Below are positions 1 to 64,000 of a stretch of DNA of 64,000 bases, one piece after another. The position numbers and the translations under genes are program-made. The notes beneath the pieces are model-generated. The model made no database searches. It had not been told where the DNA came from and saw only the letters and a program-made list of their open reading frames with translations. Position 1 is the stretch's first letter. Each line of letters opens with the position of its first letter. This stretch comes from Candidatus Marinacidobacterales bacterium (GTDB taxonomy: Bacteria > Acidobacteriota > Vicinamibacteria > Marinacidobacterales > SMYC01): positions 416,001 to 480,000 of the forward strand of contig CBDCYI010000004.1 in NCBI GenBank assembly GCA_965224085.1. The letters are read 5' to 3'.

Positions 1-547
1 CGAGGCGCTTTTCGATCGTATTCACGACGAGCGATCCGAGACGTTCACGCGTCTCGTCGGCCACGTCGACGAAGTGGACGCCCATCCCGCGACGGATGCG
101 CGCCTCGGGGACGCCCTCTTCCGCACACCAAAGCACTTCCGCGTTTAGCTCGAACACGTCGCCTGCATCGTCCTCCGAGATACCCGTGATGTAGACGATC
201 AAACGCTCCCCGACTTGGACGAGAGTGTCACTCGCGAGAAAAGAGCCGCTTCGGCTCAAATTGACCACGCTCGCGTCGAAGCTCTCGCCATCATGATGCA
301 CCATCGCGTGAGCGTCGACAGGAACGCGCAGCTTGCTCTCATCTCCGAGACATTCCCGAATCTCTTCGTTCGAGAAAGACGCGCCTTCATTGTGGCGGAC
401 GAGACCCGAGTGGAAGACGAGGAGCTCGTAGATGGCCTTCAGCTCTTCCCAGCGCTCTTCGTCCGCGAGCGAAAGATTGCCGTGCTGTCGGGACTTCGCC
501 TCGTTGAGCTCGTCATATTTGCGGATGAGGTCGAGAACGGTTTTCAT
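1..547 (-). CDS. PilZ-domain protein, 3' end runs off the window
   Basis: Not in ORF track. Manual translation from ATG 547: MKTVLDLIRKY...KLRVPVDAHAMVHHDGESFDASVVNLSRSGSFL...AEVLWC...GMGVHFVDV, with the NxSxxG and GMGVxF PilZ motifs. Confidence 0.75.
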   Translation of the reverse strand, partial: MKTVLDLIRKYDELNEAKSRQHGNLSLADEERWEELKAIYELLVFHSGLVRHNEGASFSNEEIRECLGDESKLRVPVDAHAMVHHDGESFDASVVNLSRSGSFLASDTLVQVGERLIVYITGISEDDAGDVFELNAEVLWCAEEGVPEARIRRGMGVHFVDVADETRERLGSLVVNTIEKRL

Positions 548-563
548 GGGGTTTCGGCTACAC

Positions 564-2525
564 CTACTGCGACGTCGCGGACTCTATCGAAATGAATCGC
601 TCGAACCATTCGACGTTGCGCGTCAAAAGGTCGCGCACCAGGCGCGGCTCCCGCACACCATGCGGCTGGCCGGGATAGATCACGAGCTTGGTCTCGGCCT
701 TTCCGATGGCCCGCACGGCTTCGTAGAACTGAATGCTCTGCTCCGCGGGGACGCGATCGTCCTTCTCCCCGACTTGGATCAAAAGAGGTGTCGTCACTTT
801 CGCCACATGGCGGTACGCCGAGCGCTCTTCGTAGAGCTCGAAATCCTCCCACGGCTTGGGCCCGAGATACGTGTGGTAGAAATCGGGGATATCGGTCTGT
901 GAGTACATCGAGATCAAGTCGGTAGCACCCGCGCCGGCGCTCGCTGCGCGATAGCGATCCGTTTGCGTGATGCCCCAGTAAGTGTGGTGCCCGCCGAAAC
1001 TCCACCCCATGACGCCGAGGCGCTCTGGGTCCGCGACGCCGCGCTCGATCAAAGCGTCCACGCCAGAATCGATGTCGATCCAGTCGCGCCCGGAAATGTC
1101 GCCTCGATTGAGGCCACGGAAGCGTTCGCCATAACCGGTCGAGCCGCGATAGTTCGGCTGCAGCACCGCGTAGCCCATGCCGGCGAAAACTTGAATCGGG
1201 TAGGCGCCGCGCCGCGGTGAGAATCGGTCCGACGAAACACCGGAAGGCCCGCCGTGGATCACGAGAAGAAGAGGCACGGTGTCGCCCTCACGATACTCGG
1301 TTGGCAGCGTGAGCACACCTTCGATCTCTTCGTTGTCGGCGCGGGATGGCCACCTCACGACGCGCTGCGTGCCGAGCCGAAATTCCGAGAGCTGCGGGTT
1401 CGAGTCGGTGAGCCTCTTGGGAGAAAAACCGCTCGTGCCGGAGACGAAGACGTCTGGCGCCATTTCGCCCCCTTCCCCGATGAAAGCCACGACGTCACCG
1501 GCCTCGCTCGCGCTAAAGCTGTGGGAAAAGGCGTCACCCGAAACCCGCGACGCCAATCCGTCGGCGAGGCGAACGCGATAAAGCCCGCGGCCCGTACGAT
1601 AGGTCGCTTCAACCAAGAGCTCATCGTTATGAATCGAGACGAACGTCGCGTTCTCGTCGAGACCATCGCTCAGAGACACCGCAGCGCCACCGTTCGAAGA
1701 GACTTTGAAAAGCTTTCGGTTATACGTCCCGAGCAGATGGCCCGTGGCGGAGACTACAAGCCCGTGTCGTTGTGTCCACGCCACCGGCCACTCCCCTCCA
1801 GCCATGCTCGTCACACGCCGCGCGTCGGCTCCCGCCGACGCGACGACGAACACGTCACTCTCGCGATTCGTGCGCAAGGCCGGCGACGGGCGCGCTTGAA
1901 AAGCAACGCCTATCGAGTCGGGCGCCCATACAAAGGCCGACACGTAAGCCCTTTCCGGCGAGACTTGCACGGCTTCACCCGCGTGTCCGTTCTCGAGTGG
2001 CGCTATCCACAGTTGTGACCACTCGTCTTGGTAGGACTCGTCCCAAACCATGGGCCGGCCGCGCCCTTTCTCGAACGCTTCTTGATCCTCGCTCTTGTCG
2101 GGCTTGGCGACGAAACCGAGCTTCGTGCCATCCGGCGAGATGCGAAACGACTCCACACCGGTCGCCCAATCCGTGACCCGCCACGCTTCGCCGCCGTCAG
2201 GACGGATGCCGTAGACCTGATTCTTCTCGCCGCGATCGGAGGCGAAGGCCACCCAGCCGGAATCCGGCGCCCAGCGCGGCCTGTTATCCGTCCCGACATG
2301 CGTCGTCAGCCGAACGGGCTCGCCGCCGTCCACGGAGACGACCCAAAGGTCGGTGTCGTTGAGGTTTTCCTCGAAGTCCATATGGGCCACTACATAGGCA
2401 ACCCACCGACCATCGGGGCTCACTTGCGGATCGGACACCGAGCTCAGGGCGAGAACGTCTGCAACCTGCATGGGGCGCGGCTCCTGGGTCGCCGCCACAA
2501 GAGCCACTAGAAGAAGGATCTTCAT
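564..2525 (-). CDS. S9 family (prolyl oligopeptidase-like) peptidase with signal peptide and beta-propeller
   Basis: GWSFGG nucleophile motif, HGGP, NYRGSTGYG, D-R-V and YPGQPHG catalytic segments, PD40-like repeats. Confidence 0.93.
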   Translation of the reverse strand: MKILLLVALVAATQEPRPMQVADVLALSSVSDPQVSPDGRWVAYVVAHMDFEENLNDTDLWVVSVDGGEPVRLTTHVGTDNRPRWAPDSGWVAFASDRGEKNQVYGIRPDGGEAWRVTDWATGVESFRISPDGTKLGFVAKPDKSEDQEAFEKGRGRPMVWDESYQDEWSQLWIAPLENGHAGEAVQVSPERAYVSAFVWAPDSIGVAFQARPSPALRTNRESDVFVVASAGADARRVTSMAGGEWPVAWTQRHGLVVSATGHLLGTYNRKLFKVSSNGGAAVSLSDGLDENATFVSIHNDELLVEATYRTGRGLYRVRLADGLASRVSGDAFSHSFSASEAGDVVAFIGEGGEMAPDVFVSGTSGFSPKRLTDSNPQLSEFRLGTQRVVRWPSRADNEEIEGVLTLPTEYREGDTVPLLLVIHGGPSGVSSDRFSPRRGAYPIQVFAGMGYAVLQPNYRGSTGYGERFRGLNRGDISGRDWIDIDSGVDALIERGVADPERLGVMGWSFGGHHTYWGITQTDRYRAASAGAGATDLISMYSQTDIPDFYHTYLGPKPWEDFELYEERSAYRHVAKVTTPLLIQVGEKDDRVPAEQSIQFYEAVRAIGKAETKLVIYPGQPHGVREPRLVRDLLTRNVEWFERFISIESATSQ

Positions 2526-2556
2526 GTCATACCTCCCCGAGGAACGCTCTAGTGTT

Positions 2557-2925
2557 TCACAACTTCGCCACCACGCAGTAGCGGCGCGCCGGCGAGTGTT
2601 CCGTCGCTCTGCCGTCGTGGATGGCGAGCTCTCCGTTCACGAGAACATGGACGGTCCCTTCGGAATACTGCTTTGGATCTTCATAGGTCGCGAGGTCGCG
2701 TATCCGGTCACGGTCGAGCACGGCGATATCGGCCACGTAGCCTTCGCGAAGAAACCCGCGATCCTCGAGGTGCAGAAATTCCGCTGCGAGCCCGGTCATG
2801 CCACGAATCGCGAACGGCATCATCCATTTCTGCTGCGCGAGAAACCACGTGTTCTCGATGTCGTAGAGATCGAGGTTCATGACCGAAGCGTTGGCTTCGG
2901 TGATGATTCGGCGGACCGTGCGCAT
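2557..2925 (-). pseudogene. C-terminal fragment of an N-acyl-D-amino-acid deacylase/amidohydrolase
   Basis: DRGFLREGYVADIAVLD...DLATYEDPKQYSEGTVHVLVNG resembles the C-terminus of the intact paralogue at 57968-59620; N-terminal part absent. Confidence 0.75.
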
Positions 2926-3041
2926 TTGACAACCGCCGCCTGGGCGACCGGACGACGTTTACTGCCGAGTGTCGTAAATCTAGCCGCTTATGAAGACAAA
3001 CTGTGAGGTGTCGGATTGCCTTCCGGACTATCGAGACCGCC

Positions 3042-3305
3042 CTATGAAGTCTGATGCAGAGCAACACCTAGGCGGTTCAACAGGGACGCGCCGTCCCCAC
3101 GGAACGACGCACCGTGCATGCAGGCGAGAAGCTCGGGCCGCGTCGCGGCGAGCTTGTCCGTGAGAGAACGCGGATCGCGAAGGCTCGCATAGGGAAACGA
3201 CTTTCGCATCGCCTCACTCGGCTCCCACACGACGGCGGACGACTCCGTCAGTGCGGGAGCGTTGTTGCCGAGCTGTGTGAAAAGATCGCCACATAGAAGC
3301 GTTCC
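3042..3305 (-). pseudogene. C-terminal fragment of an MBL-fold (flavodiiron/ODP-like) hydrolase
   Basis: TLLCGDLFTQLG...LACMHGASFRGDG; abuts the GMC fragment on the opposite strand. Confidence 0.6.
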
Positions 3306-4423
3306 GGTGCCTCGGCGGCGAGAAAGCTCGGCTGGCACCCGTTTCCCGGTCCGGCCGCCGTCAATTCCAAGCCGTTCGAGAACCGAGCGGCTTGCGTCTA
3401 TCATGGATTCTGCAGCCGAGGTGGCTGCCATGTCGGCGCAAAAAATTCTACCGCCGTCTCCACGATTCCCAAAGCGCAAGCCACCGGCCGATTGAACGTC
3501 GTGACCGAAGCCCACGTCACCGAAATCACCGTGAACGGCGACGGGCGCGTGAACGGTGTGACCTATCTGAAAGACGGCGAGTCCTACTTCCAACCTGCTG
3601 CCGTAGTGCTGCTTGGCACCTACACCTACGAGAACGTACGGACGCTGCTCCTTTCCAAATCGAAGGCCTACGTAAACGGCTCTCCAACAATCACGGTCAG
3701 GTCGGCAAGCATTACCTGAGCCACAACACGAGGGCGGGAGTGCTCGCGCTATTTCCGTCGAGCTTGAACACGTGGTACGGCCTTCCGGCGCAAGGTATCG
3801 CCGTGGATAACTGGGCCGATGACAACTTCGACCACGCCGACCTCGATTTCGTCGGCGGCGGCAACCTGTGGGTCTACACCGAAAGGCACCCGATCGCGGC
3901 GGCGAACATGAACACATTCGGCCGCGCACCGAGGTGGGGCTCTCGGTGGAAAGCTTTCATCAAGAAGAATGCGGATCGCTGGACCGGCTCCTATCTCCAA
4001 AAGACAACGCTTCCTTACGAGGACAACCACCTGGACCTCCACCCCACCGTGAGGGACCCGCTCGGCTTTCCAGTATGCCGGATCACGGCCGACTTCAAAG
4101 ACAACGAAAAACGGGCAGCCGCGTTCATCCAAGACAAGATGGTTCAGTGGTTCATGGAAGCCGGCGCCGTCGAGACGATCAGGCAATCCATCGGCACGAT
4201 GGGACCCACCACCCATGCCTATGGCGGCACTCGCATGGGCGACGACGCCGACACGAACGTTGTCGACCGCTGGGGATTCTCACACGAGGCACCCAATCTC
4301 GCGATCCTCGGAGCGTCAGTGATGGGGACGAGCGGCGCACACAACCCCACCCTCACAGCGCAAGCGCTCGCGTGGCGGACTGCCGCTCACCTCATCGAGA
4401 ACTGGCGCACGATCTCGAGCTGA
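3306..4423 (+). pseudogene. 5'-truncated, frameshifted GMC oxidoreductase (gluconate 2-dehydrogenase alpha-like)
   Basis: ENVRTLLLSKS in one frame, then NNHGQVGKHY...THAYGGTRMG...NPTLTAQALAWR in another; no N-terminal GxGxxG. Confidence 0.8.
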
Positions 4424-4464
4424 CGCAAGGCTTGCGTTCCAAATCCCACGCCTAGCCTCTCGTT

Positions 4465-4734
4465 TCAACGATCGCCGCCTCGCGACTTCGCCCCGGACTT
4501 GGCGAAACCTCGACTCGCCGTGTGCGGAGCGGAAGCCGTACCACTCGCCGCCGCATCCGTCTTTCCACCATCGAAGATTTCGATCGAGCCCGCCTCGACG
4601 AGCTTTTTGATGCGCGGATGCTCCGCGGCGTCGTCACGTAGCTGCCCGGTCTTGCCTGGGCCGAGGTGAAGCGATTTTCCGCGAGGCAGCGGGATCTTGA
4701 GCGGTGCTCGCGTCTTGTTCGTCACGGCTTTCAT
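4465..4734 (-). CDS. Small basic hypothetical protein
   Basis: 89-aa ORF with ATG start and plausible composition, co-oriented with neighbours. Confidence 0.6.
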   Translation of the reverse strand: MKAVTNKTRAPLKIPLPRGKSLHLGPGKTGQLRDDAAEHPRIKKLVEAGSIEIFDGGKTDAAASGTASAPHTASRGFAKSGAKSRGGDR

Positions 4735-4766
4735 GCCGCCATTCTACAAGATCCATCCGTGCGGTT

Positions 4767-5219
4767 TCAGGCTGATGCGGCTCGTCTCAGCAATGCGATC
4801 TGTCCACCATGGTAAAGATTGTGTTGAACGACCCCGTGCAAAAGATGATAAACCGTCCCGCCAGTACCGATGACGCCGCTGTCGAGCCGGCTATCGTCGA
4901 GCTCGGCAAGTGTTTCCATCAGACGGACGTGGCTCGTTTCGAGCTCCTTCAAGAGCGTCGTCCATGCATCGGCGCCGTGGGGCCAGTCTTCCTCCGCAGG
5001 CAAATCGCTCCCCTCCCCGTTCACCCGGCGAATAGCTTCCTTCTCCCACGCCACGATATGAAGCACGAGCTCCCGTATCGAGTGCGCGTCCGCGATCGGC
5101 CGCGCCGACGCCGTGTCCGTGCCAACTCCCTCGAGAAGCTCCTTCAGTGACGGCCCGTGCCACGCGTCACCGCTATACGCGCGACGTAGCTGATCACGAA
5201 TCCTCTCCATCTCGCTCAT
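4767..5219 (-). CDS. DinB family protein
   Basis: AWHGPSL, HSIRELVLHI, QHNLYHGGQI His triad. Confidence 0.9.
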   Translation of the reverse strand: MSEMERIRDQLRRAYSGDAWHGPSLKELLEGVGTDTASARPIADAHSIRELVLHIVAWEKEAIRRVNGEGSDLPAEEDWPHGADAWTTLLKELETSHVRLMETLAELDDSRLDSGVIGTGGTVYHLLHGVVQHNLYHGGQIALLRRAASA

Positions 5220-6052
5220 ATGCGTTTCACCATCATGAGCGTCCGATCGTCGCTGGGCTCGCCGGGCGCGAAGCGCGCGAGCTGATCGGCAACGGTCGAA
5301 GCTATCACCTGCGCCGGCGCGTCGGGTTCGGTGTCAACCCAGCGAACGATGTGGCGTTCATCGAAAATATCGCCGGCACTGTTCTCGGCTTCAGTGAAAC
5401 CGTCGGAAAATAACGCCAAGACATCACCCGGGTCGAGCTGGACGCTCTTTTCGCCGTAAGTCGCATTCTCGAGAGCACCGAGCACGAGGCCCGTCGAGTC
5501 GAGCGTGCGCCACTCGCCGCAGGCGCGCCGGAGTAGCGGCGGAAGATGGCCGGCATTTGCGTAGCGCAGCTCCCCGCTATCGGCATCGAGACTCCCGTAA
5601 AAGACCGTTGCCAGTCGGCCTTCAGAGGCGCTGTCGAGAAAATACCGATTCGCTTTCTCGAGCACTGCCGCCGGCGACGACACCTCCGGCACGAGCGCTT
5701 TGAGCGAACCCTGAAGCCCGGTCCGGCGAAGCGCAGCGGGGATCCCCTTCCCCATCACGTCCCCAAGAAGCAGCGTGACACGGCTGCCCTCGGCGCGCAC
5801 ATCGTAGAAGTCACCACTGATTAGTCGTGACGCGCGGTAGTGCAGGCCGACTTCCCATCCGGGCAAGAGCGGGATCTGAGGCAGCAAAGCACGATCGACG
5901 CGCTGCACCTGGTTGAGGTCTTTTTGGAGCCGTTCTATTTCGGCCTGGGGCATGCAGTCGAGGCAAACTTCGCTCGTCGGATAGATCGAGACGAGCTCGG
6001 GTTCTACATGACCGTCGCATTGACGGCACGGATGTTCCAATACAGTCGCCAT
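5216..6052 (-). CDS. PP2C/SpoIIE (RsbU-like) phosphatase with N-terminal C4 zinc finger
   Basis: SGDFYD, GDVMGKG, NAGH, FSDGFTE, SDDRT. Likely start ATG 6052 (MATVLEHPCRQC); the ORF extension to 6208 reads through a mobile element. Confidence 0.9.
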   Translation of the reverse strand: MATVLEHPCRQCDGHVEPELVSIYPTSEVCLDCMPQAEIERLQKDLNQVQRVDRALLPQIPLLPGWEVGLHYRASRLISGDFYDVRAEGSRVTLLLGDVMGKGIPAALRRTGLQGSLKALVPEVSSPAAVLEKANRYFLDSASEGRLATVFYGSLDADSGELRYANAGHLPPLLRRACGEWRTLDSTGLVLGALENATYGEKSVQLDPGDVLALFSDGFTEAENSAGDIFDERHIVRWVDTEPDAPAQVIASTVADQLARFAPGEPSDDRTLMMVKRI

Positions 6053-6055
6053 TAG

Positions 6056-6238
6056 TGTCTCGTCCGGGGATGGTGGAAACCCCTCGCCTTCAGGCGAAGA
6101 AAAGATTGTCGATGTCCCCGAAGGGGACGAGACTCCCCCGACTGAAGTCGGGGGGTTGAGAATGAAGCGGGCGCATGAAGTCGACTTCCAGTCGACGCGC
6201 CCGCGCAATCCACCGGCTTAAGCCGGTGGTTGATTTAA
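6056..6238 (+). mobile_element. Non-autonomous IS200/IS605-type miniature element
   Basis: Starts after TTAG (6052-6055) with a left end closely matching the local IS200 left end; ends in hairpin CCACCGGC-TTAA-GCCGGTGG-TTG, like the IS200 right end; no coding content. Confidence 0.8.
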
Positions 6239-6271
6239 TTTCTCCTCTTGTTGATTAATGTTCGCGTCGTG

Positions 6272-6865
6272 CTAGTCCCCTGCGGGATTGATCCCTTCGA
6301 TCTCCATCAAGGCTTTCTTGATGTCCAAGCCGCCGGTGTAACCGCCCATGCCCCCGCCGGAAGCAACGACGCGGTGGCACGGAATGACGATGGCCACGGG
6401 GTTCTTGCCGAGCGCGTTGCCGACGGCGCGCTGAGCCTTCGGCCGCCCGATACGCTCGGCTACATCCGTATAGCACTCGCACTCGCCGAAACGGATCTCG
6501 TTCGCAGCTTCCAGCACTTGCCTTTGAAACGGCGTTCCCCATCGAATGTCGACCGGCAGCTGAAAACGCTTGCGCTTACCTTCGAAATATTCGACGAACT
6601 GACGGCGCTCGCGGTCGAGCTCGCTGCCCGCTTTTTCGGGCAAAAGCTCGCGTTTTTCGAGGTCGTTGACCAAAGCGTCCTCCGACCGTCGGAAGCTCGC
6701 GAGGCAGAGACCCTTTCGCGTTCTCGCCAGAAACATCTTGCCGAACGGCGCGTCGATCCAGCCGTAATGCGCGCGGACGGGGTCGAAGCTTCTCTTGAGC
6801 GCCGCGTGGGCTCGTTTCCATTCAGACGCGCTCGGCGTGGGAAGCTCGGGATTCGGCATCGTCAC
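6272..6865 (-). CDS. ogt: Methylated-DNA--protein-cysteine methyltransferase
   Basis: GTPFQRQV, RAVGNALGKNP, IPCHRV active site, GGYTGG. Confidence 0.93.
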   Translation of the reverse strand: MTMPNPELPTPSASEWKRAHAALKRSFDPVRAHYGWIDAPFGKMFLARTRKGLCLASFRRSEDALVNDLEKRELLPEKAGSELDRERRQFVEYFEGKRKRFQLPVDIRWGTPFQRQVLEAANEIRFGECECYTDVAERIGRPKAQRAVGNALGKNPVAIVIPCHRVVASGGGMGGYTGGLDIKKALMEIEGINPAGD

Positions 6866-6878
6866 AATTCCTCTCGTC

Positions 6879-7377
6879 TTAGTCCATTAGTCCATAGCGG
6901 ACTTTCTTCATGGCTTGGTAAACCTGCGCCCGCGCGTTTCTCCGGGCTCATACCCAGAATCTCGGCGACGTCACGATACGGCAGACCCTCGTATTTCTTG
7001 AGGAGAAGCGCCGAGCGCTGCCGCGGCGTGAGGTCACGAACAACGTGGCCCAGCGCTCGCGCGAGCCGCCGTGTCTCCGATAGATCGTCGGGGTGGCCGT
7101 TCGCATCGTGGACGTCCGCCGCAGCATCGATGGGAGAGGTCCCTCGCAATTGTTCGGATCGAAAATGGTTCAGCACTTGGCGATGCGCGATGCGGTAGAG
7201 CCAGGCGCGGTGATTGGCGTCTTCCGGCAGTCGCGGAAACGCTTTGAATGCCCGCAGAAACGTATCTTGCAGCAGGTCGGCGGCGTCATCGGGATTCCCC
7301 GTCATCCGGAAGGCGTAGCGGTAGATTTCCTTCTGGTAGCTTTCGAGAATCTCTGCGAAACGCGCTTTTCCGGGCAT
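6879..7377 (-). CDS. ECF RNA polymerase sigma factor, frameshift near the C-terminus
   Basis: DAADLLQDTFLRAF, AWLYRIA, region 4 LTPRQRSALLLKKYEGLPYRDVAEILG; removing one base near 6940 restores NARAQVYQAMKKVR. Confidence 0.85.
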
Positions 7378-7668
7378 CTAGTCTGTATAACACCCGAGAA
7401 CACGAAATGTGAAAAAGCTCGGGACAAGTATTTTAGTCTTTCGCTTCTAGACCTAAGGTCGAGAACTCAGCCCAGAGGTAGCGAAGCTGTCATCTGGGGC
7501 AGTCAGGCGCATGAATTTGAGTCAGCCGATCTCCCTGTAAAGGGAAGGGAATGATGCCTTTTCGTGGTCTTTCGTGACCCTTCTTTGCTTCTTCGTAATC
7601 AGCAGGTCGGGTGCTCAGAATTTGCTGCGGTTGCCCGTGACAACTACTAGGACGAGGCCCAGCTAGAG

Positions 7669-8694
7669 CTAATTTCGAATACGGCTTCTGGGCAACGGCC
7701 GCTCGGGAACGTCTTCGAGAAGGCCGCCGGCGCCGAGCGCGACGATATCCTCGCGCGTCAACGCGTCACCGGCAAGGAGGCGCGGGAGGACCCAGTCCAC
7801 CACGTTCGTTTTGCGGCTCCTGGCGCAGCCGGGCGCGCCGAGCACCGGGATCTCACCGATATAAGCCAGCATCAGGAGGTTGCCGGGATCCACGGGAGCG
7901 CCCACCGTTTCCACATCGCCACCGGCTCTCTCGACCGCCCGAGGTGTGATGTCGTGGCGGTCCATAATCGCGGTCTCGCCCGCCAGCACGATGAGCGCCA
8001 CGCCCTCGTCACACTGTTGCTCAATCGCCCGCGCGAGCGCTTCTTCGCCGCTAGCGTCTTCGAGCGTCACATAATCCCGATCGGAAACCTCGGCGCCGAG
8101 CGACTCGATCCTTTCGACGAGCGGCGAGAAGCTCTCGGTCAACGCGGCCTTCGCAGACGGCGAGCCCGAAAGGATCATTCCGACCCGGCGACGGGGTAGC
8201 TCATCCACACGAAGGAGCGGGACCTCACCCCGTGCCTCAGCCTCCGCCGATTCCACTACGTCGGCGGCGACGGCATAAGGGATGACTTTGACGGTCGCAA
8301 CCGTTTGTCCCGGCCGCACGACCGCATGGGCCGCGACCGACGCGAGCGTGATGCCGTCGCTCTCATTCAGCCGTTTCAAGCGCTCGCTGTCCACCCGGAA
8401 CAAACCGAGAACGCTCGCGCTAAGATTGATGCGACCGGTGGCGGCACCGGAGAGTCGGAGCCCTGCTCCGAGGGCCGCTTGCGCGACGCGCTCCGCGGCT
8501 TCGTTCTCGGGGACGTCGCCCGCTTCGAGCTCCGCCACGTAAACGACGCTCCGCCCAATCGCGCGCAGCGCTTCGAGATCACCGGGGGTGAGAGGTTTTC
8601 CTTTGCGAAGAAGTCGCTTGCCGTTGTCGCCCGCGACGTTGTGCCCGAGGATCTTGCCTTCGGCCTGTTCGAGCGGAACGGGCCCAAACTTCAT
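7669..8694 (-). CDS. Molybdopterin-binding (MoeA-like) accessory protein
   Basis: Start MKFGPVPL overlaps the coxG stop (ATGA); GAPVDPGNLLML and GAPGCARS motifs. Confidence 0.85.
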   Translation of the reverse strand: MKFGPVPLEQAEGKILGHNVAGDNGKRLLRKGKPLTPGDLEALRAIGRSVVYVAELEAGDVPENEAAERVAQAALGAGLRLSGAATGRINLSASVLGLFRVDSERLKRLNESDGITLASVAAHAVVRPGQTVATVKVIPYAVAADVVESAEAEARGEVPLLRVDELPRRRVGMILSGSPSAKAALTESFSPLVERIESLGAEVSDRDYVTLEDASGEEALARAIEQQCDEGVALIVLAGETAIMDRHDITPRAVERAGGDVETVGAPVDPGNLLMLAYIGEIPVLGAPGCARSRKTNVVDWVLPRLLAGDALTREDIVALGAGGLLEDVPERPLPRSRIRN

Positions 8695-9134
8695 GCTTCG
8701 ATTTTCTTCTTCACACAGGCAAAGAACTGCCCGGCCATCTTCGCCGACACCGGCTTCATGAGACGCGCCGCGAGGCTCGCAATGGTGCCCACGACTTTGA
8801 CGTCGGCCTTCCACGCCAAGTCCGTCGAGCCATTGGCGCCATCCGATAGAGAGACCTCGCTGCCGACATCGATCGAGCTTCCCGGCGCGGTGCCGTTCAT
8901 CTTCATCTTGGCGTCGTCCGGCTCTTTCAGTTCGGTCCATTCGATGGTGCTCTTGAACTTTACTTTGATGGTCCCGAGACGAAGCGCCCCCACCGCTTGA
9001 AACTTCTTGCCAGGATCCAGGATCTCCATCGACTCGATCCCAGGGGTGCAGTTCGAAACAGACTCCGCGTCCGTCAAAAAATCCCAGACTTCTTTACGCG
9101 TCGCTTTAATGTTGTCCTTACCTTCAATCAGCAT
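8691..9134 (-). CDS. coxG: Carbon monoxide dehydrogenase subunit G (SRPBCC fold)
   Basis: VWDFLTD...CTPG...VVGTIASLAARLM, located in the cox operon. Confidence 0.85.
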   Translation of the reverse strand: MLIEGKDNIKATRKEVWDFLTDAESVSNCTPGIESMEILDPGKKFQAVGALRLGTIKVKFKSTIEWTELKEPDDAKMKMNGTAPGSSIDVGSEVSLSDGANGSTDLAWKADVKVVGTIASLAARLMKPVSAKMAGQFFACVKKKIEA

Positions 9135-9987
9135 GTTTGAGCTCGTAAGCCTCTTTGCAGCCGGGGCCGCAGAAATAAACGGTGTCATCACCTTGGGAGA
9201 TCGTGTGGCGCGCGCCTTCGACGCCAACCATCATCCCACAAATCGGATCCTTGAACGCCTCTGGGGGCGGCGCCAACTCTTTGGGGCGAGCGCGACGCAC
9301 CGAAACGATCTCCGCGAGAATGCTGAGTGCTATCTCCTCGGGGGTAACCGCGCCGATGTCGAGCCCCGCGGGAAACTTCACATGCTCTGGGACGTCGAGA
9401 CTCGCGGCCCGCTTCTTGCTCGAGACGAGCGCCACGTAGCCGCTTTCAGTTTTCGCAACGGCTTCGAGTGCCTCCGCGTCATAGCTTCCGTGGCTCGCAA
9501 TCACCACAAAGGTCTCACCCGCTTCGGCTTCGCTCATGTCGATCCTCTCGGAAAAACTATCGGCGTCTGGAAACTGGTTGGGATGGCCTTCCGGCGTCAT
9601 GACCGAGACCCGAAACCCGAGCGGTTTCGCGAGACGCACCATCGCTTCGGCGGCGGGCAGATGACCGATGACAAGGAGATGGGGTTTGGGCAAGTAAGGC
9701 TCCAAGTAAATATCCAGCGTTCCTCCGCTGGCGCACGTTTCCGTCGACGCGAGATGGACGACAGTGGGCTCGCTCGATCGCAGCACGCGCCGCGCCTCGT
9801 ACTCTACCGCGGGGCGCGAGCAGCTCCCGCCAATCCAGCCAATCCAGTTTCCCTCGGCGGTAATAATGGCTTTCGCGCCGGGCTTAGCCGAAGTGGGCTT
9901 CTCGGCCCGAACGACCGTGGCAAGGACGAACGGCTCCCCGGCATTCCGAAGCCGGAGAGCCGTCTCCAAGATGTCCGGAGTGGTCAC
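9124..9987 (-). CDS. XdhC/CoxF-like Moco maturation factor with C-terminal YHS domain
   Basis: GWIGGSC, CASGGTLDIYLEP, PAGLDIGAVTPEEIALSILAEI, then KDPICGM...YFCGPGC; GTG start at 9987. Confidence 0.88.
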   Translation of the reverse strand: MTTPDILETALRLRNAGEPFVLATVVRAEKPTSAKPGAKAIITAEGNWIGWIGGSCSRPAVEYEARRVLRSSEPTVVHLASTETCASGGTLDIYLEPYLPKPHLLVIGHLPAAEAMVRLAKPLGFRVSVMTPEGHPNQFPDADSFSERIDMSEAEAGETFVVIASHGSYDAEALEAVAKTESGYVALVSSKKRAASLDVPEHVKFPAGLDIGAVTPEEIALSILAEIVSVRRARPKELAPPPEAFKDPICGMMVGVEGARHTISQGDDTVYFCGPGCKEAYELKHAD

Positions 9988-12338
9988 TCTTCGAGCGCCG
10001 CCCCTTTCTCTTTGAGTACCTGCCACACCCGGCTTGGCGTCATGGGGATCTCCATGTGCCGCACGCCGAGGTGCCACATCGCGTCGACGACCGCGTTCAC
10101 AATCGCCGGCGGTGCGCCCACGGTGGCCGACTCGCCGACACCCTTGGCGCCGATCGGGTGATGCGGCGACGGCGTCACCGTCTCGCCCGTCTCCCACGCG
10201 GGGGTCTCCATCGCGGTCGGGAGCAAGTAGTCCATGAACGTGCCGCCATGGATGTTCCCGTCCTCGTCATAGGAGATCTCTTCGAAAAGCGCGGGTGCCA
10301 TGCCCATCGTGAGACCGCCATGGACCTGCCCCTCGACGATCATCGGGTTGATGCGAACGCCGCAATCGTCCACGGCTACAAAACGGCGAATTTTGATCTG
10401 ACCGGTGCCGCGATCAATATCAACGACGCAAATGTAAGAGCCGAAAGGAAACGTCAAGTTCGGCGGATCGTAATAGCTGACCGCTTCGAACCCTGCTTCC
10501 ATCCCCGGCGGATGGTTCGTGTAGGCGGCGAAAGCGATTTCCTGGATCGTCTTGGAACGGTCGGGCGAGCCTTTGACGAAGAACTTGCCTTGCTCCCACT
10601 CGAGGTCGTCCTCGGACGCTTCGAGCAAATGCGCGGCGATCTTCTTCGCTTTGTCGCGGATCTTACGCGCCGCGATGGCCCCGGCCGCGCCCGCCGTCGG
10701 CGTGCTACGACTCGCATAGGTGCCGAGCCCGTAAGGCGCGGTGTCGGTGTCGCCTTCTTCGATCTGGATATGCTCCGGCGGAATACCGAGCTCTTCGGCG
10801 ATGATCTGCGCGTAAGTCGTCTCGTGGCCCTGGCCTTGCGACTTGGTGCCGAAGCGTGCCATAGCCTTCCCCGTGGGGTGGATGCGGATCTCGGCCGAGT
10901 CGAACATCTTGATCCCGAGGATGTCGAAATCCTTCGACGGTCCCGCGCCGACCACTTCCGTGAAGGACGAGATGCCGATCCCCATGAGCTCGCCGCGATC
11001 GCGTTTTTCCTTCTGCTCTTCGCGCAGCTTGCGGTAGTCGATCATCTCCATCGCCGTACGGAGGCCCTTCTCGTAATCCCCGCTGTCATATTCCCAACCG
11101 AGGATCGACTTGTAAGGAAACTGCTCGGGCTTGATAAAGTTCTTCAGCCGAAATTCGGCTGGATCCATATCGAGCTCGTGCGCCATGATGTCTGTCATGC
11201 GCTCTATGCAATGCACAGCTTCCGTCACACGGAACGAGCACCGATAGGCAATGCCTCCCGGCGGCTTGTTCGTATAGACCCCGTCGACCTCGACGTGGGC
11301 CTGTTTGAAGTCGTAAGAGCCGGTGGCGATATGGAACATCCCCGCCGGAAACTTGGACGGCTGCGCCGCCGCGTCGGTGTAGCCGTGATCCGCAATTGTT
11401 TTGATCTTGAGTCCCGTGAGCGTACCATCCTTCTTGGCGGAGATCGCGGCTTTCATGTGATAGTCACGGCCGAACGAATCGGCCTGCAAGTTCTCGGAGC
11501 GGTCCTCGATCCACTTGATGGGCTTTCCCGTCAGAACCGACGCCGCCACCGCGATGACGTAACCGGGATAGACCGGGACTTTACCGCCGAATCCCCCGCC
11601 GATATCCGGCGAGATCACACGTATCTTTTCCTCCGAGAGCCCGACATGTCCAGCCACGAGCGCCAAAACCGTACGGATGGCGTGCGGCGCCTGGGTCGTC
11701 ATGTAGAGCGTGAGCTTGCCTTCTACGGGATCGAAGCTGGCGACGCAGCCGCACGTCTCGATGGAGGCGACGTGGATGCGCGGGATGTGCATGTTCTCTT
11801 CGACGACGACATCGGACTTGTCGAAGAGCTTGTCGGTAGCGTCCTTGTCCCCACTCTCCCAGTGCCAAATAAGGTTGCTGTCTTTGTCGTCGCGCACTTT
11901 GGTGGCGCCGTCTTCGAGCGCTTTGAAGGGGTCGACGACGACCGGAAGAGGCTCATAGTCGATGTCGCCTTCGAGAGCCGCGACGCCGTCCGCCGCCGCG
12001 TAGCGACTCGTGGCCACGACCACCGCGACTTCCTGCGCCTGGTACTTCACCTTCTCGATGGGGAGCACCATTTGCTGGTCGCTCATGAGCGTCGGCATAA
12101 ACGCCAGCCCGTGAGCGTCGAGGTCCTTCCCGGTCACCACCGCCGCAACGCCGGGCGTGGCCAGCGCTTTTTCGGTGTTGATGCTCTTGATCTTCGCGTG
12201 CGCGTAAGGGCTTCGCACGATGTCGAGATAAAGCATCCCCGGAAGCTTGATGTCGTCGATGTAGCGTCCGCGCCCCTGGATGAATCGAGGATCTTCTTTC
12301 CGGCGAACGGAGTGTCCGAGTCCGCGACATTCAGTCAT
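9984..12338 (-). CDS. coxL: Aerobic CO dehydrogenase large subunit, form I
   Basis: AYRCSFR active-site motif, [22 protein letters not shown]. Confidence 0.96.
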
Positions 12339-12819
12339 TGGAACCTCCCTCCTCCATCTTCTGGGCGGCGTACTGCACCGCCTTCACGATATTCACATAG
12401 CCCGTGCATCGGCAAAGATTCCCCGAAATCCCCCAGCGAATGTCCTCTTCGCTCGGGTTGGGGTTGTCTTTCAGAAGCGCCGACGTCGTCATCATCATGC
12501 CCGGCGTGCAATAGCCGCATTGGAGGCCGTGCTTTTCTGTGAAGCCTTCCTGAATCGGATGGAGGGTGCCATTCGTCACAAGCCCCTCGACGGTCGCGAT
12601 TTCGGCGCCGTTGGCTTGAACCGCGAACATCGTGCAGCTCTTCACCGGTCGCCCGTTCAACAAGATCGTGCAGGCGCCGCAAGACGTGGTGTCGCAGCCG
12701 ATATGGGTTCCGGTGAGCTCGAGCTCTTCCCGGATGAGATGGACGAGCAGCATGCGGGCTTCGACATCCTGCGTGTGCTCCTCGCCGTTGACCTTCAAAG
12801 TGATCGAATGGGTGCTCAT
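12331..12819 (-). CDS. coxS: CO dehydrogenase small (2Fe-2S) subunit
   Basis: [27 protein letters not shown]. Confidence 0.95.
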
Positions 12820-13691
12820 ACGCCACCTCCCTCTGCCCTTTCGTGGGCCTTTCGGAGCCCGCGCGCGGTAAACGTCCGTACGAGGTGACGTTTGTAGTCC
12901 TCCGAGCCGCGATGATCTTCGATGGGCTCCGCGGCTTCCGAAGCCAATCGAGCCGCTTGTTTGATCGAAGCATCGTTGAGCGCGCTGCCGGTCAGCGAGT
13001 CCTCGGCGGCCGTCGCCTTGATTGGGGTGAGCCCAACATTCGTGAGCCCAATACCGGCACGGGCGATCTGGCCGTCCCCGTTGAGTGCAAGCTGCACCGC
13101 GACCGCCGCCGTGGCGAAATCGCCGACTTTGCGCTCCAGCTTGAAATAGGCTCCCCCGCTCTTGTCTACGGCGCGCGGGATGCGGATGGCCGTCAAGATC
13201 TCGTCATGGCTCAACGACGTTTCGAAAGCGTCCACGAAAAAGTCGCCAATGGCGATGGAGCGCTCTCCGTTCGGGCCGGTCGCAACGATTTCAGCCCCAT
13301 AGGCCAACATGGTGGCCGGGTGATCGTTGGCCGGGTCGGCGTGCGCGATGTTCCCGCCCAGCGTCGCAAGGTTCCGGACGAGCGGGTCGGCGACTACGCG
13401 CGCGGTATCGGCGAGCAACGGATAGCTCTTCTGGACGAGATCCGAACTGTCCACTTCTGATTCCCGCGTCATGGCACCAATCTCGAGCCAATCGCCGTCT
13501 TCCTTGATGTAGGACAGGCCTTCGAGCTTATTGATGTCGACCAGCAAGGCGGGCGTCGCCAAGCGAAATCGCATCATCGGGATCAAGCTGTGCCCGCCGG
13601 CGAGAATTTTCGCCTCCGGGTTCTGCCCCAGGAGCGAAACGGCCTCCGCGACCGTTTTGGGACAGGCATAGTCGAAACTGGCAGGTATCAC
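12816..13691 (-). CDS. coxM: CO dehydrogenase medium (FAD) subunit
   Basis: GTG start at 13691 (IPASFDY), [28 protein letters not shown]. Confidence 0.93.
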
Positions 13692-13809
13692 GGCAATCCT
13701 CCTTCCGGCTGAAAGGCTCCGAGTGTAAGCGCGGCCAGCAGATATGTCCATCGCGCTCGTGACACGAGTCTTATAACACAGGCCGGGGAAGATCCACCGG
13801 CGTGCTAGG

Positions 13810-16014
13810 ATGAAAAGACTCGATTTCATGCCGCGCACCGCTACCCTTCTTCTTGCCGTTTCGACAAGCCTCGGGATCGCCGACACCCAGGAAGAGCGCC
13901 TGCGTCCCTCGGTGCCAGCGGTACGACTCGCGGAGGGCGAGGAGGTCGAGCTCGACGGCCAGCTCGATGAGCCTTTCTGGAAAAACATCACGCCCGCGGA
14001 CAGCTTCCGGCAGCAAGAGCCCGACGAAGGCGCCCCCGCGTACCAGACCACCGAAGTCCGCATCGCATTCGATCGCGACCATCTCTACCTCGGCGTGATG
14101 CTCTACGATAGCGAGCCCGGTCAAATCATCGGTTATCAGAAACAACGCGACGGCTCGCTGCGAAGCGACGACCGCTTCATGTTCATCCTCGACACGTTTC
14201 TCAACGGCCGCTCCGCTTATTTCTTCGAGACGAACCCGGCGGGGCTTCTCGGCGACGGGCTTCTGCGCGACAGCAGCGGTCGCGGGCTGAACAAATCCTG
14301 GGACGGCATATGGAACGTGCGCGTTGCGCGCGACGATCGCGGATGGTCCGCCGAGATCGAGATCCCCTTCCGCACGCTCAACTTCAATCCACGGAGCGAT
14401 ACGTGGGGGATCGATTTCCAGCGCACCGTGCGGCGCAATCAAGAAGAGAGTCTGTGGAGCGGCTACCGCCTCAACGAAGGCTTGTTCCGTCCAGTGAACG
14501 CGGGGCGGCTCACCGGCCTCCAGGATATTTCACAAGGGCTCGGACTCGAAGTGAAACCCTACGCAGCCGCGTCCTATAAGGAGGATATCGAGACCGGCTC
14601 CGGCACCCCCACCGATGTGGGCTTCGACGTGAACTATAGCGTCACACCCGGCTTGCGCGCTGCCGTCACTTTCAACACCGATTTCGCCGAAGTCGACGTA
14701 GACGACCGTCAAGTCAATCTCACGCGTTTTCCGCTCGTCTTTCCCGAAAAACGCGACTTTTTTCTCGAGGGGTCGAGCATCTTCACCTTCGCCCGCTCGA
14801 GCCGCCCGGAGCCCTACTTCAGCCGCCGGATCGGCCTGTCCGGCGGCAATCCGATCCCAATCGTTTACGGCGCGCGTTTGAGCGGACAGTCGGGGCGCTA
14901 CGACATGGCGTTTCTCCAGGTCCGGACAGGAGAGAGCGACGAGCTCGCCGCCGAAGATTTTACCGTCGCTCGCCTGAAGCGAAATTTCTTCGCTCAATCG
15001 AGCCTCGGGATGATCTATACGCGACGTGCGACGCAAGCGACCGAGGCGGAGCCAGCGCTCGAAGATCGCCATACCTTCGGCGTCGATGTCGACCTCGCCA
15101 CGGCCACCTTCATGGGAGACAAGAATCTCCAATTCGAGGCCTTCGCCATTGTCCATACCGATCCCGTCGCAGAGCCGACGACAGAGCATCGCGATCGCTC
15201 CTCCTGGGGACTGAGGGTGAACTACCCGAACGATCTCTGGCGCGTCCATACGTCCTACCGTGAGTTCGGTAACGCCTACGATCCCGCGGTCGGCTTCGTC
15301 CGGCGGAACGGTTTTCGCCGGTTGAATCCTTCCTTCACGTTCGCGCCCCGTCCGGAAAACGTTTCGTGGGTCCGGCAGTTCGAATGGCAAATCTTCTTCG
15401 AATATCTGACCGATCTCGATAACGTGCTGCTCACCCGGAGCACGCGCCTGAGCTTGCTCGATATCCGCTTCGAAAGCGGGGACGAGCTCAGCATCGACGC
15501 CCAAAACCGCTTCGAGTTTCTCGACGAGCCGTTCGAGATCCACCCAGGGGTCGTGTTGCCGGTAGGCGAACATGCGTTCAACGGTGTTCGCTTCCAGGTG
15601 GAATCAGCGTCACAGCGCAAGGTGGCGGCCGAGGTCGCGCTAACTTTAGGTCAATTTTGGTCGGGCGATCGCACGGGTGTCGAAACCGAAGTCACTTTAC
15701 GCCCCACCTCCGGCTTGCTCTTCTCAACGGAGTGGGAGCGCAACGACGTCACTCTGCCCGGGGGAGAGTTCGTAACCAATCTCGTCCAGCAAAGAGCCGA
15801 GTGGCAAGTGAGCCCCTGGATCTCGCTGACCTCGATCGTTCAGTACGACGACGTTTCGAGCGAGCTGGGTCTGTTTACCCGATTCCGCTGGATTCTGCAG
15901 CCCGGAAACGATCTCTTCATCGTGTACTCACAGAACTGGCAGAGCCTCGAGAACCGCTGGCTCACACTCGACCGCGCGGCAACGACGAAGATAAATTACA
16001 CCCACCGTTTTTAG
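13810..16014 (+). CDS. CBM9-like/DUF5916 outer-membrane protein
   Basis: Signal peptide, DGQLDEPFW, WSAEIEIPFRTL, NTDFAEVDVD, FPEKRDFFLEG, terminal Phe. Confidence 0.85.
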   Translation: MKRLDFMPRTATLLLAVSTSLGIADTQEERLRPSVPAVRLAEGEEVELDGQLDEPFWKNITPADSFRQQEPDEGAPAYQTTEVRIAFDRDHLYLGVMLYDSEPGQIIGYQKQRDGSLRSDDRFMFILDTFLNGRSAYFFETNPAGLLGDGLLRDSSGRGLNKSWDGIWNVRVARDDRGWSAEIEIPFRTLNFNPRSDTWGIDFQRTVRRNQEESLWSGYRLNEGLFRPVNAGRLTGLQDISQGLGLEVKPYAAASYKEDIETGSGTPTDVGFDVNYSVTPGLRAAVTFNTDFAEVDVDDRQVNLTRFPLVFPEKRDFFLEGSSIFTFARSSRPEPYFSRRIGLSGGNPIPIVYGARLSGQSGRYDMAFLQVRTGESDELAAEDFTVARLKRNFFAQSSLGMIYTRRATQATEAEPALEDRHTFGVDVDLATATFMGDKNLQFEAFAIVHTDPVAEPTTEHRDRSSWGLRVNYPNDLWRVHTSYREFGNAYDPAVGFVRRNGFRRLNPSFTFAPRPENVSWVRQFEWQIFFEYLTDLDNVLLTRSTRLSLLDIRFESGDELSIDAQNRFEFLDEPFEIHPGVVLPVGEHAFNGVRFQVESASQRKVAAEVALTLGQFWSGDRTGVETEVTLRPTSGLLFSTEWERNDVTLPGGEFVTNLVQQRAEWQVSPWISLTSIVQYDDVSSELGLFTRFRWILQPGNDLFIVYSQNWQSLENRWLTLDRAATTKINYTHRF

Positions 16015-16142
16015 CCTGAACATTCAGCATTCAGCATTCAGGCATAGTCGGCTAGGGCGACGGCTTGGCTTTATTTCGGCCGGTTTCTTGGTGATCAGGA
16101 ACCGTTTGCCAACAGGAGCAGGGTCGATCTGCATCGGTATCA

Positions 16143-16496
16143 TCAAAGGTTCAGGAAACGGATGGAATAGCTGAAGGGCTCTTCTTCGACCGCAAGCTAT
16201 TCGAACTTGTCCACGAAGGTGCCGATGCTCACTTGGTCTTGATGCTTTTTCTCCCATTAGACTATCCGAAAGGACCGGTTTTCCCGGAGCCAGCTCGCGG
16301 CCAAGACCAGTAGGTCCTCGTCGGTCGTAACGAATACGAGATTTTCATTGGCGGCATTCGAAGAGCACATCGTCGTTTTCATCTTGAGGGAACTTGTCTA
16401 CCGCTCGCTCTGCCTGGAAGCCTCGCTGGCGGAGTCCTCGGACGATACGCCACGCCCATCGACGTTGGCGTCCGTAAACAGAGAGAAACGAGGCAC
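16143..16496 (-). pseudogene. DUF5615 PIN-like toxin, frameshifted
   Basis: Manual reading across frames: FTDANVD...RGLRQRG...DDVLF...VFVTTDEDLL; directly downstream of DUF433. Confidence 0.65.
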
Positions 16497-16871
16497 CTAG
16501 GCCTTGCGGGAGACGTCCACAGGCCGCGCGATATGGCGATCTTCCGGGGTTGGTTCTGCCGGTGCGTGTCCTCCGTGGCGGTCCACATATTCTTGCCACT
16601 GACGTTCGAGCTTTTCCGTCGTGCCTTTCTTCTCTTGACTCGCCGCGTCGATCTCGTCTTTGCGATCGTGATAGTAGGACAAGGCCGCGTAGACTTGAGC
16701 CAAATTGAGCTGCGGAAACTCTTCTTGGATTCGCTCGACAGCATAGCCACGATGGAAGTAAAACACGATGTCTTCGACCGCTACACGCGTTGTCTCGGGG
16801 CAAGGTTTTCCACATCGGATCTTCGCTTTCGTCGTGATGTGTGAGTAGACCGAGCTCGTTGTGGTCGCCAT
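16497..16871 (-). CDS. DUF433 antitoxin
   Basis: HITT...GKPC...TRVAVEDIV...EEFPQLNLAQVYAALSYY. Confidence 0.85.
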   Translation of the reverse strand: MATTTSSVYSHITTKAKIRCGKPCPETTRVAVEDIVFYFHRGYAVERIQEEFPQLNLAQVYAALSYYHDRKDEIDAASQEKKGTTEKLERQWQEYVDRHGGHAPAEPTPEDRHIARPVDVSRKA

Positions 16872-16984
16872 AACACTCTATACCTTGCTCCTGCGAACGA
16901 CGGCTTACTCGGCGGACCGACCCCCGTCGCGGGTGCCGCCAGCGCGAATTGCCCGCACTTTGCTGACCGGGTACTATTCCGCCG

Positions 16985-17093
16985 ATGCTGGGCCAGACGC
17001 TCGCTCACTACAAGGTTCTGGAGAAAATCGGCCAAGGTGGGATGGGAGGAAGATCTCGGCGACATCTGGGTCATGGATATCGTCCAAGAGTAG
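16985..17093 (+). pseudogene. Ser/Thr kinase-PD40 gene collapsed by an internal deletion
   Basis: MLGQTLAHYKVLEKIGQGGMG fused to WEEDLGDIWVMDIVQE*, which matches the C-terminus of the paralogue ending at 24939. Confidence 0.8.
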
Positions 17094-17154
17094 AAGCGAA
17101 CGAGCCCGCCCACTTGGCGCCGTTGTTCGACAAAGAGAGAAGGAGTTGTCACAC

Positions 17155-17766
17155 ATGTCCACAGAAACCCGCCGGAGCTTTCTCCGCAGCAAGTGTTTGG
17201 CGACGGCCGGTGCCGCCAGCAGTGCCATTCTTGCGATCGTGTCTGGAAGGACTCCGGTCACCCAAGCTTCAGAAACGGCCGGCCACGGGACGACGCAAAG
17301 CACGAGCCCCGAGCAACGATTGCGCGAGCTCGGCATCGAACTGCCACCGCCGCCGCGACCGGTAGGCGTCTACGTGCCAGCTGTACGCACCGGCAATATA
17401 TTGTTCACCGCCGGCCACACGCCGCGCGGACCGGACGGGTCGCCTCTGGTCGGCAAAGTCGGCGTCGACATGACGGTGGAGGACGCCCACGCGGCCGCGC
17501 GCATCGCCGGCTTGAACTTGTTGAGCACCGTACGCAACACTTTGGGCAGCCTCGACGACGTGGTACAGCTCGTGAAAGTGCTCGGCATGGTCAACTGCGC
17601 GCCCGACTTCGGGCAGCAACCGCAGGTGGTAAACGGCTTCAGTGAGCTCCTCGTGGAGGTTTTCGGCGAGGAGAGGGGTAGAGGCGGACGGGCCGCTGTC
17701 GGTATGGCTTCGCTCCCTGCAAACCAACCCGTAGAGGTCGAAGCCATCTTCGAAGTGCGCAGCTAG
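17155..17766 (+). CDS. RidA/YjgF family protein with twin-arginine-like leader
   Basis: [10 protein letters not shown] plus hydrophobic stretch; [33 protein letters not shown]. Confidence 0.88.
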
Positions 17767-17992
17767 TCGGACCATCCACTGACCAGGACCGGTACGCCTC
17801 CCGGGCCGTTCCTTGGACTGGAATCCCCTGATCGGAGAGCACCTCTGCTTGCGGCGCGAACATGCACACCGCGGCTTCGTCGATCTTGCGCGTGAACGCG
17901 ATCCACTCCTCGACGGCGCGGTCGGGGTCCTCGTCGCGCAAATCGCGCGGGGTCAGCTCCTGCAGAGCAGCCGTCAGGACGCCGATCTTCAT
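17763..17992 (-). pseudogene. Sugar phosphate isomerase/epimerase remnant (N- and C-terminal stubs)
   Basis: [16 protein letters not shown]... start, far too short for the family. Confidence 0.5.
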
Positions 17993-18051
17993 GAATTGCG
18001 GCTCGAACGATCGTGGCATTACATGCCTCCAGGTTGTGTTGGCGGGCTAAA

Positions 18052-18592
18052 GTGAACAACCACCGCCTAGAAGGCGGTGGCTTCAAGGGCTGTCAATTGG
18101 AAATTGACTGTCGTCGTGAAGAGGCTCGCCATCCTGGGAGTCTATGTACTCCTTTACCATCTCGTCCGTTATGCTTCCTGAACTCACCGCCAGATATCCT
18201 CGGGCCCAGAAGTGCCGGCCCCAAAACTTCTTCCTCAGGTGAGCAAACTCCTGAAGGAGTACTCGGGAGCTTATTCCTTTTAGCCACTGCACGATCGTAC
18301 TCAAGGTCCTGGTGTGGTCGGTAGGATACGAACACGTGGACGTGGTCGCGTGCAACCTTACCCGAGATTATGTGCAGCTCATGTTCCATCGCAATCTGAC
18401 GAATCAGATCGCGCACACGAACCGCTACTGGACCGATCAAAACCTTTTTACGATATTTCGGTATCCAAACGATGTGCGCTTTTAGGTCCGTTTTTGTGTG
18501 CGCTCCGTGCCTGTAGTGACGCACGCGACCACAATACCACGATCTTCTCTTCGCCTAAAGGCGAGGGGTTTCGACCATCCCCGGAAGAGACA
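18052..18592 (-). mobile_element. tnpA: IS200/IS605 family IS (tnpA only), copy 1; tnpA frameshifted
   Basis: Near-identical to copy 2, with an extra A at ~18304; left end follows TTAG, right end terminates in TCAC; subterminal hairpins at both ends. Confidence 0.93.
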
Positions 18593-18687
18593 CTAACCTT
18601 CGGTCGGAGGTGCGTCAAGGCCCGGCTTCGTTCCACACATGGGCAACGTCATGCGATAGGCTCCCAACCGACGAAAGGACGTAACCT

Positions 18688-19755
18688 ATGCGGCTTGCCA
18701 GCATGATCCACGCAATCGATCTCCACTGCTGTGGAGAGCCAGGCCGGGTCATCGTGGGCGGCGTACGCGATGTTCCCGGCAACACGATGTTCGAGAAAAA
18801 GAACTATCTGGAGACGAAAGGCGACGACCTCCGCAAACGGATGCTTCGCGAACCGCGCGGATTCCCCGCGGCGAACTGCAACCTGATCCTGCCGCCTACT
18901 TTGCCTGAAGCTGACGCGGGCTACGTCATCATGGAACAGACCGAGTACCCGCCGATGTCGGGAACGAACACGATTTGCGTCACGACAGCACTCATCGAGA
19001 CCGGCATGGTGCCGGTAGAAGAGCCAATCACCAAATTGCTACTGGAATCACCCGCGGGTCCGATCTCGGTGACTGCGGAAGTTCACAACAGCAAGGTCAA
19101 GCGCGTGACGTTCGAGAACCAGCCGGCATTCGCCGTACACCTGGACGCCCCGCTCGAAGTGCCCGAGCTGGGTACGGTAACGGTCGATGTTTCCTACGGA
19201 GGCATGTTTTATGTCATCGCCGATGGAACACAGTTCGGGCTGCGAATGACTGCAGACGAAGGCCGCGACATCGTTCGCATCGGCGAGATGATCAAGGCGG
19301 CGGCCGCGGAGACGTTTCCCGTCGCACATCCTGACAACCCCGAGATTCGTGGCATCACCATCGCCCAGCTTTCCGGACCGCCAATGAACCCCGCCGCCAC
19401 GGCCAAAAACGCCGTGATCGTCTCGACCGGCGTCCTCGACTGGGACAAACCCTCGTCCTGGACAGGGGCGCTCGATCGTTCGCCTTGCGGCACCGGTACT
19501 TGCGCCAAGATGGCGGCCTTGCACGCCAAGGGGTTGCTGCCCTTGAACGAGGATTTCCATCACGAGGGCCCCCTGGGCACGCTGTTTACCGGCAGATTGA
19601 TGCGGGAGACGAAGGTCGGAGATTACGACGCCGTGGTCGCCACTTTGCGCGGCCAGGCGTGGATCACAGGGTTCGCCCAATACGTCGTCGATCCGGAAGA
19701 CCCGTTCCCCAACGGATTCACCGTCGGGGACATTTGGGGATCGCAGCAGAAGTGA
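18688..19755 (+). CDS. Proline racemase/hydroxyproline epimerase family protein
   Basis: HCCGEPGR, MLREPRG, PPMSGTN, DRSPCGTGT. Confidence 0.92.
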   Translation: MRLASMIHAIDLHCCGEPGRVIVGGVRDVPGNTMFEKKNYLETKGDDLRKRMLREPRGFPAANCNLILPPTLPEADAGYVIMEQTEYPPMSGTNTICVTTALIETGMVPVEEPITKLLLESPAGPISVTAEVHNSKVKRVTFENQPAFAVHLDAPLEVPELGTVTVDVSYGGMFYVIADGTQFGLRMTADEGRDIVRIGEMIKAAAAETFPVAHPDNPEIRGITIAQLSGPPMNPAATAKNAVIVSTGVLDWDKPSSWTGALDRSPCGTGTCAKMAALHAKGLLPLNEDFHHEGPLGTLFTGRLMRETKVGDYDAVVATLRGQAWITGFAQYVVDPEDPFPNGFTVGDIWGSQQK

Positions 19756-20291
19756 ACAACCACCGCCTAGAAGGCGGTGGCTTCAAGGGCTGTCAATTGG
19801 AAATTGACTGTCGTCGTGAAGAGGCTCGCCATCCTGGGAGTCTATGTACTCCTTTACCATCTCGTCCGTTATGCTTCCTGAACTCACCGCCAGATATCCT
19901 CGGGCCCAGAAGTGCCGGCCCCAAAACTTCTTCCTCAGGTGAGCAAACTCCTGAAGGAGTACTCGGGAGCTTATTCCTTTTAGCCACTGCACGATCGTAC
20001 TCAGGTCCTGGTGTGGTCGGTAGGATACGAACACGTGGACGTGGTCGCGTGCAACCTTACCCGAGATTATGTGCAGCTCATGTTCCATCGCGATCTGACG
20101 AATCAGATCGCGCACACGAACCGCTACTGGACCGATCAAAACCTTTTTACGATATTTCGGTATCCAAACGATGTGCGCTTTTAGGTCCGTTTTCGTGTGC
20201 GCTCCGTGCCTGTAGTGACGCACGCGACCACAATACCACGATCTTCTCTTCGCCTAAAGGCGAGGGGTTTCGACCATCCCCGGAAGAGACA
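19752..20291 (-). mobile_element. IS200/IS605 family IS (tnpA only), copy 2
   Basis: 540 bp, TTAG target at 20292-20295 (minus strand), right end TCAC, terminal hairpins. Confidence 0.95.
19783..20223 (-). CDS. tnpA: Y1 HUH transposase TnpA
   Basis: HIVWIPKYR, DHVH (HUH), LKGISSR, FWARGY, KEYIDSQ catalytic Tyr. Confidence 0.95.
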   Translation of the reverse strand: MRHYRHGAHTKTDLKAHIVWIPKYRKKVLIGPVAVRVRDLIRQIAMEHELHIISGKVARDHVHVFVSYRPHQDLSTIVQWLKGISSRVLLQEFAHLRKKFWGRHFWARGYLAVSSGSITDEMVKEYIDSQDGEPLHDDSQFPIDSP

Positions 20292-21892
20292 CTAAGCGGA
20301 GTCCGCCTGCGTCCACGCTCCATCTATCTGCCGACGCTCCATCTATCTGCCGCCAGACCCCTCCGGGGTTGCGGTCGCGCAGCTCCGCAGGAAGCCGCGG
20401 CTCACGCACGTTGTCATAGCACTCGAGCATCGCGAATCGGCGAACCGAACCCGGAATGCCAACGGCCGTGAACCCGGGGTGACCCGTGGCCGGATACGGT
20501 CCCCCATGATTCATGGCGGGAGTCACCGCAACTCCAGTGGGCATCTTGTCGTTCAGGAGGCGCCCGACGCGTCTTCGAAGGTGGCGTTCCACACGAATGT
20601 AGAGCCCGTCATCCTCACCCTTCGTATCCGTGTAAATGGATCCGGTGAGATTGCCTTCGAAGCTGCTCACCACTTTCTCGAGCTCGTCCGCGTCTTTGGC
20701 CACCACGAACAAGTTGGAGTTCCCAAACGCTTCCGTTTGCAGCTTCTCCGGATCCCGAATGAACGCCTCACCGGTGGTCTTGACGAGCGTGTTCAGAAAA
20801 CGACAGCCGCTCCCATCGGCCTTCGAGCCTCCCGTTACGAGCGTCCCGCCCGCAGACTGGAGCGCTTCGACCGATTCGGCCAAGCTCTTCAAGCCAGAGA
20901 CGCCGAGCAGCGGAGTCGGCTTGGCTTTCTCGAAGCGACCGTGCATATCGGCGATGAACTGCTCCGCCTCCTCACCCTCCTGAAGCACGACGATGCCAGG
21001 ATTCGTACAGAACTGCCCCGTCCCCATGAGCGCAGAGGTTTGAAACTCCTCCGCAATCTCCCGGGCGCGCTCTTTCAAGGCGCCCGGCAATATGAATACC
21101 GGATTGATGCTACTCATCTCCAGGTAAATGGGCTTTCCTGCTGCATCGGCGGCGGCTTTCAATGTCAGCGCCGCCCAACGCGAGCCCGTATAGCCAGTCG
21201 CACCTATAAGAGGATGAGAAACGAGGTAAGCGCCGTCCTTGTGGTCGGTACGGTAGATCGTCTGGATGGTAGCAGCTGGAAGCCCGACCTCCTGAACCGC
21301 GGCAAAAGCTTCCGCCGCCAGGAGCTGGCTGGTTCGCGGATGACTCGGGTGCGCCTTGGCGATGACCGGGTTTCCGGCCGCAATGGCCGCTGCAAAATCA
21401 CCCCCGGCCACGCCGTTGAAGGCCAGCGGGAAATTGTTTGGGCCGAAGACAGCCACCGGCCCCCCCAGCGGACCAAACATCGAGCGGATATTGGTTTTCG
21501 TGTCGATCGTGGGCTCCGTCCAGCTGCGCTCGCGCCGCTACGGCCGCCTGGCGAAGCTGATTGCTGGTACGGGGTAGCTCGGCCTCGGCGAGCCGGGGCG
21601 AGAGAGGAAGCGCCGTCTCCAGGTGTGCGGCTTCCGCGATCTCCTCGGACCGTTCTTCGATGCGGTCGGCGTAACGATCCAGAAACTTGCCGATCGTCTC
21701 GGGTGAGACGTCGAACAGCGCGTCGGCAGCTGAGCTTCCGGCAACCAGCGCAGCGTCAACATCTTTCCGGCTGCTTACCGGATAGACGGGACCTATCGTT
21801 TCGCCCGTCGAGGGATTGATGGCTTGAAAAGTACCGGTCGCGTCCGCAGGCCGCCACTCTCCATCGATGAGTACTTTCTCCGTTTCCGTCAT
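20292..21892 (-). pseudogene. NADP-dependent aldehyde dehydrogenase (alpha-ketoglutaric semialdehyde dehydrogenase-like), frameshifted
   Basis: FGPNNFPLAF, EMSSINP, GQFCTNPG, PTGVAV, HGGPYPAT; frameshift near 21520-21545 and a 19-bp duplication at the 3' end. Confidence 0.85.
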
Positions 21893-22070
21893 GATCGTGC
21901 TCCTCAGTCGCTGTCCCCTGTTCGGCGACAATATACCTCCGCGTTGTCTCCCTCGGTACTTTTTTGCTAATGTCGCGTACAGAAACAGGTGCCGTCACCT
22001 CATCCGCCTGGAGAAATGAGATGGAACGCGCTTGGCTTTCCTTGGGGTTCTCACGGACGCCGAGGCCATT

Positions 22071-24939
22071 ATGAGCGCTTCTCGTTGGCAAGAGGTCAAG
22101 GCGCTCTTCGACGCCGCATCCAAGCGGGCCCCTCGGAGCGCGGCCGATTCTTGGACGAGGCTTGCCCCGACGAGGAAGTCCGGCGGGAGGTCGAGTCTCT
22201 TCTGCACGTTAAGATCAAGAGCTTTCTCGAAGATTCCCCCACCGATCTCGCCGCCTCATCGAGTGTCGAAACGTCCGACCTCATCGGGCGGCAACTCTCT
22301 CACTACAAGGTGCTCTCGGAAGTAAGCCGTGGGGGCATAGGGATCGTCTACCGCGCACTTGGCGTCAAGCTGAATCGTGACAGTCGCCATCAAGGTGCTT
22401 CCGCCGGAGCTGACCGAGAACGCGGAGCGAAAACGCCGCTTCGTCCAGGCGGCCCACGCGGCCGCCGCGCTCGAGCATCCTCACATCGCCGTCATCTACG
22501 AGATCGATGACGCCGAGGGCGTAACGTTCATCGCGATGGAGTTGATCCGCGGGGAAAAGCTAATTGACGTCCTCGCGAAGGAGGAGTTCACCGTAGCGCG
22601 CGCCCTGGAGATAGCCATCGAGATCGCCGAAGGGCTTTCTCGCGCCCACGAAAAGGGAATCGTACACCGCGATCTCAAGCCCGCGAAAATCATGATCACC
22701 TATGACGGACACGTCAAGATCATCGACTTCGGGCTGGCGAAGCTCATGGAGCACGCTACCCAGACGGACAGCAACGTCCCAACGACCGTCCGCGGTCGAA
22801 CAGCTTCCGGCGTCGTCATGGGCACGAACTCGTACATGTCCCCGGAGCAAGCTCGAGGTCTCAAGGTCGATCATGGAACGACATTTTCAGCTCCGGAATC
22901 GTTCTCTACGAGATATTGACCGGATCGGCCCCCTTCAGAGCACCGAGCGGGGCCGAAACATTGAACGCCATCATCAACACGCCGGCGCCACCGCTGGATT
23001 CCGTAGACGCGGCGTTGGCTCCGCAGCTTCAGCGCGTCCTGGACGGTTGTCTCGCAAAGGATGCGAGCGACCGCTACCCGGAGATGAAGGCGCTTCTCTC
23101 CGACCTGCGCCTGACCAAGCGGGATGCCGACAGCCGTGCCTCCGGCGTGAAGCCGTGGGCGGGCCCCGGCAAGCTCGGGCGCTGCTCCCTCCCAGGCGAT
23201 CTTGGGCGTTGGCTTTGGCCGTCGGCGCCGCCGTGGCCGCGATCGGCATCTATACCTACAGCGTACGGGAGCCGCCTCTTCCCCGACTGAGCAGCCCAGT
23301 TCAGATAACGCTCGCTCTCGGCGTCGAGGACTATCCGACTTGGTCTCCCGATGGGCGTTCCTTCGCCTACGCCGCAAGCGAGACCGGGGTGTTTCGCCGG
23401 GGCAATTGGGACATTATGATCACACAGCTCGGCGGCGGCGAGCCGCTCAACCGCGCTGCCGATTATGACGGCGTGGACTCGTTCCCCAGCTGGTCACCCG
23501 ATGGAACGTCGATCGCCTTCCATTCCAATCGCGACGGCGGCGGAATTTTCGTGATGTCGCCTCTTTCCGGCGCTCCTCAGCGTGTCGTATCGCCCGAGCA
23601 CGCGGAGCACGCCGAGTTCTCTAGCGCGCCCAACTGGTCGCGCGACGGTACAAAGCTCGCGTTCATCGATCACATGGAGCTCGAGATCGTCTCGGTGCAG
23701 ACCGGAGAGTTCCGCCGCTTCGCTCTTCTAGGCAGCTCGGGCACCCGCTACGATCCAAGCTGGTCTCCTAGCGAAAGGTTCATGGCCTTCGTCGCGGCTC
23801 AGAATCGGACCGCGACCGTGACGGAGCTCTGGCTGCTTCGCCTAAAGGATGGCGAGGCGATCCCGTTGACCGACGGCCAGTCCAAAGACTGGAGTCCGAG
23901 CTGGTCCATCAACGGCCGCTCGCTCTACTACGTCTCGAACCGCGGTGGCGCCATGGATCTCTGGCAGCTTCCAATCGGATCGGACGGCACTCTTACTGGC
24001 GAGCCCGTACCGCTCACGGTGGGGATCGGAATGCGACGCGCCACCCTCTCGGACGATGGCTCACGAGTGGCCTACTCGGACGGCGGACAGATCGCCAATC
24101 TCTGGCGCGTGCTGATCCTGAAAGAGCGCGAGGCCACTTGGACCGACGCGGAGCAGCTCACTTTCGATCAGCCGATGATCACCATCGTCAAGGTTTCCGC
24201 GGATCGACGACTCGCGTTCAACTCGGGACGGGCCGGCAACCCCGACCTCTGGATACTATCGACGGGCGGCGGCCCAATGCAGCAGCTGACGACCGACGCG
24301 AAGCCCGAATGGTCACCCTCGTGGTCGCCGGACGGGACAGAGATCGTGTTCTATTCGTTGCGCACCGGAACCCGGCACATCTGGGCCATGCCCTCGACCG
24401 GCGGTCAGGCCGACAGCTAACGAGCAGCGACGCCGAGGACTACCATCCGCGCTGGTCACCGGACGGTGGTTCGATATCGTTTCACTCGCTCCGCACTGGA
24501 AACATGGACATCAGGGTGATTCCCGCCGAGGGCGGCGAGCCGCGACAGATCACCAACAGCCAGAGTGGAGATTTTTCTGCTCAATGGTCTCGAGACAGCA
24601 AGTCGCTGCTATGGATCTCGACAAGAGATTCCGAAGTCCCGAAGCTCTGGCGCATGAGGCTCGAGGGCGGGGTACCGCAGCAAGTCACAAAAGGCCCAGC
24701 CTGGTATCCCGCGCCCTCACTCGACGGTGAACGGATTTACTTCACCGGCTACGCCGAGAGGATGGGGAATATCTGGGAGGTACCCATGGCGGGCCGGAGT
24801 GGAACGCCCGGTCACCGACTTCCGCGACAAGCGCGGGAGCCCAGGCTCGGAGTCGCTCACCACGGACGGCGAGTTCATCTACTTCTCCTGGGAGGAGGAC
24901 ATGGGCGACATCTGGGTGATGGACGTGAGCAGACCGTGA
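22071..24939 (+). pseudogene. Ser/Thr protein kinase with TM and PD40/TolB repeats, multiple frameshifts
   Basis: RWQEVKALFDAA, VAIKVL, HRDLKP, DFGLAK, YMSPEQ and WSPDG repeats spread over several frames. Confidence 0.88.
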
Positions 24940-25047
24940 GGGCGTCGAGCGGCTTAGGGTCGATTCGTGGGGACGAGGCGCTGCAGCTCTTGGACTCGAG
25001 CGGCATATCCCATTCCACTAACATACGCATTTCAGTACCTCCTTGAT

Positions 25048-25536
25048 TTACGATTTTACTCTTTGCGGAACGTGCCCGCGCTTAAACACCATGACGGTCC
25101 TCTTGAACTCGATGACGGTCCTCCCCTCCTGGTTGTAGCCCGTCGTGTGGAACGACACGATACCTATATTTGAGCGCGATTTCGACTCCCGCTTCGACAG
25201 CACTTCGCTCTTCGAGTAGATCGTGTCACCCTCGAAGACCGGGTTCGGCAGACGCACTTCGTCCCAGCCCAAATTGGCCATCACGTTCTGGGAAATGTCG
25301 GTGACGGATTGTCCCGTCACCAATGCGAGCGTGAACGTAGAGTCGACGAGCGGTTTCTTGTATTCCGTCTGCGAAGCGTAGTGATGGTCGAAGTGGATTG
25401 GGTTCGTGTTCTGCGTCAAAAGCGTGAACCAGCTATTGTCGACCGATAAGACGGTACGCCCGAGAGGATGCTCGTAAACGTCGCCCACTTCGAAATCTTC
25501 GTAGACGCGCCCCGTCCAACCTTCCTTCACCGCCAT
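25048..25536 (-). CDS. MaoC family dehydratase
   Basis: GRVYEDFEVGD, DNSWFTLLTQNTNPIHFD, PVFEGDTIY. Confidence 0.9.
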   Translation of the reverse strand: MAVKEGWTGRVYEDFEVGDVYEHPLGRTVLSVDNSWFTLLTQNTNPIHFDHHYASQTEYKKPLVDSTFTLALVTGQSVTDISQNVMANLGWDEVRLPNPVFEGDTIYSKSEVLSKRESKSRSNIGIVSFHTTGYNQEGRTVIEFKRTVMVFKRGHVPQRVKS

Positions 25537-26714
25537 TAGATGACCCCCTCTTTCCTCAAAGCTGCAATGTCCTCTGCGCTATAGCCGATATCGCTCAGGA
25601 TACGACCGGTATCGGCGCCAACCTCGGGCACCGGGCCCATGACTGGCTCCACGCCATCGATCGTCGCGGGTGGGATGAGCGCCGAGAGTTTGCCTACGGG
25701 CGAGTCGATCTCCTGCCAACGATCGCGCGCCGCGAGCTGCGGGTGGCGGACGAAATCAAGAACTTCATTGACTTCGCAGTGGGCGATATCCGCGTCGGCG
25801 AGCCGGTTCAGGATCTCTTTCGTGGTCACCGCCCGGAACACCGACTCGATGACTTCGAAAAGCGCCTCCCGGTGCTCCACGCGTTCCGCGTTCGAGAAAA
25901 AGCGCGCATCAGTGGCGAGCTCGGGGCGCTCCAAAACGCGCTCGCAAAAGCGGAGCCACTCCCGTTCGTTCTGGATCGCAACGAATATGGATTCGCCGTT
26001 CCCCGTCTCGACGTCGCCATACGGCGCAATCGTCGGGTGGCGCGTTCCCGAACGCCGGGGCGACGTGCCGCTATAGCCGGCGTAGTAGACCGGGTAGCCC
26101 ATCCACTCGCCGAGCGCCTCGAGCAGCGAGACTTCCACGTGGCTCCCTTCGCCGGTCTTCTGACGCTTGATGAGCGCGGTGAGGATGCCGGAATACGCGT
26201 ACATCCCGGCCGCGATGTCGGCCACCGAGATGCCGACCCGCGCCGGCGCCGCCTCGGTGCCCGTGATCGAGAGAAGCCCCGATTCCGCCTGCACGAGGAG
26301 GTCATAGGCCTTTTTATCCTTGTACGGTCCGGTCGAGCCGAAGCCGGAGATCTCGCAATTAATAATGTGGGGATAGGTCTCACGCACCGTTCCCGCGCCA
26401 AAGCCGAGCCGACCAAGCGCACCGGGAGCGAGGTTCGAGAGAAGCACGTCCGCGTTGTCGATGAGCTTTCCTAGTATTTCCCGGCCCGCCGCCGCCTTGA
26501 CGTCTAGGGTGAGCGACTCTTTGGACCGATTCAGCCAAACGAAGTGGCTGGACATGCCCTTGACGGCACGGTCGTAGCCTCGGGCGAAATCGCCCTTTCC
26601 GGGCCGCTCGATCTTGATGACGCGGGCGCCGAGATCGGCTAGCTGCCGCGTCGCGAAGGGGCCCGCGACCGCTTGCTCGACCGAGACGACCGTGACGTCG
26701 CCGAGAGGAAGCAC
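25536..26714 (-). CDS. CaiB/BaiF family III CoA-transferase
   Basis: AGPFATRQLADLGARVIKIERPG, NRSKES, AYDLLVQAESG, ADIAAG; probable GTG start at 26714. Confidence 0.92.
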   Translation of the reverse strand: MLPLGDVTVVSVEQAVAGPFATRQLADLGARVIKIERPGKGDFARGYDRAVKGMSSHFVWLNRSKESLTLDVKAAAGREILGKLIDNADVLLSNLAPGALGRLGFGAGTVRETYPHIINCEISGFGSTGPYKDKKAYDLLVQAESGLLSITGTEAAPARVGISVADIAAGMYAYSGILTALIKRQKTGEGSHVEVSLLEALGEWMGYPVYYAGYSGTSPRRSGTRHPTIAPYGDVETGNGESIFVAIQNEREWLRFCERVLERPELATDARFFSNAERVEHREALFEVIESVFRAVTTKEILNRLADADIAHCEVNEVLDFVRHPQLAARDRWQEIDSPVGKLSALIPPATIDGVEPVMGPVPEVGADTGRILSDIGYSAEDIAALRKEGVI

Positions 26715-26716
26715 TA

Positions 26717-26905
26717 GCAGGCTGCCCAAAAAGTACCCGCGCAGCCTGCGCGAGCGGCCAGCCTTCGCTGAAGCTTCGGCGGCGGGCGCACCGCCGTCCG
26801 CAGCGAGCCGGCGAGCGGAGGACAGGGCGCGAGCGAAGACAGAGCGCCCACGGATGAATGACCCAACGAAACGCCGGGTGCGTTCACGGAGAGCGAACGA
26901 GCACT
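26717..26905. mobile_element. MITE-like insertion flanked by 8-bp direct repeat AAGCACTA
   Basis: AAGCACTA at 26709-26716 and 26906-26913; left end resembles 63888-63908. Confidence 0.6.
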
Positions 26906-26910
26906 AAGCA

Positions 26911-28074
26911 CTAATAAGACCGCGGCAAACCGAGCACGCGCTCGGCGATGAAGGTCAGGATCAAGTTCGTCGACACCGGCGCCACCTGATAGAGCCGCGT
27001 CTCACGAAACTTCCGCTCGATATCGTACTCCGCGGCGAAGCCGAAGCCTCCAAAAGTCTGGAGGGCGGCATTGCCCGCCTCCCACGATGCATCCGCGGCC
27101 AGAAGCTTTGCCATGTTGGCGTCGGCGCCGCACGATTCACCGCGGTCGAACAAATCGGCCGCGCGGAAGCGCACCAAGTCCGCCGCTTCAGTGTGTGCGT
27201 GGGCGCGTGCCAGCGGAAACTGAATGCCTTGATTCTGCCCGATGGGCCGGCCGAAGACTTCGCGGTCGCGCGCATATTCGCTCGAGCGGTCGAGAAAGAA
27301 GCGTGCGTCACCGATACATTCCGCGGCGATGAGAATCCTCTCCGCGTTCATCCCATCGAGGATGTAACGAAAGCCTTTCCCTTCTTCCCCAATCAGATTC
27401 TCGCCCGGGACCTCCAAATCGTCGAGGAACAGCTCGCACGAATGGTGGTTCATCATCGTGGGGATGGGACGCACAGTGATGCCATTTCCGATGGCTTCGC
27501 GCAAGTCGACGAGAAACACCGAGAGACCTTCGGTCTTTTTGGTGACCTCCTCGAAAGCTGTCGTGCGGGCCAGCAGCAGCATCAAGTCGGAATGTTCGGT
27601 ACGCGAGATCCAGACTTTCTGGCCGTTCACGATATAGCGATCGCCTTCGCGGCGGGCGAAGGTCTGAAGCTTTGTCGTGTCGGAGCCGGTGGTCGGCTCC
27701 GTCACCCCGAAAGCTTGAAGTCTGAGCTCGCCATTCGCAATCGACGGGAGGAAACGCTTCTTCTGCTCGCCGGAGCCATGCCGGAGGAGCGTCCCCATGA
27801 TGTACATCTGGGCGTGGCACACACCGGCATTTCCGGGCGAATGGTTGATCGCCTCCAGGATGAGGCTCGTCTCGAGCAGCCCGAGACCGGCCCCACCGTA
27901 CTCTTGTGGAATGAGCGCGCCGAGCCAGCCACCTTTCGTGAGCGCGGCGATGAACTCTGTCGGGTAGCCGAGCTCCCGGTCGAGCTTCTGCCAATATTCG
28001 CCGGAAAAGTCCCGGACGACATCCCGCACCGATTGGCGGATTTGTTCCTGCTCCGGCGTGAGGCAAAAATCCAT
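26911..28074 (-). CDS. Acyl-CoA dehydrogenase
   Basis: Start MDFCLTPEQ; VTEPTTGSD, NGQKVWIS, FGRPIGQNQG, GGFGF, RETRLYQVAP. Confidence 0.93.
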   Translation of the reverse strand: MDFCLTPEQEQIRQSVRDVVRDFSGEYWQKLDRELGYPTEFIAALTKGGWLGALIPQEYGGAGLGLLETSLILEAINHSPGNAGVCHAQMYIMGTLLRHGSGEQKKRFLPSIANGELRLQAFGVTEPTTGSDTTKLQTFARREGDRYIVNGQKVWISRTEHSDLMLLLARTTAFEEVTKKTEGLSVFLVDLREAIGNGITVRPIPTMMNHHSCELFLDDLEVPGENLIGEEGKGFRYILDGMNAERILIAAECIGDARFFLDRSSEYARDREVFGRPIGQNQGIQFPLARAHAHTEAADLVRFRAADLFDRGESCGADANMAKLLAADASWEAGNAALQTFGGFGFAAEYDIERKFRETRLYQVAPVSTNLILTFIAERVLGLPRSY

Positions 28075-28137
28075 TTCGGCGGCAGAATAGCACCGAACAG
28101 ACTCGCTAGTATAGAATCCACGCTCGTAGGAGGAACC

Positions 28138-28812
28138 ATGACAAGCGCATCCACATCTGGTCCCAACGTTCGAAATCTCATCCTCGCTCCCGCGATCATC
28201 AGCTTTGCGATCACAATCTTGCGGCTCGTCGGCGAGCTCAACCAATGGTCACCTGGGGTGTTCAGCCGTGAAGCCGGGGGCGGCGGATCGTGGCTCGGGA
28301 TTTCTTGGCTCGTTCCGATTTTCGGTGCCTATTTTGCCGTCAAGCTCGTTCGTGACGGCTACACGCCGAAGAGTAATATCAAAGTAATCTTGTTCGCGAT
28401 CCTCGGCGCCGCAGTCTCTATGGGAATCATGATGGCCTTTTTCAGCCACGGTGTTACGGATGTCCTCTTTGTCCTGGCGTCGTTCGTAGGCGCCGGCGCC
28501 GGCATTGCCCTCCAGCGCATCGCCTGGCCCGAACTGTTTCGCACCCTTCTCACCTACGCGTTCGCGGCCCGAATCCCGGTCGCGCTCGTGATGCTCGTCG
28601 TGATTTCCGGTAGCTGGGGGACCCATTACGACGTAGCACCGCCCGGCGGCATTCCGGAGATGAGCGCTCTCGCCACATGGTTCTATATCGGTTTCGTGCC
28701 GCAGTTCACGGGCTGGATCATGTTCACCACGGTGATTGGAAGCCTGGCCGGCGGCATCGCAGCCGTCGCCAGGCGGGCCAAAGCACCGGAAGAGGCAGCT
28801 CAAACAAGTTAA
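28138..28812 (+). CDS. Hypothetical integral membrane protein
   Basis: AGGAGG RBS before ATG 28138, about six hydrophobic segments, WGTHYD. Confidence 0.75.
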   Translation: MTSASTSGPNVRNLILAPAIISFAITILRLVGELNQWSPGVFSREAGGGGSWLGISWLVPIFGAYFAVKLVRDGYTPKSNIKVILFAILGAAVSMGIMMAFFSHGVTDVLFVLASFVGAGAGIALQRIAWPELFRTLLTYAFAARIPVALVMLVVISGSWGTHYDVAPPGGIPEMSALATWFYIGFVPQFTGWIMFTTVIGSLAGGIAAVARRAKAPEEAAQTS

Positions 28813-28821
28813 ATTCCCCGG

Positions 28822-29277
28822 GTGGAGTTCTCACTCGAATCGAAATACGTCACTGAAGACAGTACGATTCTGATCTCCGGCGTTCAGGTGCTTGTGCGCC
28901 TGCCGATGGATCAGCACCGCGCCGATCGGCGCGCCTGACTTCGTACGGCTACCCTTGTCTCGGGCTATCGCGGCTCCCCGCTCGGCGGTCTCGACCACGA
29001 GCTTTCCCGGCATCAATGAAGACCTCGGCGCGACCGCGGTGTTCGGAAGCCAAATGGCCGGCCTCTTCCCGAGCCCGAAATATGACGGGGTCCTCGGCAT
29101 GTGGTACGGAAAAGCACCCGGCGTCGATCGCACTGGCGACGTTTTCAAGCACGCGAACTTCGCGGGGGTCGGACGCACTCGCGGTGTACTCGCGATCGTG
29201 GGCGACGACACGACCGCAAAATCGTCGACGCTCCCATCACAATCGGAAGCCGCATTCTACAACGCGCTCATGCCAAA
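28822..29277 (+). pseudogene. N-terminal remnant of indolepyruvate ferredoxin oxidoreductase family protein
   Basis: GVQVLVRLPMDQ...SGYRGSPLGGLD (with internal stop), then PGINEDLGATAV, WYGKAPGVDRTGD, GDD..AKSST. Confidence 0.8.
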
Positions 29278-29407
29278 GGTTTACCCTTCAAAGGTTCCAC
29301 CCTTTTGTTGTGGGACCTACGACCTACGAAAAAGCTTAATTCTTAGCGGATGTCACTTAAGGCCGGCCAGGGAGGTTTTGGTCGCTGTATGTCGTCATGA
29401 GAAGGTG

Positions 29408-30343
29408 ATGGCCCGACGTCTGCGCATGATCGACAACGAGAGCGGTGTTGTAGAGATTACTTCTCGCGTCCAACATGGGCGGTTTCTGCTCCGACCCTCT
29501 CCGCATAGCAATGACCTCATTCTCGGAGTCTTGGGTCGGGCCCAATCAAAGTACGACGTCGCCCTCTACTGTTTCATCTTTATGAGCAACCATTTTCACT
29601 TGCTGATGAAGGCGGCCTCCGTCAGACAAATGAGTCGGTTCGTGGGTTTCGTCAAAGGCAACTTGGCCAAAGAGTTAGGGCGCCTTCATGATTGGAGAGA
29701 GAACCTGTGGGGGCGACGCTATCACTCCGCCTCGGTCGGAGCGTCCGAGGAAGCGCAGGTCGCTCGATTCTCGTATATTCTTGCGAACGGCTGCAAAGAA
29801 GGACTCGTTGCATCGCCGCTTGAATGGCCGGGCGTCAGTAGCGCCAGGGCGCTCTACAGTGGCGAGAACACTTTGCAGGGTACGTGGTATGACCGCACCG
29901 CTCAGTATCGGGCGCAAAAACACGGAGAAGACAGAAAGGTCAAACTTTTTCCTTCAGCGGAGATCGTTCACTTGAGCCCGCTTCCCTTTCTTGCGGAACG
30001 AAGCTTGGACGAGCAACGAGCCTTCGTCATCAGCGCTATCCGTAGACTCGAAGACGAAACCGCCCAAAAACACCGCGAATGCGGCACGGCTCCCATCGGA
30101 GTTCGAAGCATTCGACGCTAAAATTCTCACGACAAGCCGAAGGAGTTCAAATCTTCCCCCGCGCCAATCATTCACGCCGCGAACCCGGAAGAGTTCTGGA
30201 CAATGCGCGAAGCACGCAGGATGAAAGTCACTGCATATCGCAGCGCGGCCGAGCGGTTGAAAAGAGGTGAGATTGACGTGCGCTTTCCCGTGGGGTGCTT
30301 TCCGCCTCCGCTCCCATACGTGGAAAGCAGGGCGCCTCCATAA
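29408..30343 (+). mobile_element. REP-associated tyrosine transposase (RAYT/Y1)-like gene, frameshift near 30110
   Basis: MARRLR, FMSNHFHLL (HUH), WGRRY, YILAN..K.GLV, WPGVSS; C-terminal FPVGCFPP in another frame. Confidence 0.8.
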
Positions 30344-30849
30344 CGCGATCATTCACTGCTTCGCTGCTCTAGCTCACCATCACCGTCCACGAACAGCCTT
30401 CGTGTGTCCGCAAACCGGAAATTAGCGATCAGTTCGAGATGGAGCCACTTTGAGCCAGTTTCAGCTCCCATCATCCTCCCGCCGTCCCTTCACTCAGTTC
30501 GATCGACCCGATTTCGCCCTCCTCACGCGAACAAAAGCATGTCACCTTTTTCTTTCAACCTTTTTCTTTCAGCATGTTATCTGGCGGGGTGGGGCTTCGG
30601 AAAAGCAACCCTCGACGGTGAGACGCTCTACGAAGACTACCAGATACACTTCATGGTCACGCAGGGCATGCGCGACCGCGAGACCCTGAAAGTCGACTAC
30701 CCGCTCTTGAACAAAAATCGCGCGCCGGCGCGGTGAACCCGGGCGCGATGCAGATGGATTTCTTCATCCGCAGCCCGGAGAACGACGAGCGCAACAACCA
30801 GGGGCGCAAAGTGTTCGACCACTTCTTCGCCATGGAAGTAGGTGTGCTC

Positions 30850-31876
30850 GTGTCGAGAATAGGCTTCGTCGTAGCTCTCTGGCTCATCTTCACCGCGTCT
30901 ACGCGCAGGAGCCGCCGCCACCGTTACATGAAGGCGTCGTCATCGCACGGGACGTGATGGTCCCGATGCGCGACGGCGTCCGCCTCGCCACGGACATCTA
31001 CCACCCCGCGAAGGACGGAACAGCCATTGCGGAACGCTTTCCTACCCTACTCTCGCGCACGCCTTACGGAAAAAAAGGAAGCGAAGAGACGGCCACCTTT
31101 CTCGCGAAGCGCGGCTACACGGTGGTCGTGCAGGACGTCCGGGGACGATTCGACTCCGAAGGTGACTTCTACATTTACCTCGACGAGGGCGAAGACGGCT
31201 ACGACACGGTCGAGTGGGCTGCGCACAAGCCTTGGAGCACGGGTGAAGTGGGCACCTTTGGCGGCTCCTACCTCGCAGCCACACAACACGCGCTCGCCGC
31301 CCTCCACCCTCCGAGCCTGCGAGCCATGTTCGTGAGCGTCAGCACCTCGAACTATCTCCAAGACGGCGCTGGCGCGGGTGGCGCTTTCGCGCTCCGCCAC
31401 AACCTCGCCTATGCTCTCAACCTCGCCAGCTCGAGCAAAGAGGCGGCTAAAGATCCCGCCCGCGCGCAAGCGCTGAAGCAGGCCCTCGAGCCAAAGAACC
31501 TGGAGCAATGGCTTCGCGCCTACCCTTACCGACCAAACGCCTCGCCCGTCGCGCCCATCTCGTCCTACCAGCAATTGTTCCAGGACTGGGTCGACCACGC
31601 CAGCTTCGACGACTATTGGAAGCAAAACGGCTACACGTTCGAGCTCTCCTACGACGACTACCCCGACATCCCCGTCTACCATGTCGGCGACTGGTACGAT
31701 ATTTTCTTGAGATGAACCCTCAACAATCACGCTGGCCTAGACGCGCGACACGAAAGCGACACGCGGCTCCTCATTGGCCCGTGGGAGCACGGCGTCGGTA
31801 CCCGCGTCACCGGAGACGTCGATTTCGCCGAAAGCGCCAAGGTCGACATGAAGCTAGAGCGCCTCCCTTGGTCTTA
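30850..31876 (+). pseudogene. CocE/NonD family hydrolase, frameshifted and 3'-truncated
   Basis: VPMRDGVRLATDIY, RTPY, QDVRGRFDSEG, GGSY, GDWYD; LLIGPWEH in a shifted frame. Confidence 0.85.
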
Positions 31877-31913
31877 GCGACGGCAGGGAGGCGCCCAAGC
31901 GCTAATCACCTCA

Positions 31914-32450
31914 TCAACGATGGAAGCGGTGCGCCATGTCCATGAGCTCCGCCCTCTGCTCCGCGCTGAGCGTTTGAGCGAGCGCGGTGATGGCCTCGCT
32001 CAGCTCGAGCGACGCGGAATCCGCTAGGGCCATCCCGGACTGACGGAGCTGCTCGATCGCCACGGGGTCGATCGTGTCCCGGCCGAGCTCGATTTGGAAC
32101 GCTTCCCGTTGTGCGCGATGTTGCTCCGCGAGGGGCTGCAAGTTCCCCAGGGTGTCTGAAACGATGCGCTTCACTTCGGCTTGCTGCTCATCGGTGGCGT
32201 CCACCCGCCCGAGGATAAACGCGGCGGCGAGCTCCGCCCGCTCCTGGATCGCCTCGAGATCCTGTGGACCATGCTCAGAAAAGCGATGGCCGAAGGCTCT
32301 CGCCGCAATCGCCGCAATCGCCGGAGCTGCTGCAACGGTCGCGGTCGCCACGGTCCCCGCGAGAAGCGCCCCCGCGAGGCCGCCGACGAAAATCCCGAAC
32401 CAGAACCCATGACGCGTGCTGCGTCGCTTGTCGATCGTTTCTGTGCTCAT
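31914..32450 (-). CDS. Spy/CpxP-like periplasmic helical protein
   Basis: N-terminal hydrophobic leader; ATDEQQ and LSAEQR LTxxQ-like motifs. Confidence 0.7.
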   Translation of the reverse strand: MSTETIDKRRSTRHGFWFGIFVGGLAGALLAGTVATATVAAAPAIAAIAARAFGHRFSEHGPQDLEAIQERAELAAAFILGRVDATDEQQAEVKRIVSDTLGNLQPLAEQHRAQREAFQIELGRDTIDPVAIEQLRQSGMALADSASLELSEAITALAQTLSAEQRAELMDMAHRFHR

Positions 32451-32711
32451 TGTTGCCTCCTTTTTTGGCTTCGACGTTCGATCAGGAATACGTTTTCGCG
32501 CATGAAGGCGCCGTGTCTGGTTCGTAAATTTTTGTAAAGTTAGCCTTCAGACCACACGGACTGCTACTATTGCGCTGTCCGTCGTCTCGTCAGCTTCGAG
32601 AACGCGCTTGAATGCGTCGGCCTGTCGACGAAGTCGTAGCTCGGGCCTCCTTCCTTCAAAGCTAGGGTGGAGGCGACCTTTACATCTCGCAAGAGCTGAC
32701 CGTTCAGGGCA

Positions 32712-32876
32712 CTAGTCCCCTGGAAGAGAGGTTCGTGGCCTAAAGCTCGAGGTCATTTTGTGGGCTGGCAAGGCGTGACGACGAAGTCATATTGGGATAT
32801 TTCGAGGAGAAACAACGCAGCCAGCGCGCAAAAGGGCCCGAGATTTAGGTTACGAATCTCTGTTCCAGTGGACTAG
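32712..32876. mobile_element. Palindromic MITE bounded by CTAG
   Basis: Imperfect inverted arms of about 55 bp (CTAGTCCCCTGGAA... / ...TTCCAGTGGACTAG). Confidence 0.75.
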
Positions 32877-33940
32877 CTCCTGGAAACCCTTTCCACGAAA
32901 CGCATCAGTTGCTCGTCGTCGTTGCGCGAGCTCCGTTCGTCGAAAACGCGACCCTGCGCGGAAATGACGCGATCGCGTAGCTCGGGGTCGGTCACCAACA
33001 GATGCGCGAGCTCGGCGATCTGGTCGATTTTTTTCTCATGCAACAAAATGCCTGCCCCACCGAGGGTCTCGGCGACGGCCCCCGTGTCATAGGCGATGAC
33101 GGGAACACCCATCTCGTACGCTTCGAGCAGCGGCGCGCAGAACCCTTCGTGCTCGCTCATGCACAAGAAGACGTCGGCGACGCGGTAATAGGCGACGAGC
33201 TCTTCGGTGCTCACGCGACCGGGGAACTCGACGCTCTTAATAGCGAGCTCGTCGGCGAATCCAACGAGGGATTCGTAATAGCGCTCGAAGTCGCGCCATT
33301 CGCCAACGAAGATGAGTCGGCACTTCCTATCGATGAAGCGCTGGTAGTATTTGACGACCTTCATGACGTCTTCGAGACGCTTGTTGGGGATGACGCGTCC
33401 AACGAAGAGGAAGTTGGTCAAGTCGTCGTCGAAGAGCTCCTCCACCACCGGGCTCGGGGACGCTGCCAAACGGTCAGGATCGGACAAGAGCGGGAGGACG
33501 CCCGTCGGCTGGAAGCCTAGACCCTCGAGCTCGCTACGGTTGTACTCGGAAACACCGAGGGCGAGCGCGGTGCGTTCCGCGAACGTCGCGAGTTCCTGTC
33601 GCCCGCGCGCGCATTGCCGGGCGACTTTGGGGGCGAAGTCTGCGAACCAGTGCGCGGGCGTGATGTTGTGGTAGCGAAGCAAAAGCCGGTCCGGAAGCTC
33701 GCGCGCGAGCGAAGCGCTCTTCGAGCCAATCGAAAAGTGCAGCAGCAAAACGTTGTCCGACGATGTCGCCGACGGATATTGGGAGAACTCGAGTGCGCGC
33801 CCCGACATAACGGAGTCTGTAGATTCGGCAAAGATCTCGGATTCGACTCCGTGAGATCGAAGCACCGATTGGATCCGGAGAGCCTCGTTGCCGATGGCAT
33901 CACCGAAAGTCAGTGACGCGACCATTTGATGAACGAACAT
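32873..33940 (-). CDS. GT4 glycosyltransferase
   Basis: [35 protein letters not shown]. Confidence 0.92.
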
Positions 33941-34016
33941 CGAGCGTCATTATCTTGTCACCTTCCCCGCGATAGGTCCAATATTCTCAGGTCCGGGGGC
34001 CTGCTTGCATACGCTT

Positions 34017-34200
34017 GTGACCAGCACAATCAACCTTGCGATGCGCGAGCTACGCTATGCCGTCCGTTTGCTGGTTCAATCTCCGGGTTTCACGTTCGTC
34101 GCGGCTGCCGCACTCGCCGTCGGTATCGGCGCGAACATCACCATTTTTGGCTTCGTGAACGCCCTCGTGCTGCGGCCGCTCGACGTGCCCGAGCCCGTCT
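34017..34200 (+). pseudogene. N-terminal remnant of an ADOP/MacB-type ABC permease
   Basis: [46 protein letters not shown]. Confidence 0.8.
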
Positions 34201-34352
34201 GCTGCCGCCTCCCGGCGCGGCGCGCGAGCCGAACGGACCCAACCGTCGCGCTACGCCACTAATGTCACCCGGCTGGAATTTGATCTCGCACTGGGAGCGG
34301 CCTACTATGCCGGGGAATTGCCAACCCTTGACTAAATTAAGGAGTCGCTCAC

Positions 34353-35441
34353 ATGACGAAGCTAGGCATCACGGGTGCTCTTTTGATGGCACTCGTAGCA
34401 TCCACCGCGATAGCCGGGCCGGTCCCGGCGGATGTCGGTCCGGAGTTCCAGTCCATCGGACCGCTATCGTTTGGCCCTGAAGGTGTTCTCTTCGCCGCCG
34501 ACAACAAGGCAGCAAAGATCTACGCCATCGACCTTGGTGACCATTCCGCAGGCAAGACCGCGGGAGCCAAGGACATCAAAGCTATCGACCAGAAAATCGC
34601 GAGCATGCTCGGCACGGACGCGCGCGAGCTCACGATCACCGATCTTGCCATCCACCCGAAGTCTAAGAACGCCTTTCTATCGGCGCAGCGAGGCCAGGGC
34701 GCGGCTGCTCAGGCCGTCTTGCTCCGGGTCGACGGCGCCGGCGAGATCGACGTCATCTCCCTCGCGCAGCTGAAATTCACCCATGTCGAGATCCCGAACG
34801 CACCCGAGGCTAACCCGACGGCGCGCCGTGATCCTCGGACAGCAACGATTACGGATATGGCTTTTGTCAGCGGGCGCGTTTTCATCGCGGGTCTTTCGAA
34901 CGAGGAGTTCGCGTCGAAGCTGCGCTCGGTGAAGTATCCCTTCGACACCATCGACGGCGGCACGAGCGTCGAGATTTACCATGGCGCCCACGGCGCCTGG
35001 GAAACGCGCTCTCCCGTTTACACATTCGTCCCCTACGAGCTCGACAACGAGCCTCACCTCATTGCGGGCTATCTCTGCACGCCGCTCGTGAAATTCCCCA
35101 TCAAGAAACTCGAGGCAGGCCAGAAGCTCGTCGGCACGACGATCGCGGAGCTCGGCAATCGCAACCGTCCGCTCGACATGGTCGTGTACTCGAACAACGG
35201 CAAGGACTACATCTTGATGTCCAACACGAGCCGCGGCGTCATGAAGATCCCGACCGAAGGATTCGGCTCCCAGGAGGGCATCACCAAGCCCGTCGCCGGT
35301 GAGAAAGAGGGGATTGGCTACAACACCATCACTGCGATGACCGGCATCGAACAACTCGATCTCTTCGATGACACCCATTCCATCGTCATCGCGCGCACCG
35401 ATTCCGGTTCACTGAACCTCGAGAAAGTCGCGCTCCCGTAA
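34353..35441 (+). CDS. Secreted hypothetical protein, beta-rich
   Basis: AAGGAG RBS, signal peptide, GLSNEEFASKLR, EIYHGAHG. Confidence 0.8.
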   Translation: MTKLGITGALLMALVASTAIAGPVPADVGPEFQSIGPLSFGPEGVLFAADNKAAKIYAIDLGDHSAGKTAGAKDIKAIDQKIASMLGTDARELTITDLAIHPKSKNAFLSAQRGQGAAAQAVLLRVDGAGEIDVISLAQLKFTHVEIPNAPEANPTARRDPRTATITDMAFVSGRVFIAGLSNEEFASKLRSVKYPFDTIDGGTSVEIYHGAHGAWETRSPVYTFVPYELDNEPHLIAGYLCTPLVKFPIKKLEAGQKLVGTTIAELGNRNRPLDMVVYSNNGKDYILMSNTSRGVMKIPTEGFGSQEGITKPVAGEKEGIGYNTITAMTGIEQLDLFDDTHSIVIARTDSGSLNLEKVALP

Positions 35442-35452
35442 GGAGCTTCGCG

Positions 35453-36520
35453 TTGGAAAGATGGCGGCGTCGCCTCACCTGCGGCGTCGCCCTTTTTTTT
35501 GCGCCATGGGGGACTAGCGCGCAGGCCGAGATCCACGTCTCCCTCGTCGACGGGCAGATCGAGATCGTAGGCCTCACGACCGAAGCGATGGAGGCGGGTG
35601 CTGCGCGCGTCCGCGTCTCGGTTGCACCTGACGCTCCCTCGATCCTGGGCGAATACCGTGTCGACGGCGAGCGACTCTACTTTCAGCCCATGTTCCCGTT
35701 CGATCCGGGACGCGAATACATCGTGCGCGTCGACGGCGGCGGCGAGCCTTTCGTCGCGACGGTGGCGCTCCCAGCTCGCGATCTCGTTCCGACAACGACG
35801 GTCGAGCACATCTACCCTTCGACCCAAACCCTTCCGGAGAACCAGCTCAAGCTCTACATCCACTTCTCGGCGCCCATGGCCGGAGGCGATGGGCTTCGTT
35901 TCGTCAAGCTTGTGGACGCGAACGGAGAGGAGGTGGTTGACCCGTTCCTACCGCTCGGCGACGCGTTCTGGGATCGCGATCACCGACGCTATACCGTGTT
36001 CTTCGACCCGGGGCGCGTGAAGCGCGGCATACTACCCAACGAGGCGATGGGACGACCCATCCTCGAGGAACAGCGCTACACGCTGGCTGTGGATCCCGCG
36101 TGGCGAGATGCGGAAGGCCTACCGCTCGTCGAGCCCTTCCGCAAAGAGTTCACCGCCGGCCCCCCCGACGAAACACCGATCGACCCGAAGACGTGGACCT
36201 TGGAAACGCCGCGCACGGGAACGCGGGAGCCGCTCATTGTCGATTTTCTCGAACCCCTCGACCGAGCCGTCCTCGTTCGCACGCTCGCAGTGGAGAACGT
36301 CGAGGGGGAAATCGAGATCTCGCGGGACGAGACACGCTGGTCGCTCACGCCCAACGAGCCCTGGCACGCCGGCACGTACCACCTCGTCGCACTCACGATC
36401 CTTGAGGACCTCGCAGGAAACCAAATCGGGAAGCCCTTCGAAGTCGACATCTTCGAGCGCGTCGACAGCCCCGACGACAGCCCCGAAACGCACGTAGTGC
36501 CCTTCGTGGTCCGAGACTGA
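35453..36520 (+). CDS. Secreted hypothetical protein with Ig-like repeats
   Basis: Signal peptide; LPENQLKLYIHFSAPM, FDPGRVKRG, LEDLAGN. Confidence 0.78.
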   Translation: MERWRRRLTCGVALFFAPWGTSAQAEIHVSLVDGQIEIVGLTTEAMEAGAARVRVSVAPDAPSILGEYRVDGERLYFQPMFPFDPGREYIVRVDGGGEPFVATVALPARDLVPTTTVEHIYPSTQTLPENQLKLYIHFSAPMAGGDGLRFVKLVDANGEEVVDPFLPLGDAFWDRDHRRYTVFFDPGRVKRGILPNEAMGRPILEEQRYTLAVDPAWRDAEGLPLVEPFRKEFTAGPPDETPIDPKTWTLETPRTGTREPLIVDFLEPLDRAVLVRTLAVENVEGEIEISRDETRWSLTPNEPWHAGTYHLVALTILEDLAGNQIGKPFEVDIFERVDSPDDSPETHVVPFVVRD

Positions 36521-36526
36521 CCACCC

Positions 36527-36642
36527 TTCCGAACGATTCAAGTATTGCTTGGACACAGGACGTTGGCACGAGCATGTTCTATGGCCACGTTTTGAATCGC
36601 GGAGGCTGCGGTGTGAGAGGCCCTCTTGACTCCACTATTTGA
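36527..36642 (+). pseudogene. intI: Integron integrase C-terminal remnant
   Basis: Manual translation with one frameshift: [36 protein letters not shown]; compare the IntI tail [35 protein letters not shown]. Confidence 0.8.
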
Positions 36643-36726
36643 ACATCACACGATTCCGCGACACCGTGGGGTCGTTTTTTAGCGTCTCGACCAATCCATT
36701 AGCGGGCTATATAGCGAGTACGCGCG

Positions 36727-36790
36727 ATCTAATCAGAATGGCGGGCGCGACCGAAATGCGCGTATCATTTGGGACCGTCGCACGTTAGAC
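36727..36790 (+). other. Putative attI or degenerate attC site
   Basis: GTTAGAC core at 36784-36790 and ATCTAAT at 36727-36733, just downstream of the intI remnant. Confidence 0.45.
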
Positions 36791-36925
36791 ACGATGAAAC
36801 AGCTGCACCTTCAATTTTTGGTCGCCGCGCTAGCGATGTAAATAAGTTTGTTACGACCAAATATGCAGAAACTATGGAATTCTAGTTCGACCGAATTGTA
36901 GCCACTCCATAAACCTGAGCTGCGC

Positions 36926-36954
36926 TTGACTGTATGCACAGTCATGCATATAGT
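36926..36954 (+). promoter_or_regulatory. Sigma70 promoter with palindromic operator for brnTA-1
   Basis: TTGACT-N17-TATAGT; TGACTGT-ATGC-ACAGTCA palindrome at 36927-36944; GTG start 6 nt after the -10. Confidence 0.75.
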
Positions 36955-36960
36955 ACCAGG

Positions 36961-37233
36961 GTGGAGCTCGAATGGGACAGCCGCAAAGCTGCCTCCAACC
37001 TCAAGGATCACGGTGTCGATTTTACCGACGCTGCGACGGTACTGTTTGATGACATGGCGATCACTGTAACGGATGAAACTGTGGACGAAGAGAAGCGCTT
37101 CGTCACGCTCGGCGTTGACGCTCTCGGACGGTGCCTCGTCGTCGTTTACACTTGGCGGGATGAGGCTGCGAGATTGATTTCGGCGCGGATGGCAACACGC
37201 TCGGAGCGTCGTCGATACGAGGGTGCGAGATGA
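36961..37233 (+). CDS. brnT: BrnT family toxin
   Basis: EWDSRKAASNLKDHGVDF...RLISARMAT. Confidence 0.92.
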   Translation: MELEWDSRKAASNLKDHGVDFTDAATVLFDDMAITVTDETVDEEKRFVTLGVDALGRCLVVVYTWRDEAARLISARMATRSERRRYEGAR

Positions 37234-37499
37234 AGAAAGAGTACGACTTCAGCCGTGGTAAACGGGGCGCGGTGATCAAAACGCCTCCGGGCAAGACTCG
37301 AATCACAATTCGAATCGACGATGACCTGCTCCAGTGGTTTCGCGACCAGGTGCATGAAGCCGGGGGCGGGAACTATCAAACGCTCATCAACGCGGCCCTT
37401 CGAGAATATGTCGAGGGTAGAGAAGAGAACCTAAAGTCAACTCTCCGAAGTGTTGTTCGGGAGGAGCTCGCGCGGTATGGCAAGAAGGAGTCGAAGTGA
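37230..37499 (+). CDS. brnA: BrnA family antitoxin
   Basis: MKKEYDFS, RITIRIDDD, YQTLINAALRE; ATGA overlap with the toxin. Confidence 0.92.
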   Translation: MKKEYDFSRGKRGAVIKTPPGKTRITIRIDDDLLQWFRDQVHEAGGGNYQTLINAALREYVEGREENLKSTLRSVVREELARYGKKESK

Positions 37500-37506
37500 G
37501 CGGTCG

Positions 37507-37623
37507 GTCGAACAAAGCGATCGAGCGGACGGCACAGAGGCTTCGTAGAGATAGAATTCTAGACCAGGCGGTGTTGGCTGCGGTCACAGTACTGCTGTGC
37601 CGCCGCTCATCGCCACGTTAGAG
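37507..37623 (+). other. attC site
   Basis: R'' GTCGAAC; arms GCGATCGAGCGGACGGCACAG / CTGTGCCGCCGCTCATCGC with extrahelical bases; R' GTTAGAG. Confidence 0.85.
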
Positions 37624-37646
37624 TCCTCATTGCTTCTTTCACGCGT

Positions 37647-37675
37647 TTGCGTTGTAACTACGATGTAGTTATAAT
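37647..37675 (+). promoter_or_regulatory. Sigma70 promoter with palindromic operator for brnTA-2
   Basis: TTGCGT-N17-TATAAT; TAACTAC-GAT-GTAGTTA palindrome; GTG start 6 nt downstream. Confidence 0.75.
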
Positions 37676-37681
37676 GGCTTT

Positions 37682-37962
37682 GTGGGTCAGCTGCGATTCT
37701 CGTGGGACACACGGAAGGCTCGTTCCAATGAGCAGAAGCATGGCGTGTCATTTGAGGAAGCCGAAACCGTCTTTCTTGACGACAACGCGTTGTTGCTCGA
37801 CGATCCGGACCACTCGTGGGACGAGACGCGATTTGTTTTGCTGGGTTTGAGCTCGTCGCTGCGCGTGTTGCTGGTCTGTCATTGTTTCGTAGACGAAGCA
37901 TTAGCGCGCGGCGAGCTTCAAAGCAGGAGCGTCGGCAGTACGTCGAGAGATTCGAAGAATGA
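37682..37962 (+). pseudogene. brnT: BrnT toxin 2, small deletion/frameshift
   Basis: FSWDTRKARSNEQKHGVSFEEA; ISARRASKQERRQY lies in a shifted frame. Confidence 0.85.
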
Positions 37963-38177
37963 GAAAAGAATACGACTTTTCCAAAGCGAGAAAGAATCCA
38001 TACGCGAAGCGCCTGAAAAAACAGATCACCATTCGGCTGGACGAGCCGACGATCGGCTATTTCAAGAATCTTGCCGAAGAGCTTGGCATTCCGTATCAGA
38101 CGTTAATCAATCTCTATCTTCGCGACTGCGCATCAAAGAAGCGAAAACTTTCAATGAACTGGAAAGCGTCTGCCTGA
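37959..38177 (+). CDS. brnA: BrnA family antitoxin 2
   Basis: MRKEYDFSKARKNPY, ITIRLD, PYQTLINLYLRDC. Confidence 0.92.
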   Translation: MRKEYDFSKARKNPYAKRLKKQITIRLDEPTIGYFKNLAEELGIPYQTLINLYLRDCASKKRKLSMNWKASA

Positions 38178-38184
38178 GGACGGC

Positions 38185-38313
38185 CTATAACCTCCGGTTG
38201 CAACGGACGAGGCCCTCTTCGGGAAGCAGCGGCACCTCGCGAGATGTAGTAGCCTGCGGGAGGCGGCGTCGCAAGGCCATACGTTGGCCTCGCCGCTGAA
38301 CCGAACGTTTGGC
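38185..38313 (+). other. attC site
   Basis: R'' CTATAAC; arms CGGTTGCAACGGACGAGGCC / GGCCTCGCCGCTGAACCG; R'-like GTTTGGC. Confidence 0.8.
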
Positions 38314-38328
38314 CGGACGACGTCGAAC

Positions 38329-38808
38329 ATGCCTATCAAGATTGGTGAAGTGGAGGCGCTCTTTCGGTACCCTGTGAAGTCCATGAGCGGCGAACTTCTC
38401 GAGGTCGCCGACCTGGGCTGGCACGGTCTCGATGGCGACCGGCGCTTGGCCTTCCGTCGGGCTGACGATCGCGGCGGTTTCCCGTGGCTGACCGCCTCCA
38501 AGCTTCCGGAGCTGATTCTCTTTGTTCCACAACGGAGGGGAGCCGCCATCGGTGGAAACCTCCCGACTCATGTTCGCGCGCCGGAAGGAGAGGAGCTGGC
38601 CGTGTTCGGCCAGGAACTGGCGAGGGAGGTCGGTCGCCGCCATGGTTCGCCGGTCGAGATGACGCACCTCAACCGTGGCATCTTCGACGAAGCGAGCATC
38701 TCCGTGATTACCTCCGCCACAGTCGGCGAAATCGGGAGGCGGCACTCGGACCCTTTGGACGCTTCCACGGGAGCACGCGCTCTCTGCGTGCGCCGGGTCG
38801 GGTCCTAA
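38329..38808 (+). pseudogene. MOSC domain protein, 3'-truncated (third cassette)
   Basis: LFRYPVKSMSGE, GLDGDRR, FDEASISVIT; the RFRPN region is missing. Confidence 0.75.
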
Positions 38809-38856
38809 TCGGGCGGAACGCGGCAAAGCGCCAGAAACGGCCACTTGGCTTCGAAG

Positions 38857-39762
38857 CTACTCGGTCTCGAGAAGCGCCAAAAGAGCCCAGCCCGTAGTCG
38901 AGATGTATTGGGCGTAGCTCATCTGCCCGGCCGGCCGCGTCGTTTCCGGCCAACTTCCATCTTCGAGCTGGTTTTCCAGCAGATAGCGCCGTCCCGCCTC
39001 GACCTTGTCTTCGTGGCCGCCGATCTGCGCTAGCGCGAGCATCACGACCGCGGTGTCGAAAGGCTCAGCCGCCGAAGTGACGTAAGGTCCCCAGCCGCCC
39101 GAGGGCGCGTGTCCATCCCGGATCAGCTCCAAGCATGTCGCGCGCTGAGCGAGGGCGGCCGTGTCTTCCGCGTCGGCGAGGGCACCGAGGACCGCGGCGG
39201 CGGCGAGCACGGTTTCGACTTCCACATCGCGCAAAAACCGATCGGCACGATCGAGCTCGCCGGCAAACTGCTTCGGATCCGCGGCCGCCAGCACTCGCCG
39301 CGCGACCGATGTGGCGAGAAACGTTCCATAGGTCGCGGGCGAGCCGATGCTGCCGCTGACGTCGAGTTTCCACGAGCCGTCGGGCCTTTGGTCCGAAGCC
39401 ACGAGCGCCGCCGCCCGATCGAGTGCGCTGTCCTCGTGGACGAGGCCTACGCCGATAGCATCGAGGAGCGCGCTCGCGAACTGGATCCGCGCGAGTGCTT
39501 CGTCGCTGAACGCATCGGCTCCTTTTTGTTCGGACCACGCCGCGGGGTCGGCTAGCCACTCGAGCGTGACGCGGATCGACTCCGGCGGAACCGAATGTCC
39601 CGCGCGGGTGGCCGCAAAGAGCGCCCGCGCCGCATCACCATTGTTGTGGCAGGAAAAGCATTGATTCTCCGCAGGCCACGCGGGGACCTCGCGCGACAGA
39701 AACTCGATCGCGCGCTGCTCGGGAGCGCCGAGGGCAAGCAAGAAGAGAAACGAATGGATCAT
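38857..39762 (-). CDS. Secreted prenyltransferase/squalene-cyclase-repeat protein with CxxCH
   Basis: CFSCHNN; QW-like repeats QRPDGSW and QLEDGSW. Confidence 0.7.
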   Translation of the reverse strand: MIHSFLFLLALGAPEQRAIEFLSREVPAWPAENQCFSCHNNGDAARALFAATRAGHSVPPESIRVTLEWLADPAAWSEQKGADAFSDEALARIQFASALLDAIGVGLVHEDSALDRAAALVASDQRPDGSWKLDVSGSIGSPATYGTFLATSVARRVLAAADPKQFAGELDRADRFLRDVEVETVLAAAAVLGALADAEDTAALAQRATCLELIRDGHAPSGGWGPYVTSAAEPFDTAVVMLALAQIGGHEDKVEAGRRYLLENQLEDGSWPETTRPAGQMSYAQYISTTGWALLALLETE

Positions 39763-40739
39763 CGCGCCAGAACCGGAATGAGATCCAGAAGAAAACCGTC
39801 GAGCTCCTTTTTGCTCGCCAAGCTCTCCTCGAAGGGCGTCGCTTTGAGCTCGCCGCGAACAACCCCCACCATGACGCCCGTCTGACCGCCGTGAATGACT
39901 TCGACAGCATAGGCGCCGAGCTTCGTTGCCAAGATGCGATCGCGTGCGCTCGGCCTGCCACCGCGCTGGATATGGCCGAGCACCGTGACGCGGGGCTCGA
40001 AACCCGTGCGGCGCTCGAGCTCTTTCGCCGTCGCGAAAGCGCCGCCTTGGTCATCCCCCTCGGCGCATATGACGATGCTCATCGTCTTGCCTTTGTCGCG
40101 CGCAGCGACGAGCCGCTCGGTGCAAGCGTCCAGATCGGTGACGACTTCCGGTACGAAGATCTCCTCGGCTCCTCCCGCCGTGCCCACATTGAGCGCAATA
40201 AATCCCGAATGCCGGCCCATGACCTCTACGAGAAAGAGACGCTCGTGTGCGCTCGCGGTGTCGCGGATGCGATCGATAGCTTCGAGTCCGGTGTTGAGCG
40301 CGGTGTCGAAGCCAATCGTCTCGTCGGTGCCATAGATGTCGTTGTCGATCGTCACTGGAACGCCGACGATCCGGCGGTCCGGGCCGTTCCAGATCTTGCC
40401 GAGCGCGAGCGCGCCGCGAAAGCTCCCGTCGCCGCCAATGACGACGAGGCCCATCACGCCGTGCTCCTCAAAAACGCTAGCCGCCGCCTTGCGCCCAGCT
40501 TCGGTTTTGAACGCCTCGCTCCGCGCCGACTTCAAGATCGTGCCGCCCCGCTGCAAGATGTTCGACACCGAGCGCGGCCGAAGCTCTTCGAAATCGCCGC
40601 GCATCAAGCCTTCGAAGCCGCGGTGGAAGCCCAGGACGGAAAACCCGCGATGCGCGCCCATACGGACGACGCTCCGCACGGCTGCGTTCATTCCGGGCGC
40701 ATCGCCTCCGCTCGTGAGAACGCCTATCGTCAGCTGCAT
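39759..40739 (-). CDS. pfkA: ATP-dependent 6-phosphofructokinase
   Basis: TSGGDAPGMNAA, GGDGS, TIDND, EVMGR, LGHIQRGG. Confidence 0.96.
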   Translation of the reverse strand: MQLTIGVLTSGGDAPGMNAAVRSVVRMGAHRGFSVLGFHRGFEGLMRGDFEELRPRSVSNILQRGGTILKSARSEAFKTEAGRKAAASVFEEHGVMGLVVIGGDGSFRGALALGKIWNGPDRRIVGVPVTIDNDIYGTDETIGFDTALNTGLEAIDRIRDTASAHERLFLVEVMGRHSGFIALNVGTAGGAEEIFVPEVVTDLDACTERLVAARDKGKTMSIVICAEGDDQGGAFATAKELERRTGFEPRVTVLGHIQRGGRPSARDRILATKLGAYAVEVIHGGQTGVMVGVVRGELKATPFEESLASKKELDGFLLDLIPVLAR

Positions 40740-40768
40740 CGTTCGAATTTAGTACAATCGCGCAGCCA

Positions 40769-41707
40769 ATGCGACTCATTCTCGCCTTCGCCTTGCTCGC
40801 CGCGACGACGGCACACGCGCAAGACTACCCCTCTCCCCGGCGCGACGTGCGCCACATCATCCCTTGGGGCGCGGGCGGCGCCACCGACACGGCGATGCGC
40901 GGCTTCATGCAGTATTTCGAGAAACACCTCGGGACTTCGGTCATCACTGAGAACATCCCCGGAGGTTTGAGCGCGGTCGGCCTCCTGCGTCTCAAGATGG
41001 CGCGGCCCGACGGTTACACCATCGGCACCTTGACCTATGACGTGCTGACCCTTTCGGCGCAGGGGCTCGCGCCGATCGCATGGGAGGACTTCGAGCCCAT
41101 CGGCATGATCACGGAGCATCCGAGCGCTCTCATCGTCGGCGCGGAACGCTTCGCGACTCTCGAGGCTTTTCGCGAAGAGGCTGCCGCGGGGGCGCGGCTC
41201 AAAGTCGGGAACGTGGGTACGGGCGGCATTTGGCATCAGCATGCCGCGGCTATGGAGAAGGCTCTGGCTATTTCTCTCACGCACATCCCTTACGAGGCCG
41301 GCTCAGGCGCACAGCTCACAGCGCTTCTCGGAGGCGAGGTCGATGCGACCCTGGCTAGTTTGCCCGCATCCTTACCTTATGTACGTGAAGGCACCTTGCG
41401 GGTGCTCGCGGTCATGTCCGAGCAACGCGACACGCTCGTGCCCGATGTGCCCACGTTTCGCGAGAAAGGCTTCGACATCGCCTATGGAGGCTTTCGTGTG
41501 CTCGCCGTTCCCAACGGCACTCCGAAAGACGTGCTCGGCCGACTCGAAACGGCGCTTCGCGCAGCTTGGAACGACCGAGCGTTCCAAGCATGGGCCGACA
41601 AAGCGGTGATCGGCGCTCGTTTTCGCGACGCGAAGGAGACCCGCGTTTATCTGCGCGACACCGCCGCGAAGGTCAGAGCACTCATGAAGGCGCTGGAGCT
41701 ATCGTGA
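40769..41707 (+). CDS. tctC: Tripartite tricarboxylate transporter substrate-binding protein
   Basis: IPWGAGGATD, ENIPGG, PDGYT, HIPY, PDVPT. Confidence 0.9.
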   Translation: MRLILAFALLAATTAHAQDYPSPRRDVRHIIPWGAGGATDTAMRGFMQYFEKHLGTSVITENIPGGLSAVGLLRLKMARPDGYTIGTLTYDVLTLSAQGLAPIAWEDFEPIGMITEHPSALIVGAERFATLEAFREEAAAGARLKVGNVGTGGIWHQHAAAMEKALAISLTHIPYEAGSGAQLTALLGGEVDATLASLPASLPYVREGTLRVLAVMSEQRDTLVPDVPTFREKGFDIAYGGFRVLAVPNGTPKDVLGRLETALRAAWNDRAFQAWADKAVIGARFRDAKETRVYLRDTAAKVRALMKALELS

Positions 41708-41968
41708 ACGGAAGCGAAGCCATCGTCCGGACGCTCAAAGGCCTCGGGGTCGACGTCATTTTCGGTCTCTGCGGCGACACGACCTTGCCTCTCCACGAAG
41801 CCTTGTACGACATCGACCACGGGATGCGCGCGCGCCGGGTCGAGAGGCCTTCCGAGCTCGGGGCCTCCATCGAGGAGAGCCTCGCGAGCGACGGTCCATA
41901 TCTGCTCGACTGTCGTCACGCAGCCGCTTCACGAAACGAAGGCGCCGGTATCGAAGTGGATAGCGTGA
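41704..41968 (+). pseudogene. ThDP-dependent (acetolactate synthase-like) enzyme collapsed by an internal deletion
   Basis: NGSEAIVRTLKGLGVDVIFGLCGD joined directly to RVERPSEL...DGPYLLD... Confidence 0.75.
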
Positions 41969-41984
41969 GCCCACGGCTCGGGCC

Positions 41985-42386
41985 ATGAACCGGGACAGTG
42001 TTTCGGGGGCGGCGCTTCTTCTTCTTTCCGGCGCTTACTTTTTTGCCGCTCGGGGGCTTCCTTCTGCGAGGGATGAGCCGGGGCCCGTTTTTTTTCCTAC
42101 GCTTCTTAGCGGTGTGCTTTTGGTTCTCGCTCTCGTCATTCTTGTTCGGGGATGGCGCTCGAGTGCCGGTGAGGCGCGGCGGCGGTCGTGGCGGGTCATT
42201 GGCGTCACGGTTGTTTACGCGGTTGTTTTTTCCTCCATAGGGTTCGCCACCGCCACCGTTGTCTATATCGGCGCTGTCGCGCTCGTGCTCGGGCGGCGGG
42301 GGTGGAGGGTGCTCGCGTTGTCGGCGGCCACGACGGTTTCCATCTATCTCGTCTTTGGTCTTGGGCTCGGGGTTCCGCTTCCTTGA
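41985..42386 (+). CDS. tctB: TctB small membrane subunit
   Basis: GPVFFP, 4-5 TM segments, LGVPLP C-terminus. Confidence 0.85.
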   Translation: MNRDSVSGAALLLLSGAYFFAARGLPSARDEPGPVFFPTLLSGVLLVLALVILVRGWRSSAGEARRRSWRVIGVTVVYAVVFSSIGFATATVVYIGAVALVLGRRGWRVLALSAATTVSIYLVFGLGLGVPLP

Positions 42387-43816
42387 CGCTCGCAGCGCTC
42401 GGCTTTCTTGCCGGCGGCGTGGCACTTGGGCTCGTCGTGGGGGCCATTCCCGGCTTAACGGCTACGCTGGCTATAGCACTTCTTCTGCCGTTCACGTTCT
42501 CGCTCGAGACGGTGGACGCGCTGCTCGCGCTCATCGGGATTTATGTGGGCGGCATCTATGGCGGCTCGATCACGGCGATCACGGTCCGCATCCCAGGAGC
42601 GCCCGCCAATACGATGACGCTACTCGACGGGCACGCCATGGCACGGGCGGGTCGAGTCGAGGAAGCGCTCGGGCTCGCTACGTTCAGCTCCTTCGTCGGC
42701 GGGATCGCGGGAGGCGTCGTGCTCGTTTTGTTTGCGCCGCAGCTCGCCCGTCTCTCGCTCGAGTTTCAATCCCCGGAGATTTTCTCGCTCGTCGTCTTGG
42801 CACTCGTCGCGGTCTCGGCCGTCAGCACCGGTCCGCTCACGAAAGGTCTCGCGGCAACGACCCTTGGGCTCATGCTCTCGACGGTTGGGCTCGACCGGCT
42901 CGTCCCCGTGAGCCGCTTCGCCATGGGCGTCCCGGATCTGCTTGCCGGCATTCCGCTGCTACCGGTCGTCATCGGGCTGTTCGCGCTGAGCGAGCTGTTC
43001 TGGCAAGCGGGCGAAAAGCTCGAATCGCTCGAGAAACCCGCGATCGCGTGGCGGCGCGCCTTCGATTTCGTACCGACCGTGAAGCGCGTCGGGTTAAAGC
43101 TTTTCGCGAAGAGCGCCGCGATTGGCGCCTTCGTCGGCGCGCTCCCCGGCGGCGGGGCGGCCATGAGTGCTTTTCTCGCCTATACCGAAGCAAAGCGGTG
43201 CGCGCCGAATCCTGCCGCGTTCGGAACCGGCATTCCCGAAGGCATCGTAGCACCCGAGACCGCTAACAACGCGATGACGGGCGGCGCCTTCGTGCCGATG
43301 CTCGCTTTCGGCATCCCAGGCGATGCGGTTACCGCGGTCATCCTGGGCGGCCTCATCATCCAAGGTCTGACGCCCGGCCCAACGCTCTTCCGTGATGCCG
43401 GCGATGTGATGACGCCCCTTTTCGTTGGCTATTTCCTCGCCTACGTACTCGTCCTCGTCCTCGGGCTTGCTCTGCTTCCTTGGTTCGCGAGCCTCGCGAC
43501 GATCGACCGCAAATATTTGCTGCCTTTCATCGGCGCGGTGTCGCTCGTCGCCGCTTATGCGTCGGAGCGGACCGCTTTCGCGATGGGGCTGACGGTCGCG
43601 ATCGGCATTTTCGGCTTCACGCTGCGGCATTTCGGCTACCCGCTCGTTCCGGTCTTGCTCGGGCTCATCCTAGGTCCGCTTCTCGAGACCAATTTCCGCC
43701 GGTCACTCATCCTGTCAGAAAACGGCGCGTGGATCTTTTTCTCGTCGCCGATAAGCGCGTGCTTACTGATTGGCGCTCTTATGCTAGCGATTTACTTCAC
43801 CCGCCGTCGCCATTAG
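42383..43816 (+). CDS. tctA: TctA large membrane subunit
   Basis: GAIPGL, YGGSITAI..IPGAP, PETANNA, GIPGD; probable TTG start overlapping the tctB stop. Confidence 0.92.
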   Translation: MTLAALGFLAGGVALGLVVGAIPGLTATLAIALLLPFTFSLETVDALLALIGIYVGGIYGGSITAITVRIPGAPANTMTLLDGHAMARAGRVEEALGLATFSSFVGGIAGGVVLVLFAPQLARLSLEFQSPEIFSLVVLALVAVSAVSTGPLTKGLAATTLGLMLSTVGLDRLVPVSRFAMGVPDLLAGIPLLPVVIGLFALSELFWQAGEKLESLEKPAIAWRRAFDFVPTVKRVGLKLFAKSAAIGAFVGALPGGGAAMSAFLAYTEAKRCAPNPAAFGTGIPEGIVAPETANNAMTGGAFVPMLAFGIPGDAVTAVILGGLIIQGLTPGPTLFRDAGDVMTPLFVGYFLAYVLVLVLGLALLPWFASLATIDRKYLLPFIGAVSLVAAYASERTAFAMGLTVAIGIFGFTLRHFGYPLVPVLLGLILGPLLETNFRRSLILSENGAWIFFSSPISACLLIGALMLAIYFTRRRH

Positions 43817-43867
43817 GTAACCCTTGGCCTTTTTCTTAGCCATCTCGGTCTAGAGCGGCTTCGTACG

Positions 43868-45916
43868 CTACTCGCTCGCCGGAGTCGTGCCCAGTGCATG
43901 ATGCGTGACCCACTCGAATTGGCGCTTCAAGCGGTCGAGCCGGTGGTAGTACTCACGCAAGCCATGGCCTTCGCGCGGGTAGAAAACGAGCTCGACAGAA
44001 ACGCCGCGGTCTTTGAGCGCGCGGTAGAACTCCATTGGCTGGCCAATGGGCACGCGCTGGTCGCTTCCACCATGAAGGATCAATGTCGGAGTCGTGACCT
44101 GATCGGCGAAGGTCAGCCCTGACCGGTCGCGATAGAGCTGCTCCGTCTCTGATGACAACGTTCCGTTGAAGAACGTACCCAGATAACTTGGGATGTCGTT
44201 GGTGCCGTACATGCTGACGAGATTCGTGAGACCGGCCCCGATCATCGCCGCTTTGAAACGCGTCGTCTGCGACACCGTCCAGCACGTCATGTAGCCGCCA
44301 TAGCTCCAGCCTTGAAAGGCGAGCTTGTCGGGATCGGCGATCCCCATCTCGATCACGGCATCGACCCCGGCCATGATGTCGCGGTAGTCTCCCCCGCCCC
44401 AATCCGCAAGATTTCCCTGCATGAACGTCTCACCGTAATTCGTGCTGCCGCGCGGATTCGGATAAAGCACCGCCCATCCTTGACCGGCCCAGTGTTGCCC
44501 GCCGTCGCCGTAGCGCACGCGGTAGAAATCGTGATGCGCGCCGTTGGGGCCGCCATGCGCCACGGTCATGAGCGGATAACGCTCGCCTTGAAGGTAGCCA
44601 ACCGGCTTCACGAGAACGCCTTCGATCTCGAAGCCATCAGTGCTCGTCCACCGGATGACTTCAGTCTCGCCAAGCGCAAGCTCTCGCGCGTCGGGATGGA
44701 CGTCGCTGAGCTTTGCCGGCGCGGAAAAATCGAGCCCCGACACGTAGACGTCGGCCGGCGCCTCGGCGGATTCGAGCGTAAAGGCCGCCCGCGAGCCGTC
44801 GGCGCTCACCGAGCCCAAGCCGACGAATCGTTTGTCGGTGAGCTTGTCGTAGCGATCCGATGCGACGTCATAAGCGAAGACTTCACGATAAACGCTATCG
44901 CCCGCGGTAAAAAGGATCCTCCGGCTGTCCGGCGTCCATCGGGGATTTCCGGGAATCCGATCGAACCCCGTCGAAACATCTGTGAGGCTCCCTTCCTGCA
45001 CATCGTAGATCGTCAAACGTGCGTTCATCAGCGGTTGGATGAGCGTGCCGTCGGGAAGCGGCTCGCTCTCATTCGGGATCGACAGGAAGGCGATGGCCCT
45101 GCCGTCCAGAGACCATTTGGGTGAGCGATCCGCTCCGGGATTATCGGTAATCTTGCGCGCGCCGCCTCCGACCGGCAGAACATAAACGTCGTCGCGGCTG
45201 TCTCGAAGCCAGAGCGTAGGAGCACCGGTAAAAGCAATCCGGGTCCCGTCGGGAGACCAGCTCGGGCGGCCCTTGACGGTGAATGCGGAAGCTTCGGTTT
45301 GAATCACCGCCTCTTTGGAGGAGACGTCGATCACCCACAGTCGGTTGAATCGCGCGTCGTCTTCATAGACGAGCGGATCGTCGCGACGCTCTTTCTTTTC
45401 TTCGTCGTCTTCGGAGAGAGCCTCTTTCGAAGTGAAAGCAATCTTGCCGCCGTCCGGCGACCAAACATAATCGAGGACGCCCTCTTTTGCTTCTGTTAAT
45501 GGCATCGCTTCACCGCCGGCGGCGCGCATCAGCCAGACTTGCCGCTTGGGCTCGTCTTCCTCGTCCTTGCCGCTTCCGCGCGCGGCGAGAAAGCTCACCC
45601 ACTTGCCGTCCGGCGACCACTGCGGCCCACTCTCGCCCTTTTCGCCAAAAGTTAGCTGCGTCGCCGCGCCGCCTTCGGACGCCACCCGCCAGAGATGCGA
45701 AACGAAGTTCTTCGCACCTTCTTTATCGCCCTCCTCCCAGGCCGTCACGGAGTAGACAACCGCAGCACCGTCGGGAGAGATCTGCGGCAAGCCGACACTC
45801 TTCATCGACAAGATATCCTCGAAGTCGACAGGACGCTTGTCCTGCGCAAGACCGAAGGAGTCGACGCCAAGAGCCCCCGAAACGAGAGCAACGAGAGCGA
45901 GGTATCGATATTTCAT
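43868..45916 (-). CDS. S9 family peptidase
   Basis: Start MKYRYL with signal peptide; GWSYGG, NPRGS, YPREGHG. Confidence 0.93.
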   Translation of the reverse strand: MKYRYLALVALVSGALGVDSFGLAQDKRPVDFEDILSMKSVGLPQISPDGAAVVYSVTAWEEGDKEGAKNFVSHLWRVASEGGAATQLTFGEKGESGPQWSPDGKWVSFLAARGSGKDEEDEPKRQVWLMRAAGGEAMPLTEAKEGVLDYVWSPDGGKIAFTSKEALSEDDEEKKERRDDPLVYEDDARFNRLWVIDVSSKEAVIQTEASAFTVKGRPSWSPDGTRIAFTGAPTLWLRDSRDDVYVLPVGGGARKITDNPGADRSPKWSLDGRAIAFLSIPNESEPLPDGTLIQPLMNARLTIYDVQEGSLTDVSTGFDRIPGNPRWTPDSRRILFTAGDSVYREVFAYDVASDRYDKLTDKRFVGLGSVSADGSRAAFTLESAEAPADVYVSGLDFSAPAKLSDVHPDARELALGETEVIRWTSTDGFEIEGVLVKPVGYLQGERYPLMTVAHGGPNGAHHDFYRVRYGDGGQHWAGQGWAVLYPNPRGSTNYGETFMQGNLADWGGGDYRDIMAGVDAVIEMGIADPDKLAFQGWSYGGYMTCWTVSQTTRFKAAMIGAGLTNLVSMYGTNDIPSYLGTFFNGTLSSETEQLYRDRSGLTFADQVTTPTLILHGGSDQRVPIGQPMEFYRALKDRGVSVELVFYPREGHGLREYYHRLDRLKRQFEWVTHHALGTTPASE

Positions 45917-45969
45917 ACCGTTTCTATACCACAAAGCGAGAGCGGCCGGCGGCACGCTAGAATGGACAT

Positions 45970-47517
45970 ATGGAGCCGGCACGCCGATTCATCGTGACAC
46001 CGACGATCGTGGCCATGAACGTCGCCATCTTTCTCGCGATGGTGAGCCTCGGCGTCTCCGCGACTACGCCCGGTCCCTGGGAGCTCTTGCCGTTCGGCGC
46101 CAATTTCGGCGGCTACACCGTGGACGGGCAGTGGTGGCGCTTGCTCACCTCCACGTTTCTCCACTTCGGCGTGCTCCATATCGGTTTCAACATGTGGTGC
46201 CTCTGGAGCCTCGGCCGTTTGGCCGAACGGATGTTCGGGAACTGGCAATTTCTCGCGATCTACCTGCTCACCGGTCTCGGGGGAAGCGCTGCTAGCCTCA
46301 TCTGGCATCCCTATGTCGTGAGCGCCGGCGCGTCCGGCGCCGTGTTCGGGATCGCCGGGGCGCTCGCTTCGTTTCTGTATCTCGCTCACATCCACTTGCC
46401 CGAGAAAGTCGGGCGCGATCTTCTGACGAGCATCCTATTCTTTATCGGCATCAACTTGATCATCGGCTTCTCGCTCGACTTCGTCGACAACGCGGGCCAT
46501 CTCGGCGGGCTCGTCGTAGGCGCGATTCTCGGCGCGGCACTCAAGTATCGCACCGCCTTTCTTCTTGCCGCGGCAACCGCCGTCGTTGCGCTCGTCGCGT
46601 CGACGCCCATCGCGAAAGAGCGCGCGCACAATAGCGCTGCGGTCCTCGAGACCGAGGCGCTGCTCCTCGCCGCCACGGCCCGAAGCGAGGAAGCGCTCGC
46701 CAAGATCGAGGACGCACTCGAGAGCGAGGCCACGGTCCGAAGGCTCAGCATGGCGGCCGAGCTCTACCTCACGAGGGGACGCTACGGCGACGCGGTCGAC
46801 GCCGCGCGCCGCGCGGTCGCGCTCGACCCGCAGCACAAACCCTCCCAACAACTGCTCGGAACGGCCCTGTTCTCGGCCAGGCGGTACGAAGAGGCGGTGG
46901 ACGAGCTCCGCCTCACGATCCAGCTCGAGAGCGTCGACGAGCGGCGCGATGCCCTCGAGCGCAACCCCGCTGCGCTACAGAGTCACGTGCTTCTCAGTCG
47001 ATCGCTTCATGAACTCGGGCGCCAAGAGGAGGCCGTGAAGGTTCTCGCGGAGGACCTCGAGTGGGCGCCCGACTCGTTCGTCGCTCACAACGAGATTGGC
47101 CTCGTCTATTACCGCATCGATGAGATCAAGCTCGCCGTCGCCGCTCTTCGAAGAGCCGCAGAGCTCGAGCCCGGCCACCCTGAGCCCCACAACCGCCTTT
47201 CGCTGATCCTAGCGCCAAGCGGCGCACTCGACGAAGCACTCCAATCGATCGATACCGCCATGGAGCTCTTACCCAACGCACCGCACCTACTCGACAGCCT
47301 CGGGACGGTGCGCTTTTATCGCGGCGAGCTCGACCTTGCCGTCGAAGCCTATCGCGAAGCCATTGCGCTCGAGCCGCAACGGGCCGTCTATCACTACAAC
47401 CTCGCCATGGCGTTTCTCGAAAACGGTAACAAAGCGGCCGCCGCGGAAGCGAGGGCCGAAGCGCTGCGGCTACAACCCCATTTCGAGCCCACCGAGGAAG
47501 GTCGACCCGAGATCTGA
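45970..47517 (+). CDS. Rhomboid intramembrane serine protease with C-terminal TPR repeats
   Basis: WWRLLTSTFLH, HIGFN, GASG, GHLGG, followed by TPR-like helices. Confidence 0.9.
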   Translation: MEPARRFIVTPTIVAMNVAIFLAMVSLGVSATTPGPWELLPFGANFGGYTVDGQWWRLLTSTFLHFGVLHIGFNMWCLWSLGRLAERMFGNWQFLAIYLLTGLGGSAASLIWHPYVVSAGASGAVFGIAGALASFLYLAHIHLPEKVGRDLLTSILFFIGINLIIGFSLDFVDNAGHLGGLVVGAILGAALKYRTAFLLAAATAVVALVASTPIAKERAHNSAAVLETEALLLAATARSEEALAKIEDALESEATVRRLSMAAELYLTRGRYGDAVDAARRAVALDPQHKPSQQLLGTALFSARRYEEAVDELRLTIQLESVDERRDALERNPAALQSHVLLSRSLHELGRQEEAVKVLAEDLEWAPDSFVAHNEIGLVYYRIDEIKLAVAALRRAAELEPGHPEPHNRLSLILAPSGALDEALQSIDTAMELLPNAPHLLDSLGTVRFYRGELDLAVEAYREAIALEPQRAVYHYNLAMAFLENGNKAAAAEARAEALRLQPHFEPTEEGRPEI

Positions 47518-47521
47518 GCCG

Positions 47522-48772
47522 ATGGCCGGGCGGGCGGTGGTCGTGGGTGGCGGCGGGATCGGTGTCGCCTCAGCCTACTATCTGAACCGCTCGGGCTGGA
47601 ACGTGACGCTCGTCGACAAGGGCAGGATCGGCCGCGGTTGTTCGTACGGCAACGCCGGCCTCATCGTGCCGAGCCACTCGGAGCCGCTTCCCGGCCCGGG
47701 CGTCATCGGCCAGGCGCTCCGCTTCATGACGAAGAGGGACGGCCCGTTCTATGTGCGTCCGAGGCTCGATGTGGGCCTCCTGCGTTTCTTTTGGCAGTTC
47801 CGCCGCTACTGCAATGCTCCTAAGGCCCGGCGCGCTTTTAGCGCTCTGCTCGGCCTCAGCGCGGGGAGCCTCGAGCTTTACGAAAAGCTGCGGCGCGACG
47901 GCGATGCCGATTTTTTTTTCGAGCGCCGCGGCCTCGTCGAAGTCGCTCTCACCGACGACGGCGTGGAACACTTCCGCCACGCACGCGAAGCACTGGATGC
48001 GGAGGGCTTCAACACGAAACTCCTTTCCCGAGACGAGGCGCTCGCGATCGAGCCCGCCCTTTCGCCGACTGTTCGCGGTGGGCTCTTCACCGAAGGTGAA
48101 GCGCACGGCTCTAGCTTCGCCTATATCACGTCGCTCGCGGCGACGCTCGAAAAGCGAGGGGCTTGCGTTGTCACCGATCGTGCGATCTCGCGGATCGTGC
48201 ACGACCGTGCGCGCCACATGAAAGGAGTCGAGCTCGATGGCGGCGAAACGCTCGAGGCCGATCTCGTCGTGCTCGCGGCGGGCGCCTGGTCCAGAACACT
48301 TGCAAAACCCCTCGGCGTCGACATTCCTCTGCAGCCGGCCAAAGGTTATAGCTGCACCATCGACACTTTCGAGGGCGCGCCGAGCTACCCGATTCTCGTG
48401 AAGGAACGCCGCGTTATCGTCACGCCTCTCGATTCCCGATTGCGCTTCGCCGGCACGCTCGAGCTCACGGGCTTCGACGAGACCATTCACGGGGTGCGCT
48501 ATGACGCGGTAAAGCGCGCCGGGTGCGAGATTTTGAACATTCGACGACCGCCCATGGAGAACGAAGAGCCTTGGAGCGGCTTGCGGCCCTTGACTCCAGA
48601 CGGCCTTCCTATCGTCGATTGGGCGCAGCCTTATCGAGGTCTTCTCGTGGCCACCGGACACGCGATGCTCGGGTTCACGCAATCCCCGATGACGGGGAAG
48701 CTCGTCGCGGAGCTCGCGAGTGGTGACGAGCCGTCCATCTCGCTCGAGCCTTTCCGCCTGGGTCGTTTTTGA
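47522..48772 (+). CDS. D-amino acid dehydrogenase-like FAD oxidoreductase
   Basis: GGGGIG, SYGNAG, PAKGYS, GLRPLTPDGLP, GHAMLG. Confidence 0.9.
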   Translation: MAGRAVVVGGGGIGVASAYYLNRSGWNVTLVDKGRIGRGCSYGNAGLIVPSHSEPLPGPGVIGQALRFMTKRDGPFYVRPRLDVGLLRFFWQFRRYCNAPKARRAFSALLGLSAGSLELYEKLRRDGDADFFFERRGLVEVALTDDGVEHFRHAREALDAEGFNTKLLSRDEALAIEPALSPTVRGGLFTEGEAHGSSFAYITSLAATLEKRGACVVTDRAISRIVHDRARHMKGVELDGGETLEADLVVLAAGAWSRTLAKPLGVDIPLQPAKGYSCTIDTFEGAPSYPILVKERRVIVTPLDSRLRFAGTLELTGFDETIHGVRYDAVKRAGCEILNIRRPPMENEEPWSGLRPLTPDGLPIVDWAQPYRGLLVATGHAMLGFTQSPMTGKLVAELASGDEPSISLEPFRLGRF

Positions 48773-50790
48773 GCTTCGTGCTCCTCTTTCTTGCGCTTTC
48801 ACAATCGATCGAAGACGTCCGGGTCGAGGGTAACTTGCGCTTGTCGGACGACGCCATTCGCCATCACGCCGCGGTCACGACGGAAGATGAGCTTGCGGAG
48901 GCGTTTCAACGTGTGTGGGCGACGGGGCTGTTCGAAGATGTCCGCTTCGATCGTGAAAACGGTGACCTCGTCATCCACGTGGAAGAAAAGCCGCTCCTCG
49001 CCGCGTACCGGCTCGAAGGCGAGAATCTATTCCAGGAAGAAGAGCTACTCGAAGGCTTGCGGAGAGCAGGGTTCGATTTGCACACGAACCGCGCGTTGGG
49101 TCAAGACGACGCGCGTACCGTCGCGCGTCTCACCCAACAGTTTCTAGGCGAAGAGGTAGACGTGCGCGCGCGTGGAGCCTCTCCCCGACGCGCGCGTCGA
49201 GCTCGTCCTCACCGTCGAGAAACTCCCCATCGAGCAGCTTTCGAGCCTCGAGCTCGACGGCAACGAGGCCCTCACGGACGCTGAGCTCCGCGACGTGATG
49301 CATCTGAAGCCACGAGACTGGACGACGCGCATCACCGGCCGTGACAAGCTCTCACAACGAGCGCTCGAGGCGGACCTCAAAAGCCTCCGCAAACTCTATC
49401 GCTCGCGCGGCTATCGCGATATCCGGGTGGGTCCGGTCGATCTCGATAAAGCGCTCCGGATCCCGATCGTCGAAGGCCGACGCTATCGCCTCGATGCCGT
49501 CGAGATCGAGCCAGGCTCGCTTCTGAGCCAGGAGGAAGCAAACGCTTTTCTTCCTAGCCCGGGCGGCGTCTATGACGCGAGCGCGCTCGATGCCGTGACG
49601 GCACGCGTCGAACGTCACTACCAGTCCCGTGGCTATCCCGGTGTGCGCGTTGTGCGGGAAGAAAAGGCCGTCGCGGGCGCGGTGCACTTGATACTTCGGA
49701 TCGACGAAGGGGCCTTTCTTCGCGTCGGACGGATCCTGTTCCGTGGCAACGATCGTCATCGCGACCGCGATCTCCGGCAACAGCTCGACCTCGACGAGTC
49801 CGAGCGATTCAACCAGCAGCTCGTCGAACGGGATGTCGGGGCCCTCACGCGGCTCGAGACCATCGCCCGCGTCGTGCCCGAGATCGACTTCACCGCGCGG
49901 CCGGGACGTGTGGACATCACTTATCACATCGAAGAGGTGGACCCGTTCGAATATTTGATCGGCGGCGGCGTGAACGGGGTTCAAGGCGGGACGGGAAACG
50001 GCCAATTTATCGCCAAGAGCCTCCTCGGGCGCGGCGACATGTGGCGCTTCAACTTGGATCTCGGGGACCGTCTCCAGAATTTCGGTGTCAGCTATCGGGA
50101 TCCGTCGACGCTCGGCCATCGTCTCTTCTACTCCGTCGATTTCGTGCGTGCCAACTTGACCTATACAGACGAGACTTCGGAAAACACATTCGATTTCGCC
50201 TTTCGCATGGGCGGCCCGCAAAGCCGGCGGCGCCAATTTCTCGGAGGTGTTCGCGCCGTTCAATTCACGCTCGATACGAGCTTGGACGACGTCGTCCCTT
50301 TCTTGACGCCTTTCATCGGGCAGCGATTCCGAACGTATCGTGCGAGCGCAGCGCTCGCCTTCGACAGTCGGGAACGCCAGGTGTTCCCGTCGCGAGGCAC
50401 GGGGCTTTCTCTCGGTGTCGAACTCGTGACCGGAGACGTCGAAGCGGCCCACGCGCGCGCTCAGCTCACCCAGCTCGTGCGTCTCGGTGGAAGCCGGCGG
50501 CACCTGCTAGCGCTCTCGGGCCGCGTCGAAGCCGTCTGGTCATTCGGCGCGACCGTAGCCGACGGGCTGCCGCGTTTCGAACGTTTGTTCCTCGGTACTG
50601 AGAACGACATGCGCGGCTTCGCCATCCGCGGCGTCGGGCCGCGCGACGCCGACATCGTCGTGGGCGGCGACCGGCTCGTCTTCGCCGCAGCCGAGTATCA
50701 GTTCGCGCCTCACCCGCGCGTCCGGCTCACGGGCTTCTTCGATATCGGAAACGTCTACGCGACCGACTTCGAAGGCCTCGAGATGCCTTA

Positions 50791-52150
50791 GGGCCTGTTA
50801 CATATTAATATTTACAATACACTGTCATTGCTGCTATCCTCTGCTGGTTGCGAGACTATACGAGGATGGCAACAGATCGAAAGGTACCAGAGTCTGAGCG
50901 TCACTGGTTGAGGGTGCTGGGGACGTTGAACGAAGCGCAAGCGCGTGTTTTTGTGGCTCAACGGGCGCTTGAAGAAGGACGCGGCGGGGTCAGTCGGCTG
51001 TCACGACTTACGGGGATGTCGCGGCCGACCATCATGAAGGGCGTGGCGGAACTCAAAGCGAAAGCGCCGATAGTTGATGACGACAGCGCCCGAGTGCGCA
51101 AGCCTGGCGGGGGGAGAAAGCGGGTCGAGGAGTTAGACCCGAGAATCGAGCGGCAGCTGAAGAAGATCCTCGACGAAAGAACCGCCGGCGACCCGATGAA
51201 GCATCTCAAATGGACGAACAAGTCCACGAGAGCGATGGCGGAGGAGCTTGAACGCAAAGGTCACGATGTCTCGCACGTGACAGTTGCTCGACGCCTAGGA
51301 GAAATGGGTTACTCGCTGCAAGCTAACGTGAAGAGACTGGAAGGGGATCAGCACCCGGATCGGGACAAACAGTTTCGTTACATCAACAAGCAAGTAAGCA
51401 AGTTCATGCGAAGCAAGGATCCGGTCGTGAGCGTCGATACCAAGAAGAAGGAATTGATAGGAGCCTTTGAAAACAGGGGTAAAACGTGGAGGAAGAAGAA
51501 GGGCGGAGGTGAGCCGGTTCTTGTACACGACTTCCCCAGTATGGCTGAGGGCAAAGCAATTCCCTATGGGACTTACGATGTGTCCCGCGACGAAGCGCTG
51601 GTCAACGTCGGCATTACTCACGAGACTGCGGAATTCGCGGTAGAAAGCATCCGGAGATGGTGGCGCATACTCGGAAAAAAGTCTTATCCGATGGCGAAAC
51701 GTCTGCTTGTTTGCGCGGACGCCGGTGGAAGCAACGGAAACCGGCTGCGAGGCTGGAAGCTCCACCTCCAAAAGCTATCGGACCAACTGAAGATTCCCAT
51801 CACCGTATGCCACTATCCACCGGGAACCAGTAAATGGAACAAAATCGAACATCGACTATTCTCCTTTGTCAGCATGAACTGGAAAGGACGGCCTCTCGTG
51901 AGCTACGAGGCGGTCGTCAATCTTATCGGCAACACCAAGACCCGAACCGGCTTGAAGGTAAAGGCCATGCTGGACAAGAACTCCTACGAGACAGGCCAGA
52001 AGGTCAGTAACGAAGAAATGCAGGAGCTTCGACTCAAAATCCACCCCTTCCACGGCAACTGGAATTACACTCTCCATCCCCGACGTGCTTGATTGAGGGT
52101 ATTAATTCTTACCGAACTCGTATTTGTAAATATTATTATGTAACAGCCCC
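50791..52150 (+). mobile_element. ISAzo13 family insertion sequence
   Basis: Inverted repeats GGGCCTGTTACATATTAATATTTACAA / TTGTAAATATTATTATGTAACAGCCCC; flanks TTA/TAA; lower GC. Confidence 0.9.
50848..52092 (+). CDS. ISAzo13 DDE transposase
   Basis: SVDTKKKE, ADAGGSN, PPGTSKWNKIEHRLFS, FHGNWNY. Confidence 0.93.
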   Translation: MRDYTRMATDRKVPESERHWLRVLGTLNEAQARVFVAQRALEEGRGGVSRLSRLTGMSRPTIMKGVAELKAKAPIVDDDSARVRKPGGGRKRVEELDPRIERQLKKILDERTAGDPMKHLKWTNKSTRAMAEELERKGHDVSHVTVARRLGEMGYSLQANVKRLEGDQHPDRDKQFRYINKQVSKFMRSKDPVVSVDTKKKELIGAFENRGKTWRKKKGGGEPVLVHDFPSMAEGKAIPYGTYDVSRDEALVNVGITHETAEFAVESIRRWWRILGKKSYPMAKRLLVCADAGGSNGNRLRGWKLHLQKLSDQLKIPITVCHYPPGTSKWNKIEHRLFSFVSMNWKGRPLVSYEAVVNLIGNTKTRTGLKVKAMLDKNSYETGQKVSNEEMQELRLKIHPFHGNWNYTLHPRRA

Positions 52151-52344
52151 TAAGCTGCGCTACGACGCCGGCGCCGAGCTCCAATTCCTCACGCCGATCT
52201 GGAACATCCTCTTCCGAGTCGGCTACGGATTCAATCTGGATCCCGTCTTCGATGAGAGCCGCGTCCGCTTCTTCTTCACACTCGCCGTGAGGTTCTGACG
52301 ACTTGCAGCATGAGCTGCAGTTCTAGGAAACAAGCTGCGGAGCG

Positions 52345-52487
52345 GAACCTCGACGGCTTCGATGACTTCGCACACGTCGTAAACCTCATCGACCGCCTCG
52401 GCGCCCGCGGCTAAGCAAGCGGCGACAGTCGGCAAGATTCTCGGCGAGAACTACCTCCGCGTGGCGGCCGAAGTGTGGCAAGCCTGA
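52345..52487 (+). pseudogene. C-terminal remnant of a membrane dipeptidase (M19)-like gene
   Basis: Manual reading: KILGENYLRVAAEVWQA*. Confidence 0.5.
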
Positions 52488-52562
52488 CGTCGAGGGATTG
52501 CGCCCCGACGGGTGCACCCGTACAATAAAAATCTAGCCACATCCAAACCTACCTAGAGTTCT

Positions 52563-53165
52563 ATGACCGACCAGCCCCAACACTCGAACCGTAGCCGTCT
52601 GAGTCGCACCATCGAGCGCCGGTTCGAAAACTTTCTATGGCATTTCCGCCTCGTGATCGTACCGGGCGTGATCGGCCTCCTGATGGCGTCGAGCGTCGTC
52701 TTCGTGCTCGGGATCGTCGAAACAACGGCCCTCGTCGGCGAGTTCGCGACAACTCTATGGACCAACCACGGCCACCTCGCCAGCGAAGAAGGCAACGGGC
52801 TCCTAACGTATAACGCATTCATCATCAGCGTCATTACTGTCGTCGACGATTTCCTCGTCGGGATCGTACTCCTGATCTTCGGACTCGGGTCCTACGATCT
52901 GTTCGTCTCGCGCATCGACCCCGCCCTCGAGCAAACGGACATCCGCCCAGACTGGCTCATCTTCAGCTCGCTCGAAGAGCTCAAGAGCGTTCTCGGTAAG
53001 GTCGTGCTGATGATCCTCACCATCATGTTTCTCAAGGTCACTATCGACTTGAAGTTCGAGCAACCCATCGACCTCATCTATCTCGGCGGCGGGATCGCGC
53101 TCGTAAGCCTAGGCCTCAAGCTCACGCACGGTAAGGATATCGATAGAACCAAAGTGCCCGATTAG
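52563..53165 (+). CDS. YqhA/UPF0114 membrane protein
   Basis: VDDFLVGIVLLIFGLGSYDLFVSRID, WLIFSSLEELK. Confidence 0.85.
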   Translation: MTDQPQHSNRSRLSRTIERRFENFLWHFRLVIVPGVIGLLMASSVVFVLGIVETTALVGEFATTLWTNHGHLASEEGNGLLTYNAFIISVITVVDDFLVGIVLLIFGLGSYDLFVSRIDPALEQTDIRPDWLIFSSLEELKSVLGKVVLMILTIMFLKVTIDLKFEQPIDLIYLGGGIALVSLGLKLTHGKDIDRTKVPD

Positions 53166-53260
53166 CCCCTCACGCGGGGTAGAGCGTTATGGCGACCGCG
53201 ACCTGCGCCTTTCACGAATTTTTTGCTGGATGAAATCCACTCCATAGACACGCTCCGCCA

Positions 53261-53602
53261 TCAGCAGGTTGTGGGAGGGGCACAAGAGCCTAAGAGCTTG
53301 CTCACCTTGTTGCGAAAGATAGCGAACGGCGACTTATGGTCGAGGTGGAGTCCCACGCGGGCCGTACAACGTGTCCCATCCGGACCAAAATACGAACACT
53401 GATAGCCGTCTCGTTCGTGAACCCGCTCGGAAACCTCCGATGCCACGTATCGTGACTTGGCGCGCTGGTCTTTTTCGCCATCTCGTTCTGAACGAGATAT
53501 CTCGGAGGCTGGTTTCTGCCTCTTCCTTCGACGCTCGAGCTTCTTCTTCGGGTCTTCCTTCTCAAGCGCGATGTCGAGCGCTTTCTCCAAAATTTCGGCC
53601 AT
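53261..53602 (-). pseudogene. HNH endonuclease remnant
   Basis: VHERDGYQCSY...RC...LHLDH..PFA; 5' part missing. Confidence 0.7.
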
Positions 53603-53939
53603 TTTCTTCTGGGCGTTCTCGACGCTTCTGATATTATAGCGATTCCTGGTGTCTCACCCGCTGGCGCTGCTTGCCGCCTTCCCCTGGCGCTTCGACCGCC
53701 CCTGTGGCCCTTTTACCTACATTTCACTGTCTGTGTTTCCCCGCGCTTCAAGGGTCACAGATGCTTGGGCGCGAAGTTGATAATCTCGCGGGCCTCGGAT
53801 TAGATTAGAAAGGTGCATCAGATGGTTCGCACGGCTTTCAAATCGGCATCTCGGGCCTCTCCTTTGAGTTTCGCTTTTTCGGCGCCGAATTATCCCCGCA
53901 ACCTACCCACCCAAGAGGTTTACGAAAATCTTGGCTCGA

Positions 53940-54075
53940 AAGCGAGTCAAAGTCGAGCACCTTGATCCGCCGTCCTCGGGAACCATCACGTTGTCCAGCT
54001 TCAAATCCCGATGCGTGATAGCCGCCCCATGCGCCGCCGCCACAGCATTCGCAAGCGGGACGCGATCTCGAAAAA
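53940..54075 (-). pseudogene. Ser/Thr kinase fragment
   Basis: AAAHGAAITHRDLKLDNVMV. Confidence 0.65.
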
Positions 54076-54219
54076 CTCGCTCAGCGCCATTCCGCTTGGA
54101 GACAAAACCTCCGTAAGCGTTTGCCCGAGCATCGTAAGCGGACATCATCATAAGAAAATTGCCGAAATCAGACCGTAAAACTGGACGCGCGCGCGCAGAG
54201 TCGATAGAGTTCGGCGTTC

Positions 54220-54714
54220 ATGTCCAAATTGCGGCGGTTTTTTTATCTGGCCATCGGTACGTCCTTCGGCCTCGGCCTCGCCCCTATCGCCCCCGGCAGC
54301 TTCGGCGCGCTCGTCGGCGTGGCCTATCACGTCGGCGTCGTGCTCTGGCTTGACGCCTCGTGGCATGTCCCGATGCTGGTTCTCGGCCTGGCGCTCGTGG
54401 CGGCAGCAAACCACTTCCTGACCCCTTGGGCCGTAGGGTACTGGAACAACGATGACCCGGGGAATTTCGTGCTCGACGAAGTGGCGGGCTACCTCGTCGT
54501 CCCCATCCTCTTCCGGGGGGGCGAGCTCTGGCAGGTCGCCCTCGTTGGCTTTCTCCTCTTCCGCATCTTCGACATCGTCAAAATTCCTCCCGCCAAGCAG
54601 ATCGACCGCGACATGCACGGCTCCTGGGGGATCATCCTCGACGACCTCGTCAGCGGCGCCTACGCGGCGCTCGCCCTATACGGGCTCGTTTGGGCCGGCG
54701 TGATGGCTCCCTGA
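54220..54714 (+). CDS. pgpA: Phosphatidylglycerophosphatase A
   Basis: PIAPGSFG, DPGNFVLDEVAG, FRIFDIVK, GIILDDLVSG. Confidence 0.93.
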   Translation: MSKLRRFFYLAIGTSFGLGLAPIAPGSFGALVGVAYHVGVVLWLDASWHVPMLVLGLALVAAANHFLTPWAVGYWNNDDPGNFVLDEVAGYLVVPILFRGGELWQVALVGFLLFRIFDIVKIPPAKQIDRDMHGSWGIILDDLVSGAYAALALYGLVWAGVMAP

Positions 54715-54826
54715 GACGCCCGGTGGCGGTCCGCGCCCCAGTTGCTAAACTAGAACCATAGTTCTCGAACCATCCAGTCCAAATTCCTGAAATTCCAAGG
54801 CCGCTCTTTTTTAGGGCGACGAGTCT

Positions 54827-56788
54827 ATGGCATCGCACGCAATCACGTTCCGACAGCGTTGGCGCTATCGCATCGACAGCTTCCTCGCGCGAGGCAGCGG
54901 CCCTCTCTTTCTGTCCCTCATCGTCGCTTTTTTCGGCTCGATCGCCCTGATCGGCTCGATGCGATGGCTGTTCCACCAGTTTGCCCCCGACACAGAGCAC
55001 ACCCTCGCCGACCAGCTTTGGGTCATCTTTCTCCAGCTGACCGACCCCGGGAACATGGTCCAGGACAACGACACGCCGACGATTTTCAAGACCGCGGCCG
55101 TCGTTGCCGGCATCACGGGCGTCGTCATCTTCTCTGCTTTCATTGCGTTTCTCACCACCGCGCTCGACCAGGCGATCGCGCATCTGAAAAAAGGCCATAG
55201 CCAAGTGCTCGAGTCGGGTCACTCCTTGATCCTCGGCTGGAGCCCGCGCGTGGTCGAGATCCTCCGTGAGCTCGTCGAGGCGAACGAGAGCGAATCCGAT
55301 CCGGTCGTCGTCATCCTCGCGGAAAAGGACAAAGAGAAGATGGACGAGTACCTCCGGAGCAACTTCACCGACCGGAGGAACACGCGCATCGTGACGCGCA
55401 GCGGGGCCCCCGCTTCTGTCCAAGCGCTCGACCGCGTCAGCGCCCGCGAGGCGAAATCCGCCATCGTGCTCGCCCATTGCAACCCCGCCGCGAGCCTCGA
55501 GACCAAGCTCTCGAGCGACGCCAAGGTGGTCAAGACCGTCCTCGCCGTCGAATCGCGACTCGGGGACGGCGCGGATTTTTCGATTGTCGCGGAAATCTTC
55601 ACCGACCGGAACCGGCAAGTGGTGAAGGACATCGCTCCCGAAATGGTGTCCGTCATCGACGCCGAGGAAATCCTTGCGAAGATCATGGTGCAGACGTCTC
55701 GTACGAGCGGCCTCTCGGTCGTTTATTCGGAGCTTCTGAGCTTTGAAGGCTGCGAGATGTATTTCCACAACAACCCGGCATGGTCCGGCCTTCGCTTCGA
55801 CCGGCTGCAATTTCACTTTCCCGACGGCGTTCCCATCGGGATTCGAGTTCCGGACGGGAAGATAGAAATCCGGCCTGCGCTCGACCGGGAGATAACAACC
55901 GAGGACGAGATCCTCATCGTCGCGGAAGACGACTCGACCATCGAGTTTCTGCCACACCCCGTCATGACCCCGAAAGAAGGCAGGATTCCGGACGAGCGCA
56001 TTCGTTTGAAATTCGAGCGCCAGCTCATACTCGGTTGGAGCTATAAAGCACCTATCATCATCCGCGAATATGCCGATTACGTTCTCGACGGCTCGCAAAT
56101 CGACGTCATGGTCAAAGATCCGCCGCCGCAACTGATGGAGACCATCCGGAAGCTCGACGCGGAGAGCACTGCGACCGTTCGCCTCATCGACAAAGATCCT
56201 CTCATCTGTGACGAGCTCGAGTCGATGTCCCCGTTTCTCTACAACAACGTCATCATCCTCCCCCAGAAACCGACCCTGGATAGTGAGCCCGAGCGAATCG
56301 ACTCCGAGACGATCGTTGTGCTGCTGCATCTGCGCAAACTGCAAAAAGCGCTCACGGAAGCGGGCAAGAGCGTCGAAACGAAGCTCATCACCGAAGTGCT
56401 CGAGTCCCTTAATCGCGAGCTCGTGTCCCATGCGGGCGTCAACGACTTCATCATCTCGGACAGAATGGTGTCGATGATCTTCGCCCAGATTAGCGAGGAA
56501 AGAGACATACAGCGTGTCTATGACAACCTCTTCCAAGAAGACGGTTCCGAGATCTACGTCAAGCCGGCTTGGCTCTATTTCCACAATCTTCCAGTCACGT
56601 GCCGATTCGGCGATTTGATGCGAGTAGCACAAAAAAGAGATGCAGAGATTTGTCTCGGATACAAGCTCAGTGCCCTCGAAAGCGATGCGGACGCAAACTT
56701 TGGTGTTAAACTGATACCTCTCAAGGATTCGGAGGTTACACTCACCGAGCAAGACAGCCCCGTCGTCGTCGCGGAAGACGACCGTTAG
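54827..56788 (+). CDS. CASTOR/POLLUX(DMI1)-like cation channel with RCK domains
   Basis: TM segments with TDPGNM filter-like motif, GHSQVLESGHSLILGWS, GLSVVYSELLSFEGCEMY, EDGSEIYVKP. Confidence 0.85.
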   Translation: MASHAITFRQRWRYRIDSFLARGSGPLFLSLIVAFFGSIALIGSMRWLFHQFAPDTEHTLADQLWVIFLQLTDPGNMVQDNDTPTIFKTAAVVAGITGVVIFSAFIAFLTTALDQAIAHLKKGHSQVLESGHSLILGWSPRVVEILRELVEANESESDPVVVILAEKDKEKMDEYLRSNFTDRRNTRIVTRSGAPASVQALDRVSAREAKSAIVLAHCNPAASLETKLSSDAKVVKTVLAVESRLGDGADFSIVAEIFTDRNRQVVKDIAPEMVSVIDAEEILAKIMVQTSRTSGLSVVYSELLSFEGCEMYFHNNPAWSGLRFDRLQFHFPDGVPIGIRVPDGKIEIRPALDREITTEDEILIVAEDDSTIEFLPHPVMTPKEGRIPDERIRLKFERQLILGWSYKAPIIIREYADYVLDGSQIDVMVKDPPPQLMETIRKLDAESTATVRLIDKDPLICDELESMSPFLYNNVIILPQKPTLDSEPERIDSETIVVLLHLRKLQKALTEAGKSVETKLITEVLESLNRELVSHAGVNDFIISDRMVSMIFAQISEERDIQRVYDNLFQEDGSEIYVKPAWLYFHNLPVTCRFGDLMRVAQKRDAEICLGYKLSALESDADANFGVKLIPLKDSEVTLTEQDSPVVVAEDDR

Positions 56789-56806
56789 ACCGCCCTCGAT
56801 CCCCCG

Positions 56807-57949
56807 ATGCACATCGAACAACTACTCGTTTCGCTCGGATTCATCACGCTCGCAAGCATCGTGATCATGTTTGCCAGTAACACGTTCGAATCCGCCTCGA
56901 ACTATCTCGGGCGCGACCTCGCAGCCGGGATCAAAGGCGCGACGATCAACGCCGCCGGCTCCTCGATGCCGGAGCTGCTGACGACCGCCGTCTTCCTGTT
57001 CGTTTACCAGGATCTGGACGGCTTCTCCGCAGGTGTCGCGACCGCGGCAGGCTCCGCGGTCTTCAACGGGCTCATCATCCCCGCCATTTGCATCTTCGTC
57101 GTCGTGATTTGGGGGACGAAGAAAAACGGTGTCGAGACCCAAGTGACCCATATCGAAGTCGACTCACGCTCCGTTCTGCGAGACGGTATCTGGCTCGTCA
57201 TCGGCGAAGTGATGCTCATCGTCTTTCTTGGCAAAACGACGTTGACCTGGGTCGCGGGCGCGTTGCTGCTCTTGAGTTATGTCGGTTACTGCGCGCATCT
57301 CCTCTACCACAACCGAAAGTTTAGTCTCGAAAGAAGTGAAGAGGAGAACGAGGAGGAGGAAGTCGGTGGTGCCTTGAGTTCGAAGCTCAAAGCGCTCCTG
57401 ACCTTCGACTTCAATACGCTGCTCTTTGGTGGCCAACGCTTCACGGCGGGTTCGGCGTGGACGGTACTCGCAGGCGCCGTCGCGGTGCTTGGCGCCGCCT
57501 GTCTCTTGCTCGCTGAATCCGTCATCAGAGTCGCGGAAGCGCTCGACATCCCCACCTACTTCACCGCGGTCGTGCTCGCGGCCGCTGCGACGAGCGTGCC
57601 CGACACCGTGCTTTCAGTGAAGGACGCACGCAACGGCAATTATGACGACGCCGTCTCGAACGCCCTCGGCTCGAATATCTTCGACATTGCGGTCTCGCTC
57701 GGGCTGCCGCTTCTCGTGTATTCGCTCATCTTCGGCGACGTGTCGCTGAGCGCCGTTGCCGGGACCTCGGCAGCGCAGGTGCAGATTCTGCGCATCGTGC
57801 TCCTGTGGGTGACGGTTGCTGTCATCTCCTTGATACTAATGGGGAAAAAGGCGGGCTTGGGTAAAGCCGCCGTCATGATGCTGATCTACGTCGGGTGGAT
57901 GACGTGGATCGCCGATTCCGCTTTCGATCTGGGAATCTTCCCTTCATAA
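56807..57949 (+). CDS. Na+/Ca2+ exchanger (CaCA family)
   Basis: alpha-1 GSSMPE...GSAVFN, alpha-2 ATSVPD...GSNIFD, acidic central loop. Confidence 0.9.
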   Translation: MHIEQLLVSLGFITLASIVIMFASNTFESASNYLGRDLAAGIKGATINAAGSSMPELLTTAVFLFVYQDLDGFSAGVATAAGSAVFNGLIIPAICIFVVVIWGTKKNGVETQVTHIEVDSRSVLRDGIWLVIGEVMLIVFLGKTTLTWVAGALLLLSYVGYCAHLLYHNRKFSLERSEEENEEEEVGGALSSKLKALLTFDFNTLLFGGQRFTAGSAWTVLAGAVAVLGAACLLLAESVIRVAEALDIPTYFTAVVLAAAATSVPDTVLSVKDARNGNYDDAVSNALGSNIFDIAVSLGLPLLVYSLIFGDVSLSAVAGTSAAQVQILRIVLLWVTVAVISLILMGKKAGLGKAAVMMLIYVGWMTWIADSAFDLGIFPS

Positions 57950-57967
57950 TCCCTCCTCACGACCGTC

Positions 57968-59620
57968 GTGGAGGTGTTTTCAGTGCGCGTTCTTGTCGCA
58001 AGTCTCGTTGTCTCTTGCGCTCTCGCATGCGAGCGAGCGCCCGAATACGACATTCTCATTCAAGGCGGTCGCGTCATCGACGGGACCGGCGGCCCGGCTC
58101 GTGAGGCCGATGTCGCTGTCCTTCAGGGCCTCATCGCGGACATCGGTGAGCTCGACGCCGCGCGCGCCAAACGCGTCATCGATGCGGAGGGGCGCGTCGT
58201 GACACCGGGTTTCATCGACATGATGGGCGGCAGCACCCTTCCCCTGTTACGCGATCCGGTCACCGCCGAGAGCAAGCTCCGCCAAGGCATCACTACAATG
58301 ATGGCCGGCGAAGGCCTCTCGCTTGCGCCTCACAACGCCCGCACCTTTGCCGAGCTCGACCTCGCCGAGCTCCCGCACCGCTGGACGCGCTTGGCCGAGT
58401 ATCTCCGTATTATCGAGGACACGGGTGTCGCTTTGAATGTGGTTCACAACGTCGGGGCGGCGCAGGTACGCCGCATCGTCCTCGGCGATGAAGACGTCGC
58501 GCCGAGCGAAGCGCAACTCGAAGAGATGACGTCGCTCATCGCCCAGGCGATGGAGGATGGCGCCGTCGGCATCTCGAGCTCGCTCATCTATCCGCCGGGC
58601 GCCTACGCGACGACCGAAGAACTCATCGAGCTCGCGAAAGCCGCTGCCCAAAAAGGCGGCGTCTACTTCACGCACATGCGCAACGAGAGTAATCACGTTC
58701 TCGAAGCTATCGACGAAGCGCTCGCGATCGGCCGCGGCGCCGGAATCCCGGTCCACATCTACCATTTGAAGGCGGCGGGAGAGGAAAACTGGCCCTTGAT
58801 GGAGCAGGCCCTCGAGCACATTCAAAACGCTATCGACGACGGGATGGACGTCACCGCCGATGTCTATCCCTACATCCGAAACGGCATCGGTCTCGGCTCG
58901 TTTCTCCATCCGCGCCACTATGCGCGCGGCGAAAAAGCCTTCATCGCAACGCTCGGCGATCAAGTCGTGCGCGCGCGCTTGCGCGAAGAAGTCGAGGAGA
59001 CCTCGGATTGGGAGAACTGGTACCGCCACGTCGGCAACGACTGGGACAATGTCCTCATCACGCGGGTGGGTCAAAAGACGCCTCCCGAGCTCGTGGGGCT
59101 CTCCGTCCAGGAAGCGGGCGACAAGCTAGGCGTCGATGCCTGGGACGCCTTCTTCGATCTCGTGGCGCAGGGTGGCTGCGGTGTTGCGCCAAAGAGCATG
59201 AATGAAGAGCAGAAGCATCTCGCGATGCAAGCAGATTTCATGTGCTTCGACAACGACGCCTCGCCCACGAACCCGACGGCCGTGGCAAGCTCCCATCCGC
59301 GCGCCTTTGGTGCCTTCCCGCGCGTCCTCGCAAAATATGTGCGCGAGGAGCAGGTGATCCCGCTCGAAGACGCGATTCGGAAGCTCACGTCTCTGCCGGC
59401 AAGGATCCTCAGACGCAATCAGCGCGGACGGCTCGAGCCGGGCATGGCCGCGGATATTCTCGTTTTCGACGAGACGCGCATCCAGGACACGGCGACGTTC
59501 ACAGAACCTCTCTCGTATTCCACCGGGATCGAGTTCGTTCTTGTAAACGGTGAGATCGTGATCGAATATGGCGAGCCGACTAGCGCGACTCCGGGCAAGG
59601 TGCTACGCCGTCAACCCTGA
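57968..59620 (+). CDS. N-acyl-D-amino-acid deacylase family amidohydrolase
   Basis: GGRVIDGTG, PGFID, THMRNE, HIYHLK, HPRAFGAFPRVL. Confidence 0.9.
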   Translation: MEVFSVRVLVASLVVSCALACERAPEYDILIQGGRVIDGTGGPAREADVAVLQGLIADIGELDAARAKRVIDAEGRVVTPGFIDMMGGSTLPLLRDPVTAESKLRQGITTMMAGEGLSLAPHNARTFAELDLAELPHRWTRLAEYLRIIEDTGVALNVVHNVGAAQVRRIVLGDEDVAPSEAQLEEMTSLIAQAMEDGAVGISSSLIYPPGAYATTEELIELAKAAAQKGGVYFTHMRNESNHVLEAIDEALAIGRGAGIPVHIYHLKAAGEENWPLMEQALEHIQNAIDDGMDVTADVYPYIRNGIGLGSFLHPRHYARGEKAFIATLGDQVVRARLREEVEETSDWENWYRHVGNDWDNVLITRVGQKTPPELVGLSVQEAGDKLGVDAWDAFFDLVAQGGCGVAPKSMNEEQKHLAMQADFMCFDNDASPTNPTAVASSHPRAFGAFPRVLAKYVREEQVIPLEDAIRKLTSLPARILRRNQRGRLEPGMAADILVFDETRIQDTATFTEPLSYSTGIEFVLVNGEIVIEYGEPTSATPGKVLRRQP

Positions 59621-59789
59621 GGTCCGTCTCGTTCGCGCTCGTACGCGATCTCGACCACCAAGCGCTCCTCGCCTTCCATCTTTGATAGCACGCCGTGCTC
59701 ATCGATGACTCGATTGGACGCGATGTAAGCCGCCGTCATGTCGTCGAGACTCTGTCCGAGAACGAGCCAAAGGGCCAATCCGAGAACCA

Positions 59790-60605
59790 TCATGCCGGCG
59801 TTCCTTCCGGCACGGGGAACAAGCGATCGAGCCACGATTTCCATTGCCCTCTGAGCTCTTCGAGCTCTTCGGCGGGAACGCCGAAAGTCGAGAGGTTCGC
59901 ATATAGGAACGTTTGCCCGCCCATGCGCTCGAAATCAAGCGCGAGGAGTGAATCTTCGAGGTTGTCGATGCGCATCGAAAGCGTGTGCGGCGGCTCGCGA
60001 ACGAGCACCTCGACTTCGAGCTCTTGCCCGAACGCGGTCGTGAGCGATTCTCGCTCGCCGGTACCGACACTTCCGAGGTCGCCTTCGGCGGCGAGCCCCT
60101 CGGGTCCCATGAGCTTCTGCCACGCTTCGTCCACCGGGATGCGCACGGGCTGCATGAACATGATGTTCTCGCGCGCCTGACCGAGATGTCGCTCCAAGTA
60201 GTGCCGAAGTCCGGCAAAAAACATCTTCCAGCCGCGGCCGGTATCTTCGTAGAAGTCATCCCACTCGGCCGCGGCCGGGATGCCGGACTGGACGAGTCGC
60301 AGCACCGTGATCTCGCCATCGGACTCGAGAAAATATTCCTCGACCATCGGCTCGTCGAGCTTCGTAGGCTCTTCGGATTCGTGCACCAGCCGCAAATGGC
60401 GGTTTTTGTCGAAGCGCGCGATCCGGGAGGCGCCCGCCATCCCTTCGCCCCATGATACCCAGTAGCGCCCTCCTTCAGATAGCGAGACCTCCGCCTCAGG
60501 CGCGTACCAGCGGATGATCTCTTCGGCATCCGTGATCGCTTTCCAAACCGCTTCGACGGAAGCTCGAATCTCGATACGTTGCTCTCTTCGCCGTGTCTTG
60601 CTCAT
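59790..60605 (-). CDS. SRPBCC (AHSA1-like) domain protein
   Basis: IEIRASVEAVWKAITD...RW, GWKMFF..LRHYLE. Confidence 0.85.
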   Translation of the reverse strand: MSKTRRREQRIEIRASVEAVWKAITDAEEIIRWYAPEAEVSLSEGGRYWVSWGEGMAGASRIARFDKNRHLRLVHESEEPTKLDEPMVEEYFLESDGEITVLRLVQSGIPAAAEWDDFYEDTGRGWKMFFAGLRHYLERHLGQARENIMFMQPVRIPVDEAWQKLMGPEGLAAEGDLGSVGTGERESLTTAFGQELEVEVLVREPPHTLSMRIDNLEDSLLALDFERMGGQTFLYANLSTFGVPAEELEELRGQWKSWLDRLFPVPEGTPA

Positions 60606-61195
60606 GTCGCCTCCTTGCGCGCTGGGTGAGCTCCGAGCACGAAGCGGAATCGCCGGCCTCGGGCTCCTTCAGAAGCTCCGTGTTTTTGAACGAGGCGCTC
60701 CATTTCCTTGCCAAGCTCCTCGGTGAACGCGTCGAAATCTTCGGGTCTCTCGAAACGAATTTCAGTCTCGAGCGTTTGGGTCAAGAGCTTCTTTCGCGCC
60801 CGAGCGGCACGCTCTCGAAGGACCGCGACGTCGCGGATCATCCGGGCAGCGACAGCGACGAGGTAAGCGCTCGAGAAACGATCGCGGATCGTGGCTCCGT
60901 CCGCCGCGATCGGTCCGAGAAGCGCCGGGTCGATCACGAAAGCCTTCGCACTCGGCCGGAAAATGCGCTCGATGCAGCCCCGTTTCGGGCGCTCCTCGAT
61001 GAGCTCGACGAAACCACTTTTCTCGAGCTCCCGCAGGTGGTAGTTCACCTTCTGGCGTGGCATCTCGAGCCGCACGGCCAGTCCGGCCGCGGAGTCCGGC
61101 TCGACGAGCTCTTTCAGGATCCGACGACGGATTGGTGCTAAGGCCGCGCTCACGCTCGCGGCGTCATCTAGCACTTTCACGGAACTCGTGGGCAT
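60602..61195 (-). CDS. ArsR-like winged-helix transcriptional regulator
   Basis: PIRRRILKEL..PDSAAGLA...RQKVNYHLRELE. Confidence 0.88.
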   Translation of the reverse strand: MPTSSVKVLDDAASVSAALAPIRRRILKELVEPDSAAGLAVRLEMPRQKVNYHLRELEKSGFVELIEERPKRGCIERIFRPSAKAFVIDPALLGPIAADGATIRDRFSSAYLVAVAARMIRDVAVLRERAARARKKLLTQTLETEIRFERPEDFDAFTEELGKEMERLVQKHGASEGARGRRFRFVLGAHPARKEAT

Positions 61196-61207
61196 CGTTA
61201 CGGCGTC

Positions 61208-61239
61208 ATTCTACAATTGACAAATTATTTTGTCTATTG
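61208..61239 (-). promoter_or_regulatory. Promoter overlapped by an inverted-repeat operator
   Basis: Minus strand TAGACA-N17-TAGAAT; CAATtGACAAA-ttat-TTTGTCtATTG palindrome at 61214-61239. Confidence 0.65.
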
Positions 61240-61287
61240 GTACTAAAAGCCTCGTGCGGGTCCGGTTCCCTTCTTTTTTTGCTGGGG

Positions 61288-62367
61288 CTACTGGGAGACG
61301 ATGTCGAGAAGCATCGAGGGGGTAGCCGGCTCGGAAGCTGTAGCGCTGACTTCAACACGGCTTCCCGAAGGGAGTGGCACCGGCTCAGCGAGCCAATATT
61401 TGCGCGGCCAGTCGGAGCGCGGTTGATACAAGCGGATGAGGGCTTCGCGCGAGCCATCCGGTAGGACGAGCTCCGCGCTAAACGCGTCGATATCCTTCTC
61501 GAGTGTCGGCACGAGGGCTATGAGCTCGCCGGGACGCCCCATCGTGAGAGGCGAGCCCGCGTTCACGGCAACGGTCTCGACCAGCTTGGCGGCGTCGCCT
61601 TCGTGAAAATAAAGCGCGAGCGTGCTCTGATCAAAAACCGCCGAACCCTCATCGAGCCACGTTTTCTTGTAGTGCAGGCGCAGCCGGATCTCGGCGCCCG
61701 CAGGCACCCGCCACCCGATGCCGCTCGGAAGCGCCTGCGGCGTCTGCCCCGGGACCCACGTCGTGAGCGGCTCCGAGGCATTACCGAGCGTCATCGTCGC
61801 CGAACGGACGATGTTCGCACTTCCGGGCCGGAAGTCGATCGCACGCAACGTGCGATCCGCTCCGAGACCCGTCGCGAGAACGATCTCTTCGACGGCCTCC
61901 GAGCTATCCGCATCGAGCTCGAAGGCAGAAAGCATCGCGAGCTTGAGGTCGGGACTGCCGAGCGGCCATGAACGAGCATCGGCGCTCGGCGGGCTCGGCG
62001 AGTTCGTAGGGGGGTCCCCTTCCGGGCTTCCACCGAGACACCAATCGACGATCGTGTCCATCTCTTTCGCCGAAACAGCGCCACGATGTTTGAAAGCCCC
62101 GAATCGCTCGTCGACGAACCAGGGCGGCATCGAAAGGTTCAGTATTTCGTTCTTGATCGAGACGGCCCACGGGAAGGCCGAGTTGTAGGTCAGAAGCGAC
62201 ATCGGCGCCACGCCACCCGAGCGATGGCACGAGCCGCACTTCGCCGCGAAGATGGGATAGATGTCCTTGTTATAAGTGAACGTCGTCACGGTAGGCTTAT
62301 GGGCCCAAACAGGTATGGCGAAAGCAAGTGCGACAACGGTGAAGGCTGCCCGGCCTAGCCACCTCAT
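61288..62367 (-). CDS. Exported c-type cytochrome with monooxygenase-like beta domain
   Basis: Signal peptide, CGSCHR, APMSL, MPPW, FRPG. Confidence 0.75.
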   Translation of the reverse strand: MRWLGRAAFTVVALAFAIPVWAHKPTVTTFTYNKDIYPIFAAKCGSCHRSGGVAPMSLLTYNSAFPWAVSIKNEILNLSMPPWFVDERFGAFKHRGAVSAKEMDTIVDWCLGGSPEGDPPTNSPSPPSADARSWPLGSPDLKLAMLSAFELDADSSEAVEEIVLATGLGADRTLRAIDFRPGSANIVRSATMTLGNASEPLTTWVPGQTPQALPSGIGWRVPAGAEIRLRLHYKKTWLDEGSAVFDQSTLALYFHEGDAAKLVETVAVNAGSPLTMGRPGELIALVPTLEKDIDAFSAELVLPDGSREALIRLYQPRSDWPRKYWLAEPVPLPSGSRVEVSATASEPATPSMLLDIVSQ

Positions 62368-63488
62368 TCGTAAACGCTCCGAATGGCTTCCACCGCTTCG
62401 TCGAACAAGTCATAGGCCATATAGACTTTTTCTTTGTTCCCCAGATCTCCGTAGTCGTCGATGAGCCAAGCCGAGCGGACGAGCTGGCGAAGCGCCCACT
62501 GGAGCGACGCGCGGCGCGCGGCGGGCGCCTCCCCGAGATGTCGTTCGAGCGCGACCGCGAGATTTTTTGCGTCGAGCGCCGCCAAGTAGATCTGCGTGAA
62601 ATGACCCGCGGTCACGAGCTCGCGCACCCTCACGTTGCGCTCGGCGATAGCCGTGGCGATTCCGGCAGGGCTTTTGGGGATGACGAGCTCGCCGAGCGCG
62701 CTAGCCGTGGGCGCGATAATCTCAGCGTCCACCGAGATATCGGCAAAGATGAAGTCGAACCGATCGAAAACCTTTCTCTCGAACCGAACCTTTGCCGTGA
62801 CTTCGCGCGGCAAATCCGCGCTACCGATATGAGCTTCGAGATAAGTGCCGTCACAAGCAGCTAAAAGAGGATAGGCGAGCAACTCGCGCGTTTGCTTCGT
62901 GTCCGTATCGAAGACCTCTTTGAGCACGGCGCGGCCTTTGAACGCTTTCACGTTCAAGGGTTCCGAGAAATTGTTATACAGATAGACGCGAAAGACGCCC
63001 TCCTCGGGGTAAGTGCCTTCGAGATGGTGCCAATTATCCGGGGCCATGAAGAACATCCCGCCATGTTTCGGATTGTGGTCCTGATGCGGCCTCGTCGAAG
63101 TAGAAGGTTCGAGCGACATGTTACAAATGGGACAGCTCCCCGGCGCGACCTCGCTCACCTCCGGATGCATCGGGCAGGCGAACGTGACTTCCTCGGTGAT
63201 CAGGTAGAGCTCCCGGGCGCAAATCGGGCATTTCCCGGGCGCGCGCTCTGCGATCACCGAGTGTATGGGACAGCTCCAAGCTTGCTGAACGAGCGTCTGG
63301 ATTAGCTCACGCTCGCAAAACTCGCAATTCCCTGCCTCGCTCTCGGTGACGTCGCGGTGCACTGCGCACGTCCAGACGAGCTCGGGTTCAATCTCAATGG
63401 GCTCATTGGGCTCGTTTTCCTGCGCGGCAATGGGTGAGCTGAAACCCAGGGCTCCAATCAAAAGCCCGGCCAAAACACGCGCAATCAT
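62364..63488 (-). CDS. Exported heavy-metal-binding-domain protein
   Basis: Three CxxH...CxxC repeats (CAVH, CPIH, CPMH), then HQDHNPKHGG...HHLEG. Confidence 0.8.
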   Translation of the reverse strand: MIARVLAGLLIGALGFSSPIAAQENEPNEPIEIEPELVWTCAVHRDVTESEAGNCEFCERELIQTLVQQAWSCPIHSVIAERAPGKCPICARELYLITEEVTFACPMHPEVSEVAPGSCPICNMSLEPSTSTRPHQDHNPKHGGMFFMAPDNWHHLEGTYPEEGVFRVYLYNNFSEPLNVKAFKGRAVLKEVFDTDTKQTRELLAYPLLAACDGTYLEAHIGSADLPREVTAKVRFERKVFDRFDFIFADISVDAEIIAPTASALGELVIPKSPAGIATAIAERNVRVRELVTAGHFTQIYLAALDAKNLAVALERHLGEAPAARRASLQWALRQLVRSAWLIDDYGDLGNKEKVYMAYDLFDEAVEAIRSVYE

Positions 63489-63533
63489 GTGACTCCAGAG
63501 CGGATCCTACCACGCGATGTTAGACTCCGCTCC

Positions 63534-63902
63534 ATGGAGCCTTACATTGCGAGAGCGGTCGAAGCCAACGAGCGCGTCACCGAAGAGCGCTGCCACATTC
63601 TCGAAACGGGGAACGACCCCCGGGACCCCGAGGTCGGCATCGCCCGGGCGCGGGTCGAGCCGGGTGTCACGACGGCGCTCCATCTGCTCTTGGTCGACGA
63701 GCGCTACGTCATTACGGAAGGCCGCGGCCGCATGGAAGTCGAAGGCCTCAAGCCGGCCGAAGTCGGGCCGGGAGATATCGTGGTCATTCCGAGGGGCTGC
63801 TCGCAACGCATCACCAACATTTCTGACCGCGATCTCGTTTTTTACTGCGTGTGCACGCCGCGCTTCGAGCTCGAGCACTACCGGGCACTAGCAGAGTGCT
63901 GA
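63534..63902 (+). CDS. Cupin domain protein
   Basis: ARARVEPGVTTALH, ERYVITEGRG, GDIVVIP, CTPRF. Confidence 0.85.
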   Translation: MEPYIARAVEANERVTEERCHILETGNDPRDPEVGIARARVEPGVTTALHLLLVDERYVITEGRGRMEVEGLKPAEVGPGDIVVIPRGCSQRITNISDRDLVFYCVCTPRFELEHYRALAEC

Positions 63903-64000
63903 AAAAGTCATCTGCACCCTGGCGAGCGGAGCGAGCCCGGCCCGCCCCTTATTAACCCTAATCGCAAAATCTTCGAAGCACGAAAACGCGAAACAGCCGC

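Follow-up and report, generated by a model that had tools for sequence, protein, structure and literature searches.

In the stretch of DNA analysed here (the window, 64,000 nucleotides, G000:C4:416001-480000), a 183-bp non-coding element, related to IS200 and lacking a transposase, separates the Shine-Dalgarno (SD) motif of a PP2C-type phosphatase gene from its start codon (Table 1). The element is probably an IS200 derivative of the PATE type, recently inserted 3' of a TTAG tetranucleotide and generating a loss-of-expression or hypomorphic allele of the phosphatase gene. Its location between SD and ATG is an ordinary outcome of where IS200-type transposons insert, and no sign of a switch was found. 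A sequence-only reading of the same DNA had pointed to an IS200-derived element wedged between a ribosome binding site and its ATG, and had proposed that an intact TnpA encoded in the window might operate it as a switch. The IS200 origin, the position relative to SD and ATG and the intact TnpA were all borne out, whereas the TnpA-operated switch was not supported.

Table 1. Coordinates in the window of the features discussed in the text.
Feature	Position	Strand	Remarks
DinB_2 family gene	4767..5219	-	start overlaps phosphatase stop by 4 nt
PP2C/SpoIIE-type phosphatase, 278 aa, intact ORF	5216..6052	-	Pfam PF07228, E 3.4e-47
TTAG target tetranucleotide	6052..6055	+	first T common to minus-strand start codon (CTA-ATG)
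Non-autonomous IS200/IS605-type element, PATE-like, 183 bp	6056..6238	+	boundaries +/-1 nt; no similarity past ends
Left-end segment homologous to family-1 IS200 left end	6056..6109	+	53/58 including TTAG
Left subterminal imperfect hairpin CTCGCC-TTCA-GGCGA(A)G, bulged A	6083..6099	+	also in IS200 families 1 and 2
Core, three hairpins (6114-6128, 6135-6154, 6167-6204)	6114..6204	+	unrelated to tnpA
Right subterminal hairpin, 8-bp stem	6210..6229	+	compensatory changes relative to IS200 family 1 and the G002 copy
Right-end tail TTGATTTAA, next base T	6230..6238	+	T in 6/6 true mini-type right ends
Orphaned Shine-Dalgarno motif AAGAGGAG, 189 nt from ATG	6242..6249	-	6 nt from ATG in G001-G003 and L030-L032
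O6-methylguanine-DNA methyltransferase (Ogt), co-directional, upstream	6272..6865	-	Pfam PF01035, PF02870
ECF sigma factor, first gene of co-directional cluster	6862..7377	-	Pfam Sigma70_r2, r4_2
Family-1 IS200 copy, tnpA (18093-18524) frameshifted by 1-nt insertion	18051..18592	-	
Full-length family-1 IS200, 541 bp, intact tnpA (19783-20223)	19751..20291	-	

The limits of the element were established by direct reading and by BLAST. On the plus strand, the TTAG is followed by TGTCTCGTCCGGGGATGG (the element itself starts with TGTCTCGTCC at 6056), then by the hairpin series, and finally by CCACCGGCTTAAGCCGGTGG and the tail TTGATTTAA that ends at 6238. Beyond this end come a T at 6239, two further T residues and CTCCTCTT (6242-6249), which reads AAGAGGAG on the minus strand (6249-6242) and is indeed the ribosome binding site that had been placed just outside the right end. 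Because a T is present at both junctions, the boundaries are ambiguous by 1 nt, 6056-6238 or 6057-6239, with an identical excision product in both cases. The excision span of 6056 to about 6238 given previously thus holds as a 183-bp segment, the 1-nt alternative being a small correction. When the right ends of family-1, family-3 and mini-element copies were compared, the T at the right junction varied among otherwise identical IS copies, indicating that the base 3' of the right end belongs to the flank and that the preferred target is therefore TTAG^T. A T followed the right end in 35 of 40 family-1, 11 of 12 family-3 and 6 of 6 mini-type copies. At C5:1919324-1920410, two family-1 IS200 copies are arranged head to tail with a single T common at the junction of right and left ends, an arrangement that resembles an integrated circle junction; this single common T is compatible with either boundary.

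Comparison with empty sites revealed no target duplication around the element. Its two ends, TGTCTC... and ...TTGATTTAA, do not form terminal inverted repeats, and palindromes lie near both of them. At 183 bp the element is below transposase-coding size, and the sole long reading frame through it is an in-frame upstream extension of the phosphatase ORF. An N-terminally extended phosphatase starting from the TTG at 6208 (330-aa ORF) was rejected, as this start has no usable SD and falls inside the right hairpin, and as the extension is absent from all relatives.

The relationship to IS200 was apparent at both ends. BLAST of positions 6052-6250 against the 6.87-Mb genome aligned the left end with about 35 IS200 copies at 53 of 58 nt (91.4%, E 1.9e-16), including both copies in the window (C4:434539-434596 and C4:436238-436295), in agreement with the left-end match reported beforehand. 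The BLAST similarity to the 541-bp IS200 was confined to this left end, the core being unrelated to tnpA. The right hairpin had been described as a covarying version of that of IS200, and this was confirmed: it reads CCACCGGC-TTAA-GCCGGTGG (6210-6229) where IS200 has CCACCGCC-TTCTA-GGCGGTGG, with one compensatory pair. The copy found in a sister species (G002) carries a second compensatory pair, CCCCCGGC/GCCGGGGG, so that among the three sequences two stem positions are altered, each together with its partner, and pairing is preserved. In its right-end tail and hairpin the element differs from every full-length IS200 family in the genome, and the assignment of a TnpA to it is therefore presumptive.

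Candidate transposases are abundant in this genome. Pfam Y1_Tnp (PF01797) gave 76 matches, mainly from three IS200 families (family 1, 26 full-length; family 2, 9; family 3, 8). The product of the tnpA gene at 19783-20223, reported as intact by the sequence-only reading, is indeed complete: it comprises 146 aa, covers positions 2-121 of the 121 of the Y1_Tnp profile (E 3e-40) and contains the HVH motif and the Tyr residue. It also matched the solved TnpA structures of IS608 and ISDra2 (PDB 2a6m, 2vhg and 2xm3) with E about 1e-22. With 26 full-length tnpA matches, excision of the element by a resident TnpA is possible in principle. Between 18051 and 20291, the two family-1 copies of the window, one frameshifted and one intact, are in direct orientation and flank a proline racemase gene (18688-19755), the TGA stop codon of which falls inside the right end of the second copy. 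On the other side, an aldehyde dehydrogenase ORF (20254-21480, minus strand) runs into the IS200 left end at 20291, and its Pfam match begins only at profile position 126; this ORF is probably disrupted at both ends.

Genome BLAST detected five copies of the mini-element and one 25-bp remnant. A full copy at an unrelated locus (C11:1272929-1273111) is 100% identical to that of the window. The copy at C4:647708-647915 contains two 10-nt tandem duplications, located in the left and right hairpins, and the one at C5:322171-322335 has a truncated left end and a 10-nt tandem duplication in the right hairpin only; the last, at C5:1186416-1186524, is shorter, with about 100 bp. In the "terminal-only" remnant (C4:157336-157360), the left end is reduced to its first 15 nt, which run directly into the right-end tail, and the adjoining tetranucleotide is TCAG, not TTAG. 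A seventh match to the right-end pattern, at C9:510499, was not counted, there being no element sequence upstream of it. Similarity between copies stops exactly at the element ends, indicating that they arose by transposition and not by segmental duplication. G002 contains one copy, 95% identical, at a non-orthologous site; only one flank of this copy has a counterpart in G000, and no orthologous insertion common to the two genomes was found. G001 has no copy, and G003 and G004 gave left-end matches only. The mobility of the element is thus documented by two identical copies at unrelated loci, by the non-orthologous copy of G002 and by the occurrence, in different public runs, of occupied (X1, X3) and empty (X8) alleles.

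At the phosphatase locus, the first T of the TTAG at 6052-6055 is the last base of CAT, the complement of the minus-strand ATG (6052-6050), so that target and start codon overlap as had been claimed. Removing 6056-6238 leaves the SD, AAACTA and the ATG, a spacer of 6 nt, as the sequence-only reading had also stated. This arrangement is the one found in relatives. Alignment of the locus revealed an empty site in the congeners G001, G002 and G003, in which the end of the methyltransferase gene is contiguous with the phosphatase start and GAGAGGAGAAG is followed by CTA-ATG (TTA-ATG in G003). The same empty ancestral site is present in three metagenome contigs of 91-92% identity (L030-L032). More distant relatives keep the SD as GAGGAGG or GAGGAG in most cases; L040 has an SD-like GGAGG, read by eye, and L038 has GAGGA, with no start codon located. 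Relative to all relatives compared, G000 has the 183-bp element in addition and is missing 9 nt that make up codons 2-4 in the orthologues.

Public sequencing runs, compared as assembled contigs, confirmed this presence/absence polymorphism. In runs X1 and X3, contigs span the two junctions of the mini-element without a single difference, indicating that the insertion is real and not an assembly artefact. The empty allele was found among the contigs of X8 only, a run that has the coded organism label and study of X1 and comes from another sample. The X8 contig (6,699 nt) is identical to the window over 5600-6050; it then reads 10 other letters and rejoins the window at 6235, beyond which the match extends over only 24 nt. 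Read against the congeners, this allele is empty, still contains the 9 nt and reads TTAA at the position of the G000 TTAG. A virtual excision product of G000 would therefore differ from it by one base and a 9-nt indel and, since the deleted 9 nt could not be regained, the X8 allele is ancestral or sister to the occupied one and not its excision product. The empty X8 allele, set against the occupied G000 allele, indicates that the insertion is recent and polymorphic, and is no demonstration of switching. The 9-nt deletion adjoins the insertion (6050-6052), and both were always found together in the four runs compared. Deletion and base change are clustered at the insertion site with flanks otherwise identical, and could be compensatory. 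In run X9, a contig of low depth ends exactly at 6050 and is compatible with either allele or with both. The RNA-labelled runs X17-X21 contained a fraction of 0.04-0.15 of the words.

We then considered whether the position of the element calls for any particular explanation. Alignments indicated that IS200 families 1, 2 and 3 of G000 all insert 3' of TTAG. This tetranucleotide precedes 42 of the 46 left ends of families 1 and 2 and of the mini-element, and flanks family 3 as well; the copy count proposed with the sequence-only reading gave TTAG before all four mini-element copies with an intact left end. The genome (6.87 Mb, 60% GC) contains 8,794 TTAG sites on both strands. TTAG is far rarer than base composition predicts, and about 60 IS200-type elements depend on it. 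By a crude criterion for gene starts (a CTA-ATG that opens an ORF of at least 90 aa with a GC3 of at least 0.62), 107 of the 8,794 sites (1.2%) lie at such starts, corresponding to 3.0% of the 3,599 sites located at starts or outside the coding mask, a background estimate limited by the mask itself, which is a crude ORF and GC3 rule and over-calls genes. Fifty-five elements were paired by script, and the 51 of them flanked by TTAG were used to count insertions at starts. Three of these 51 lie at real CTA-ATG starts, for 0.6-1.5 expected (P = 0.02 when all TTAG sites are taken as background, P = 0.19 with non-coding sites).

The second of these cases is a full family-1 IS200 at C11:1391058 (locus L023, G000:C11:1389500-1392600), inserted between GGGAGAAA and the CTA-ATG of a gene for a DUF4870-like protein of 124 aa, an arrangement equivalent to that at the phosphatase gene. 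This site is empty in four of four congeners (loci L110-L113), where it reads GGAGAAAACT-ATG or GGAGAAACT-ATG. The third is a family-3 IS200 at C9:147434 (locus L024, G000:C9:145500-149000), directly 5' of the ATG of a DctM TRAP-transporter permease gene. A fourth candidate, at C4:900281, was rejected because its flank is TAAG and the Met codon is internal to a DUF169-like region. Target specificity, combined with the selective loss of intragenic insertions, is thus sufficient to explain the location of the mini-element. The orientation of the elements also appeared biased: 36 of 55 agree with the GC-skew rule, by which the active strand is on the lagging-strand template (one-sided P = 0.015), the skew being weak on some contigs. 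A preference of excision and insertion for the lagging-strand template is known for the IS200/IS605 family (PMC5027513). The mini-element at 6056-6238 disagrees with the rule and thus has the minority orientation.

These data bear on the proposal that the element is a reversible translational switch, in which excision and re-insertion by TnpA would toggle phosphatase and DinB, possibly under a stress that exposes single-stranded DNA. The components of such a system are in place, with intact ends, a TTAG target and 26 full-length tnpA matches, and the 100% identical second copy proves that the mini-element was recently mobile. Scarless excision and action in trans on transposase-less elements, both invoked by the sequence-only reading, are indeed established for the family, which has been used to flip an interrupted lacZ reporter (PMC10055086 and PMC5027513 for the former, PMC10055086 for the latter). 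Moreover, samples with a common organism label differ in whether the site is occupied, the neighbouring genes (ECF sigma factor, Ogt, PP2C and DinB) look stress-related, and the second and third IS200 insertions also lie at CTA-ATG starts. However, the only empty allele detected, that of X8, is not a donor joint: its extra 9 nt are common to the congeners, and it carries TTAA instead of TTAG. The exact excision product was on no contig of the four runs, which is weak evidence, as contigs drop rare variants. In addition, the position of the element is the one expected from target preference, its minority orientation is one that the family literature ties to poorer excision (PMC5027513), and re-insertion at the same site would have to select one target among 8,794. 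We therefore consider a switch, whether regulated or acting at the level of the population, unlikely.

The same doubt applies to a wider, genus-level version of this idea. In this genus, the layout GGAGAAA^CTA-ATG would be a common one for SD, spacer and start codon, and would contain the IS200 target (A^CTAA when read on the coding strand), so that IS200-type elements would repeatedly enter between SD and ATG. The PP2C, DUF4870-like and DctM insertions might then all be scarless, reversible OFF/ON translational alleles by which populations, with many active TnpA copies, would vary the expression of stress-response and transport genes. We hold this to be improbable.

The effect of the insertion on translation was approached by structure prediction. 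In the occupied allele, no GGAG, GAGG or AGGA is found within 25 nt of the phosphatase ATG. The sense-strand RNA from 6262 to 6030 is predicted to fold with -103 kcal/mol (z -6.6); in the predicted structure UUCAUUCUC pairs with the orphaned SD, and 4 nt separate the AUG from the end of a 9-bp stem, GUCUCGUCC/GGACGAGAC. Opening the region from -20 to +13 is predicted to cost 11.5 kcal/mol in the occupied allele and 7.2 at the natural empty site of G002. With the SD moved 189 nt away and a 9-bp stem beside the start, SD-dependent initiation would thus be strongly reduced. The 4-nt overlap between the DinB_2 start and the phosphatase stop suggests that the two genes are translationally coupled, and a strong drop in the translation of both is likely on these predictions. 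A scan of 5900-7600 for sigma-70-type promoters gave no site, and hence no sigma-70-like outward promoter.

The ORF of the phosphatase remains intact, with 91-94% identity to the congeneric orthologues, as expected if the insertion is very recent or if the gene is still in use. The element might accordingly be a near-neutral passenger that costs the cell little, the phosphatase being still adequately translated, either independently of the SD or by way of a tolerated hairpin array. SD-independent initiation at the phosphatase ATG is possible, three such insertions at gene starts survive in this one genome, and the RNA of the element is a tight hairpin stack. On the other hand, the SD is conserved in all relatives examined (five in one comparison, all 12 loci listed in another), which argues that it matters, and the start region is predicted to be more structured than in the empty site. 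We thus regard a nearly cost-free insertion as rather unlikely.

The strong predicted fold (the z of -6.6 given above) could also reflect a domesticated structured RNA, acting as a terminator or attenuator, as an mRNA stabiliser, as the carrier of an omega-RNA for TnpB, or as a repeat of the REP/RAYT type. PATEs of other genomes often carry omega-RNAs (PMC10055086). Against this, an Rfam scan of 5000-7500 gave no match at E <= 1, and the site is empty in all relatives compared. No terminator was predicted on the sense strand of the operon; the only terminator-like site in the mini-element is on the plus strand, antisense to the operon. The TnpB domain PF07282 had no match in the genome, and the omega-RNA possibility was dropped for this reason. 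As to RAYTs, these are single-copy genes, unlike the Y1 genes found here, which are multi-copy and each have their own left and right ends. A domesticated RNA thus appears very improbable.

The interpretation that we favour remains that of a recent insertion that impairs expression. The Y1 TnpA of resident IS200 copies would have mobilised the 183-bp transposase-less PATE in trans, and this PATE would have inserted 3' of a TTAG target, with TTAG^T preferred, that by chance was located in the A-rich stretch separating SD and ATG of the phosphatase gene. The phosphatase gene and the translationally coupled DinB gene would thereby have become a loss-of-expression or hypomorphic allele. Precise excision catalysed by TnpA could reverse this allele, as for any member of the family, and this would be an incidental property rather than a regulated switch.

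PATEs were defined in Haloquadratum walsbyi (PMC3119063) and have also been noted in Geobacillus stearothermophilus (PMC10055086). In every character compared with the definition of PMC3119063, the mini-element agrees with a PATE. It is too short for a transposase, has neither terminal inverted repeats nor a target duplication, and possesses near-terminal palindromes related to IS200/IS605-type elements of the same genome; its insertions differ between strains, and "terminal-only" remnants that have lost the core are known, here the 25-bp sequence at C4:157346. It differs in that its partner is a tnpA-only IS200, TnpB and omega-RNA being absent here, in that its core consists of hairpins unrelated to the parent instead of resulting from a simple internal deletion, and in that the family is small, with five copies and a remnant.

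Like IS200/IS605 elements such as IS608, ISDra2 and ISGst, the mini-element lies 3' of a fixed tetranucleotide, TTAG where IS608 uses TTAC, and has subterminal hairpins at both ends; the resident TnpA has an HUH motif and a Tyr and matches the IS608 and ISDra2 structures. Element orientation in the genome also appears biased with GC skew (the 36 of 55 above, the mini-element not among them). The right-end tail and hairpin, unlike those of every full-length family in G000, set the mini-element apart. Experiments on other members of the family have restored an interrupted gene by scarless excision (PMC10055086). A literature search, with supplementary tables outside its scope, yielded no report of an IS200 or PATE located between SD and start codon and acting as a switch. 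Reversible phase variation mediated by insertion sequences is illustrated by IS492 in the EPS genes of Pseudoalteromonas and by IS256 in the ica genes of Staphylococcus, systems in which a measurable exchange between ON and OFF alleles takes place inside clones. As in these systems, a mobile element that could leave precisely would interrupt expression at the phosphatase locus. In contrast to them, the empty allele seen here is ancestral, and the assembled contigs of four runs revealed no interconversion.

As it stands, the phosphatase locus is an ordinary insertion polymorphism, which would gain in importance only if the element excised often enough to be useful and expression differed between the alleles. 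It offers a natural substrate for testing whether a tnpA-only IS200 mobilises a PATE in trans and for measuring the cost of separating SD from ATG, with both the ancestral empty and the occupied alleles still present in public data. More generally, it provides a clean and dated case in which a single-strand (Y1) transposon is steered by its sequence-specific target into the translation-initiation regions of a GC-rich genome.
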